In this document: piece by piece, positions 1 through 50,026 of the stretch
Layout: each line of letters starts with the position of its first letter
Position numbering within the stretch: position 1 is the stretch's first letter
IMG/VR virus record: IMGVR_UViG_3300010413_000052
Span: 1-50,026 of that record
DNA from: a virus
Taxonomy: Duplodnaviria; Caudoviricetes
Reading direction: 5' to 3' (one strand)
DNA length: 50,026 bases
Notes under the pieces: generated by a model
What the model saw: the letters and a program-made list of their open reading frames with translations, nothing else
What the model was told of the DNA's origin: nothing
Database searches by the model: none
Translations under genes and position numbers: made by a program

Positions 1-15
1 CGGCGCGAACAACCT
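1..15. repeat. Terminal direct repeat, left copy (candidate cos end or circular assembly overlap)
   Basis: CGGCGCGAACAACCT at 1-15 is identical to 50012-50026. Confidence 0.9.
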
Positions 16-54
16 GGGACTTTTTTTCAAGATTTATCACAGAACCTACTACAC

Positions 55-108
<54 letters not shown>

Positions 109-115
109 ATATTTA

Positions 116-1168
116 TTATCTATTCTCTATGTATTGTTTTATATTATAATATATAATTCTTGCTACCCAATTAAAAAATTCATCTTTTGAGAGTGCTCTT
201 TTGGAAAGATTACATAATTTACAACAAGAAACCACATTCTCTTTTATATATCCTATTGTATTATCAACACGATCTATACCGTTATATTTAGATCCATCAC
301 CTAACAAACTATACCCCTCACAACCACAATAATAACACCGATGTAATATTAGATTGGTAAATTGTTTTTTAGATAAATTAAATACATAACCTCTTTTTTC
401 TGCACTTTTTTTATATTGATTATATTTTTGTTCTATAAAACGATCTTTTTTCTTTTGTTTTTTATATTTTCTATCTTCATTTGATTCACGTCTAGTGCAT
501 ATGCCGCAACTAGTGCTTCCACCAACACGTAAATTATGTCCTCTTATTTTCTTCTCTACCCCACAATCACATTTAACAATGTATAATAGATTGCCGTTTT
601 TTGTTTTTTCATATCCTACTACCTCTATTCTACCGTTACGATATCCTATTTCTTTTCTGTTATATCGGTTGTTTTTATTACAACCACAACTTTTAGTTTT
701 ACCTCTAAGAATAGATCCAAGTCTTATTTCTTTTTCGTTACCACAATCGCATTTACATAAAGCAATATGTTTTGTTTTCTTTTTATAAACAGACTTAATT
801 ATTAGCATTTCATATTTTTTATTAATATACCTTAGTTTACAACTACAATCTTTTTTTCTGCCTCTTCTTAAATCTGTACCAGTAGATATCGTCTCTTTAC
901 TGCAATATACACACCTAAGTAAATATTTTACATCACCACTTGCATTCTTACCAATTTCTTTTACTACTTTTTTATCACCATATTGTTTGCCTGTTTCTTC
1001 TTTTTTATGTAAACAACCACAACTTCGAACCATTCTTCTTTTTAAATCTGTTAATCTAACAATTTTATGATTACCGCAATCACACAAACATAAAACAGTC
1101 TTATGACCAGTATAATTTAAATATAATTCTTCTATAATAGTTAACTTTCCAAAATTTTTATTTATCAT
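116..1168 (-). CDS. HNH-type endonuclease with repeated Cys-rich (CxCDCG) N-terminal modules
   Basis: C-terminal CYYCG...GIDRVDNTIGYIKENVVSCCKLCN HNH-like core; repeated CxCDCG...SCGC units; lies next to the genome end and TerS, as is common in cos phages. Confidence 0.8.
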   Translation of the reverse strand: MINKNFGKLTIIEELYLNYTGHKTVLCLCDCGNHKIVRLTDLKRRMVRSCGCLHKKEETGKQYGDKKVVKEIGKNASGDVKYLLRCVYCSKETISTGTDLRRGRKKDCSCKLRYINKKYEMLIIKSVYKKKTKHIALCKCDCGNEKEIRLGSILRGKTKSCGCNKNNRYNRKEIGYRNGRIEVVGYEKTKNGNLLYIVKCDCGVEKKIRGHNLRVGGSTSCGICTRRESNEDRKYKKQKKKDRFIEQKYNQYKKSAEKRGYVFNLSKKQFTNLILHRCYYCGCEGYSLLGDGSKYNGIDRVDNTIGYIKENVVSCCKLCNLSKRALSKDEFFNWVARIIYYNIKQYIENR

Positions 1169-1173
1169 GTTAC

Positions 1174-1386
1174 TTATTTATTAGGCCAATAGGGACTATA
1201 ATTGATTTTAATCTGTGTAACCTCATCTTCTTCATCTTCTTGTACAGTCTTGTTTATATCTTCTTCTATTTTATACGATGTACATTTATTTTGTTTATTC
1301 CAAGCCTTATTCTGTTTGCCTTTACATGAACATGCTTCGTTGAAACAAACCTCGCAACAGGTTTTCTTTTGTTTTATTTCTATCAT
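1174..1386 (-). CDS. Small Cys-rich hypothetical protein
   Basis: ORF track; tightly packed in the leftward operon; CCxxC/CxC. Confidence 0.55.
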   Translation of the reverse strand: MIEIKQKKTCCEVCFNEACSCKGKQNKAWNKQNKCTSYKIEEDINKTVQEDEEDEVTQIKINYSPYWPNK

Positions 1387-1529
1387 TCTTTATCTGGGCA
1401 CTCTTTCTTCATAGCTTTAGTACTTATTTCATTTCTTAAATAAACAAGACCACAAGCACAACAATAACTATAACTTATCTTTTTTCCTAGTGGTCTAGTC
1501 TTATGACTCTTATGTATTCTTCTTTTCAC
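1383..1529 (-). CDS. Small putative Zn-binding protein (not in ORF track)
   Basis: Hand translation from GTG: KRRIHKSHKTRPLGKKISYSYCCACGLVYLRNEISTKAMKKECPDKE*; fills the gap and overlaps both neighbours. Confidence 0.5.
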   Translation of the reverse strand: MKRRIHKSHKTRPLGKKISYSYCCACGLVYLRNEISTKAMKKECPDKE

Positions 1530-1882
1530 TAAAAATTCTTTCTACCATGCTTATAAGGTCTATTTTTATTGTATTCCATTTTTCTTTTAATAGCTTCTTC
1601 AAATTCTGGTCCTAATCCAAGACTTCCAACAGTGTCACAAATACGAATAATACAATCTGCTAACTCAACAAGAAATCCTTCCGGTTTACCGTCATTAGCA
1701 AGATATAATTGAATTTCACCATCACGTAATTCATCTAATGCCTCACTAAGCTCTTGATGCATTAAAGCAAGAGAATTACCTAAATAATATTTATCTGTTG
1801 GTATTATTCCATCATAGAAACCTTTTTCAACAGATCTACTGTGTGCCTCAATAATAAGATTTTTTATTGTTATATCTGACAT
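1529..1882 (-). CDS. MazG-like nucleotide pyrophosphohydrolase
   Basis: LALMHQELSEALDELR...ELADCIIRICD...KMEYNKNRPYKHG, typical of phage MazG-like proteins. Confidence 0.8.
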   Translation of the reverse strand: MSDITIKNLIIEAHSRSVEKGFYDGIIPTDKYYLGNSLALMHQELSEALDELRDGEIQLYLANDGKPEGFLVELADCIIRICDTVGSLGLGPEFEEAIKRKMEYNKNRPYKHGRKNF

Positions 1883-1893
1883 GTTTTCTCCTT

Positions 1894-3141
1894 TTATCTG
1901 TCAACTTGTATTTTATAGTGCCAAGTAATACCTCGTTTTTCAGACACACCAAAAGTCACCTGGCAAGGTGCGTTTCCCATTCCCATTTTCTTAATTGCGT
2001 ACTGATCATCAGATTTCAACGATCCGTTAGTAAGAAACTCAATACCACTGAAATCAAACCGATTTACAGTATGAAAATGACCTGTACAAAAATAATTAAA
2101 AGGTGCGCTAGTAAGCATTCTTAAAGCTTTTTCTTTATCTAAACTACCATCAACAAGACTGTTTATTATATCTGGCAACAAGTCTCTTTTCATACTCTCA
2201 ATTGATCTCATCCTTAATGCTCTAGTAGTCATACCATAAAAAGGAATAGTCAAATGAATAGGGATCATATCACCATGAATAATTAAAAAATAATGTCCTT
2301 TTATTTCAACTATTTTATATATACTTTCGTGTTCGATATCTATAATAACGTTTTTAACGTTTTCCATTTTTATCTTTACTATAGACATTGCAATAGTATC
2401 CCAATTTGTAGAATAAGCACTTTCTTTACCTGCAGGTGAACCATGATTTCCAGGTACACAATGAACATAAACAGTACGATAGTTACAAGCCATATTAGAT
2501 AAAAATCCTACCATAGATGGGACAAAATGTTCAAAAATTTGATAATATACAGGACACTCAAATTCATCAGAATTAACATTCTTGCCTATTTTTTCACCAT
2601 TAACTAAATCTCCAAGAGAAAAAACATGAAGATCACGTACAGGATAAAGTTTATCATGTAAACTATGTATTTTTAATGTTCCTAAAGTTAAATTTTCTAT
2701 CCTCTGTTTACAAATATCTGAACTAAAAGACTTTGTTTTTACTCCAAAATGAATATCACTAAAAAGAATAACTTGTGCTTCTTCTTTCTCTTTTTTTGTT
2801 ATACGTTTAAATTTTGGGATAGAAACTATTTTAGGTAATATTTCAATTGGTTTTTCATTTTTTATCTTTTTCCAAATAGCTTCTGCTAATAATTCTTCTT
2901 TTGTTTTCTTTTGTTCCTGTATTTCTAAAGGATTATATGTCTCTACTTTTTTTATACGTCCAAAAGGTTTTTTAGGTAAAATACCATTATCAACTAGATT
3001 TTTTAATACCGCTACAGTTGTATTGCAATTTTCAGCTACTTCTTTTCTTGTTGTATCTATTCTATTCCATTCTTGTAAAAGACTTTGCCATGTAAGACTT
3101 TTTTCTTTTTTTGCTTCTTTAAAATCTTTACTGGTTAACAT
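1894..3141 (-). CDS. Calcineurin-like metallophosphoesterase with possible N-terminal HTH
   Basis: Motifs SDIHFG, LGDLVNG, GNHG, HGD, GHFH. Confidence 0.85.
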   Translation of the reverse strand: MLTSKDFKEAKKEKSLTWQSLLQEWNRIDTTRKEVAENCNTTVAVLKNLVDNGILPKKPFGRIKKVETYNPLEIQEQKKTKEELLAEAIWKKIKNEKPIEILPKIVSIPKFKRITKKEKEEAQVILFSDIHFGVKTKSFSSDICKQRIENLTLGTLKIHSLHDKLYPVRDLHVFSLGDLVNGEKIGKNVNSDEFECPVYYQIFEHFVPSMVGFLSNMACNYRTVYVHCVPGNHGSPAGKESAYSTNWDTIAMSIVKIKMENVKNVIIDIEHESIYKIVEIKGHYFLIIHGDMIPIHLTIPFYGMTTRALRMRSIESMKRDLLPDIINSLVDGSLDKEKALRMLTSAPFNYFCTGHFHTVNRFDFSGIEFLTNGSLKSDDQYAIKKMGMGNAPCQVTFGVSEKRGITWHYKIQVDR

Positions 3142-3828
3142 CTATTTTAATCTCCTTGCACGATCACTCATATATCTAGACATAGTACTTTTCCATGTTT
3201 TAGCACCGACATCTTTTTTTAGAATTTGATCATTTGTGTGTTGCATCCAGGGTCTTTTCTTTTGCCGTGGGATATCACCAATAGCATGTATAAGCTGTAA
3301 TCTAGCTGCACGTCCACCGACAAATTTATAAATACCTTGTCTAATGTTTGTCTCTTTTTGAAGAAAAAATAAACCTTTATACTTCTTACGCCGCAACACT
3401 GCTAGCATTTCTGCATTTCTTTTCGGTTTACTTTTAAAATTCTTTCTAAAAATAACTTGATTAGATCTCTTCAATCTAAGCTTAGGAGAAACTCTCTTTT
3501 GAAGGGCACCACGTCTGGATTGGATAGTAGGTGCTCTGTCTGTCTTAGTACGTCCAAACTCCTGCTCTACAAGGCCGGTAAATCTCTCTCGTTCTATCAT
3601 ACCATATTGTGAAACTAACCGCCCTCTAGTGGACTTCTCATAACGTAGTGACCTAGATATGAACGAACGTGAACGCAGTGTCATATCTTTTGAAATTTGA
3701 TCTGGTGCCAGTTGTTTACCTTGATATGCCATCTTAGTTAAAGTAACTGGCACTGCAGATCTTATCGAACCTTTTAACGCCTTTGAAAAAGCTTTTGCCG
3801 TTGTATTAATTGTTGCCATATTTACCAT
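3142..3828 (-). CDS. Basic protein resembling lambda gpZ-like tail completion/neck proteins
   Basis: R/K-rich; N-terminal SAVPVTLTKMA helix and C-terminal KRPWM pattern; resemblance judged by eye. Confidence 0.45.
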   Translation of the reverse strand: MVNMATINTTAKAFSKALKGSIRSAVPVTLTKMAYQGKQLAPDQISKDMTLRSRSFISRSLRYEKSTRGRLVSQYGMIERERFTGLVEQEFGRTKTDRAPTIQSRRGALQKRVSPKLRLKRSNQVIFRKNFKSKPKRNAEMLAVLRRKKYKGLFFLQKETNIRQGIYKFVGGRAARLQLIHAIGDIPRQKKRPWMQHTNDQILKKDVGAKTWKSTMSRYMSDRARRLK

Positions 3829-4301
3829 TCAAAATGTAATTCAGCATATTCATTAGCATATTCTAATGGAATACAAAAACCTTTACTTGTAGGAGTAGAA
3901 TTAGGAATAAATAACCAATCTGGTTTTTCTTTATGTAATCTTATTAATGTCTTTTTAGAAAAAATCCAAAAATCTTTTTCATCGCCGATACCAAATAACC
4001 AACAATTATCATTCCTATAAATACCACTTAAAATATAAAATTCATTTAATGGGTGCGATTTTTCATGTGTTTCAATATATAAACGATTTGTTTCCCTAAA
4101 AATCTTATCATTTTTTATTTCTAATCCTAAAAGATTCTCCATATATCTTTGATATTTTTTAGAACCAATATTTTGAATAATAATTCCAACAGTACATAAT
4201 TTAAAACAAATATAATCCTGAAATTCTAAAGAATTTTCAAGCTGTAATTTATATATTTTATTATAATCCGATTCGCTCATTTCCATATCTATCCCATCCA
4301 T
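3822..4301 (-). CDS. Hypothetical protein, possible PD-(D/E)xK nuclease
   Basis: LEIKNDK...TNRLYIE pattern; overlaps the MT-A70 gene. Confidence 0.45.
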   Translation of the reverse strand: MDGIDMEMSESDYNKIYKLQLENSLEFQDYICFKLCTVGIIIQNIGSKKYQRYMENLLGLEIKNDKIFRETNRLYIETHEKSHPLNEFYILSGIYRNDNCWLFGIGDEKDFWIFSKKTLIRLHKEKPDWLFIPNSTPTSKGFCIPLEYANEYAELHFEW

Positions 4302-5418
4302 CTACATCAGCCCTAGAAAACAATTCAATTCGTGGACCATGCGGATATAACATATCAATAATAGCTCTAAATTCTTTTGGTTTCTCAGAATGTTCTTTTG
4401 TTTTTTTAATTTCAATAACCGAATTTATTCTCTCATCTATATCCGGTTGACATGAACCTTTAACACAAACCAATAAAATTTCATGTTGAACACTATTATA
4501 ATATCCCCAATTATGAGAAAGTTTATTCCATATAAATGAAGTTTTATATTTAAAACCCCAAGAATTTATAACATCAAAAGCATCTTCTAACATAGGACTT
4601 GTAGTCCATAAAAACAATACTGAATCTTTTAAACTAATAGAATCTACATCTAATTTACAAATCTCCTCAAGAGGCATTGTTTCATAATGTTTAGCTGCAT
4701 GACCGTAATTTTCTGTGTTGCCACTATTACTGTATTCCCAGGGTGGATCAGCATAAATAACACGATATTTACCTGTGGGCCATTCTGTTTTTTCCAGTTT
4801 CTCAATTCTATCTTTTTTCTTTTTCTTAGCTCTATCTGCCCTTATTTCTTTTGCTGCAGCAAGTATTTCTTTTTCACCTTTTGCAACTATTTCATTTTGC
4901 TGTTCTTTCGGGAGCTGCGCTACCTCGGATGCCGTTGACACAGCTACCTTCCCATCCTCAACCATTTTTACAAGATCTGGTGTGCCTTTAGTGTTTACCT
5001 GTCGAGCACGCTGCACAGATGGGACACTTACATTCATCATAGTGGCAGCTTGATCTTGGGTAGATACATCAATTGAGGTATCTACCCGATCACTTCTAAC
5101 ACCACGAGGTAAACCAGCTATTTTATCCGCTATCAGTGACCTTTGGCTTTCGTTCAAGTGGCGACGGTGTAGATTCATACGTACTACAAAAGAAAGTGGA
5201 TCATCACCAAATGCAGTAGTAAAAAAATCTATTTTTGGTTCAATATTTAATAATTCACAGGCTTTAAATCTGTTTCTACCATCTAATATTTTTCCTTGAT
5301 ATAAAATAATTGGTAAATCTAATCCATTATTTTCTATACTTTTTATTAATTCATTAAAAGTAACATCATCCATCATAGGAAAAAGATTTGCTATTTCATG
5401 AAATTCATATTTTTTCAT
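4261..5418 (-). CDS. ParB-like N-domain fused to MT-A70-family adenine methyltransferase
   Basis: ILDGRNR ParB motif; YRVIYADPPW, LFLWTT, WGFKYKT, HSEKP, IELFSR. Confidence 0.9.
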   Translation of the reverse strand: MKKYEFHEIANLFPMMDDVTFNELIKSIENNGLDLPIILYQGKILDGRNRFKACELLNIEPKIDFFTTAFGDDPLSFVVRMNLHRRHLNESQRSLIADKIAGLPRGVRSDRVDTSIDVSTQDQAATMMNVSVPSVQRARQVNTKGTPDLVKMVEDGKVAVSTASEVAQLPKEQQNEIVAKGEKEILAAAKEIRADRAKKKKKDRIEKLEKTEWPTGKYRVIYADPPWEYSNSGNTENYGHAAKHYETMPLEEICKLDVDSISLKDSVLFLWTTSPMLEDAFDVINSWGFKYKTSFIWNKLSHNWGYYNSVQHEILLVCVKGSCQPDIDERINSVIEIKKTKEHSEKPKEFRAIIDMLYPHGPRIELFSRADVDGWDRYGNERIGL

Positions 5419-5424
5419 TTTATT

Positions 5425-6042
5425 TTATCCAAACAACACTCTTGAATATCTCTTAAAAAGATCTTCTATTCCACTAATCACACTCTTCATTATTGGATGA
5501 CAATTAGGTTTTGTCCGAAGCGTAAATATGTGTTTCCATTCTCTCAGATTACAACCTATCACAATTTCAGCTTTTAGTCCAATTGGAAGTACTGACCGTG
5601 CGATTTGTGCAGGTACACCTTCATTAATAAGGCGTAGATAATATCGCTCTGAACGCTGCATTGCCCTTTTCCACCAAAATTCTTGGTGTTCAGTTAAACC
5701 AGGTTGTTCAATGACAGTAATAGTTTCTCCAAACTTACCTTTTGAATAGTTACACCAACGTGTACTCTCTTGGGCAAAAGACGCCAGCCGATGTCTCACC
5801 AATTCATGTGTAAAACCTCGGTCTGCTACAATAAAGACTACAGCATACCCAAACTCTAACATAGCATGATGACCGTTTTTTTGAAGCATTCTGATAAATT
5901 CATTTGCAGAATTCGATCCGCTAGAACCAGGACTCGATTGATAACAGACCCGGCCTATTCTCTCAATTAGTGCCTCTATATTTTCACCGGAGTCAGGTTC
6001 AAAAAATACAACGTCTTTTATATAAGGTTTTATTATATTCAT
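5425..6042 (-). CDS. thyX: Flavin-dependent thymidylate synthase
   Basis: Signature HELVRHRLASFAQESTRW; GHHAMLE; ARSVLP; NLREWKH. Confidence 0.95.
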   Translation of the reverse strand: MNIIKPYIKDVVFFEPDSGENIEALIERIGRVCYQSSPGSSGSNSANEFIRMLQKNGHHAMLEFGYAVVFIVADRGFTHELVRHRLASFAQESTRWCNYSKGKFGETITVIEQPGLTEHQEFWWKRAMQRSERYYLRLINEGVPAQIARSVLPIGLKAEIVIGCNLREWKHIFTLRTKPNCHPIMKSVISGIEDLFKRYSRVLFG

Positions 6043-6083
6043 TATATCCTTTCTATTCAGAAATTAATTTCCAAAGTATTTTT

Positions 6084-6112
6084 ATACTACATTCATACGG
6101 GACCAAATGCAA
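6084..6112 (-). promoter_or_regulatory. Candidate sigma70-type promoter for the leftward thyX operon
   Basis: Minus strand TTGCAT-N17-TAGTAT upstream of thyX. Confidence 0.45.
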
Positions 6113-6136
6113 CAATTTTAAAGCCCTTAAAATGCC

Positions 6137-6406
6137 AGTGACACCTCAAAAAGTCGAAAAAATAACAAATTTCAAAACAATTTCAAATATTTACTAATGT
6201 AGCCAAAGAATAGCCCAATTTCAGCCGAGAGATATTTCTGGGGTGTTTGATGTACCATACATAATAATACATATAGCATAAAACACACACCACCAACATC
6301 CCAGAAATTAGTTTTGGAGTCAAATGACACTATTCTTTGGCTACCAATTTATCTGTTTGAAATTATTGAAAAATTCCTTAAATCTATGATTTTTTGAGGT
6401 GTCACT
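6137..6406. repeat. 270-bp multi-box imperfect palindrome (candidate replication origin)
   Basis: Inverted boxes 6137-6152/6391-6406, 6179-6187/6356-6364, 6199-6213/6330-6344 share one centre; 6234-6247/6295-6308 is 1 bp off that centre. Confidence 0.85.
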
Positions 6407-6573
6407 AAGGCCAATTTTTGGTGATCAGAAGTTGTGTAATTTTTCAGTAAAGATAAAACAGCTATAATTCTTAAATTTAATAAAAATAAGGATTTTAAAC
6501 TTTTTATTTTTACTGTAATTTTTACACTTTTATTGAATTTGACTATTTTAAAAGAGGTGTCATAGTAAATCCC

Positions 6574-7119
6574 ATGAAAGATTTCGTTTATTTTATAAAT
6601 AGGGCTTTTAGTCGTTGGACAATCAACAAGATTAATGACTGGATACTTGACTCAAATTCTCAGTCTATAGTTGTTAAAGGCATAAATGGTGCCGAGTATA
6701 CATTTGATAAAGATGAATTTGATTCAAAATTTTTGAAAAAAAGATCAGAAGTAATTTTGAGAATGAGAGAAAAGAAAAGAAAAGTGGAGGAAAACAAAAA
6801 GAAAAAAGTTGAGGAAAACAAAAAGAAAAGAGCAGAAGAAAACAAAAAGAGACATAAAATAGAAAAAGAAAATGAGAAAATAATAGAACCAACACGAAAA
6901 CTTTTTACAATTTTAGTAAAGAAATTACTATCAAAAAAACAAACAAATGAAATAAAACAGATTATAAAAACACTTCGTCAACTCAGAGGTGGTGAAGAAA
7001 TAGATACCTTCTGGTTGCGTCCGACTATGACAATGCTTTTGTCAGAATATCCCGATTTAGATTTAGACAAATTGCACAGATTTTGTGTGCCGTCGCTGAC
7101 AGATCCCTGGACAATATAA
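6574..7119 (+). CDS. Hypothetical protein with Lys/Glu-rich 8-aa repeats
   Basis: ORF track; KVEENKKK-like unit x3 encoded by a 24-bp tandem repeat. Confidence 0.7.
   Translation: MKDFVYFINRAFSRWTINKINDWILDSNSQSIVVKGINGAEYTFDKDEFDSKFLKKRSEVILRMREKKRKVEENKKKKVEENKKKRAEENKKRHKIEKENEKIIEPTRKLFTILVKKLLSKKQTNEIKQIIKTLRQLRGGEEIDTFWLRPTMTMLLSEYPDLDLDKLHRFCVPSLTDPWTI
6781..6852 (+). repeat. 24-bp tandem repeat x3
   Basis: AAAGTGGAGGAAAACAAAAAGAAA / AAAGTTGAGGAAAACAAAAAGAAA / AGAGCAGAAGAAAACAAAAAGAGA. Confidence 0.85.
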
Positions 7120-7159
7120 AAAACCCCGTCCAGAAAAACCCTAGAAAACCTGGACGGGG
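7118..7159 (-). terminator. GC-rich hairpin with T-tract on the minus strand
   Basis: CCCCGTCCAG (7124-7133) / CTGGACGGGG (7150-7159), 16-nt loop, preceded by an A-run on +. Confidence 0.6.
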
Positions 7160-7236
7160 CGAAAAGGAGCACACAGAAAGAGGAGGCACTCTATTAATGT
7201 CTACCAAAAAATATTTCTTGAGTCAACTACAATTGC

Positions 7237-9705
7237 GTGCTACTGTGCAATGATATGCATTTTTGTATATTCGCGCACACAGAAGATAACCAGCCAAAAC
7301 CTCAAGAAAAACCATGGAAATGGCTGGCTATGAGCCTGACAAAACACCGTGAAACATCGGTAGATAAGAATGCACCGGGACGGGTAGAGATCCCACTTCT
7401 GTCTTTTGTCACTTACAAGCCTGGTACGCTGCGAGCAAAATACAATGTACAGACTGTAAACGCAGCAGCGTTGGACATAGATTATATAACATCTGAAGAA
7501 TGGAATTCTATACAACGAATTTTAGAACAGAACGAGATATCCTCTTTTTGGTACACCACTTTTAGTCATCAACTACACGATCGACCAGACAATTTCAAGC
7601 TACGTCTATGCCTAGAACTGTCCAGGCCAGTTACAGGTCAAGAATGGGCTCAAATTTTTCCATTTTTTAAAGAGCATTTTCAAGCGGATTCAAATGCAAG
7701 TGATGCAAGTCGAATGTTTTTCGGTCCCTTTATACCGTCGGGTACACAGCACTTGCACTTTTCTGGTATTCAAGAAGGTTCACCTTTTGACGTAGACAAT
7801 TTACTTAAAGTGCAAAAACGTCCACCTACAGTGGTCGATCTACCACCAGAACCATCCATAACTGTCACAAAAGAAATGCTTACCAAACTGTCAGCAGATT
7901 TAAAACGCCGGTCTGACACGTACTCACAGCTGGCAAGCAGTATGATAAGACACTTGCGTGATGGTGAAAAGTTTACAGAAGAAGGTCACAGGGATGAAGC
8001 TGTTTTTCGTTATATAATTTCTTCAATAGTAAAAAAATGGCCTAATTTGAATACTACTGAACTAACAGCACTTGCAACACCATCATTAGAATTAAATGGT
8101 GGTGTGACTCCTGATCAATTTACATATAAAGTTGAACGTGCTAAACAAGAACGGCAAAAATACTTAGAAGATAACTACTTAAAACAAAAACAAAAACATG
8201 AAAATTCAATTGCAAAAACCAACACAAATAGACAACTTGTGGGAATGGATGCATATTATATAAATGACACCTTACCAGTAATAACGGCAACGACTTTTGC
8301 AAATAAAGAACTTGATATCCCGATCGGACAAGCAAAAATAGTGCAACATCAATCTGATTTTTATTTTTGGTGTAATGGCACTTATCATGGTCCTGTACAG
8401 AAAACAGCTTTTATACAAGCTGCAATTAAATATTTATCACCTTTTGAGGAAATAGAAGTTGAACTTTTTGATAGTTTTGGAAACCTTAAAGAAATTAATT
8501 TAGAAAACTTTTTATCACAGCACAGTACTTTTGTAAAAGAAGTGGTTTTTGCGCTGGGAAGTAACCAAACCGCATTAACAAAAGATGCACTGGTACTGCC
8601 TTATTATCCGCCTTTGACACAACCGCTTGAATATTCTTGGAGGGTTGACCATTGGATCAAGTTCCTGTTTAGCGGCAAGTCTGAGCCATCTGAGAGAGGA
8701 TGGGAACGTGTTAAGTGGGCTTGGAAATGGTTATGTCATTACCAGGATCACAATGTTCTTTTGCCGGCCATACTCCTTGTAGGTGCTACTGGTGCCGGCA
8801 AGGGGTTATTTGCCGAGTGGTTATCACAAGCCTATGAAATACCTGCTAATGTAGTGTCACTCAATCTATTGTATAATAGTGGCACTGAAAATGATGTGTA
8901 TCCGGTTATGGTAGCAGATGAGGAATTCCCGGACTGCAGTTCAGCGCAACTTAGAGAAGGTATAACAGCACGCAACCATATTCTGAAGAAAAAGTACCAG
9001 AATATACGCAGAGTAACCGGGTACATACGGCACATTTTAATTCTAAATGACGCTGATCGAATTAAGACTTTTGATGTCGGCGTAGAAGCACAACGTGCTA
9101 CAGCTGAACGTTTTATGTACGTCAATGTAACAGAGAAGTGCCGCGAATATCTAGAGGCACTCGTAAAAGGGAATGAGCTGTTACAACCGGGCGAGCTGCA
9201 AAAGCATATTGCATGGTTAAGGGAACAAAACCTGTATAATAGACTTGATCCCGGCCGTTTTGGTGTAGCAGTACCAGAAGACAACCAAGCCTTTTATGAG
9301 ACGTTTTACCGACAGAAAAACAGATTTGCAGTGTTGAATGTAATCTGTGATTTTATATGTCGAGATAGCTATCCTATAGGCATGATCGAAAGATATGGTA
9401 AATGGCCTATTGAAGTGACAGAAACAGGTGAAGTAAAGATTCGATCTGCACCTTTTGCAGCATACTGTGAAGATAAACTTGAAAACCGATCTAAGGCGTC
9501 ATTGGGTCAAGTGGTAAAGTCCATATCAGAACCAGTAAGAACGGCAAAAGAACGGTATTGGCGCCTGCAGAAAACCCACATTTATAGGTGGGCAGAAATA
9601 GCGATGGAATATTCTGATGAAGAGATCAAGGATGGTTTAAATACCACGACCGAATCAAAAGTTGACTCGGCCGTGGTAATAGAAAAAGAGAAGTGGATTA
9701 ATTAG
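7237..9705 (+). CDS. Primase(-polymerase)/helicase fusion
   Basis: N-terminal AEP-like ALDID, YTTFSH, LRLCLELSRPV, DASRMFF; C-terminal P-loop GATGAGKG and Walker B VMVADE (D5/VirE-like). Confidence 0.85.
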   Translation: MLLCNDMHFCIFAHTEDNQPKPQEKPWKWLAMSLTKHRETSVDKNAPGRVEIPLLSFVTYKPGTLRAKYNVQTVNAAALDIDYITSEEWNSIQRILEQNEISSFWYTTFSHQLHDRPDNFKLRLCLELSRPVTGQEWAQIFPFFKEHFQADSNASDASRMFFGPFIPSGTQHLHFSGIQEGSPFDVDNLLKVQKRPPTVVDLPPEPSITVTKEMLTKLSADLKRRSDTYSQLASSMIRHLRDGEKFTEEGHRDEAVFRYIISSIVKKWPNLNTTELTALATPSLELNGGVTPDQFTYKVERAKQERQKYLEDNYLKQKQKHENSIAKTNTNRQLVGMDAYYINDTLPVITATTFANKELDIPIGQAKIVQHQSDFYFWCNGTYHGPVQKTAFIQAAIKYLSPFEEIEVELFDSFGNLKEINLENFLSQHSTFVKEVVFALGSNQTALTKDALVLPYYPPLTQPLEYSWRVDHWIKFLFSGKSEPSERGWERVKWAWKWLCHYQDHNVLLPAILLVGATGAGKGLFAEWLSQAYEIPANVVSLNLLYNSGTENDVYPVMVADEEFPDCSSAQLREGITARNHILKKKYQNIRRVTGYIRHILILNDADRIKTFDVGVEAQRATAERFMYVNVTEKCREYLEALVKGNELLQPGELQKHIAWLREQNLYNRLDPGRFGVAVPEDNQAFYETFYRQKNRFAVLNVICDFICRDSYPIGMIERYGKWPIEVTETGEVKIRSAPFAAYCEDKLENRSKASLGQVVKSISEPVRTAKERYWRLQKTHIYRWAEIAMEYSDEEIKDGLNTTTESKVDSAVVIEKEKWIN

Positions 9706-9760
9706 TCATTAAGCCAACCAAGCAATTCATGTACTAGATTATTTATATTACGTCTTAACA

Positions 9761-10015
9761 CTACCAATTATTAATTGGTTTCTCGCGGATCTCGTAAGTG
9801 TCAAAAATTCGCCCGTTGCGCTGCATGTCTTGCACTGGCTCAGCTTCAATGTCCTGTGGACCTCTCACATACCCACAACCACATTGTGGCATTCCGTTAT
9901 GTGGACACAGTGTCTTGACGCGTCTCATTTGACTATGAGTCAGCGTAGCCGTAGGGGTAGTGACTCTCAATGTAATTGACGTTCCGTGAAAGTTGTTTCT
10001 TAGTTCGATTTTCAT
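9761..10015 (-). CDS. Hypothetical protein (Cys-containing)
   Basis: Strong RBS AAGGAGG and upstream promoter candidate. Confidence 0.75.
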   Translation of the reverse strand: MKIELRNNFHGTSITLRVTTPTATLTHSQMRRVKTLCPHNGMPQCGCGYVRGPQDIEAEPVQDMQRNGRIFDTYEIREKPINNW

Positions 10016-10038
10016 TTTTATTGCCTCCTTGTTCTTAA

Positions 10039-10066
10039 GTTATAGCAGTTTAAAACTACTTTGCAA
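10039..10066 (-). promoter_or_regulatory. Candidate early promoter
   Basis: Minus strand TTGCAA-N16-TATAAC with extended -10 TG. Confidence 0.6.
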
Positions 10067-10165
10067 CTTTTTAAAACAAAAAAGTGATTAAAACTTTTGT
10101 CTTAACCACTTTTTGTTCTTTTTGTAGGTTTTGTCTTATGTTTTACTGAAAAACCTCTTAACAGC
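10060..10165. repeat. ~106-bp direct repeat, copy 1 (terminator + -35 cassette)
   Basis: Near-identical to 10438-10545; hairpin 10079-10114 followed by a T-tract on the minus strand. Confidence 0.9.
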
Positions 10166-10409
10166 ACTCTCTTCTTGTATGTTTTTCACTTCCGTAACTA
10201 TTAGCATATTTGCAAATGATTCCCCACTTGTCATTAGCAATTTGATCCATCACCCATTTTTCTTCTATGACCAATTCATAGATTTCCTTAGATAATTTGA
10301 CATTATCTTCTATTTTATAAGCAACATGAAACAGCTCATGTAATAATTTGTTTAATTTTTGCCTTCTTTCAAGTGGTGTCATTGTCTTTCTCTCTCCTTT
10401 TGTGTCCAT
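10158..10409 (-). CDS. Hypothetical protein
   Basis: ORF between the two repeat copies; RBS AAAGGAG before the second Met. Confidence 0.7.
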   Translation of the reverse strand: MDTKGERKTMTPLERRQKLNKLLHELFHVAYKIEDNVKLSKEIYELVIEEKWVMDQIANDKWGIICKYANSYGSEKHTRRECC

Positions 10410-10437
10410 ATTTATTATTATTACATTTTAAAAACGT

Positions 10438-10545
10438 TTTGCAACTTTTTAAAACAAAAAAGTGATTAAAACTTTTGTCTTAACCACTTTTTGTTCTTTT
10501 TTGTAGGTTTTTGTCTTACACTTTACTGAAAAATCCCTTAACAGC
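10438..10545. repeat. ~108-bp direct repeat, copy 2
   Basis: Near-identical to 10060-10165; hairpin 10457-10492. Confidence 0.9.
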
Positions 10546-10710
10546 GTTTTCAAGTCCCTCTGCTGCCTGGACAAGCTGCATAACATCCGCTTGTTGAGTT
10601 GAGTCTGTGTCAAGCCATAGCCTTTTTAGGTTGCGCTGTACTTTTTTAAGGTCTTCACAGACCATAACTTCGCGTGATCGTCTTGGTTTTTGTACTTTTT
10701 CTTCACTCAT
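10516..10710 (-). CDS. Hypothetical protein (probable start MSEEK at 10710)
   Basis: RBS AAGGAG before ATG at 10710, which overlaps the end of the upstream ORF. Confidence 0.65.
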   Translation of the reverse strand: MSEEKVQKPRRSREVMVCEDLKKVQRNLKRLWLDTDSTQQADVMQLVQAAEGLENAVKGFFSKV

Positions 10711-10915
10711 AGTTGAATTCTCCTTGTCTGTTGTCTTGGGTTTTGGTTGTATAGGTTTCGCCATCTTGTTCAGTCCCTTCTGGACAGCTACACTGCCCTT
10801 CATAAAGTTTTTCAATTTCAGTAACAATTAAATCATACAGTGCTTTTGCATTTCTAGAATGTTTTTCACTCCTGTAGTGTTTAATTGCCTCCAAAAGTTT
10901 TTGTTTTTTATCCAT
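10703..10915 (-). CDS. Hypothetical protein
   Basis: ORF track; directly downstream of a promoter candidate. Confidence 0.6.
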   Translation of the reverse strand: MDKKQKLLEAIKHYRSEKHSRNAKALYDLIVTEIEKLYEGQCSCPEGTEQDGETYTTKTQDNRQGEFNYE

Positions 10916-10922
10916 GTCTTTT

Positions 10923-10973
10923 TTCTTAGCATGGGAAAAACATGTTGCAAGGGAAATTTTTATCTGCTAGGTT
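10923..10973. promoter_or_regulatory. Candidate divergent promoter pair sharing the palindromic -35 TTGCAA
   Basis: TTGCAA at 10945-10950; minus N16-TAAGAA and plus N17-TAGGTT, both preceded by TGn. Confidence 0.4.
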
Positions 10974-11065
10974 TTAATATCGTGAAAAAAGAATATAGAA
11001 AGGTGGTGAAAAATGTGTTCCCTGGGCTAGAAAAGGAACTATGTTTTTAAATAATACTGCACAAT

Positions 11066-11103
11066 ATGATCGGGAGTTTAAATGTGTCGCAACTCCCGAT
11101 CAT
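11066..11103. promoter_or_regulatory. 13-bp perfect inverted repeat (leader hairpin or operator)
   Basis: ATGATCGGGAGTT-N12-AACTCCCGATCAT just before RBS AAAGGAG. Confidence 0.6.
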
Positions 11104-11123
11104 TATTAAAAGGAGCAAAAATC

Positions 11124-11315
11124 ATGTCAAAAATATTAGATGAGGTTTGGGTAGCATATGGAAAAAGTAAATCAGAAAAACCAGATATTGAATTTGGTTA
11201 TTATGCACTTTCGACTACAAGATATGGTGCAAGATTAAAATTTGAAGAAAATTATTCTTTTGCAGTTATAACAGAAATAGTAAGGTACAAAAAAGATGAC
11301 AACCAATTGGCATAA
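11124..11315 (+). CDS. Hypothetical protein (probable start MSKIL)
   Basis: RBS AAAGGAG; first gene of the rightward arm. Confidence 0.65.
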   Translation: MSKILDEVWVAYGKSKSEKPDIEFGYYALSTTRYGARLKFEENYSFAVITEIVRYKKDDNQLA

Positions 11316-11754
11316 ACGTTTTTTTGAGCTTGCTCTATATATTGCCGAGTGGTCGAAATATCCCGGTCGTCATGTAGGCGCAGTGATTGTTGATGATCAT
11401 CATACGGTTGTTTCTATGGGTTATAATGGATCACCACGGGGCTGTGATGACAGAGATCAGAGTAAATATGCGATCCCGGTGAAATACTTTTTTGCCGAAC
11501 ACGCAGAACGCAATGCAATCTATAACGCACAACGATCACTTAGGGGTTGTCAGATTTATACAACACTGTTCCCTTGCGCTGACTGTGCTAGGGGAATAAT
11601 TCAGTCAGGTATATGTGCAGTGTATACCAAACGGCCTGATATGACTGACAAAGATTTTGGCCCACATTTTAAAGCCGCATTAAAAATGTTTGACGAATGT
11701 GGTGTTAAGGTGTACTATTTAGATGATCGTGGATTTATCATAAATAAGGATTAA
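11296..11754 (+). CDS. dCMP deaminase
   Basis: VGAVIV, GYNG, EHAERNAI, PCADC zinc motifs. Confidence 0.92.
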   Translation: MTTNWHKRFFELALYIAEWSKYPGRHVGAVIVDDHHTVVSMGYNGSPRGCDDRDQSKYAIPVKYFFAEHAERNAIYNAQRSLRGCQIYTTLFPCADCARGIIQSGICAVYTKRPDMTDKDFGPHFKAALKMFDECGVKVYYLDDRGFIINKD

Positions 11755-11758
11755 GATA

Positions 11759-12016
11759 ATGAAATATGATAAAAAACAGAAAGTCGCAATCTTCTCACTT
11801 CTTTCAATAGGTTACGTAGTTAATAATCGACATGGAGTTATATCTGTAGCGGCGTGTTTAAATACACTTGGTTTTGAAGTTGCCGACCTTGCCGAAATAT
11901 ACCATGATTCATCAATAACAGAGTATTTAGAAGAGAAAATAGATGAAATAGTAGATGATTTAGGTGATGAATCAGAAAAATTTTTAGTGGGTAGAACTGA
12001 TGGATCTCAAAATTAA
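11759..12016 (+). CDS. Acidic hypothetical protein
   Basis: ORF track; operon packing. Confidence 0.6.
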   Translation: MKYDKKQKVAIFSLLSIGYVVNNRHGVISVAACLNTLGFEVADLAEIYHDSSITEYLEEKIDEIVDDLGDESEKFLVGRTDGSQN

Positions 12017-12212
12017 TGAACCTTATTATAAAGGCAATGATCATTTTCTTATTATAAGAGAAGACAAGTATAGTTATTATATACTTGATAGTATAGCTTT
12101 AGAAATGTTAGAAGAATTTGATGAACTAGAACCCTTATTTGAAATAGAAAAAACCTTTGATAGTGAGTGGCATTTAAAACAATTTTTAACAGAACAAGGA
12201 GTGCAATTATGA
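12000..12212 (+). CDS. Acidic hypothetical protein
   Basis: ORF track; operon packing. Confidence 0.6.
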   Translation: MDLKINEPYYKGNDHFLIIREDKYSYYILDSIALEMLEEFDELEPLFEIEKTFDSEWHLKQFLTEQGVQL

Positions 12213-12514
12213 AAAAAACATTAACAAGAAATAAGAAATTATATTGGGGTTACCTGACCGGTATCCTGGGTTACCTGACCGGTATCCGGGGTGACCTGAC
12301 CGGTGTCCGGGGTGACCTGACCGGTGTCCGGGGTGACCTGACCAATGTCTGGGGTTACCTGACCGATATCCGGGGTGACCTGACCGGTGTTTGGGGTAAC
12401 CTGACCGGTGTCCGGGGTGATCTGACTGGTATCCAGGGTGACCTAGATGATTGTGAAATTACATATGAGGACCGGGAAAAAGGTATAGATATTAAAGACC
12501 TAATCCAAGAGTAA
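12209..12514 (+). CDS. Heptapeptide-repeat protein (GDLTGVR)n
   Basis: RBS AAGGAG before MKKTL; nine 7-aa repeats. Confidence 0.75.
   Translation: MKKTLTRNKKLYWGYLTGILGYLTGIRGDLTGVRGDLTGVRGDLTNVWGYLTDIRGDLTGVWGNLTGVRGDLTGIQGDLDDCEITYEDREKGIDIKDLIQE
12248..12445 (+). repeat. 21-bp GC-rich tandem repeat x9.4
   Basis: Consensus GGTGACCTGACCGGTGTCCGG, contiguous with no spacers. Confidence 0.9.
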
Positions 12515-12519
12515 GAGCT

Positions 12520-13254
12520 GTGTCATATATAGAAAACCCTAAAACAAAAGGTAGTGGTATCTATTGTGCAATACCACAAGATTATAAACCGTGTTCACGT
12601 AATTGTAAGGACTGTTTTTTTCAGAACGGCCGATCATATTTAGAACCACTTGTAGAAAACTTGCCGAATATTCCACCTAAAGAGATCATAGACAACTTTG
12701 TGATTAGAGTGAACGACGGACTAGATAGTGGTCAGGATATAGATCGGGTAATTGAAGTAACTAAGAACTGGCCTAATAAGTTTTATAATACGACAAACAT
12801 AGCAGCATTAGAGTATTTACCTAGTCCTACCGTTTTGACTATTAATCCCGGTAATTTCACAGATGAAAGGTTTCATTTTCCTTACCAATCTAGTTATAAA
12901 CCAATGGCTGTCCGTTTCCGAGCTAATATGTGGAATCAGAAATTACTCAAATTAGCTGTAGAGTATTGGACTAGTCAGGATGTACCTGTAATAATAACCT
13001 TTATGCGGTATTATGAAAAACCAAAAGAGATCGATAGTTGTCTTGATTGTTATGACTATAAGGATCATATTCTAAACCCATCTTGGTCAATAAACATAAA
13101 TGGTTGGGAAAACATTATGTGGGATTATGCAGGATGTAATTCATTAGTGTTTGCTTGTGGCGCCGGTCCTGACAAACCATTATGTAAAGATTGTGGTGTA
13201 TGCCTACAGCTTTATTGGAGATCAAAGGATGAGCGGAAAAATAAAAACCTTTGA
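12520..13254 (+). CDS. Radical-SAM-like Fe-S protein
   Basis: N-terminal CSRNCKDCF (CxxxCxxC) and C-terminal C...CKDCGVC cluster. Confidence 0.6.
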   Translation: MSYIENPKTKGSGIYCAIPQDYKPCSRNCKDCFFQNGRSYLEPLVENLPNIPPKEIIDNFVIRVNDGLDSGQDIDRVIEVTKNWPNKFYNTTNIAALEYLPSPTVLTINPGNFTDERFHFPYQSSYKPMAVRFRANMWNQKLLKLAVEYWTSQDVPVIITFMRYYEKPKEIDSCLDCYDYKDHILNPSWSININGWENIMWDYAGCNSLVFACGAGPDKPLCKDCGVCLQLYWRSKDERKNKNL

Positions 13255-13591
13255 AAAAAAGATCAGTGAAATACGGCAACTTATTCAAGAAGCTGAAACC
13301 GAACTTTCACGGCTAAAAAGTTTGACAGATCTTCATGTTGAATATAAGAAACTAAAAGAAAAGTATAATTTTTTGCGTGATAAACTTAACCTTCTTGAAC
13401 GTATGTTTTCAATGGAGTCTGATCCTGAATCACAGCAAATAGTTGTGACGGTAAAACGGATTAAATATGAAATAGATTCACCAGTAGAAATACAACATCG
13501 GGAACAGAGAAGAGAACAAAAGAAAGAACAAAAGAAAGAACAAAGGAGCCAACAAAATGCCAAACCTAAGGGAGAAAAGCAAAAGCCGTAA
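13229..13591 (+). CDS. Coiled-coil hypothetical protein
   Basis: Probable start MSGKIK; heptad pattern; EQKK repeats at the C-terminus. Confidence 0.6.
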   Translation: MSGKIKTFEKKISEIRQLIQEAETELSRLKSLTDLHVEYKKLKEKYNFLRDKLNLLERMFSMESDPESQQIVVTVKRIKYEIDSPVEIQHREQRREQKKEQKKEQRSQQNAKPKGEKQKP

Positions 13592-13781
13592 ATGGCGTGT
13601 TTTTGTCATCTGTCTAGCTGCAGGTGTTGCCGGTCAAGTAATTGTTAAGGGACTGTCAAATTGCCCGTGGTTTTTTAATGCTAAGGTACGAACTGGAGAT
13701 ATCATGACATTTGTTAATGACGCTGTTAAAGAATATCAGAAAAAATGGGAGTGGGAAGAAGGTGAGCATTATGAACTTTGA
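13557..13781 (+). CDS. Hypothetical protein
   Basis: ORF track; RBS AAAGGAG. Confidence 0.55.
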   Translation: MPNLREKSKSRKWRVFVICLAAGVAGQVIVKGLSNCPWFFNAKVRTGDIMTFVNDAVKEYQKKWEWEEGEHYEL

Positions 13782-13865
13782 AATTTTCATAGCCGGATTT
13801 TCATTTGGTATAATTGTCACAGTCGTTTTATTTTATTGTATTTGGTTTATTACAAGGTAGGTAGT

Positions 13866-14381
13866 ATGATTATTTTTCAAAACCTCAAAGGAAAAACCCT
13901 AGATTTAGAAAACCTTCAACCAGATGATATTGATATTAATGAAATAGCTCATTCTTTATCAATGCAATGTCGTTACAATGGTATGATTCCAGAATTCTAT
14001 TCTATAGCTCAACATTGTATTATAGTTGCAAATATGATCTTTTATTCTACCAAAAGAAAAGATCTTGCATTATGTGGTCTTCTTCATGATGCAGCAGAAG
14101 CATATATCGGTGATATAATAAGTCCAGTTAAGAATACTATATCGAGCATAAAAATGCTTGAAAGTATTGTCTTGGAACCAATACTTAAAAAAGAAGGCTT
14201 ACACATACATGATTTATATTTGCAATCTATAGATCTAATACATGAATATGATGTACTTTGTCTCGATTTTGAAATGAAATATTTTTATGAAAACGCACCA
14301 AAACTTTTTGATACATATCCACTAGATCAACCAGAAGCCAAGCTATCGTTTTTGAACACATATTTCTTTTATAAAGGATAA
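13866..14381 (+). CDS. HD-domain 5'-deoxynucleotidase (YfbR/YfdR-like)
   Basis: IAHSLSMQCRYNG, YSIAQH, LLHDAAEAYIGDI. Confidence 0.88.
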   Translation: MIIFQNLKGKTLDLENLQPDDIDINEIAHSLSMQCRYNGMIPEFYSIAQHCIIVANMIFYSTKRKDLALCGLLHDAAEAYIGDIISPVKNTISSIKMLESIVLEPILKKEGLHIHDLYLQSIDLIHEYDVLCLDFEMKYFYENAPKLFDTYPLDQPEAKLSFLNTYFFYKG

Positions 14382-14382
14382 T

Positions 14383-14625
14383 ATGCAAGAAAAACTTACA
14401 AGAAAAGGAATACTTGAGTTTTCACTACCAGAAGAAAATTGCTCTTTTAAAATAGCTGTATATAGTATGGACTATGCAATAGTGTGGAATGATTTAAAAA
14501 ACAGGTTACGATATATTTTGAAATATGAAGACTGGCATAGTGAAGAATATTATAAAGCATGTGCTGAGATACAACAAATAATATTCAACCTAGATAATGA
14601 TTATCAACTACCAGAATTGGAGTAA
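14383..14625 (+). CDS. Hypothetical protein
   Basis: ORF track; operon packing. Confidence 0.6.
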   Translation: MQEKLTRKGILEFSLPEENCSFKIAVYSMDYAIVWNDLKNRLRYILKYEDWHSEEYYKACAEIQQIIFNLDNDYQLPELE

Positions 14626-14627
14626 AA

Positions 14628-15263
14628 ATGAGAGACTACACAGCCAAACACGATCAAGGCAAAATTGACTGGGCGCTCCTACCATGGAAAATAATAGAGC
14701 GATCCGCTAAAATAATGACTGATGTGATCCGCCCAAAAGAAGAAGGTGGTGAAGGTTATGGTAGAGCATCGTGGCGTACTGTACCTGGTGGATTTTTCCG
14801 CTATTGGGCAGCTATGCAACGGCATATATTTGAAAGGTTTGTACTTGGTGAAGTACTTGATAAAAAGTCAGGTGAACCACATACGGCACACATAATTTGT
14901 AACGCAGCATTTGTTGGTGAGATGGATCTTGAATATGCAGAAGAATGTAAGAAAACAGAAGGGACAAGAAACGAGCTATCAATAGAACAATTCAATAACT
15001 TTTTTGATCCAGATATTTTTGATGAACCTGAAGATGTTGAAGAAAAACAACAAGAAACGTTTTGGAGATATGGAACACCACCAGGAAACAGAAAAGTATT
15101 ATTTCAATTTAGTGATGAAGAATGTGTATATACAGAAATAGGAGAAACAGATAATCGTCAAATATGGTATAATGATGGTGTAGATGTTATAAAATTAGAA
15201 GATATAAATAGGTGGGCTTATCTCCATGAAGTAATTGCAATGTTAACATCAAAACACAAATAG
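14628..15263 (+). CDS. dATP/dGTP diphosphohydrolase-domain (DUF5664-like) protein with an extra C-terminal domain
   Basis: KHDQGKIDWALLP...YG..SW...RYWAAMQRH...GEVLDKKSGEPHTAHIICN pattern. Confidence 0.75.
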   Translation: MRDYTAKHDQGKIDWALLPWKIIERSAKIMTDVIRPKEEGGEGYGRASWRTVPGGFFRYWAAMQRHIFERFVLGEVLDKKSGEPHTAHIICNAAFVGEMDLEYAEECKKTEGTRNELSIEQFNNFFDPDIFDEPEDVEEKQQETFWRYGTPPGNRKVLFQFSDEECVYTEIGETDNRQIWYNDGVDVIKLEDINRWAYLHEVIAMLTSKHK

Positions 15264-15271
15264 GAATAGTT

Positions 15272-15445
15272 ATGCGAAAAAGAAAACCTAAATCTCAAAA
15301 AAGGGCTGAACGTATACATCGACGCGCAACCACATTAGAAATAGAAGAAATAATAGAAGGGAACATTTCAGAAAAAGCTGCATTAAGTATACACAAACAA
15401 CGTGTAAAAGAATGGTTCGGAGGGCAAAACAATGTTAAACTTTAA
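15272..15445 (+). CDS. Small basic hypothetical protein (not in ORF track)
   Basis: Hand translation MRKRKPKSQKRAERIHRR...FGGQNNVKL*. Confidence 0.5.
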   Translation: MRKRKPKSQKRAERIHRRATTLEIEEIIEGNISEKAALSIHKQRVKEWFGGQNNVKL

Positions 15446-15581
15446 TCAGTGTCTAACATTGCTTTTTGTATATTTAAAAGTAGCATATGGTCTTGAGTGG
15501 TCTTGGTGGTTAGTATTTCTACCTTTGAATATTGATCTATTATTAAAAACTATAATTTGGACTTGTAAAAGGTATTTATGA
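15432..15581 (+). CDS. Small two-TM membrane protein with WSWW motif (not in ORF track)
   Basis: MLNFNQCLTLLFVYLKVAYGLEWSWWLVFLPL...; RBS GGAGG; stop overlaps the next start (ATGA). Confidence 0.6.
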   Translation: MLNFNQCLTLLFVYLKVAYGLEWSWWLVFLPLNIDLLLKTIIWTCKRYL

Positions 15582-16789
15582 GTTATAGCCTAATACACGG
15601 TGATTGCCGAGAAGTCCTGCAACAGTTTAAGGATAATACCATTGACGCGCTGGGAACAGATCCGCCATACGGTTTATCTTTCATGAATAGATCATGGGAT
15701 AAAGAGATCCCTGGACCAGATTATTGGGCAGAGATATTGCGTGTTATGAAACCAGGCGCATATGGGGTAGTTATGGGTGGTTCTAGAACCCATCACCGAC
15801 TTGGTTGTGTTTTGGAAGACTCTGATTTTGAGATTAGGGATTGTATAATGTGGATATACGGTTCAGGTTTTCCAAAGTCTCAAAATGTAGCACTTATGAT
15901 CGATAAGCACGCTGGACATAAAAATCGAGGTAGGGCAATACCAACGGCTAGTACGTATCAGGCTTGTGACATAGACCGACAAAACAAACTTGAAAGTAAC
16001 GTTGTAGGTAAATACCAACCAATTGAAGACTTAGCAAAAGAGTGGGATGACTATGGTACGAATATTAAGCCGGCGTATGAGCCTATTTTCCTTATACGTA
16101 AACCTCTAATAGGAACTGTAGCCCAGAACATAATTGAATATGGTGTAGGAGCATTAAATATAGATGCTTGCCGCATAGGGACAGAAACAGTACCTTCAAA
16201 CCTTTTTACAGATGGTGCTAAACCTTTTGGAAATGGCGCCGGTCATGAATATGAAACTGTAGTACAACAAGGTCGTTTCCCTGCTAATGTTTGTCATGAT
16301 GGTAGTGATGAAGTTTTAGAATTATTTCCAGAAGTAAAAACAAAAGAGAGAATAACCAAATGTACCAGATCAGATAATGAAATATATGGAAAAGCAAATT
16401 CAATAACAGATTATTATATAATTGGTGGTAATCCTGCAAGGTTTTTCTATTGTTCAAAAGCTTCCCAAAAAGAACGTGAGGCCGGCCTTCATGAACGCGA
16501 TCCGATTAATGTTACAGATGGTCGAAACAAACCAACAGATAACCCCTATCAGAGAGGTAAAACCCAGCGCCGAAATACCCACACTACAGTCAAACCGATC
16601 TCACTATGTAGATGGTTATCTCGTCTCATATGTCCCATAAATGGCACATTACTTGATCCTTTTGCTGGCAGTGGTAGTTTTGGTTGCGCTGCAGTTCAAG
16701 AGGGTTTCAACTGGATAGGGATCGAATTTGAAGAAGAAAGTGTGATGATCTCAGAAGCACGCATAGAATATTGGAGTAAGCAAAAATGA
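15578..16789 (+). CDS. N4-C/N6-A DNA methyltransferase (beta-class motif order)
   Basis: TDPPYG catalytic motif near the N-terminus; HTTVKP, LDPFAGSGS, GIE near the C-terminus. Confidence 0.92.
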   Translation: MSYSLIHGDCREVLQQFKDNTIDALGTDPPYGLSFMNRSWDKEIPGPDYWAEILRVMKPGAYGVVMGGSRTHHRLGCVLEDSDFEIRDCIMWIYGSGFPKSQNVALMIDKHAGHKNRGRAIPTASTYQACDIDRQNKLESNVVGKYQPIEDLAKEWDDYGTNIKPAYEPIFLIRKPLIGTVAQNIIEYGVGALNIDACRIGTETVPSNLFTDGAKPFGNGAGHEYETVVQQGRFPANVCHDGSDEVLELFPEVKTKERITKCTRSDNEIYGKANSITDYYIIGGNPARFFYCSKASQKEREAGLHERDPINVTDGRNKPTDNPYQRGKTQRRNTHTTVKPISLCRWLSRLICPINGTLLDPFAGSGSFGCAAVQEGFNWIGIEFEEESVMISEARIEYWSKQK

Positions 16790-16980
16790 AAGCACCACAA
16801 GGACAAGTTTATGTTTGTAACCTATGCGGTAAAATGAATAAGGTAATAAAAGAAGGATGTTGTTTACTCCATAGTAAACTTTGCTATGAAGACACTGTGG
16901 CGATAGGATCTAATGGTAGGGTTATATCTGCTAGAGTTGTTTATAAGAAAGAGAAGGTAAATAAAAATGAACTTCACTGA
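16786..16980 (+). CDS. Small Cys-rich hypothetical protein
   Basis: CNLCG and CC motifs; overlaps neighbours. Confidence 0.55.
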   Translation: MKAPQGQVYVCNLCGKMNKVIKEGCCLLHSKLCYEDTVAIGSNGRVISARVVYKKEKVNKNELH

Positions 16981-17293
16981 TGCTATATTAGAAAAAATAT
17001 ATGGTGAAAAGGCAATAGATGAGTGTAAATTAGAAACGTTGCGTCTAGATAACGCAAGATTAAGAGAAGAAAACGAAAACCTGAAAGTAAGCTTTAGATC
17101 AGATACAAAGCTACTAAACGAAAAAGAAGATGAAATTTTTAATCTGCATAGTGAAATAGAAATATTAGAACAATATTTAAATGATAAAAATAAAGAAATA
17201 GATTTTTATAAAAAAGAAGCAAGAGAATCAAAACAAGCACTATATAGATTAAAAGAAGAAATAACAACATATTTAAAATCCCTACCAATATGA
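16967..17293 (+). CDS. Coiled-coil hypothetical protein
   Basis: ORF track; heptad pattern. Confidence 0.6.
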   Translation: MNFTDAILEKIYGEKAIDECKLETLRLDNARLREENENLKVSFRSDTKLLNEKEDEIFNLHSEIEILEQYLNDKNKEIDFYKKEARESKQALYRLKEEITTYLKSLPI

Positions 17294-18435
17294 CAAAACC
17301 AAGACTAAAAACCTCAGCAACACAGATTAACGAATTTCTTACTTGTAAACGCCGGTGGGTTGCATCCTATGTATTAGGCATTAAGCAACCACAAACAGAA
17401 GCTATGGCATTTGGTGAAACAGGCCATAAGTATCTTGAAAATTACATGAAATATGGTACACCACCAGACGCAGAAAAGCCCTGGCAATTTACAAAAGAAA
17501 GCAGAATTCGATATCCCGGTTTATCTGCTAAAAAAGCTATTAAACACATACCAAAACCAGGTACAGCAAGGGCAGAACACGGTTTTAGTTTTATAATAAA
17601 TGGTATTGAATTCATAGGATATATCGATCTTGAGTATTTTGATGAACATAAAAACATATATTTGACTGATTATAAATTTGTATCTAGTTATCAAAGTGCT
17701 CTGGATTCAGACAGTCTACAAACAAACGTGCAAGCTACTATTTACGCCGCAAAAGCAATATTTGAATATAAAGTAGAAAATATAAATCTAAAGTGGATTT
17801 ATATACTCTCAACAAAAAACCCGTCTGCGAGAACTATTACATCTGGATTAACTAAAAAACAAACTAGTGATCAACTTAAGAAATTACTAGATATTTGTGA
17901 AGAAATGATTGAGTTGAGAGACAGTATAAAACAAGAAAAATACTCGGACATAGAAATTTTAAATGAAATACAACCGACCATAGAATCATGTTCACGGTAT
18001 GGCGGTTGTTATTATATTAACATGTGTAACCTTACACCCGAACAATTAATGCAAGGAGATTTTAAAGAAATGGATAATGATTTATCAAGTAAATTAAAAG
18101 GACTAGGATTAGATCAATATATAAAAAAAGATACGTCCAAAAAAGATGACCCACCTGAAGTAAAAGGACCGCCACCTTCAAACGGTGGAACTAAAACAAC
18201 TGCTAAAGGGACTATGGATCTGTCTCAATTCATGAAACAGCCAACAGTACACACTGAACAAAAACCTGAAGAAAGGGCACCTGTAGAAGTTGTGCAAACC
18301 ACTATAGTACCGCCGGCGAAACTAAATGCACCAGAACACTACACACAAGAAGTTAAAGAAGTAGTTGCAGACTTATCAGATGAAGATAAGTCAGCTTTTT
18401 TACGGGTTGTAAAGGCCGTTTTAGATCGTATCTAA
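17290..18435 (+). CDS. PD-(D/E)xK exonuclease (Cas4/RecB-like)
   Basis: SATQI..F..C, GETGH, GYIDL, DYK, Q..IY, C..YGGC....C. Confidence 0.85.
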   Translation: MTKPRLKTSATQINEFLTCKRRWVASYVLGIKQPQTEAMAFGETGHKYLENYMKYGTPPDAEKPWQFTKESRIRYPGLSAKKAIKHIPKPGTARAEHGFSFIINGIEFIGYIDLEYFDEHKNIYLTDYKFVSSYQSALDSDSLQTNVQATIYAAKAIFEYKVENINLKWIYILSTKNPSARTITSGLTKKQTSDQLKKLLDICEEMIELRDSIKQEKYSDIEILNEIQPTIESCSRYGGCYYINMCNLTPEQLMQGDFKEMDNDLSSKLKGLGLDQYIKKDTSKKDDPPEVKGPPPSNGGTKTTAKGTMDLSQFMKQPTVHTEQKPEERAPVEVVQTTIVPPAKLNAPEHYTQEVKEVVADLSDEDKSAFLRVVKAVLDRI

Positions 18436-18438
18436 ATT

Positions 18439-20115
18439 GTGGACTACATATCACCAACAAAGGAGTTCATCAGGATCAAAAAATTACCTAGACGTATATT
18501 TGATCCTGAAGACTCCGAATTGTTGGAAATTAAAGATATGCTATCTGCATACTTAAAAACACCAGAAGGCACACAAGACCTACTTCCTATTCAAGCTTTT
18601 GTGTTAAAAGAATTTCACGATTACAAAGGGTTTATAGGTGCAATACCTGTTGGTAAAGGTAAAACCCATATGTTTGCACTTGCGCCATCTGTGATTGACT
18701 GTGAACGACCATTGGGAATAGTACCAGCTAAACACTTAAAAGAGAAAACACCACGGCACTTAAAACAGATAGCGCAACACTGGAAAGTACGATCAGATAT
18801 TCAGTTAATATCATATGAAAAACTTGGTGTTGTATCTGGTAAGGACATATTATTTGATATAAAACCAGACGTTATTCTTTTAGATGAAATGCAGTATGTT
18901 AAAAACCGTAAAGGGGTTGCTAGAACAAAACGATTAGAGAAATATATTAGAGCGCACAGACCAAAAATACTTGGATTAAGTGGAACATTTATAGATCGGT
19001 CATTGACTCAAGGATGGCATATTCTTTATTGGACACATCCTTACCATATGCCACTACCTCGAAAATGGTGGGAATTCAATAGATGGGTTCAGGCCATAGA
19101 AGGTAATCCGCTTTTTACAGATCTTTCACCGGGTGTACTTAACGAATTTTGTAATATGAATGAAGAATTGTCAGATGCAATCGGACGCAGAATTGTTGAA
19201 ACACCCGGAATTGTTGCAATGAACTCGAATGGCGCAAGGTCAAGTCTCACAGTGGAGGCAGTTTTCCCAGATGTACCAGACGAGATAGGCCGCGCAGTAG
19301 CAGAAATGAGAGAGACTTGGGAAACACCAGGAAGTGAACCTTTTGAATTACAGCTCGACTTGTGGCGTCATGCTCGAACTTTAGGAACCGGATATTACAA
19401 TAAGTGGAAAGATCCACCACCAACGGAATGGTTATTTAAGCGTAGAAAATGGTCAAAAATGGCGCGAGAAGTGCTTTACAGATCACGCCTATATGAGACA
19501 CCAAAAGAGATCGCTTTAGCAGCACAGCGAGGTAAATTATCATCCCAGCAGGCCAATATTTACTTTGAGTGGGCTGAAATACGGGATATCTACAAACCGG
19601 TAACGGTGCCAGTATGGATCTCGGATTATCTTATACAGTATTGTTGTAATTGGGTTAAAGAAAATCCACGTGGTCTTGTGTGGTGTGAACTTAAGGCTTT
19701 TTCATATCGACTCGCAAAAGAAGCAAATGTGCCATATTTTTGTCATCTTGGAAAAGATGATAGTGGCATATTTGTTGAGGATTATGGTAAGGGACCGGCC
19801 GTTGTAAGCCCACGAGCAATTCAAGATGGATATAACCTACAGTACAATTGGGATACAAATCTAATCGTCTCTTGTCCACCAAACAATGAGGCAATAGAGC
19901 AGGTTATAGGCCGCACACACAGAGAGTTCCAATCATCTGATGAAGTGAAAGTCCAATTTGTTTTCACTGTAGACGAAACAATTGCTGGTTTTGAGAAAAT
20001 GATCGAAGAAGCAAGAAAGTACAAGAGTATTTTGAACTCAAAACTCCTGTACGCTGACTACATAAATTTGGATATTACTAAACCAATAGGAGTGCAACGT
20101 TATGATAAGAAATAA
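18439..20115 (+). CDS. SF2 (SNF2-like) DNA helicase
   Basis: VGKGKT, LLDEMQ, LSGT, GYNLQ, EQVIGRTHR. Confidence 0.88.
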   Translation: MDYISPTKEFIRIKKLPRRIFDPEDSELLEIKDMLSAYLKTPEGTQDLLPIQAFVLKEFHDYKGFIGAIPVGKGKTHMFALAPSVIDCERPLGIVPAKHLKEKTPRHLKQIAQHWKVRSDIQLISYEKLGVVSGKDILFDIKPDVILLDEMQYVKNRKGVARTKRLEKYIRAHRPKILGLSGTFIDRSLTQGWHILYWTHPYHMPLPRKWWEFNRWVQAIEGNPLFTDLSPGVLNEFCNMNEELSDAIGRRIVETPGIVAMNSNGARSSLTVEAVFPDVPDEIGRAVAEMRETWETPGSEPFELQLDLWRHARTLGTGYYNKWKDPPPTEWLFKRRKWSKMAREVLYRSRLYETPKEIALAAQRGKLSSQQANIYFEWAEIRDIYKPVTVPVWISDYLIQYCCNWVKENPRGLVWCELKAFSYRLAKEANVPYFCHLGKDDSGIFVEDYGKGPAVVSPRAIQDGYNLQYNWDTNLIVSCPPNNEAIEQVIGRTHREFQSSDEVKVQFVFTVDETIAGFEKMIEEARKYKSILNSKLLYADYINLDITKPIGVQRYDKK

Positions 20116-20251
20116 TATAAATAAAATACTAAAAGAATTAGATATACCAAAAAAAGAAATAGAAAAATTAAAAAATAATTTTTTCAAAAATTTCCCACAA
20201 ACAAAAGAATATATCGAATATTTAAATAAAAAAGTAAAAAATGCAGAATAA
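20102..20251 (+). CDS. 49-aa mini-protein resembling PolA fingers helices (not in ORF track)
   Basis: RBS AGGAG at 20088-20092; MIRNNINKILKELDIPKKEIEKLKNNFFKNFPQTKEYIEYLNKKVKNAE*. Confidence 0.6.
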   Translation: MIRNNINKILKELDIPKKEIEKLKNNFFKNFPQTKEYIEYLNKKVKNAE

Positions 20252-20393
20252 CTACCATTATTACTATGAAATAGTTGTACTTGCAGCACTAGCAATAATA
20301 ATTTTTTCGATTCAAGCTTTAACAAAAAGTGTGAATTATTTGGAGGATAAAATTGAATGTATTAATCAAGAAACAACAGGAGTTAATAAATGA
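20241..20393 (+). CDS. Small single-TM protein (not in ORF track)
   Basis: MQNNYHYYYEIVVLAALAIIIFSIQAL...; overlaps the upstream stop. Confidence 0.45.
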   Translation: MQNNYHYYYEIVVLAALAIIIFSIQALTKSVNYLEDKIECINQETTGVNK

Positions 20394-20509
20394 ACTAAAT
20401 AAGAGAATAGAAACTAAAAGTAGAATGATTAGAGTACAAGAAGCAATAATTAATAAACAAGAATTTACAATTAATGAATTATATAAAGAATTATTTGAAA
20501 GGATAAGAA

Positions 20510-20719
20510 ATGGAAATAATAAACAATAAAAAAGATGAATATGTGCGTTTATATGATATGCAACCTACAGCTGTATTTAAAGAAGCTGATGATGTGTTAA
20601 TGAAGTGTGAAATAAAAGTAGGATATTGTAATGTAATATCATTAAAAACTGGTAAATTTCATGATTATGACGCAAATATGAAGTATAAACAAGAAAAAGT
20701 AAAATTAATAATTGAATAA
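20510..20719 (+). CDS. Hypothetical protein
   Basis: ORF track; RBS AAGGA. Confidence 0.6.
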   Translation: MEIINNKKDEYVRLYDMQPTAVFKEADDVLMKCEIKVGYCNVISLKTGKFHDYDANMKYKQEKVKLIIE

Positions 20720-20740
20720 ATAAAAAAAGGATAAGAAAAA

Positions 20741-21241
20741 ATGACAGATAACAATAATAACGACTTTGATGCAATGTTTGCAAACAATGATGACGTGTTT
20801 TCAGGGCTGGATGATCCAGAACTTCAAACATATAATCGATTACCTTTTTTCAATAGTGAATTTAATTATCTACTTGAGATAGATACAATAAAGTTTAGTG
20901 TATCTTCTCAGAATACAAATCGATATTATCATATCGAGTTTACTATTTTGGAGTCATCTGATCCCGAACTTTTTGCAGGTCAACAAGCACGGCATACAAT
21001 TACCATTTCAGGTCAACCTAAGTTTAAAGCTTACGGTCCTGCAGCTTTCAAAGGTTTCCTATCAGCAGTAACGGGTATACCAGAAAAAAGAGCAGATCTA
21101 CCTGATGGTTTTTGGGGCGCAGTAGCTACAGCTGCAATTAAAGAAGGTAAACTAAACGGTGAAAAAGTACGACTACAGACCGTGCGAAATAATAATAATG
21201 AGAATTTTCCTTTTCATAATTATTCACACTATAATGGTTAA
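20741..21241 (+). CDS. Putative ssDNA-binding/replication accessory protein
   Basis: Beta-rich OB-like pattern, acidic N-terminus, position between helicase and polymerase. Confidence 0.45.
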   Translation: MTDNNNNDFDAMFANNDDVFSGLDDPELQTYNRLPFFNSEFNYLLEIDTIKFSVSSQNTNRYYHIEFTILESSDPELFAGQQARHTITISGQPKFKAYGPAAFKGFLSAVTGIPEKRADLPDGFWGAVATAAIKEGKLNGEKVRLQTVRNNNNENFPFHNYSHYNG

Positions 21242-21243
21242 TA

Positions 21244-21465
21244 ATGTTATCAGATAGACAAAAAAGACGTAACCTATTACATAAAAGCAAAAAGAAAATA
21301 GACTTTATAATAAAAGTCCATTCACGATCAGAAGTACTAAAAAATTCTGATAAAAAAGCACCAAAAGAAGAAATAAAGAAATTGTTTGTAAAAGAGGCAC
21401 GCCGACTTGTAAAACTAGGTATAGTTCAAATGCCAAAATGTTTAACTTTTAGGGACTTTGAATAA
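21244..21465 (+). CDS. Basic hypothetical protein
   Basis: ORF track; TAATG coupling to the polymerase gene. Confidence 0.6.
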   Translation: MLSDRQKRRNLLHKSKKKIDFIIKVHSRSEVLKNSDKKAPKEEIKKLFVKEARRLVKLGIVQMPKCLTFRDFE

Positions 21466-23513
21466 TGTACACTGTTATAGATACCGAAACCGATCTAATA
21501 GATCGCTCATATACTTACCCTAAAATAAGTTGTTTGACTTATTGTGACGATCAAGATCGGTACGGTATCTATAGCTATAAATGCAACAAGATAGAACAAT
21601 ATATAGGGGATATTCTTGAAAAAGGTGGTCATCTGGTAGCGCATAATGCGGCTTTTGATATGGGAGTTCTATGTGAGAACTACCCCAATCTCTTACCTCT
21701 TATCTTTCAAGCATACGATGAAGACCGAATTCATTGTACAATGATACGGCAAAAAATCCTTGATATTGCACTTGGATATATAACAGCAGATGAAAGTGGT
21801 GAAAAAAACATAGGTTTCTATAAAAACCATTTTGATGGTAAACGATACCTAATAAAATACTCATTAAAGGATCTACATTATCGTCGTACTGGTGAAGAAT
21901 TAGAAAAAGGTCAAGAACGTGTAACCTTTGGTCCTTTACGAGATTTACCCCTTGAACAGTGGCCTAAAAAACATATAGAATATGCTATAAAAGATGCCAT
22001 AGTTACAAAACCTCTTTATGAGGCACAAGCAACACCTAAGCTGGCACATTACCTTGAATGTGAAGGTCTACAAACTCGCGCTTCTTTTTGTCTTGGACTT
22101 ATCACGGCTCACGGTTTACGTACTGATAAAGAATTTGTTGATAAGTTAAGAGAAGAAACAGAACGCGAAATTGCCAAGTACCAACCAAAACTACCACAAG
22201 GTTGGCTAGTTAAAGATGTACTTAAACAGAACCCCGCAAAAGAAAGAGTAATGTGGCATGTAAGAGAAAAAAGTATCTGGCCTAAACTTACAAAGGCCGG
22301 TATAAAAATACAACTTAAAAATGATAAAAAAGGACTTGCAACTGCCCTTGTACATAATGACGAAATAGTAGCTATTACAAGTAGAGTAATAGATAGAAGT
22401 GATGAATTTGTAACCCTAAAACACCTATCCATAGATAAAGAAGCAAGTGAAGATCTCGAAGATGAAGATCTAATAACACGCACAAAGTTTCATTCTGCTA
22501 GAACTGTTTTGAGTAAGACCATACCTGTTTTAGAACAAGGGATAAATCTACCAATACAACCATCATATGAACCTTTATTAGCAACAGGTCGGACTAGCAG
22601 TTATGCAAGACCACCACTTGTTGGTGATAATATTCAAAACCAAAAAAGAAAACCAGGTGTAAGAGAATGTTATATTCCAAGACCAGGAAAAATATTCTGT
22701 GCAATAGATTATGATACAGCTGAGCTTAGGACACTGGCAGAAGTATGTTATCAATGGCTAGGATATTCAACATTAGGTGACAGTATAAACGCTGGTCTTG
22801 ATCCACATCTTGATTTTGCTTCTAATATATTATGCATACTATACGAAGAAGCCTTACAACGCAAAAAACAAAAAGATAAACAAATAAAAGAAGTACGACA
22901 AACCTCAAAAGCTGCAAATTTTGGTTATCCTGGTGGCGCAGGTCCAAGATCATTTCAACAATACGCAAAAGGTTATGGTGTAAAACTCACAGAAGAAGAG
23001 GCACGTAATCTAAAAGAAAAATGGCTTGAAAAATACCCAGAAATGAAAGAGTATTTCAAATATATAAGCCAAAAAATAAAAGCTGGAAATGGTAAATGTC
23101 AAATAAAAGTCCCTATGTCAAACTTTTACCGTGGCGGTTGCCGTTACACAGTGGCCTGTAATACACCATTTCAGAATCTCACAGCAACAGGTGCAAAAGA
23201 TGCAATGTGGGAACTTGTAAAAGCCATGTATTGGTATGGACAAAACGAGATACTTTATGGTGAACGAATTCCCGCATTCATACATGACGAATTTTTATTT
23301 GAATTTAGAGATGAACATCCACACAAGTCAAAAGCTGCAAATGAAGCAACACGTATAATGGTACAGTCCTTTAACAAATATGTTCCACACTGCCCGGTTA
23401 CAGCTGCACCTGTACTCATGAATAGATGGTCAAAAAAAGCAGATGATGTTAAAATAGATGATAAAGGTAATCATATACCATATATTTTTGAAATAAAGGA
23501 TATTTTTAAATGA
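21465..23513 (+). CDS. polA: Family A DNA polymerase with 3'-5' exonuclease
   Basis: ExoI IDTET, ExoII HNAAFD, ExoIII YAIKD; TGRTSS; motif A DYDTAELR; motif B RQTSKAANFG; motif C IHDE. Confidence 0.95.
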   Translation: MYTVIDTETDLIDRSYTYPKISCLTYCDDQDRYGIYSYKCNKIEQYIGDILEKGGHLVAHNAAFDMGVLCENYPNLLPLIFQAYDEDRIHCTMIRQKILDIALGYITADESGEKNIGFYKNHFDGKRYLIKYSLKDLHYRRTGEELEKGQERVTFGPLRDLPLEQWPKKHIEYAIKDAIVTKPLYEAQATPKLAHYLECEGLQTRASFCLGLITAHGLRTDKEFVDKLREETEREIAKYQPKLPQGWLVKDVLKQNPAKERVMWHVREKSIWPKLTKAGIKIQLKNDKKGLATALVHNDEIVAITSRVIDRSDEFVTLKHLSIDKEASEDLEDEDLITRTKFHSARTVLSKTIPVLEQGINLPIQPSYEPLLATGRTSSYARPPLVGDNIQNQKRKPGVRECYIPRPGKIFCAIDYDTAELRTLAEVCYQWLGYSTLGDSINAGLDPHLDFASNILCILYEEALQRKKQKDKQIKEVRQTSKAANFGYPGGAGPRSFQQYAKGYGVKLTEEEARNLKEKWLEKYPEMKEYFKYISQKIKAGNGKCQIKVPMSNFYRGGCRYTVACNTPFQNLTATGAKDAMWELVKAMYWYGQNEILYGERIPAFIHDEFLFEFRDEHPHKSKAANEATRIMVQSFNKYVPHCPVTAAPVLMNRWSKKADDVKIDDKGNHIPYIFEIKDIFK

Positions 23514-24004
23514 AAGATTCTTTTGCAATAGATCCAAGTATTCGTGCTTGTGGATGGGCTCGGTTTATATATCCTACTAATTATATTTATGCCGGCCTTT
23601 GTAGATCAAAAGAAAAAAGATCAGAAGATGCAATACTTGATATTACAAATCAAATAAAAAGCGAATTACCAATTCATTTATCGCATCTCATAATTGAACG
23701 TCCTATATTATTAGAAGGTTGGACAAAAAATAGAAAAGCGCTTGAAAAATTACTTGCTTGTTATGGTGCGTTACTTACTTTAAAAGAAGATCCAACTGTT
23801 AACCTTTGGACACCTTCTGTTCCAGAATGGAAAGGACAGATTAGTAAAAATATTTCATATTTTAGAGCACTTAGAATAATAAAAAATAACTATATACAAC
23901 TTAACATTTCAAAAGGCATACCAAACAATTTATTACATAATACACAAGATGCAATTGCATTATTAACAACATATTTAGTAAGAGAAAGGATCATACATGT
24001 TTAA
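23510..24004 (+). CDS. RuvC-like Holliday junction resolvase
   Basis: AIDPS..CGWA, IIERP, PEWKG, HNTQDAIAL. Confidence 0.75.
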   Translation: MKDSFAIDPSIRACGWARFIYPTNYIYAGLCRSKEKRSEDAILDITNQIKSELPIHLSHLIIERPILLEGWTKNRKALEKLLACYGALLTLKEDPTVNLWTPSVPEWKGQISKNISYFRALRIIKNNYIQLNISKGIPNNLLHNTQDAIALLTTYLVRERIIHV

Positions 24005-24824
24005 ACTAGTACAAAAAACAACTACAGGGCAATGTGATGCTATGCGCTGTAAAGGAACACCAGAACAAGAATGTGAAGTTGACGGTCGAATAGTAAACCT
24101 CTGTACAAAACATGCTGCAGAGTTACAAGAAAAACCAGAGCAACCAAAACAAGACATAACACTACCAACAGGTTCACTTGAAAATATTCTTGTTCAAAAT
24201 TTAGCTGTGAAATCCGGCGCAATAGAATCACGTGAAAAACAAGCAATACAAATACATGAAATAGCTCTAGCTATACCTGTAAAAGATGTGAGCACAAGAG
24301 ATAAGGCCGATGAACTATTGAGTATGGTGCACCAAGAAGAAAAAGCACTCAAGGCCGAAGTAGCTGCAATGTACAAACCAATTAAAGACGCTGCTACAGC
24401 AACAAAAAAGCGATTAGATTCTTGGTTTGGTCCTACATTACAGTTCTACGCAGAAGCAAAAACAACGTTAAAAGAAAAGATAGGGGATTTTATTCGCCTA
24501 GAAAAAGCGAAAGAGGATGTAGCATTAGCAACTGGTGATCATGAAACAGCGGCATTATGTGCTACAGAAGCATCAGAAAATGTAAGACTTAAAAGAGAAT
24601 ATGAATATGTAATTGAAAATGATGGTATAAATCTTCCTATTCAATTCTTAACACCGAATGAAGATAGAAATCTTGAAATAGTACAATTATTGCCTCGTGA
24701 ATTATTAATACCAAACTATGATCTGATTAGTGCATTAGTAAAAGAACATGGCACACTTCTTGAAATTCCAGATGTTAGAGTCATCATGATCGAAAAAGTT
24801 CAAATGAAGGGTAAGCGCTCATAG
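23997..24824 (+). CDS. Hypothetical protein with Zn-finger-like N-terminus and coiled-coil core
   Basis: CDAMRC...LCTKH; long helical region. Confidence 0.6.
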   Translation: MFKLVQKTTTGQCDAMRCKGTPEQECEVDGRIVNLCTKHAAELQEKPEQPKQDITLPTGSLENILVQNLAVKSGAIESREKQAIQIHEIALAIPVKDVSTRDKADELLSMVHQEEKALKAEVAAMYKPIKDAATATKKRLDSWFGPTLQFYAEAKTTLKEKIGDFIRLEKAKEDVALATGDHETAALCATEASENVRLKREYEYVIENDGINLPIQFLTPNEDRNLEIVQLLPRELLIPNYDLISALVKEHGTLLEIPDVRVIMIEKVQMKGKRS

Positions 24825-24848
24825 AAGAAAGGTAAAAGGTCGTAGAAC

Positions 24849-25601
24849 ATGAGAATAGGAGTATACATTAGAGGAATAACAAAAAAATATGATCCATATG
24901 AAACCGCCGAAAAACTAGCTAAACACGGTGTTTCTTTTGCCACAATCATGGTTTTTTGGCAAGAAGCTACTGCTGTAAAGAGTAGACTTACAAACTCCAA
25001 GAAACTTGCAGAATGGTCAAAAATATTTAGTGAATATGGAATTGAAACATGGATATGGGGTTATCCTTGGTGTGGTCGAGAGGTGTCTTTTGTACAACGT
25101 CTTGAATGGGCAAAAAACGAGTGCTCTGGACGATTGAGAGGCATTATTCTTGATCCAGAACTCGGCTATCAGGGTCATAAGGTAGGTCATATAGAGGCAC
25201 GTGTAGGTGCCACAAGACTCATAAATGGTGTATTGAATGTGATGGACGAATCCATGAATCTTGGTGTAACAAGTTTTGGTGCAGGTCATATTCATAAATC
25301 ATTTCCCTGGATGGAAATGTGTGCGGGTTTTGGTTCACCACAATTTTACCAAACTACTAATTTAGGACAAATTAGTAGTGGATTACGACATTGGTATGAT
25401 ACCGGGTGGAAAGAAATCTATCCATCAGTGCCACTTTTTGGTCGGAATTCTGGACAAAACTTAGAAAGGTATCTTGGAAATATTGAACTTTGTGCAAGAC
25501 AACATGATCCAAAAATTAAAATTCCAGGTTATATTTTTTGGTCTTTTCAACAATTAAATGGTGTAGAATGGAAAATTTTGAAAAAATTAGCAGACCAATA
25601 A
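24849..25601 (+). CDS. Putative TIM-barrel glycoside hydrolase (candidate endolysin)
   Basis: WIWGYP, IILDPE (DxE), SPQFY, IFWS patterns recalling GH25-like lysins. Confidence 0.5.
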   Translation: MRIGVYIRGITKKYDPYETAEKLAKHGVSFATIMVFWQEATAVKSRLTNSKKLAEWSKIFSEYGIETWIWGYPWCGREVSFVQRLEWAKNECSGRLRGIILDPELGYQGHKVGHIEARVGATRLINGVLNVMDESMNLGVTSFGAGHIHKSFPWMEMCAGFGSPQFYQTTNLGQISSGLRHWYDTGWKEIYPSVPLFGRNSGQNLERYLGNIELCARQHDPKIKIPGYIFWSFQQLNGVEWKILKKLADQ

Positions 25602-25837
25602 AAATTGATCTTATAAGGCTTTTAAATACTCATATTGAATTGGCCCTAGAAACTATAGCAAGTACCTTAAATAAACCTGTACGAGAGATTGAAAAACAGT
25701 TCAGACCAATTTTGCTTTCTCTTGCAAGAAATTGTTATAGGGAACGCCGACATTTCCCACGAATACAACTCAAAACGTTTTCAGAAGAAGATATTCCGAC
25801 CAGAAAATTTTTAAGGGAAAAAAGGTGGACAAGGTAA
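25538..25837 (+). CDS. Hypothetical protein
   Basis: ORF track; last gene of the rightward arm; start uncertain. Confidence 0.5.
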   Translation: MVFSTIKWCRMENFEKISRPIKIDLIRLLNTHIELALETIASTLNKPVREIEKQFRPILLSLARNCYRERRHFPRIQLKTFSEEDIPTRKFLREKRWTR

Positions 25838-26377
25838 TTGTTTAGGCTTAGGTTCCCATCCTTGTACAAATTCACCTTTGTTGAAATAGGTATCTACCAC
25901 GTCACCACATTGATGTGATATAGCACATCCCCCTTCCATAAAAGCGTGCATACCATCGAACTCAAAGTGTGCCAGCATGTGTCCTATTTCATGTCCTAAA
26001 GCCGCTAAAGACGGAGGTACTTTAGCGAGAGGAGGATCTTCGTAAATTGCATACTGCCCGGCACACTTAAAATCATCTGACCTACAATTCCAATACTGTA
26101 CATCATTATAAAGTGTCTTATAATCTTTTACTATATAAACATAAAAATCTTTTATATGTTTTTGTGGACCAACACCATAACACTGCATAACTGCAAGGTA
26201 TTTGGCGTCAATCAGATTGTGATCAACCTGTACACCATTTGAAATAACTCTAATCCCAAACGGTGTGCGTTCATCTGGTTTATATTGTGTGTATGTACAA
26301 CTATACAAAAAGCTTAGGCTGAGTAGCCAAAAACCGATTAAAAGCCTGTATGTGTGTTTCATTTCCCTGAACTGCAT
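25811..26377 (-). CDS. Putative lipoprotein with HExxH zincin motif
   Basis: Signal peptide ending FLYSC; LGHEIGH. Confidence 0.65.
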   Translation of the reverse strand: MQFREMKHTYRLLIGFWLLSLSFLYSCTYTQYKPDERTPFGIRVISNGVQVDHNLIDAKYLAVMQCYGVGPQKHIKDFYVYIVKDYKTLYNDVQYWNCRSDDFKCAGQYAIYEDPPLAKVPPSLAALGHEIGHMLAHFEFDGMHAFMEGGCAISHQCGDVVDTYFNKGEFVQGWEPKPKQLPCPPFFP

Positions 26378-26504
26378 TAAAACCTACCTTTACCCACGGT
26401 ACATAATCTTCACCGTATTGCACTTGTTTAAAAAAGATCCACAAAGTATCTGTATGTTGTATTTTAAACTTACCATATCTTTCATCTGTATAAAAAAATT
26501 CCAT
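26301..26504 (-). CDS. Hypothetical protein
   Basis: ORF track; RBS AAAGGAG. Confidence 0.5.
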   Translation of the reverse strand: MEFFYTDERYGKFKIQHTDTLWIFFKQVQYGEDYVPWVKVGFNAVQGNETHIQAFNRFLATQPKLFV

Positions 26505-26679
26505 TTTTCAGCTCCTTTTCGGTGGTGCTAATGTGGGTTTTGTATGTGGTTCTAAGAACTTATCTATAAGTCGTTCTATTTTATAGATAAGCTCTTTTTG
26601 CACAGGTTGTCCAAACTCATTTGGCGGCAATATTGTTTCTTTAGGTTTTCTCATACTTTAATTATTACCACAAAATTAA

Positions 26680-26814
26680 TTACTTTACAATACCATTATC
26701 ACAAAATTGCAAATTTAAACCAATCTCATTAAAGTCCTTTTTTTCTCTTATTTCATAAGATAGGTAACATGAACTTACAAAAGAACACAATATTATACTT
26801 ATAATTAATTTCAT
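26680..26814 (-). CDS. 44-aa putative lipoprotein (not in ORF track)
   Basis: RBS AAGGAG; MKLIISIILCSFVSSC lipobox-like signal. Confidence 0.5.
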   Translation of the reverse strand: MKLIISIILCSFVSSCYLSYEIREKKDFNEIGLNLQFCDNGIVK

Positions 26815-26856
26815 GACATGCTCCTTTTTATTTTTAAGCATATCATATTATAATAA

Positions 26857-27531
26857 CTAAACAAGTGTTTTTATTATTTTAACAGCTGCAACTTTGTCTT
26901 GATTGGTTGCACCATCATTGCCAGCTTTTATAATAGCCATATAACAACGTGTATCTGTTGTAGGTGTTAAACCAGATACAGTGTCTATCAAAGTATCTAA
27001 TGTTGTCCCACCATTATCATAATCGACAGATCCAATTAATGTTAAACTATTCCATTGGTATGAGTAAATTCCAAGACTCACTCTATCTGCTCCGGATCTT
27101 GCTGCACCTGGAACAACCTGAACCTCAACTTGTAAATTTATTTCTACGTTTAATGGTATGTTTATTGGAAAGTATAAATTACCATTATTTTGTGTTGATA
27201 CCCATGGCGTTGAGCTACTTAGATTAAATTCCCATGCTTGTTCTGGTGTTGCACCAACATTGGATTCAGGTAGACCAGAGCATATAGGGATAACCTGTTC
27301 ACCAGGTATAAGTTTTAATGCATTTAATATCTGTGACGCAGTATAAACCTCTACCGAGTCATCTGGTGTTGCACCAACATCACTTAAAAGTGCCTGAATA
27401 AAACCCATATAATCAGTCATTGTTTCAGCAATAATTGCCGTACCGTCTGTTTCACCAGGACCAGAACAATCCTGAGCTATTACACTTGGAAAACTTCCAG
27501 AACTATTTGGTATATCCGCGAAATCTTTCAT
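26857..27531 (-). CDS. Short tail fibre/receptor-binding protein
   Basis: N-terminal DGT...GFIQALL...G.TPD...SQILNALK attachment pattern; follows the baseplate genes. Confidence 0.65.
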   Translation of the reverse strand: MKDFADIPNSSGSFPSVIAQDCSGPGETDGTAIIAETMTDYMGFIQALLSDVGATPDDSVEVYTASQILNALKLIPGEQVIPICSGLPESNVGATPEQAWEFNLSSSTPWVSTQNNGNLYFPINIPLNVEINLQVEVQVVPGAARSGADRVSLGIYSYQWNSLTLIGSVDYDNGGTTLDTLIDTVSGLTPTTDTRCYMAIIKAGNDGATNQDKVAAVKIIKTLV

Positions 27532-27545
27532 TTTTTATTTGCTCC

Positions 27546-29168
27546 TTATCTTGAAACTAAAGAATAAATAGATGATTCCGATCCTTGTTGTCCAAGATCA
27601 GACCATGTTAGTCCACGATCAATTGATTTTAATATTTTACCATGTGTAGAAGTACCAGCGAAACAAACATTTTCTCTTGAAGTATAAGTTAGACTTCTAA
27701 TTACTGTTTCACCTGCTTGTTGTCCAAGACTTTCCCATGTTAAGCCATAATTAATTGATCTAAGAATTAAACCACCATTTCCTGTACCAGCCAAACAAAC
27801 ACCGTTTCCTATATGCAATAAACAATAAATAGCAGTTTGAGAATATTGTTGTCCTAAATCAGACCATGTTAATCCATAATCAACAGATCTAAAAATTTTA
27901 CCGGAATTATAAGTACCTGCTAAACAAATTCCAGATCCTAAATAACATAAAGCATATACTTGAGTTTCAGAATCTAATTGTTGAATTTCTGACCACGTTA
28001 ATCCATAATCTATCGATCTAAAAATTTTACCATTAGATCCAGATCCAGCTAAACATATCCCAGAACCCGCATATGCAAAACATCTAATTGATATTTCACT
28101 TTCCTGTTGTCCGAGATTTGACCATGTTAATCCATAATCTATTGATCTAAGGATTAATCCGCTAGATTGTGTACCAGCTAAACAAACACCATTTCCTATG
28201 TGTATTAAAGAGAGAATAGAAGTTTGTGAATATTGTTGATCTAAATCAGACCATGTTAATCCATAATCAACAGATCTAAAAATATGTCCACCAGTAGAAG
28301 TACCAGACAAAAAAATTCCAGATCCCAAATAAATTAAAGATAAAATGTATGTTTCAGATCCCTGTTGTCCTAAATCTGTTATAGTTGTACCATAGTCAAT
28401 AGATCTAAAAATATGCCCACCAGTAGAAGATCCAGCAAGCAAGGTTGATAATTGATCTACTAATACACACCAAGTAAATGCAGGTTTATATTTTAAAATA
28501 AGATTTTTTAATTGTGTTATTCTCTGTTCGTCTACAATTAAAGCATCTACAACAGGCGAAGAAGGCCATCCAGAAGATGCACTACCCACCCAAAAAACAT
28601 ATCTCCAAGCCCAGTGTGCGTTAATTTCTGTCGGTATTAAGTACGTTTTTAGTGTTTTAGTTACATTTAAATAATATCCAGAATATGCTCTACTATGCCC
28701 AGCAAAAGCAATACTTGAATTCGCAGCTAAATAATATGCAGGACTTTGATCAGTATATATTTTACCATTAACAACAAGTTCAGAATCTATACCGTCAGAG
28801 ATATCTACATCATCTGGATCAACTACAGGATTGTTTTCAATCACAATTGCATCTTCAAATCCTGCATTAATTAAAGCATTTTGTAAGTGTTCCCATGAAG
28901 CTGTAGTAGGACGTTGATAAACAATATGCGCTAACATCTGCCTACGGACAGATTCAGATAATGAAGAATTTGGTATAATACCATATTCACGTTCTAAATC
29001 TGAAAGATTACCTGTACGTCTTGGATCTCTAATATATGCAATAAGTTGAATTTGATCATATATGCTCTGATAATCTTCTGCTAATCCATCTAAAAGTTTA
29101 GAAAAATCACCTTCTTGATCAATATCTGTAGGCCAAAGTGTTTCTAATAATGTTTTAAAATCAAACAT
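27546..29168 (-). CDS. Baseplate wedge protein (YmfQ/Mu gp48-like) fused to a 7-blade BNR beta-propeller
   Basis: DP.RT..LSDLEREYGI...RRQML and LILKYKPAFT wedge motifs, then seven ~43-aa RSxDxGxTW repeats. Confidence 0.8.
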   Translation of the reverse strand: MFDFKTLLETLWPTDIDQEGDFSKLLDGLAEDYQSIYDQIQLIAYIRDPRRTGNLSDLEREYGIIPNSSLSESVRRQMLAHIVYQRPTTASWEHLQNALINAGFEDAIVIENNPVVDPDDVDISDGIDSELVVNGKIYTDQSPAYYLAANSSIAFAGHSRAYSGYYLNVTKTLKTYLIPTEINAHWAWRYVFWVGSASSGWPSSPVVDALIVDEQRITQLKNLILKYKPAFTWCVLVDQLSTLLAGSSTGGHIFRSIDYGTTITDLGQQGSETYILSLIYLGSGIFLSGTSTGGHIFRSVDYGLTWSDLDQQYSQTSILSLIHIGNGVCLAGTQSSGLILRSIDYGLTWSNLGQQESEISIRCFAYAGSGICLAGSGSNGKIFRSIDYGLTWSEIQQLDSETQVYALCYLGSGICLAGTYNSGKIFRSVDYGLTWSDLGQQYSQTAIYCLLHIGNGVCLAGTGNGGLILRSINYGLTWESLGQQAGETVIRSLTYTSRENVCFAGTSTHGKILKSIDRGLTWSDLGQQGSESSIYSLVSR

Positions 29169-30738
29169 ATGTTATTAATCCTAGTTTAGCTAATTCACCT
29201 TCACCTAAACTATAAGAAGCTAAAAATATACCTTCTTCAACACCAATACCAATTCCTGCACAAGTTGCACCATAACTGTCTAAAACATCCTGTACAACTT
29301 TTGAGATAAGGGGATCTGTAATCTGATCGGCTTGACTCGATTGAGAGTCAAGGCCTTGAATATATGGAGTTGCGTTTCTAAGATATGCATCTACATCTGT
29401 ATCTAGATCTGCTTTTGCTTGTGTTTCAAGTTCAGATACAATATCTAAACCACGTATTTCGAGGTAAATAGGTGTACGAATAATTGGCTCAACAAAAAGA
29501 TTATCATCTATTAATCCAAGACTAGGCCGTGCAATACCTGTAACTTGATCTTCTGTTAAATAGTCTCTTACGTCTGAAAGAAGTGAAGTAGTTGGTATAC
29601 CATCTGCTTGTACACTTGAATCACACTCACAATATACAGTTACATGTCCGGGATACTCAGTCTGAAGAATTTCAAAATCATCAAATTCACAATATGTACT
29701 GCTTGTACTTGTTACCGCCACAAGACGTATTGTTGTATCATGTGATGCACTTTGCCCGACCAACACAGTAATATTAATTTCTTGCCAACTTGTACTTGTT
29801 GTACCAGTCCATACGTTTATTGTTCCAATCCTAATTTGTGGGTATGCAGTACCATCCCCTCTCGCCCATCCTGTTATAGTATATTCATTATATAGTTTTA
29901 TACAATTTTGATATCCATACGGATCTGATGTACCATTATATGTTACTCTTAAAATTTGTGTTCCCTCATGCGGTGTACCTGTTTGCTTGGATAATGTTGC
30001 GTTATTTCCTACTGTCCAATTTGTAACACCAGATTCTTCCATATCCCAATCAACAAAATCCACACTTTGACGTACAGGAGTACCAGAATAAGGGAAAGCG
30101 CGGGTTATATTTGGCGTTTCCTGAGCCCAATTTCTAAAGTCTGCTAAATTGCTTCCCCCTCCTGTTGTCTGAATTTCATCTAAAACTTGACGCCTATAAA
30201 CCTCAATATCTTCTTGATCAATACCTTCTACAGAAATTGATGCAACTACAGCAGAATTATCTATACCAGAAATAGGACTAGATAAAGTGAGTGTATCAGA
30301 AACAGCTAAATTTCCATCTACGCCAGCCAAATAACAAGTCACGGTAGGAGCTGCAGTGCCACCAGAAATAGTAACAAGCGCTTGTGTATAATAGAGCAGT
30401 CCAGTTGAATCCCCTATAAATACCGTTTCTGCAGGTATATCAATACCATTTGTACCTGTACAAGTAAGGACTAATTCAGCTGCTACAGCTCCTTGACGTG
30501 TAACACCATATTCCTCACCTATAAGTTCCAAATCTTCCTCTGTAGCTGTCAAGGCAAGGTTTTGGAGTTGACGTTCAGCTGCTAATTTATAAAGACCTAA
30601 AACAATTGTGGCTTGTACATATGCCTGAATACGTAGGTATGATTTAGGTGTAATAGGAGCGTCTTGTCCAAGTGAGGTTTCATAATTTGAAACTGCTGCG
30701 TCAACAAGATCCTGAAAAGTTGGAATTGTTAAACTCAT
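29161..30738 (-). CDS. Baseplate J-like (Mu gp47) protein with inserted CBM-like domain
   Basis: TATEEDL..IGEEYGVTR, G.DGN, G.D.E..E.YR, GG.N..DF..WA; insertion between RAFP and PGHVTVY. Confidence 0.85.
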   Translation of the reverse strand: MSLTIPTFQDLVDAAVSNYETSLGQDAPITPKSYLRIQAYVQATIVLGLYKLAAERQLQNLALTATEEDLELIGEEYGVTRQGAVAAELVLTCTGTNGIDIPAETVFIGDSTGLLYYTQALVTISGGTAAPTVTCYLAGVDGNLAVSDTLTLSSPISGIDNSAVVASISVEGIDQEDIEVYRRQVLDEIQTTGGGSNLADFRNWAQETPNITRAFPYSGTPVRQSVDFVDWDMEESGVTNWTVGNNATLSKQTGTPHEGTQILRVTYNGTSDPYGYQNCIKLYNEYTITGWARGDGTAYPQIRIGTINVWTGTTSTSWQEINITVLVGQSASHDTTIRLVAVTSTSSTYCEFDDFEILQTEYPGHVTVYCECDSSVQADGIPTTSLLSDVRDYLTEDQVTGIARPSLGLIDDNLFVEPIIRTPIYLEIRGLDIVSELETQAKADLDTDVDAYLRNATPYIQGLDSQSSQADQITDPLISKVVQDVLDSYGATCAGIGIGVEEGIFLASYSLGEGELAKLGLITYV

Positions 30739-31178
30739 AATTTTGTAACCTCACTTAATTGTATTTTCCAATTCAAACCGTATTTTGTTGCAAGAATAGC
30801 AATTGCGGTTTTGCCTGGTGGTTTTACTAATATTAAAGCCTGAACAGTCTTGCCTTCTGGATTACGTAATCTAACATCTACTTCAGAGGCAATGTTTTCA
30901 TCGATCATCCATTGAAGCGCTTTTAATCCAATACTTCTTGCTTTATTAAGGTTAGAAATAGTAATAGGATTATCATTTATAAAAGAAATAAAATCTGAAC
31001 CTATATGCTGAACATCTTCTTCAATAACAGCATTCATAAACCAAGGTTCAGGAAAAAGAGATAAAATAACAGAATTTGTTAGACCATTATCAAGTTTAGG
31101 TTGACCACCTAAAAAAGTAAGATCCATTCCGTTACCAGAAACAGAAATAAGCGGATCACCTTGATAAATGCTTGTCAT
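30735..31178 (-). CDS. Baseplate protein, Mu gp46-like
   Basis: GLTNSVILSLF, ALQWMIDENIA..VDV. Confidence 0.75.
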   Translation of the reverse strand: MTSIYQGDPLISVSGNGMDLTFLGGQPKLDNGLTNSVILSLFPEPWFMNAVIEEDVQHIGSDFISFINDNPITISNLNKARSIGLKALQWMIDENIASEVDVRLRNPEGKTVQALILVKPPGKTAIAILATKYGLNWKIQLSEVTKL

Positions 31179-31702
31179 TACTCATCTGCTTTCAAATTTG
31201 AAGAAGAGACATCTGTCTCACTTATACCTGCTGACCATGCTGTTTTTAAAGCTGCACCACCATCATTTGCAACAGGTGTCCACGAACTAAACACATTATT
31301 TATAAAATCTAAAGCTGTTTTTACTTTATTTGCTAAAGCAACAAATTGATCACCACCACCTATTTCTACAATACCCGTGTTTCTTAAATAGATACTAGAT
31401 ACAATGTTATTACTACTATCTACAGCATATATCTTCTTTTCACCAGGATCTAAAGTTTCATCAATATCAACAAGATCATTAATTGCAATTGCTAGTTTCC
31501 AACTTGGGTTTAATTCTAAAACTAAAACTGTTGTATCATCTAATGGATTTGTCTGTTCACCGTTTTGATTTATGTGTTCAATAGACTGTACATCATTAGC
31601 TTCCGATAACTCGACAGATAGCATACGAGATTCGTTTTCACTATCACGATTTTCAATAATCTCACGCCCAACTACTGTTCCTATGCTTACATTTATTGCC
31701 AT
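31178..31702 (-). CDS. Baseplate spike, Mu gp45-like
   Basis: LDPGEKKIYA pattern; gene order. Confidence 0.65.
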   Translation of the reverse strand: MAINVSIGTVVGREIIENRDSENESRMLSVELSEANDVQSIEHINQNGEQTNPLDDTTVLVLELNPSWKLAIAINDLVDIDETLDPGEKKIYAVDSSNNIVSSIYLRNTGIVEIGGGDQFVALANKVKTALDFINNVFSSWTPVANDGGAALKTAWSAGISETDVSSSNLKADE

Positions 31703-32886
31703 TATAACCCTAAGCTTTTCAAAAGACCACCATTATCACTACCAAAAACATAAGGTATTTCTTCACCAGTATACGCTTGTGGTGGTACTAACATAAGAGA
31801 ACAAGTTGCGCCATTATCATCTAACGTATATTCAACAGACTTGATCAAAAAATCAAAACCTTTTCCTAACCAAACATCTTCATTTTTTAAAGTAACAAGT
31901 GTATTTTCCCTATAAAGATTATCACTTCCTTGTGGATACCAACCGATTCGAGGTACACGTATCGTTAACGCTTCTGCCCATCTTTTAGACCGTTCCCATT
32001 CTGCAGTTTTGCCTACTTCATCAATGTTCACATTATCTGCTCTTATGGTTGTTTGTCTTGTTATTGGTACAATTGCATCATCATATGCTTCTGCTATTTT
32101 TGTAAGCTGTACTGTTTTATAATTATCAACTAGTTTGCTGCCTATTTTTCTTTTCTTTTTTACTCTCTTCTTTAATTTTTCTGTCTTCTTTACTCTTACA
32201 GGTGTAGTTGAAACAATACGGTAAACAGCATATAATTGCCTACCATCATATTTTGTTTTTACGTTTGTTACATTTTCAATAACTTCAACAGGCTTACTAT
32301 CTGTATTTGCTTTAGTAAAAAGGACTTCACCTTTTTCATTTGATGTAATAAGAATTCCAAATTGGTTTGATATCTCATTAAGAAAATTAAAAATAGTCTG
32401 TTGCTTATCAATACACACTCTATCAAGAAAATGTGAACCAAGATCAGAATCATAATTTACAACAAGTCCAAGATCACTTATTATTTCTTCTGCGAGTTGT
32501 TGTAAACTAATCATCTTGTATTCGTATGGTGGATACTTTGTACTATCTATAATATCACAAGCTGGGCTGAAAACACCTATCGTTAAAAATTTCTCTTCGC
32601 TTGTTATTTCAGCTTCTACTGAATATACCACACCAGTAATAACAAGTTCACCACCTAAATAAACTTGTGCATCAGCATAATCAAAAGGTATAATCTTTTC
32701 CTTAGCTTTATCTGTTAACACTATAGTAGCACTACAACCGTCAGCACAATTATCAATACTTCTAAACACCTTACCACTTACAACAGGGAATTCTTCTTTA
32801 TCTATTACCAAAGTAAAATCTTTTTTATCTTTCCCAGATAAACCAGGTATTAAACCACCTACAGCTTTTTTTATATCGTCGAACAC
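31702..32886 (-). CDS. Baseplate hub, Mu gp44-like
   Basis: RSIDN.AD, VITG.V, TIFNFL, FLIKSVEY; gene order. Confidence 0.75.
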   Translation of the reverse strand: MFDDIKKAVGGLIPGLSGKDKKDFTLVIDKEEFPVVSGKVFRSIDNCADGCSATIVLTDKAKEKIIPFDYADAQVYLGGELVITGVVYSVEAEITSEEKFLTIGVFSPACDIIDSTKYPPYEYKMISLQQLAEEIISDLGLVVNYDSDLGSHFLDRVCIDKQQTIFNFLNEISNQFGILITSNEKGEVLFTKANTDSKPVEVIENVTNVKTKYDGRQLYAVYRIVSTTPVRVKKTEKLKKRVKKKRKIGSKLVDNYKTVQLTKIAEAYDDAIVPITRQTTIRADNVNIDEVGKTAEWERSKRWAEALTIRVPRIGWYPQGSDNLYRENTLVTLKNEDVWLGKGFDFLIKSVEYTLDDNGATCSLMLVPPQAYTGEEIPYVFGSDNGGLLKSLGL

Positions 32887-34256
32887 TATAGACTCACAAC
32901 AATTTCTTTACCTGCAGGTAACCAAAGTATTTCAGAGCTTTTAAGTTTATTATTCTCTATTAATTCATCATATTTATCTAAAGTACCATATTCACTTATA
33001 CACAATTCAGCAGTAGATCTAGGCCGATCAAGTACTATTTTCTTTTCTATTTGTAAATCCCCTATAAGGGATTGCATATATTTTAAAGTTAAAGCTATAA
33101 GAGTAACAAGATCAGTATAAATAGCACTATTTGAAAAATATTGATTTTCTAGGAGCGCTTCTTCTTGGTTTTCTTGTTGTGTATCATATGCCGTGGTTAA
33201 TTCAGAAAAAGCATTTATTAGTTGCTGAGAAAGATCTAAAGCTTTTGTACGTGACTTTATATCGTTAGCTGTCAAAAGAATTTGAGAAAACGCCACTATA
33301 GAAGATATACTTGCCAATTCGGCAGTTGCTATATTGTTCTTCTTCTCTTTATCTGTTGACCATGTTTTTGTAATAGAGCCACCAACACGGTTCTGCGATG
33401 GTGTATTTTCACCAGGTAATAAAGACAATATTCCAAGTCGTAATTCAGAATATTTAGTAATCCTTTTTTTCGTATCACGACTTGCTAGTAAAGGAAGATT
33501 TATTAGGTTCTGTAATTGTCCAGCTAATTCAGCTAAAGGTAATAAAATAGCATCTAAAGATGCCTGAATACCATATTTTACAGATGTAATTGCAGATGAT
33601 ACTAAATCTTCTACAGCAAAAACAGGACTAAGAACGAAATCAACCACATTACCAATACCATCAACAGTATTTTCAATAACAGCCCTTAAAGCCCTACTTG
33701 TCTGATCACAAGCTGCTACAAATTGTTCAATAGAATTAAGCTGTACAAGAGAACACTGACCGTCAACTAAACCAGCCAATTCTCTTGAAGTAAGAAGTTT
33801 GTCTTCATCTATTGATTCTATCCACTCAGTTGATAGTTCTGTATAACCGCCCTCATCAGCGTAACGTGTTTCACGTATTGAAAGTAATTGTAAACCAAGA
33901 TACCCGTAACTAGGATGTACTACAGCCCATTGACCTTTTTCTTTTGCTGCTATTGCATAAAAATCCCTTGCAAAAAGATCATTATTCTCATAATCAGTAA
34001 ACCTAAAAGTTATAGAAAATCTATTTGAAGAAGTAGCTAAATCTTGGGAAACCGTACCTTGAATATTAGGATAATCAAAAAGACCTACTTTTTTATCTGC
34101 TCCTTTTGTACTCTCAATCCACTTTGCAGAAAATTCCGTTGAAGTTTTTGGACTAGTCAAAATAATAGTTGCATCGCCTATGCGCTCTTTCCAATTATCA
34201 CCCTCCTGAAAAAATGCATCTATAATACCTTGTCCAATTTCCTCAAATAAGCTCAT
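32886..34256 (-). CDS. Mu gp43-like DNA circulation/tail protein
   Basis: FDYP...G..SQDL, G...VHPSYG; directly after the tape measure gene. Confidence 0.7.
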   Translation of the reverse strand: MSLFEEIGQGIIDAFFQEGDNWKERIGDATIILTSPKTSTEFSAKWIESTKGADKKVGLFDYPNIQGTVSQDLATSSNRFSITFRFTDYENNDLFARDFYAIAAKEKGQWAVVHPSYGYLGLQLLSIRETRYADEGGYTELSTEWIESIDEDKLLTSRELAGLVDGQCSLVQLNSIEQFVAACDQTSRALRAVIENTVDGIGNVVDFVLSPVFAVEDLVSSAITSVKYGIQASLDAILLPLAELAGQLQNLINLPLLASRDTKKRITKYSELRLGILSLLPGENTPSQNRVGGSITKTWSTDKEKKNNIATAELASISSIVAFSQILLTANDIKSRTKALDLSQQLINAFSELTTAYDTQQENQEEALLENQYFSNSAIYTDLVTLIALTLKYMQSLIGDLQIEKKIVLDRPRSTAELCISEYGTLDKYDELIENNKLKSSEILWLPAGKEIVVSL

Positions 34257-36196
34257 TGGTTCTTACCTAAATTATGTTTTATATCCGGCGCACCTTTTGT
34301 AGATTGTGTATAAGTCATCCCTTGTGGAGGGTTCTTAAAATTAAATTCACCACTTATTTGCACTTTTTGTGGTTGTGCTGTAGGTTGTACACTCGGAGTT
34401 GCACCAAGTTTAATATTTGGTAATGTAAATTCTTGTTTCTTGATTTGTGTTTTTTCTACTGTTGTTTCTTTTATTTTTTCTACTTTCATTTCGCCTATTT
34501 TACTTAATGCATCTAATTTCTTTGTTATTGCACGCTGTAATTCTTTTTCTGTTTTAGGAACACTTACACCACCAAGAATATAACCTGTTTTACCGACTTG
34601 TTTAGTTATTTCAGCCTCATCCCTAGCATCACGTAAAGCTTGAATTTCAGCTTTAGATCTTGGTTGAATTGAAGATAATCCTAACCAACTGGATATTATT
34701 GGATGATCTCTTCTAAAATCCTCAATAGCCCAATTAAGATCCTCAAAATCCCTTTTAACAGTTGCTATCATTGAATCCCAGTTTTTAGCCCAAATTACAG
34801 TGACAGCTGTTAATGTTGTAATAGAAGCAATAAGAAGACCAACAGGATTTGCTGTCATAGCAGCATTAAAAGCCCATTGAACAGCCGTTGCACCTTTTAC
34901 AGCTACATTATAAGAAATAATTGCAATACCTATTGCTTCAATTAATCTCTTGTTTTTGTCAATAATATCCCACATTTCTTTAAGATCAGAAACAACTTCT
35001 GCAGGATTTATATTATCTAGTGCTTCTTGCATAGAATCTAAAGCACCAGGAATTTTATCTGCGAACATATCAATCATCTGAAATCCAATTTCAATTAATC
35101 TAGATCTCATAATCTTTAATTTATTTGGAACAGATTCTCCCATTCTTCTTGCAAGATCTGCAGCTGCACCGGATGCGCCTTCAAGTCTTTTTTGATATTC
35201 TAATACAGTATCTCGCCCTGCTTTCATTAAAATAGAAGCTGAATTTACTGCCCTTGCACCAAATAAATGACTATATGCAGCTTGTCTGGTTTTATCATCT
35301 AGTTTTTCTGTCTTCTTTCTAACATCATCCAAGATATCAATCATAGGCCGCATTTTGCCCTTACTATCTTGAATACTTACATTATATTTCTTTAAAACTT
35401 TTTCAACTTCTGAAGTACCAGAAGTTAATCTCAAATACATATTTCTTAAAGCAGTACCGGCAACTTCTGCTTTAACACCACTTGAAGCAAGTGTACCAAA
35501 CATTGCACCAAGTTGCTCAATAGTACCACCTAAACCTTCTGCAGTAGAAGCAACAGGTTTTAATGCCTCCCATAACATAGGTATGTCTGTATTCGCTGTC
35601 ACAGCAACTTGTGCCATTACATCGTTTACACGATCCAAATTTTTAGCAAGCTGTACTGAATCTGTTGACATCAAATTTAATGCACCGAGCGCATCACTAG
35701 CAATATCTGAAGCTTGCGCCAGATCCATATTACCAGCTACTGCAAGATCTGTAACACCCTTCAAACTTGACATGGACTGTTGAGCAGTAAAACCAGCCAT
35801 AGCCAAATAATCAAGTGCTTGCGCCGATTCTGCTGCACTATAAGGCGTTATCGCCGCTACTTCCCTAGAAGCTTTTGCAAGTTCATTAAATTGTCTTGTA
35901 CCACGATCAAATTTGAATTTTGAAGCTGCACTTGTAATTGCATGATCAAAGTCCAGGAACTCACTTGTAAGCCCTGCTACACCTTGACGTAAACGAGCCA
36001 TACCGGCGGTAATAAGGTTTGCACCTAGTACACCACCAAGAATAGTCTTAAACTTTAAAGCACCTGCACTGGCTCGTTTAAAACTGTTTTCAGATCGCCG
36101 ACCAAACAGATCCATCCTATTAGTCAAACCGTTGACTTTGGACGCCATCTGATCATGAGCTTTAAACACAGTATTTATTACATAAGTATCAGCCAT
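34253..36196 (-). CDS. Tail tape measure protein (TP901-type core)
   Basis: YSAAESAQALDYLAMAGF, DLAVAG, AGTALRNMYLRL, LFGARA. Confidence 0.92.
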   Translation of the reverse strand: MADTYVINTVFKAHDQMASKVNGLTNRMDLFGRRSENSFKRASAGALKFKTILGGVLGANLITAGMARLRQGVAGLTSEFLDFDHAITSAASKFKFDRGTRQFNELAKASREVAAITPYSAAESAQALDYLAMAGFTAQQSMSSLKGVTDLAVAGNMDLAQASDIASDALGALNLMSTDSVQLAKNLDRVNDVMAQVAVTANTDIPMLWEALKPVASTAEGLGGTIEQLGAMFGTLASSGVKAEVAGTALRNMYLRLTSGTSEVEKVLKKYNVSIQDSKGKMRPMIDILDDVRKKTEKLDDKTRQAAYSHLFGARAVNSASILMKAGRDTVLEYQKRLEGASGAAADLARRMGESVPNKLKIMRSRLIEIGFQMIDMFADKIPGALDSMQEALDNINPAEVVSDLKEMWDIIDKNKRLIEAIGIAIISYNVAVKGATAVQWAFNAAMTANPVGLLIASITTLTAVTVIWAKNWDSMIATVKRDFEDLNWAIEDFRRDHPIISSWLGLSSIQPRSKAEIQALRDARDEAEITKQVGKTGYILGGVSVPKTEKELQRAITKKLDALSKIGEMKVEKIKETTVEKTQIKKQEFTLPNIKLGATPSVQPTAQPQKVQISGEFNFKNPPQGMTYTQSTKGAPDIKHNLGKNQ

Positions 36197-36342
36197 TATT
36201 TTTCATCATTTCTTAAAATACTGTGCATTTTTTCCCAATATTTTAAACTTGTATATGTTGCTTTTTCAATTACCTCTATGTTTTGTTGTCTGGAATATTG
36301 ATTTAGCATCCATTGATCAAGTTTAACTATCCCATTAAAAAA
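36196..36342 (-). other. Programmed -1 frameshift extension of the tail chaperone (G-T type)
   Basis: In-frame T TTT TTA at 36342-36336; the -1 frame is open to a TAA overlapping the tape measure ATG. Confidence 0.8.
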
Positions 36343-36722
36343 ATCATACCCAAATATTCAGCTATTTTTAAATCTGGACCAGAAAATTTCTGTATTTGTT
36401 CTGGTGGTTTTTTTGCTAAACAACCAAGAAGTGCATAAAGTCTCTGATGCGAACCTTCAAATCTTTCCATCTGTACTTTTGCCATGCCAGTAACTTCATG
36501 ATAAAGAAATTGTTTACCGTCCCGTAAATTTTGTCTTACAACTAATTCAGTATCAGTATTTTCAACTTCTACTTTTCCATCCATAATAGCTTTTATTAAT
36601 GTTTTTTCTACGAGTGTTTTTAATGTTCCATCTTTATCAAGGGATGCTAGATCTACATCATAAAAATTCAAAAGTAGATCTAGCTGTTCCCTTGCATTTA
36701 CATCTGATAATTGGTTTTCCAT
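36327..36722 (-). CDS. Tail assembly chaperone
   Basis: Between tube and tape measure genes; ends in a slippery site. Confidence 0.75.
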   Translation of the reverse strand: MENQLSDVNAREQLDLLLNFYDVDLASLDKDGTLKTLVEKTLIKAIMDGKVEVENTDTELVVRQNLRDGKQFLYHEVTGMAKVQMERFEGSHQRLYALLGCLAKKPPEQIQKFSGPDLKIAEYLGMIFLMG

Positions 36723-36747
36723 TTATTATGCTCCTTTTATTTACTTA

Positions 36748-37119
36748 CTATGCAGCAGAAATATCCCATTTAGTCTTACAATAAATTGAAATAGAAACTG
36801 TTCCTGCAGCTGTACTAACTTCATCAACTTTCAAAAGACCACGGCAACCATAAACAGAGCCATCCCGTAAAGTCATATAAAATTCAACAATAGTTGCATC
36901 GTCTGACCAATCACGCAAATATCCATGCTCAACTGCATCTGCCCTTAGCATAATATTAGAAGCACTTGGCACTTTACGAACAGATTTAGTACTTGCCGGT
37001 CCTGAGCCGTTTGGCTCAAGTTCATTATCCCATTGATTTAAAACAATACTGACATCAATATCAGCAACAGGTACAAAAGAAATACCTTCAATTGAAACAG
37101 CTAGTAATGATCCATGCAT
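36748..37119 (-). CDS. Tail tube protein
   Basis: 123 aa, beta-rich, directly after the sheath gene. Confidence 0.7.
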   Translation of the reverse strand: MHGSLLAVSIEGISFVPVADIDVSIVLNQWDNELEPNGSGPASTKSVRKVPSASNIMLRADAVEHGYLRDWSDDATIVEFYMTLRDGSVYGCRGLLKVDEVSTAAGTVSISIYCKTKWDISAA

Positions 37120-37135
37120 TTAAAATTCTCCTACT

Positions 37136-38695
37136 TTATGCAGCTGCAAGATTTGTATCAAATGCCAATTGGAGATCGATAATATTACCAACACCACTTA
37201 GCAAACAAGGAAATACAATATTAAAACCATCTGACAAGGTTCTAATAGTTATATATCCACTTTCCTTAAGTTTATCTTTTGTAAAATCAGCATTATATAA
37301 CCATGCTTTTTCTGCAAAAAGATCAGCAAGTTTATTAAGTGTAGATCGGACGCTTTCAACACTTCTAACTTTTGCTCTATTCACAGCATTTGAAACCTCA
37401 GAAGGATCTTCTACAATTGTAATTCCTGTCCATTTTGAAGACTCGAACTCAGCACCAAGTGAATAAAGCAAATTCTGAAGAATCGCAATGTTTCTCATTT
37501 CACGATAACCGTTTGAAGAAACAGGAATTGCAACACTGTGATAAAAAGTAATTACATTGGAAAGTTTTACAGATCCACCTTTTACAATAGTTGCCGTAAT
37601 ACCTGCTTTTGTCGCAGTATCTCTACTATCATAACTAGAAGTCCAACGATTAGCTACATCACCAGGGAACACACCAGGGAGTATCTTACCAACATAATTT
37701 TCTTCTGGTCTAAGAGAGGCAATCTGCTCCATTATACCAACAGTTTTTGCAGCTATTTCATGCTCAGAATTAGGTGATCCTGGAACAGCAACACAACCAG
37801 AAGTCCGATCCTCCTCAATACGATTACCACCCAAGGTAATAAGAGCTGACAAACCGGCCGATCCCGCAGCTGTATCACCAACCATTGATCTTAAAGGTCT
37901 ATGAACAAGCTTACCCCAGTTACCAGAAATCTCATTACCTATACCATTCCAATCACTCAAAGCATCCAGAGAAGTGGTATCTTGACCGTTTATATGAACA
38001 AGTGCAGTAAAGAAATCCTCATTCTGATCGTCATCTAAACCGAGTTCATCCAATAAATCTGCAAGCACAGCAAGTCCTGCACCTGAAGACATGTCTGTTG
38101 GTGTTGCTGTAATACCAGCTGGCATTTCTTCATTAAAACCAAGATTAAATTGAAGAGTAAAATCACCAAAAGGTCCGGCACTTTTAGCAGTAAAATCCGC
38201 TTGTTCGGGTGTAACACCATTTTCAGCGCAAGTTACTGGAAGATCTGGATCTGCTGCTACTGCGAGCACAACCTTTTCTTGTACATTCTCACCATCATCA
38301 CCAACGGCGATCTGTATACCTTCTACTTTATGACCACCTACATAAAGATGAAGTTGTCCTGCAGCTGTACAAGCACCTGCAAATAACACATTACCTGTAG
38401 ATTGAGTAGGCGTATCTGGTTCAAACATAGGCGCAAGCCACAATTCACCATCATAGACTTCTCTGATCCATTCAAGCATTTTTGCAGCTGCAGATCCCCT
38501 ACCAGCTTTGTTTGCGTGATATGCAACGTTCGTCACAATTTCAGGTATATTTTCTGTAAAATTGCCTTCATTTGCCGGCATAACCGTCGCACAAACAAGC
38601 ACCTTTCGAGGTACATTTAATGCAGCAGACGTAAACGGCGTATTATCGGCGCTTATTCCAACACCTGCTGCTAAACTAGAATCATTAATTGTCAT
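37136..38695 (-). CDS. Contractile tail sheath (Mu gpL-like)
   Basis: GRGS..A.M, G.L.LYVGG, PDLPVT, TAKSAG..G, AGITAT, ITFY. Confidence 0.85.
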   Translation of the reverse strand: MTINDSSLAAGVGISADNTPFTSAALNVPRKVLVCATVMPANEGNFTENIPEIVTNVAYHANKAGRGSAAAKMLEWIREVYDGELWLAPMFEPDTPTQSTGNVLFAGACTAAGQLHLYVGGHKVEGIQIAVGDDGENVQEKVVLAVAADPDLPVTCAENGVTPEQADFTAKSAGPFGDFTLQFNLGFNEEMPAGITATPTDMSSGAGLAVLADLLDELGLDDDQNEDFFTALVHINGQDTTSLDALSDWNGIGNEISGNWGKLVHRPLRSMVGDTAAGSAGLSALITLGGNRIEEDRTSGCVAVPGSPNSEHEIAAKTVGIMEQIASLRPEENYVGKILPGVFPGDVANRWTSSYDSRDTATKAGITATIVKGGSVKLSNVITFYHSVAIPVSSNGYREMRNIAILQNLLYSLGAEFESSKWTGITIVEDPSEVSNAVNRAKVRSVESVRSTLNKLADLFAEKAWLYNADFTKDKLKESGYITIRTLSDGFNIVFPCLLSGVGNIIDLQLAFDTNLAAA

Positions 38696-39318
38696 TCTTT
38701 ATAAACTCCTGTTTGACCGTCTGTCGGTTCATCGTTTACGTTAACTGTCAAATCAATAATGTCACCTGAATCACCAGTATCACCAACAAATGTTTCTTCT
38801 ACATCACACTCATAAGTGAGAATTGCTGAACAAATGACAGTATCTCCAACATAAATTGGATCTTCTTTTTTAATATTAGAGATCCACCTATTTGCAAAAA
38901 TTGATTTACTTAATCCAAGAAATGCATTTCTATTATCTAATAAAACACCAAAAATAATAGAAATAAAAGAATCTAAATTTGTATTTGCTAAACTTTTAGC
39001 GTCTTGTAGTGCTGCTAAAGCAGTTGCACGCTGTACAGCAGTTGATCCTTCATCTTCTAATGTAGTAAGATCAACACTTGCTTTTTGTGAAAGTTTTAAA
39101 TCAATATTAAAAACACATGAATGTGTAGCAGGACCATAACGACCAGATAAATTTAATGGGAAATCACCTTTTACATAATAAACAGAAACAAGTTTATTTG
39201 TGTTTTGGATTTCGCTTTGACCAATTGGTAAATCTTTATACCCAATTGCACGATAACGCCCCGCTGCAGCTGAACCTAGAGCAGTTACTAAAGCAGATTG
39301 TACAGATTGAAAATTCAT
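38692..39318 (-). CDS. Tail terminator/completion protein
   Basis: Position between head-joining and sheath genes. Confidence 0.5.
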   Translation of the reverse strand: MNFQSVQSALVTALGSAAAGRYRAIGYKDLPIGQSEIQNTNKLVSVYYVKGDFPLNLSGRYGPATHSCVFNIDLKLSQKASVDLTTLEDEGSTAVQRATALAALQDAKSLANTNLDSFISIIFGVLLDNRNAFLGLSKSIFANRWISNIKKEDPIYVGDTVICSAILTYECDVEETFVGDTGDSGDIIDLTVNVNDEPTDGQTGVYKE

Positions 39319-39670
39319 TATGAAGACTGTTCAGCTAATGTTAAATATAGTTTTATAAAACCAATTGATCTACCATGTTGTACAGGTTTATCTAAAACAT
39401 AAGTAACTAAAGTATCTGTTGTAGATGGATTTTGAGGTATTCTTACAGCCCAATTTTCACCATCTAAAGGTACTCTTGTTAAAGAAGATATTCTAAGTGT
39501 AACTACTGGTTTACCAGAAAAATTCTCATTTTCATCTATTGAATCATAAAGAACTTGCCCAACAAGATCATCATAAACAACACCAGAAGGATCAATCAAC
39601 TCAACAGGTAAGCCGAAATCACCTTCGAGTGTTGTTTCAAGATCTGATTCTATTTGTTCTCTTATGTTCA
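39318..39670 (-). CDS. Head-tail joining protein
   Basis: Probable start MNIREQ with RBS GAGGGG; position after the capsid gene. Confidence 0.55.
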
Positions 39671-39726
39671 TTTTAAAAACCCCTCTACCCTGCTGATATT
39701 GCAGACCAGGGTAGAGGTTTATCATG

Positions 39727-40932
39727 CTATGAATGACAACCAGTCATAACATAAAAAGCATCAGTCATAGTAGTAGCAAAAATAGGTGCAGCTTGTACCC
39801 TAATCGTCCAGCCCTTATTATTACCGTGTGGGTAAGCATCAAAATAAAGACTATTAGGATCAAAAACATTGCCCGGCCTTGCGTTTGGTGCAATTGGAGG
39901 ATTATCCAAATTAAAACCAAACAGAGATCGAAAATCAGCACGAACTGAAGGAGCCATAGGCATAACTTCAGGGGGCCCAAAATAACGATCACAACGCGCA
40001 CCAGAATAACCTAGAACAGCATAACCACTAGGCAAATATCTATATGAAGACCCAGATAGTGTATAAGTATCCTCATACAGAAACAGATAAATCCTTGCAC
40101 CGTTCTCTGAAACCAGAACACCAACACACAGAAAACCATTTGCGATCATACGATTATATCGTGCTGGAACTGTATCTTCTGGTCCCATACGAAGCAAATT
40201 ATAACCAGGATTCTCAGCAAGTCCTACAAGAGTAGTATTCTTCACCATGTTTGACCATGAGTCAGAAGCTAGCAAACAATAATCAGGTGTAACATGAGCA
40301 GCTGCACGAATAGCAGCAACACCAGTTGAAATATCACCCCATGGATCTCCAGTGCCCCATTCGGTCCCCACCGCAACAGTATGACCAGAAGGACGTAGAA
40401 AATCATAGAGCAAATTTGCATCTGACGTACCAATAATCGCGGGTTGTTTGCCCGTAAGAATACTCTGCCAGGCAAGATACTCATTAAGCCGACCAACACG
40501 ACGTACCATTTCAGTGGCACCTTCTTGTGCCAGATACATCATACGATCTTCACGAGTAACTCTCTGTTCATCACTCTCACCAGGAATAGCAAAAAGCAAT
40601 TGACTTGCACGAATAGGATATTCATCCTCAGCTAGAGGATAAACACGCTGAAACACAGATTGTTTTGCCTCTACAAGTTTTGGAGTTGATAAATCAATCC
40701 CTGGAATTCCACCACGAGGTACAAGTGCAGCAATTTCATCATTACCGCGCAAGATTGCGATCTCTACAGTGTTTTTATCTCTAGAATAAACCGTTCTAGA
40801 ACCACTAGAAGGATCACCAAAAATGCTTTGTCCACCTTGGGGTATTCCAATAAGATCTTTATCAGAAAATAAATTTACCAGAGTTCTGGTAAAATCATCT
40901 TTTTCAACAGGAGTATTTTGATAACCAGCCAC
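39727..40932 (-). CDS. Major capsid protein (lambda gpE-like)
   Basis: 401 aa; IAALVPRG, R.NEYLAWQSILTGK, YDF.RP; follows the decoration gene; GTG start with RBS AAGGAG. Confidence 0.85.
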   Translation of the reverse strand: MAGYQNTPVEKDDFTRTLVNLFSDKDLIGIPQGGQSIFGDPSSGSRTVYSRDKNTVEIAILRGNDEIAALVPRGGIPGIDLSTPKLVEAKQSVFQRVYPLAEDEYPIRASQLLFAIPGESDEQRVTREDRMMYLAQEGATEMVRRVGRLNEYLAWQSILTGKQPAIIGTSDANLLYDFLRPSGHTVAVGTEWGTGDPWGDISTGVAAIRAAAHVTPDYCLLASDSWSNMVKNTTLVGLAENPGYNLLRMGPEDTVPARYNRMIANGFLCVGVLVSENGARIYLFLYEDTYTLSGSSYRYLPSGYAVLGYSGARCDRYFGPPEVMPMAPSVRADFRSLFGFNLDNPPIAPNARPGNVFDPNSLYFDAYPHGNNKGWTIRVQAAPIFATTMTDAFYVMTGCHS

Positions 40933-40943
40933 TTTAATTCTCC

Positions 40944-41390
40944 TTATGCCTCGTAAGAGGTTCCTTCAGTAGTATCCACAAGATGAATACCTAGATCAGC
41001 CAAAAATTGCCAAGCAGCTTTTGCTACATTTGTCGGAGCAGTAACAATTGTGTCTTTTGTAAGAGAATTCTCAAAAGTAATAAGATCCTCATTCAAAAGA
41101 AGATTATCACCACCAACGATCATAGACACGTCGGAAATAGGTCCGGCTTGAACTTCCGCTTCTGTGAATTCATCCAACAGAATACCAACAGGATACTGAG
41201 TACCATCTGTAGCATCTTCGTCAGTCCAAGGAACCCAATTCTCATTAGTTGGATCGTATGCCATTACAGTTCCTTTAACAAGACTACCAGATCGTGTATC
41301 ATCATCTGCCAATTCAACACGCCGAGTTACAGGAACACCGCCTACAATATAAGGATGTGAGCTAATATCTGTCTGTTGCTGTACAGCCAT
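40944..41390 (-). CDS. Head decoration protein (lambda gpD-like)
   Basis: GTVMA...W...ATDGTQYPVGIL; L...GI near the C-terminus. Confidence 0.8.
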   Translation of the reverse strand: MAVQQQTDISSHPYIVGGVPVTRRVELADDDTRSGSLVKGTVMAYDPTNENWVPWTDEDATDGTQYPVGILLDEFTEAEVQAGPISDVSMIVGGDNLLLNEDLITFENSLTKDTIVTAPTNVAKAAWQFLADLGIHLVDTTEGTSYEA

Positions 41391-41392
41391 AA

Positions 41393-42610
41393 TTACACCT
41401 TAATACCTTTCATAGTCTGAACGGCCTTTGTACGTTCTTCGACAGTACGTTCATTTTTACCAAAATCTGGCTGAATAGCTGGACTTGGTTCGTTATTAAC
41501 TGGATCAGAAGCATTTAATCTCGCTTCATCTTCTGCCTTTTTACGATCACAGAAATTCACCAAAACGTCAAGCGCTGCACGAGGTTGATTACCTTCACAA
41601 ACCTCTACAGCTAAATCCTTAACTTCTTGTGGATATTCTGTAGATATAATGAAACTCATTACACCTTTAACATCGGAAAAAGCACTCTCACGACCCGATT
41701 TTCTTGCACTAGCGATTTCTGCCTGCACACCGGGATCATTCAACATTTCTTCAAGAGTCATTTCGTCTTTTTCTCCCTTAATTATTAATTCCATAGTGAC
41801 AGGCGAATCCTTATCACTATTTAAATTTAAACCTATCCCATCTATCATTTTTACTTGTACTGCAGCTTTTGATAAAAGAGTAGATCCTTGTCCAAAATTT
41901 TCAATAATTTCATTAGTAGTTAAATTTCTACCTTCTGAAATTCTTGCAATAAATATATCTTCTAATTCATCTAATTGTTCTTGTAGCTTCTCATCAAAAC
42001 CGTCTTGATCTATAGAAAAATGTTTATACTTAGCATTCTTAGAAACAAGTATTTTCTTACTTACACCTTCTTTTTCCATAGCCTTAGAAAAATCAATATA
42101 TCCTGCTAAAGCACCGATAGATCCTTGTCTATTTATTTCTGATGTAGAAATTATCTTATTTGCTGCACTTGCTAACCAATATGCACCACTTGAGAGATTA
42201 CCTTCATTTATTGCAATAACCTCAAAATCTTCTCTCAAATCCATTATTGCTTGCCAAGTTTCATCAACACCTTGCGCAGTTCCACCAGGTGAATCAAAAT
42301 GAAAATATACTTTTTCAGGTTTAAACCCTTGTTCATAAACCTGTTTAATATCGTTTCGTATCGATTCATAAGTAGTGGACCACCGACTATAAAGTATAAG
42401 ATATGGATCAGGTTCAGAAACTAAAGGACCATAAATATAAATATGTGCATCTTTCCCTTTCATCTCAAATTGTGGAGTTACAGGAATTCTCTGTTCTTTA
42501 ATTTGAGAATTAATTACTTCAAGTTGTTTTTCAGTAACAAACTTAGAATATGTAATTAATGAAATTAAATAATCAGGATTTACAAGAAGTTGAGATTCAG
42601 AAAAAAACAT
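41393..42610 (-). CDS. S49-family prohead protease with C-terminal scaffold region
   Basis: DSPGG, SSGAYWLAS, GSIG, F...ISEGR; internal Met (MTLEEM) could start a Nu3-like scaffold. Confidence 0.88.
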   Translation of the reverse strand: MFFSESQLLVNPDYLISLITYSKFVTEKQLEVINSQIKEQRIPVTPQFEMKGKDAHIYIYGPLVSEPDPYLILYSRWSTTYESIRNDIKQVYEQGFKPEKVYFHFDSPGGTAQGVDETWQAIMDLREDFEVIAINEGNLSSGAYWLASAANKIISTSEINRQGSIGALAGYIDFSKAMEKEGVSKKILVSKNAKYKHFSIDQDGFDEKLQEQLDELEDIFIARISEGRNLTTNEIIENFGQGSTLLSKAAVQVKMIDGIGLNLNSDKDSPVTMELIIKGEKDEMTLEEMLNDPGVQAEIASARKSGRESAFSDVKGVMSFIISTEYPQEVKDLAVEVCEGNQPRAALDVLVNFCDRKKAEDEARLNASDPVNNEPSPAIQPDFGKNERTVEERTKAVQTMKGIKV

Positions 42611-42651
42611 TTTATCAATCCTTAAAAGCTTTTATTGCATTAACTCTAGAT

Positions 42652-42813
42652 TTACTTAGGTATCTTATTTCTCCAACTTTTCTCTTTTTGTATTGGTTGT
42701 CTACTATCTACCTCTTCAAGAGCATCAACCAAAGGTTTAGCATCTTGACAATACTTCGATATAACAGGTAACAACCTACCAATAAACTTTAATACTGCTA
42801 AAACTTTATTCAT
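42652..42813 (-). CDS. 53-aa protein with amphipathic N-terminal helix (not in ORF track)
   Basis: MNKVLAVLKFIGRLLPVISKYC...; start overlaps the upstream gene end. Confidence 0.5.
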   Translation of the reverse strand: MNKVLAVLKFIGRLLPVISKYCQDAKPLVDALEEVDSRQPIQKEKSWRNKIPK

Positions 42814-43150
42814 CTTTTAAACTTTCTTTTAAAAATTCTTTTTCAATCCGTTGAATCTCATTTGAAACTTTATCGGCTTGATCACAGAAATTTACAAGTC
42901 TTTTTTGTGCTCGTGGATTATTATAAAGTTCTACATACATATCTGCACAAAATTGTTGTATATCAGATACACCTTCTTGTACCATATCATGTACTTTAAC
43001 AAAACCATTCACTATTTTTGCAGATTTCTTCATTGAATCATTAAATGAAGCACAACCTTGAACAAAAAACGCAGAAAAAATAAGCATAACATATATAAAA
43101 ACAAATCCACAACACACTATAACACCGTTTGTATTTATCTTATTTCTCAT
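42806..43150 (-). CDS. Putative lipoprotein (spanin-like candidate)
   Basis: Hydrophobic signal ending FVQGC; helical mature part with two Cys. Confidence 0.55.
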   Translation of the reverse strand: MRNKINTNGVIVCCGFVFIYVMLIFSAFFVQGCASFNDSMKKSAKIVNGFVKVHDMVQEGVSDIQQFCADMYVELYNNPRAQKRLVNFCDQADKVSNEIQRIEKEFLKESLKDE

Positions 43151-43418
43151 TTTTTATTTCCTCTAAAAGTTTCTGAAGGGTATTTAATCTCTCATCTATT
43201 CTTGCAAAAACAGTTTTAAGTTCATTGGTATCTTTTTTACATTCTTTTATGTCAACTGTATTTTTATCTATTTCTATTTTTTGAAAATCTTGAATTTGTT
43301 TAAGTAAAGATTGGCCTTTATCATTAGAATATACGGTAGATACACTATAAGTAGAAAAGCTTATAATCGCTAATGCAATCACTGTTGCTACTATTCCTAA
43401 AAGCCAATTTTTATTCAT
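43140..43418 (-). CDS. Single-TM coiled-coil protein (holin or i-spanin candidate)
   Basis: N-terminal TM WLLGIVATVIALAIISF, then heptads ending ARIDERL. Confidence 0.55.
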   Translation of the reverse strand: MNKNWLLGIVATVIALAIISFSTYSVSTVYSNDKGQSLLKQIQDFQKIEIDKNTVDIKECKKDTNELKTVFARIDERLNTLQKLLEEIKNEK

Positions 43419-43422
43419 ATTA

Positions 43423-43656
43423 TTACAACTTTGAAATGATATTTAACAATACACGAATATCAGCCAAATCTACCTGTGCAGTTTGCGCCAAAGTAAGGGT
43501 TGTTAACTCTACTAAAAGCCTTCCCATCCATATCTCGGGACCATCAGCTACATAAGTTTTTACTGCATCTATATTACCTATAGTTGGTCTATTAATTGAT
43601 ATCTCTGTTATTGTTCCACCTTCTATTGGGTATTGTAAAGTGTAATTATATGCCAT
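43423..43656 (-). CDS. Protein resembling P2 gpE/Mu gp41-type tail assembly chaperones
   Basis: TLQYPI.G.TITEISINRPT.G.I...LL..LT.L......VDLAD pattern, judged by eye. Confidence 0.5.
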   Translation of the reverse strand: MAYNYTLQYPIEGGTITEISINRPTIGNIDAVKTYVADGPEIWMGRLLVELTTLTLAQTAQVDLADIRVLLNIISKL

Positions 43657-43657
43657 T

Positions 43658-44683
43658 TTAAAAAACCTTACTTAATGATAAAATATCTGATTGAGAATAT
43701 TGTTGTCCGAGATCAGACCAAATTTGACCATAATCTATTGATCTAAAAATATGTCCATTATTATTTGAACCAGCTAAACAAATTCCATTTCCTAAATATT
43801 CTAAAGATTCTATTCTTATTTCAGAACCTTGTTGACCTAAATCTGACCATGTTGCACCATAATCTATTGATCGTAATATTTTGCCATGATCATAAGTACC
43901 AGCTAAACAAATTCCATTTTTTACTTTTTTTAAAGATAAATGTTCAAGTTCAGAAGCTTGTTGCCCAAGATCGGACCATGTGACACCATAATTTATTGAC
44001 CTAAAAATTTTACCTGTTAACCCTCCACCAGCTAAACAAATTCCATTTCCTAAATATTCTAAAGAAGCAATATATGTAGGACCATAATTACCTAAATCTG
44101 ACCATGTTGCACCATAATCTGTTGATCGTAATATTTTACCTGCCAATCCCGTACCAGCTAAACAAATTCCATTTCCTAAACAAGTTAAACTCAGTATTCT
44201 ATCCTGTGAATATTGTTGTCCAAGATCAGACCAATTTTGACCAAAGTCTGTTGATCTAAAAATTTTACCTAAAGGATATGATCCAGCTAAACAAATACCA
44301 TTACCAACATACGCTAAAGATAGTATCATTTGTTCAGATGCTTGTTGACCTAAATCTGACCATGTTGCACCATAATCTGTTGATCGTAATATTTTACCTG
44401 CCAATCCCGTACCAGCTAAACAAATTCCATTTCCTAAACAAGTTAAACTCGATATTCTGTTTTGACTTCCTTGTTGACCTAAATCTGACCATGTTGCACC
44501 ATAATCTGTTGATCGTAATATTTTACCTCCGTTTTGTGTACCAGCTATAATTATTGAATATAATTTTTCAAAAAGACCAGAACCATTTCCTATAACAGTT
44601 CTATAACCACCAGAAATTACTTTCTTAGGAGGAATTAAACCTTTTCCGTTTGGTTTAATATTATTTCCAATAAAAGAGACCAT
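43658..44683 (-). CDS. Stand-alone 7-blade BNR/Asp-box beta-propeller protein
   Basis: Seven ~43-aa LAGxxxxGKIxRSxDYGxTWSDLGQQ repeats; probable start MVSFIG just after the upstream stop. Confidence 0.85.
   Translation of the reverse strand: MVSFIGNNIKPNGKGLIPPKKVISGGYRTVIGNGSGLFEKLYSIIIAGTQNGGKILRSTDYGATWSDLGQQGSQNRISSLTCLGNGICLAGTGLAGKILRSTDYGATWSDLGQQASEQMILSLAYVGNGICLAGSYPLGKIFRSTDFGQNWSDLGQQYSQDRILSLTCLGNGICLAGTGLAGKILRSTDYGATWSDLGNYGPTYIASLEYLGNGICLAGGGLTGKIFRSINYGVTWSDLGQQASELEHLSLKKVKNGICLAGTYDHGKILRSIDYGATWSDLGQQGSEIRIESLEYLGNGICLAGSNNNGHIFRSIDYGQIWSDLGQQYSQSDILSLSKVF
44090..44450. repeat. Identical 103-bp repeat pair within a 129-bp periodic array
   Basis: 44090-44192 equals 44348-44450 (offset 258 = 2 x 129). 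Confidence 0.85.
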
Positions 44684-44690
44684 ACCAACC

Positions 44691-44969
44691 TTAATACGAA
44701 ACCATAACCCGTCCAGTGTCTTCATTGACGCCACCTAAAAACATTACATAAACGTCAATATCCTCATCTGCTGCTATTACTGCACTATTCCCTTCAAACA
44801 AAACACCAAGTGTTTCATCAGTAGAAGTAGGAGCGGCTTGACCATCTTTTCTCCAAGTATGCATATATCTACCTGGTGTTTTTATATGTATAGTTCCAGA
44901 CTGAATTGCATCTGCAACCAGTGTCCAAGTTCTATCTGATATATTCACAAATGTAGGAGCATTTTCCAT
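44691..44969 (-). CDS. Small beta-rich hypothetical (possible virion) protein
   Basis: Starts immediately after the portal stop codon. Confidence 0.65.
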   Translation of the reverse strand: MENAPTFVNISDRTWTLVADAIQSGTIHIKTPGRYMHTWRKDGQAAPTSTDETLGVLFEGNSAVIAADEDIDVYVMFLGGVNEDTGRVMVSY

Positions 44970-46505
44970 CTAAACACCTGTTTTCTTCTGCCAAGGTATT
45001 TCAGGCATATCTGCCAATTCTCTCTTTAACCTCGCCCTATTTAATGCAGCATTTGATCCATTTGTTTCTCTCGCAATTCTCTCTTGAGTGGTAGCACCAA
45101 GTTCAATCTTAAGTTTCTCGCCTTGTGCATATTTTACCGGATCAATATGTGGTTTACTTCGACCAGTCCATTCACAATAAGACCATGCTTTTCTTAAAAA
45201 AGGATCTGACCATCCTGGACATTGAATCCTACCACGTGCAATTTCATTATCTAACCAAGTTATATAAATTATATCAAGAAAATCAGAAGCTAATTCATCA
45301 CGCCATATTTTGAGTATATCCCAAAACATAAGTATTGCAGCTTGACTGGCAGAATAATTACTATTAAAAGTCATTCTACCTATTTCAGGGGGCAAATTTA
45401 CAGATGAGTAAACTATTTCTTCTATTGCTTTATTAAAAGATGAAAAAGCTTCATTTGGTGAAGAAGGATCAAAACTTTTTAATTCTTCACCAGCATTTAA
45501 ACTCATTACACTTAATCCGCCAGTAGAAGCTACAGCTTCATCCATTCTCTTATAAGTAACCGGATCAACTGGTGGATTATCTTCTGCAGGTATAGAATCT
45601 TCTTCATACTCTGCTAAAGGACCAGCATTGTTTCCCATATCATCAAATATGTTTGTCGCTGGTGCATCTTTAGACGGTTTTACCCAAAGGTTCAATGATG
45701 CCTGAAGTCCTGCTTTAATAAGCTCAAAAATTTGATAATCTGCAAGAAGTTTACATTCTTGAAGCAAATGTGCTATTTGAGATAAACCCCTTACTTGACC
45801 AGAATAGTCAGGCATAAAACCATGAATAATCAAAGGTTTATTTCTTGAAGTATATTTTGGAAAAATAGCAACCTTTTTATCACTTACTCTAATTCTATAT
45901 TTATCTATAGCACCATATTCATTACGATGTACACCATTATCAAAACGGACACCATCTGTTATACCTTCTTCAAGTTGTGTAGGATCAAAGGTTCCAATTT
46001 TTATTTCACCATTAATATAATGAATACGTCCAAAATATTCACCATCTCTATGTTGACTTTTCATAAAGAAATTCTGAAGTTGATAAAAAGTCATACTTTC
46101 AGAAATATCTGAATCTTTACTTTTAGCCCATAAATGAAAACGCCTTTGAACATCTAAAGACCATTCGACTAATTGTTCAGGAGATCTATTTAAAAGTTCA
46201 GCTTGTGGTGCAGCTTCAAGAAAAAGTCCTGAACCTATCCCTAACATTGCATATCTATCAACAATTGATTTTGCAATTGTAGAATCATGATAAGCAATTC
46301 TTGCTTGTTTTAAAACTTTTTCAGTATCAAGCTTTAAACCACTTGCAGCATTGAGATTGCGCAGACCTTCAACGTACTTAGCACCAGACTCATAAGTGTT
46401 TCCTGTGTTAGGATATGAAGCGGAAACAGCAGGACCACGTTGCTGTATAGTCCACCTTTTTTTAGGTGTTTGTGGTATATCTTTTTTCCAGAATGCCAGC
46501 TTCAT
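44970..46505 (-). CDS. Portal protein, lambda family
   Basis: FYQLQ, DGEYF, GQVRGLS, L.AGE.L, NYSASQAA, IDPVK. Confidence 0.92.
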   Translation of the reverse strand: MKLAFWKKDIPQTPKKRWTIQQRGPAVSASYPNTGNTYESGAKYVEGLRNLNAASGLKLDTEKVLKQARIAYHDSTIAKSIVDRYAMLGIGSGLFLEAAPQAELLNRSPEQLVEWSLDVQRRFHLWAKSKDSDISESMTFYQLQNFFMKSQHRDGEYFGRIHYINGEIKIGTFDPTQLEEGITDGVRFDNGVHRNEYGAIDKYRIRVSDKKVAIFPKYTSRNKPLIIHGFMPDYSGQVRGLSQIAHLLQECKLLADYQIFELIKAGLQASLNLWVKPSKDAPATNIFDDMGNNAGPLAEYEEDSIPAEDNPPVDPVTYKRMDEAVASTGGLSVMSLNAGEELKSFDPSSPNEAFSSFNKAIEEIVYSSVNLPPEIGRMTFNSNYSASQAAILMFWDILKIWRDELASDFLDIIYITWLDNEIARGRIQCPGWSDPFLRKAWSYCEWTGRSKPHIDPVKYAQGEKLKIELGATTQERIARETNGSNAALNRARLKRELADMPEIPWQKKTGV

Positions 46506-46798
46506 TATCTACGCCTTGCTACCATCTGCATAATCCCCCTACCACGTAACAGATTATATTGATATTCCCTTTGTCTGTAGAGAATATCCACGGATTTTTG
46601 CATATCTTCAAGCTTACGGTTTACCGCACGTTGCGATCCATCCCCTGAATTAAATGAATATTCCTCTATATCTTTTGCTACTGCTGTTTCAATTGCAGTT
46701 TCTAAAGCCGTAATTTGAGCAGTTAAGGCCGTAATTCTTGCCTGAATTCTGGCTCGTCTAGTAGAGGATAACGTGAGCATGTAATATTTACATACCAC
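46505..46798 (-). CDS. Head completion/adaptor protein (gpW position)
   Basis: Helix-beta hairpin-helix pattern (EYSFNSGDGSQ) between TerL and portal. Confidence 0.65.
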   Translation of the reverse strand: MVCKYYMLTLSSTRRARIQARITALTAQITALETAIETAVAKDIEEYSFNSGDGSQRAVNRKLEDMQKSVDILYRQREYQYNLLRGRGIMQMVARRR

Positions 46799-46813
46799 GG
46801 TAATTTTTCAGTG

Positions 46814-48766
46814 TCAATTTTTTTCGTAAACACGTCGTTTGGTGCGCTGCACAAGAAAATCTAACACTGTACTGTGATTAATTCTCTGTATCTGACCGTC
46901 TGTTAAACCCCGGACTTTTGCGTCGGCCTTATGAGAATTCACTAATTTATCAAGAAATATATCCCCTGCGGCCATATTATAGACTTTTAAATCTAAAGCT
47001 TCATTTGATCTATGTCCTGGATGATAAAAAGATCCATCTGATAATCTCTCTTCTGCTCTTAATTGTTCAAAATATTCATCAGTATAATCACGAGGAAATT
47101 CACAAAAACCAGGACTTTGTATTTCTTTTGTTTCATCTTTTACTTTATTAAGATTATTATAAATATGATGTTTATAATAATTTGTACTAACTTCATATAA
47201 TAACATATCTTTTTGATCACCAGTTTTTGCTAAACGATATCTTCTAAAATAATCTGGTCCAGCTTCATCTATTCTTTTTTCTATTTTCTTTTTCTTAAGA
47301 AAATTATAACCTTTTAATGGATATGTAAATTGCCAAGTTCGACAAAAATCATAAACAATATGCGCATTATAACCACTATCAATTAATATAAGACTAATTG
47401 GAAACCTCATTCCATCATCACGATAAAATGATCCTTTAATACTTCCAAACCAAAAAGTCAGCTCTTTCCATGCACCACTACCAATATCATCTATTTCACC
47501 TTCTATTACTTTATGTAAAATACTCCAAGTCCTAAAACCCCTACCGTGTCCACACACCTCAAGTTCAAGTCTGGCATTTTTACCTTCTTCTGATGCCTGA
47601 CCCTTTTGAACATCTACTGCCATGGTTAAAAAAAGCACTCCATCTGGAACATCACCAGATTTATAATTACTTCTTAGGTTTTGAAGTTTAGAAAGTTGTG
47701 GTCTAACTCCTTGTTCTTTATACGGCAATCCTAAATAAAGATTTGTAAACCCTCGCATACCGTCTATATTGTCTTGCGCCTTAAGAAAAAGTTCATACAT
47801 ACTGAACCATGTTATCATTCCAATTGGAGAATAAAGCGTAGATATATGATACGAACGGAAAGTTTTTGATTTAGATTTAGCTGTAGGACGCCATTCACCT
47901 TTTTTTAATAATTCTGTTTTATGGTGATTATAAAGTTTTTGTTTACAATGTGGGCATTCATAATAAACATCAAAAAGAATTCCTTGCTTATAAATCGGTC
48001 TGATATGATCCCACTCTAGAACTTGATAAACTCCACAATGTAAACAAGGTACAAAAAACTTTCTCTGATCACCATATTCAAATTGTTTAAATATTTCTGA
48101 TGCATTATATGTGGTAGGTGTTGATAAATCAAAAACTTTTCTTGTATTTTCATATGCATTTGTTCGTGCGTAACTCACATCTAACCAAAAACCCTCACCT
48201 GTTTTCGTTTGTGAAGGGGCGCCATCTATCTCATCACGGCCAAGAACTCTCTTAGATTCAGCTCTAAGGGACGGTGGACTTTGAGCACTTGCCATATCAA
48301 GAGTCCCACCAATGAACTCCTTGGAGTGTCCTTTGTCTGCTGACCGACGTGTTTTAAGGTCTACAGTGAAGTTATGTTGGATCTTATGCCGAAACCCGCA
48401 CGAATCTATACCTGGTTCCAAACGCCTATTAACCCACTTCTCAAGAAGTGCATCAGTAGCAGAAATGTACATTACGTTACTTGGTGCTTCATCCATATAA
48501 TAAAGGATCACATTTGTTAATGTTTCTGTGGCACCAACTTGTGCAGCTTTCATTAAAGCAATGTGCTGAATTGGTGAATGTGGTCCTAATGAATCCATCC
48601 ACTCTACAGCATATGGTGTACGATCGTTCGACCATGGTCCAGGATACGGTGAACCAGGAGGCATTATACGCTTATTCTGGACATATTCCGAAATCTTAAA
48701 TTGTGGTGGATCTGAAGGACGATTTTTTATTTGTTCTCTGAAATATTTAATATCTTGAAGCTGCAT
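46814..48766 (-). CDS. Terminase large subunit, lambda GpA family
   Basis: GPWSNDRTPY, KAAQVGATE, RDEID, STPT, GDQRKFFVPC.HCG, VDVQ, IDSG, NEALDL.VY. Confidence 0.95.
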   Translation of the reverse strand: MQLQDIKYFREQIKNRPSDPPQFKISEYVQNKRIMPPGSPYPGPWSNDRTPYAVEWMDSLGPHSPIQHIALMKAAQVGATETLTNVILYYMDEAPSNVMYISATDALLEKWVNRRLEPGIDSCGFRHKIQHNFTVDLKTRRSADKGHSKEFIGGTLDMASAQSPPSLRAESKRVLGRDEIDGAPSQTKTGEGFWLDVSYARTNAYENTRKVFDLSTPTTYNASEIFKQFEYGDQRKFFVPCLHCGVYQVLEWDHIRPIYKQGILFDVYYECPHCKQKLYNHHKTELLKKGEWRPTAKSKSKTFRSYHISTLYSPIGMITWFSMYELFLKAQDNIDGMRGFTNLYLGLPYKEQGVRPQLSKLQNLRSNYKSGDVPDGVLFLTMAVDVQKGQASEEGKNARLELEVCGHGRGFRTWSILHKVIEGEIDDIGSGAWKELTFWFGSIKGSFYRDDGMRFPISLILIDSGYNAHIVYDFCRTWQFTYPLKGYNFLKKKKIEKRIDEAGPDYFRRYRLAKTGDQKDMLLYEVSTNYYKHHIYNNLNKVKDETKEIQSPGFCEFPRDYTDEYFEQLRAEERLSDGSFYHPGHRSNEALDLKVYNMAAGDIFLDKLVNSHKADAKVRGLTDGQIQRINHSTVLDFLVQRTKRRVYEKN

Positions 48767-48797
48767 AAGATCTCTTATTGTTTACTGTAAACAACAC

Positions 48798-49055
48798 CTA
48801 TTCTTCGTCTTCATCATTACTATCGTCTTCATTAAGTTTATTAAAATTAGCTATTCCATATTCTCTATTTACAAATTCACTACAAAACAAATCTTCTCTC
48901 ATTTCTTTTATTTCCGATTTACTTCCTGGATCTCCAAAACAACAATCCGCATAATAAAACTGTTTCTTATTTTTATCTTTTTCTTTAATTATATGTTTGC
49001 AATCAAGATCCCACCAATAACAATTACAACAACTTTCACCTATAGGACCGGGCAT
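48798..49055 (-). CDS. Small Cys-rich hypothetical protein
   Basis: CCNCYWW...CC...FCSEF; RBS GGAGG. Confidence 0.65.
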   Translation of the reverse strand: MPGPIGESCCNCYWWDLDCKHIIKEKDKNKKQFYYADCCFGDPGSKSEIKEMREDLFCSEFVNREYGIANFNKLNEDDSNDEDEE

Positions 49056-49070
49056 TTTTATCCTCCGTTT

Positions 49071-49277
49071 TTAAAAAAACATTAAATCAAATAATTTATC
49101 ATAACAAGATCCACATAAATGCAATAAATCGGTATTTTTATAATTTTCTCCTTCTATTTCTAAATTCTCTCTATTTATTTCTACATAATCATTAGAACAA
49201 TTATTTTCACATTTATCACAATAAATAGATTTTATTACAGACTTATATACTCTTATTTGTTTAAATACTATTGTCAT
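49071..49277 (-). CDS. Small Zn-finger-like protein
   Basis: CDKC...LCGSC. Confidence 0.65.
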   Translation of the reverse strand: MTIVFKQIRVYKSVIKSIYCDKCENNCSNDYVEINRENLEIEGENYKNTDLLHLCGSCYDKLFDLMFF

Positions 49278-49875
49278 TTATTTCACCAGCTTCTATTTTA
49301 GATAAATAATCTGACATTATTCTTTTACAGTGTCCAAGTACATTCCACACTTCTTTATCTATTTTTTCTCTTACTTTTGCTATTACTTCAGGATCTTCTA
49401 CTCCACATATACTACATATTTCGGGTGATATTTTCGTTGCAAGTGGTATCAACTGACTTGAGTCTACTGACCACAATTTATTAAATATTTGTGAAACTGC
49501 TTTTCTATTTACAAGCTCACCACGAAACTTTTCATTCTTTAACTGCTTTTCTCTTATTGCTTCCCGTTCTTTTAAATTACGTAATTGACTAAAATCGTTT
49601 ATATCTTCTATCCCATCTAAACTAATTTCAGTTTCTTGTTTTGGTTTAGTTTTTCGTGCAGATCTTGGTTTAGGAACACTGGTTTGTGTATTTGCTTTAA
49701 TAATTTCCAATCCTTCTACATTAGTTGGATCTGTTATGTCATATTTTCCTTTATATGTTCCCTTTCCTACTTTAACAAGTAGACCTTTTTGTTCTGCGAT
49801 ACGGATTGTTTTCTCATCAATTCCGCACCTTTTTGCTAACCCTCTACCACTATAACAATTCTTATTTTTAGGCAT
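49261..49875 (-). CDS. Terminase small subunit (Nu1-like)
   Basis: N-terminal winged HTH (LAKRCGIDEKTIR), coiled coil and RGELV motif; upstream of TerL. Confidence 0.8.
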   Translation of the reverse strand: MPKNKNCYSGRGLAKRCGIDEKTIRIAEQKGLLVKVGKGTYKGKYDITDPTNVEGLEIIKANTQTSVPKPRSARKTKPKQETEISLDGIEDINDFSQLRNLKEREAIREKQLKNEKFRGELVNRKAVSQIFNKLWSVDSSQLIPLATKISPEICSICGVEDPEVIAKVREKIDKEVWNVLGHCKRIMSDYLSKIEAGEINDNSI

Positions 49876-50011
49876 ATAATTTTATTTTGCGGATTAAAAT
49901 GCGGAATGCAAATTTTAGTGCGGAATTAATAAACTATAAATATACTGTAATTCTACTCACATTAGAATTTTTGCGGTTCTGCTGGAATTCCGACACTAGT
50001 TTTTTTCTGCC

Positions 50012-50026
50012 CGGCGCGAACAACCT
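50012..50026. repeat. Terminal direct repeat, right copy
   Basis: Identical to 1-15. Confidence 0.9.

Follow-up and report, generated by a model that had tools for sequence, protein, structure and literature searches.

The locus was analysed in a window of 50,026 nucleotides (IMG/VR record IMGVR_UViG_3300010413_000052), in which an SF2-type helicase gene, a 49-codon open reading frame (ORF49), a gene for a predicted membrane peptide (TM50) and the gene of a family A DNA polymerase (PolA) occur in this order (Table 1). The preliminary description had drawn attention to a hidden 49-residue frame with an AGGAG site 9 nt upstream and an overlap with the helicase stop. All of these elements are present, the overlap with the 3' end of the helicase gene being 14 nt long. 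At the other end of ORF49, ATGCAGAATAA holds both the TM50 ATG and the ORF49 stop. The sequence preceding TM50, aaaaagtaaaaa, contains no Shine-Dalgarno site; GGAGG or AAGGA precedes the other genes of the cluster. A frameshift fusion of the helicase with ORF49 was considered and set aside, as it found no support.

Table 1. Features at and around ORF49 (positions in the window)
Feature	Position	Strand	Description	Basis or remark
SF2-type helicase gene	18439..20115	+	558 aa	ORF list; weak Pfam DEAD/ResIII/Helicase_C matches; L001 orthologue 79-80% identical
Shine-Dalgarno AGGAG	20088..20092	+	9 nt 5' of ORF49 ATG (20102)	Sequence
ORF49	20102..20251	+	ATG start, 49 aa	ORF list
Presence/absence cassette, 139 bp	20102..20240	+	13.7% GC	Missing in L001; P0040 C-terminus fits removal
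PolA-like segment	20123..20242	+	ORF49 residues 8-47 = Pfam DNA_pol_A positions 225-264	
TM50, predicted membrane peptide, 50 aa	20241..20393	+	Next gene 3' of ORF49	L001 orthologue directly after helicase
PolA gene of the window	21465..23513		682 aa	Uninterrupted, whole
Own-polA stretch resembled by ORF49	22986..23087	+	Codons 508-541	About 16-20 residues past motif B

When the cassette was shuffled, an open frame arose in 92 of 20000 cases with mononucleotide and in 27 of 5000 with dinucleotide shuffling (0.46-0.54%), and the frame is thus open far beyond chance for DNA of 14% GC. Promoter-like sites numbered 9, against 10.7 expected from shuffles, with none adjoining the cassette, and terminator-like sites numbered 0.

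ORF49 resembles part of the PolA encoded in the same window. Using BLASTP, residues 15-48 were aligned with PolA residues 508-541 (10/34 identical, 22/34 positive, 26.9 bits, pairwise E of 2e-5); the alignment is ungapped, as had been claimed. When all six frames of the complete 50-kb record were searched with ORF49, only ORF49 itself and this PolA stretch (E = 1.1e-4) were returned, and in the record of the relative the sole match was its PolA (E = 2.1e-4). The best match in Pfam was PF00476 (E = 0.0014, 18.1 bits; profile length 381), that in PHROGs was phrog_2573 'DNA polymerase' (E = 0.002) and those in NCBIfam were the Pol I models NF004397 (E = 0.003) and TIGR00593 (E = 0.0093). Comparison of ORF49 with PolA by hhalign gave a probability of 63% and an E value of 6.9e-5. 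The PF00476 columns matched by ORF49 also correspond to residues 506-539 of the window's own PolA. A genuine PolA fragment (residues 495-545) was placed on the same columns (230-263) with 13.9 bits, below the 18.1 bits of ORF49, which would be odd for a piece in decay.

An HMM of 31 PolA relatives gave ORF49 a score of 15.2 bits. This value was reached by 0 of 2000 composition-preserving shuffles (maximum 4.7 bits); the reversed sequence scored -1.2 bits. Among 1174 six-frame segments of at least 30 aa from the window and three loci, ORF49 was the sole non-PolA segment above 3.6 bits and exceeded the next natural segment by 11 bits. The match to DNA_pol_A is significant, independent of composition and located on homologous columns, as expected of a homologous fragment. 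The earlier suggestion that ORF49 is polymerase-derived gains from this result, the columns being those after motif B and the family being the best match in four profile sets. In phage records, 17 of 30 weak tblastn matches of ORF49 lay inside genes annotated as DNA polymerase, and an additional weak match (H7) fell in a PolA match. Two others (H5 and H9) were rejected as stand-alone relatives, since they lie within larger hypothetical proteins and not in small ORFs. At the nucleotide level, 65/102 positions agree when ORF49 codons 15-48 are set against polA codons 508-541 (null 33.9 +/- 5.2); this figure was not accepted as independent evidence because it follows from the amino-acid similarity and A-rich codons.

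The motif B residues R478, K482, F486 and G487 of PolA are invariant and lie upstream of residue 506. ORF49 keeps L516 and K517 of its own PolA, both of which are unchanged between the window and the relative L001, and the alignment also retains the family-consensus P525 and Y530, a nearly invariant position. Two further positions that hardly vary, W520 and E526, carry the conservative substitutions F and Q in ORF49. We take the PolA-like segment to be the fingers helices O1, O2 and P that follow motif B. An AlphaFold2 model of ORF49 consists of three helices (residues 2-12, 17-30 and 32-48) with a mean pLDDT of 79.4. Foldseek found no match to this model in the PDB; the highest Z from VIA-align (wide) was 4.1, among generic helical structures, and Pol I did not occur among the 50 listed. 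For a helical model of 49 residues such searches carry little information. Prediction of a complex between PolA residues 300-682 and ORF49 returned no verdict (score 0.00). Because the likeness extends over a short stretch of about 35-40 residues at 30-39% identity, derivation of ORF49 from polA is regarded as probable rather than proven.

Set beside the family A polymerases (PF00476, NF004397, TIGR00593 and phrog_2573), ORF49 is alike in the post-motif-B columns, in the L, K, P and Y residues kept and in its three predicted helices. It differs in its coverage of the profile, about 40 of 381 positions, which takes in none of motifs A, B and C, and the exonuclease domain, thumb and palm are absent. 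Without these motifs and the palm, ORF49 cannot be a polymerase.

The cassette is variable between relatives. In the 80% relative (L001), the helicase gene is followed directly by the membrane-peptide gene. The 90% cluster contains five helicase variants of full length, four of which end in ...RYDKK and one (P0040) in ...RYAE. The P0040 helicase has 557 aa and ends in ...QRYAE, exactly as predicted by in-silico deletion of positions 20102-20240, and its contig (8456 nt) carries TM50 and a 166-aa gene and no ORF49 variant. Judging from protein ends rather than from DNA, this 95% strain also appears to lack the cassette. On in-silico removal of the cassette, AGGAG falls 9 nt before the TM50 start. 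In the helicase tree of the strains, the three 2:2 site patterns occurred 4, 1 and 1 times, so that the tree favours neither gain nor loss. A search for flanking repeats or transposon-like structure at the cassette gave low-complexity matches only.

Five ORF49 variants (92-96% identical) were found on 7 contigs, with the frame intact in 5/5. No stand-alone homologue outside this cluster was found by a near-length search of 5.8 billion proteins or by phmmer against 1.84 billion representatives, nor was any homologue found in viral, metagenome and prokaryote contig collections. The ESM Atlas gave no usable match, and searches of proteins and contig collections revealed no close donor sequence. 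The donor may have belonged to the clade of this phage, which holds the top 7 of 31 pairwise scores with PolA relatives, or may have been a bacterial or other phage Pol I, to which the N-terminal part could point. ORF49 thus does not form a family of its own, there being no diverged homologues in the other lineages searched. Contig scans with the helicase and PolA recovered one relative contig only (seen as L001, L005, L007 and L009), the nearest GenBank PolA is 25% identical to that of the window and megablast found no relatives of the window.

In our estimation there is an even chance that ORF49 is a strain-variable mini-gene, originating from an isolated and strongly diverged polA fragment, that bridges ribosomes to TM50. 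The cassette lies exactly between the Shine-Dalgarno site and the TM50 ATG, and from this position it would have taken over the ribosome-binding site of TM50. Ribosomes would load at AGGAG, translate the 49 codons of ORF49 and begin anew at the ATG of TM50, which is located within the stop region of ORF49. Selection would maintain the ORF49 frame for the sake of TM50 expression, since an early stop would lower it. The peptide itself would be a dispensable three-helix piece with no catalytic motif and no polymerase activity.

It appears doubtful that ORF49 is instead a functional mini-protein of the fragment type (microProtein-like), in which a free O1-O2-P copy binds the partners or sensors of PolA. 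The targets proposed for it, with as little confidence, are PolA while it folds, a partner in the replisome, or a factor of the host or of a defence system, on which it would act as a regulator, decoy or accessory piece. Such a role would agree with the frame being intact in all variants, with the retention of L516, K517, P525 and Y530, which are among the best-conserved columns of the family, with a Pfam score above that of the genuine PolA fragment and with a confident three-helix prediction (pLDDT 79). It would also agree with the divergence of the variants, which differ by 4-8% in protein while the helicases of the same strains differ by 5-6.5% and their PolA by 2-5%, so that the divergence of ORF49 is not above that of its essential neighbours. 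Synonymous sites saturate fast in this clade (helicase dN/dS against L001 is ~0.1 or less, with dS saturated). Free drift should give much more divergence, and the low value is therefore a hint of constraint on the peptide; recent spread of the cassette could equally have caused it. That the variants have diverged no more than helicase or PolA speaks against ORF49 being solely a bridge. Against a functional peptide stand the absence of homologues beyond one 90% cluster in all of the above searches (5.8 and 1.84 billion proteins, three contig collections) and the 80% relative and, by inference, the 95% strain, which do without it. For the same reasons the decoy, mimic or accessory subunit envisaged in the preliminary description loses ground; a lack of conserved homologues had been named there as a finding that would tell against it, and it is what the searches returned. 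Slimmer still are the prospects of a more specific version, in which the phage fingers piece (40 residues) is a translationally coupled fragment inhibitor or decoy and the low divergence reflects selection. That such an inhibitor tunes PolA or the replisome, or blinds a host factor recognizing that surface, is correspondingly unlikely.

We also consider it improbable that ORF49 is an orphan small gene of an AT-rich cluster with a PolA likeness arising by chance or convergence (a K/E/N-rich helix-proline-helix). All profile scores are far below the curated cut-offs, namely 18.1 bits against 34.3 for PF00476 and 16.1 and 14.4 bits against 720 and 600 for the two NCBIfam models. A PDB sequence search gave nothing significant, the best match (E = 0.2) being an unrelated enzyme; Pol I accounted for 16 of the 27 listed matches (E = 0.4-8.8). 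In an all-against-all BLASTP comparison inside the window the ORF49-PolA pair ranked best (27.3 bits, against 23.5 for the next), with an E of 3.8e-4 per query that, multiplied by 932 small segments, is not significant by pairwise BLAST alone. An unrelated 953-aa repeat protein (P0006), the sole extra match by phmmer in the 1.84 billion proteins, reached 28.5 bits with 48% identity per repeat and was rejected as a homologue. The adjacent small genes are, moreover, equally AT-rich. Chance likeness is nevertheless difficult to reconcile with the failure of every shuffle to attain the profile score, the 11-bit lead over the next of the natural segments, the concentration of the weak tblastn matches in polymerase genes and the fact that the same family comes first, each time at homologous columns, in Pfam, PHROGs, NCBIfam and the clade HMM.

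An untranslated stretch, whether an AT-rich spacer or an earlier polA decayed in place as the preliminary description had alternatively suggested, would account for the lowest GC content of the region and for dispensability in relatives but is very improbable in view of the clean 139-bp indel, a 46-codon open frame seen in about 0.5% of shuffles, the ideally spaced Shine-Dalgarno site, the start and stop overlaps on both sides, the intact frame in 5 variants, flanks that hold no further polA-like piece above 3.6 bits in any frame (1174 six-frame segments) and promoter-like and terminator-like sites no more frequent than in shuffles.

microProteins and inhibitory fragments are an established concept, in which small proteins interfere with complexes in plants, animals and laboratory screens (PMC6003976; PMC11831152). 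Like these proteins, ORF49 is small and corresponds to a single stretch of a larger, multi-domain protein encoded in its own genome, the relation that marks microProteins. Interference has been demonstrated for those proteins, whereas for ORF49 it is a candidate role. No phage polymerase example was found in the literature sampled, and in this small sample the earlier remark that nothing comparable had been described as a free-standing protein held. Should the peptide prove functional, we would know of no earlier natural case of a polymerase-derived microProtein in a phage, and the peptide would indicate that something else recognizes a particular surface of family A polymerases. If ORF49 is a bridge only, it would be a clean case of a stray gene fragment becoming a new small ORF, and would indicate that a piece landing between a gene and its ribosome-binding site can be compelled to keep its frame open and that sub-cutoff ORFs in AT-rich phage clusters are neither to be dismissed nor to be over-read. 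As ORF49 is confined to one uncultivated lineage, the reach of either reading is limited for now.

Morons and hyperplastic regions are accessory gene cassettes of phages. With morons the ORF49 cassette shares presence or absence between close relatives (for P0040 on the strength of the protein), a deviant base composition and boundaries at gene starts. It differs from them in having no promoter and terminator of its own, in its insertion between a gene and the ribosome-binding site of that gene, and in carrying a piece of a core replication gene. Another indel in the neighbourhood is a 69-aa gene with an exact 13-nt repeat of the translation-initiation region on its flanks; gain and loss of cassettes at gene starts is thus usual in this cluster.

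ORF49 is also to be distinguished from polA genes split by inteins, introns or homing endonucleases. The polA of the window is whole (682 aa), no endonuclease or intron adjoins ORF49, and ORF49 duplicates a part of PolA and complements no missing one. A long intein-like insertion interrupts motif B in two PolA relatives (P0020 and P0026), some 25 residues ahead of the segment matching ORF49, and the region of polA near motif B is thus a known target of mobile DNA.

The window (the whole IMG/VR virus record, 50 026 bases) was estimated by CheckV to be 100% complete. Its lineage is distant from cultured phages: the closest GenBank relative of its own family A DNA polymerase (PolA, 682 aa) shares 25% identity, and a megablast of the window returned no match. 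The features of the replication module and of the ORF49 locus are presented in the table.

Features of the replication module and of the ORF49 locus, with positions in the window
Feature	Position	Strand	Remarks
PD-(D/E)XK nuclease	17290..18435	+	Replication module
SF2-type helicase	18439..20115	+	Replication module
AGGAG Shine-Dalgarno	20088-20092	+	9 nt 5' of the ORF49 ATG
ORF49	20102..20251	+	ATG start, 49 aa
TM50, predicted membrane peptide	20241..20393	+	50 aa, gene after ORF49
69-aa ORF	20510..20719		phrog_6570, E 6.8e-5; within repeat-bracketed 20498-20738; absent from relative's contig L001
73-aa ORF	21244..21465		No family match; just 5' of polA; absent from L001; strain variants 93% identical
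Cluster of small AT-rich ORFs, then 166-aa ORF		+	Between helicase and PolA
PolA with 3'-5' exonuclease	21465..23513	+	Replication module
RuvC-like resolvase		+	Replication module, listed after PolA

The ORF, its AGGAG site and its overlap with the helicase stop were found as stated in the preliminary description. The helicase stop falls 14 nt within ORF49, and the string ATGCAGAATAA is common to the ORF49 stop and the TM50 ATG. The helicase has a GC content of ~0.39; that of the 139 bases 20102-20240 (the cassette) is only 0.137. A frame of this length was open in 92 of 20000 mononucleotide and 27 of 5000 dinucleotide shuffles of the cassette and is rare in DNA of its composition. An antisense 95-aa ORF overlapping ORF49 (20038..20325) is the shadow ORF commonly seen opposite an A-rich coding strand.

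ORF49 is probably descended from a polA gene. The ungapped alignment first proposed was reproduced by BLASTP, which paired ORF49 residues 15-48 with PolA 508-541 (10/34 identical, 22/34 positive, pairwise E 2e-5). When the entire record was searched in six frames, only ORF49 itself and this PolA stretch matched (E 1.1e-4), and the sole match in the relative's record was the relative's PolA (E 2.1e-4). Profiles independent of this phage were taken from Pfam, PHROGs and NCBIfam, and a polymerase family ranked first in each: Pfam DNA_pol_A (E 0.0014; residues 8-47 on columns 225-264 of 381), phrog_2573 'DNA polymerase' (E 0.002) and bacterial Pol I models of NCBIfam (E 0.003 and 0.0093). A genuine PolA fragment (495-545), used as a control, fell in the same Pfam register (columns 230-263) and scored lower than ORF49 (13.9 against 18.1 bits). 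Alignment of the ORF49 cluster with 31 PolA relatives in hhalign gave a probability of 63% (E 6.9e-5). The profile match held after composition correction, a check set at the outset: against an HMM of the 31 relatives ORF49 scored 15.2 bits, a value reached by 0 of 2000 shuffles (maximum 4.7), and the reversed sequence scored -1.2 bits. The match is thus not explained by composition. Nor is it explained by natural-sequence background: among 1174 six-frame segments of at least 30 aa from the window, L001 and two other loci (L002 and L006), the three PolA genes scored 99-907 bits, ORF49 14.8 and the next segment 3.6. A further 30 weak tblastn matches in phage records (E 0.2-10) lay in genes annotated as DNA polymerase (17), unannotated records (7) and hypothetical genes (6).

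Other results count against the likeness. Every profile score was far under the curated cut-offs. A PDB sequence search gave nothing significant, the best match being an unrelated enzyme (E 0.2); Pol I accounted for 16 of the 27 matches listed (E 0.4-8.8). In an all-against-all BLASTP within the window the ORF49/PolA pair ranked best (27.3 bits versus 23.5 for the next) and was not significant once corrected for 932 queries. The best match among 1.84 billion proteins was an unrelated repeat protein, P0006 (28.5 bits per repeat), in which no PolA signature was found; its likeness to ORF49 was taken as chance. P0006 has 953 aa, and each of its six repeats resembles ORF49 residues 10-38 (at most 48% identity).

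In PolA alignments the ORF49-like segment lies ~16-20 residues past motif B and comprises what we take to be helices O1, O2 and P of the Pol I fingers. Three helices were predicted in ORF49 (residues 2-12, 17-30 and 32-48; mean pLDDT 79). The peptide carries no catalytic motif and is unable to polymerise; it is a homologous fragment covering ~40 of the 381 DNA_pol_A columns, not a member of the family as an enzyme. Two PolA relatives, P0020 and P0026, carry an intein-like insertion of ~330 residues within motif B, ~25 residues upstream of the segment resembled by ORF49.

A near-length search of 5.8 billion proteins returned ORF49 itself and nothing else. The 90% cluster to which it belongs comprises five members, found on seven contigs (92-96% identical, 5/5 intact) and varying at residues 18, 27, 34 and 48 and in one C-terminus. 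Scanning contigs of viral, metagenome and prokaryote origin revealed no further locus, and the ESM Atlas gave no relative; the homologues elsewhere for which a search had been proposed thus did not appear beyond this cluster. The 1.84-billion protein search yielded no polymerase at E 0.001 or better, so a close donor gene is not on record. In pairwise comparison the seven best of the 31 PolA segments all came from the phage's own clade (26.6-33.5 bits), whereas the N-terminal part of ORF49 matches generic Pol I profiles. One variant, P0004 (Logan contig, 3070 nt), has a different end and 50 aa; its contig lacks a TM50 variant of the 90% cluster, so the gene 3' of the cassette may differ in that strain.

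The only relative contig found, L001 (helicase 79-80% identical), passes directly from the helicase stop to a TM gene and lacks ORF49 and the 69-aa and 73-aa ORFs. Four of five full-length helicase variants of close strains end in ...RYDKK like that of the window; the fifth, P0040 (95% identical, 557 aa), ends in ...RYAE, and its contig (8456 nt) carries TM50 and 166-aa variants and no ORF49 variant. In-silico deletion of exactly 20102-20240 yielded a 557-aa helicase ending in ...RYAE and placed the TM50 start 9 nt after AGGAG. On this evidence the 139 bases act as an exact unit, present or absent as a whole, between a ribosome-binding site and the gene it serves. The helicase tree of the strains is a polytomy and does not separate cassette loss from gain; the 2:2 site patterns (4, 1, 1) weakly favour grouping the strain that lacks the cassette with one that has it. 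No transposon-like repeats bounding the cassette were found. The cassette resembles a moron in strain variability and deviant composition and differs in lacking both a dedicated promoter and a terminator, neither kind of site exceeding shuffled expectation.

ORF49 is probably a gene-fragment-derived accessory mini-ORF. Because it owns the only good Shine-Dalgarno, TM50 has none and stop and start overlap, ribosomes would translate ORF49 and then re-initiate on TM50. An early stop would starve TM50, and this alone would suffice to preserve the stop-free frame native to the inserted fragment. The peptide itself is presumably dispensable, as strains without the cassette exist. That ORF49 is more than such a bridge may be argued from its divergence between strains (4-8%), no higher than that of the helicase (5-6.5%) despite a helicase dN/dS against L001 of ~0.1 or less, with dS saturated; a neutral peptide of equal age should be several-fold more diverged. 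Recent spread of the cassette accounts equally well for the low divergence, and a functional mini-protein is unlikely. By sequence alone ORF49 matches the definition of a microProtein (PMC6003976); PMC11831152 covers a related concept. The preliminary description knew of no stand-alone protein of this kind, and a narrow literature search likewise brought up no free-standing polymerase-fingers protein from a phage. Its view of ORF49 as polymerase-derived stands on the profiles and shuffles, while the meanings it proposed were not demonstrated. A relic of an earlier polA decaying in place was not borne out, because the DNA on either side contains no other polA remnants.

TM50 and a 58-aa ORF (together 20241..20529) are real small genes, being conserved beside the L001 helicase (68% and 43% identity) with dN/dS of ~0.27 and ~0.35. 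The 69-aa ORF forms a second small-gene cassette, whose borders are set by repeats: two exact copies of a 13-nt direct repeat, AAAGGATAAGAAA, flank it at 20498-20510 and 20726-20738, and each copy contains the ribosome-binding site of the gene after it. This fits gain and loss of small genes by recombination at gene starts. The KNNFF-coding string of ORF49 (20171-20185) is repeated 123 nt downstream (20294-20308) and matches the first codons of the L001 TM gene (MKNNFF; L001 7671-7690); the first ORF49 codons also resemble the TM50 start. These resemblances may be what is left of a gene start that was duplicated at the insertion site, or no more than low complexity.
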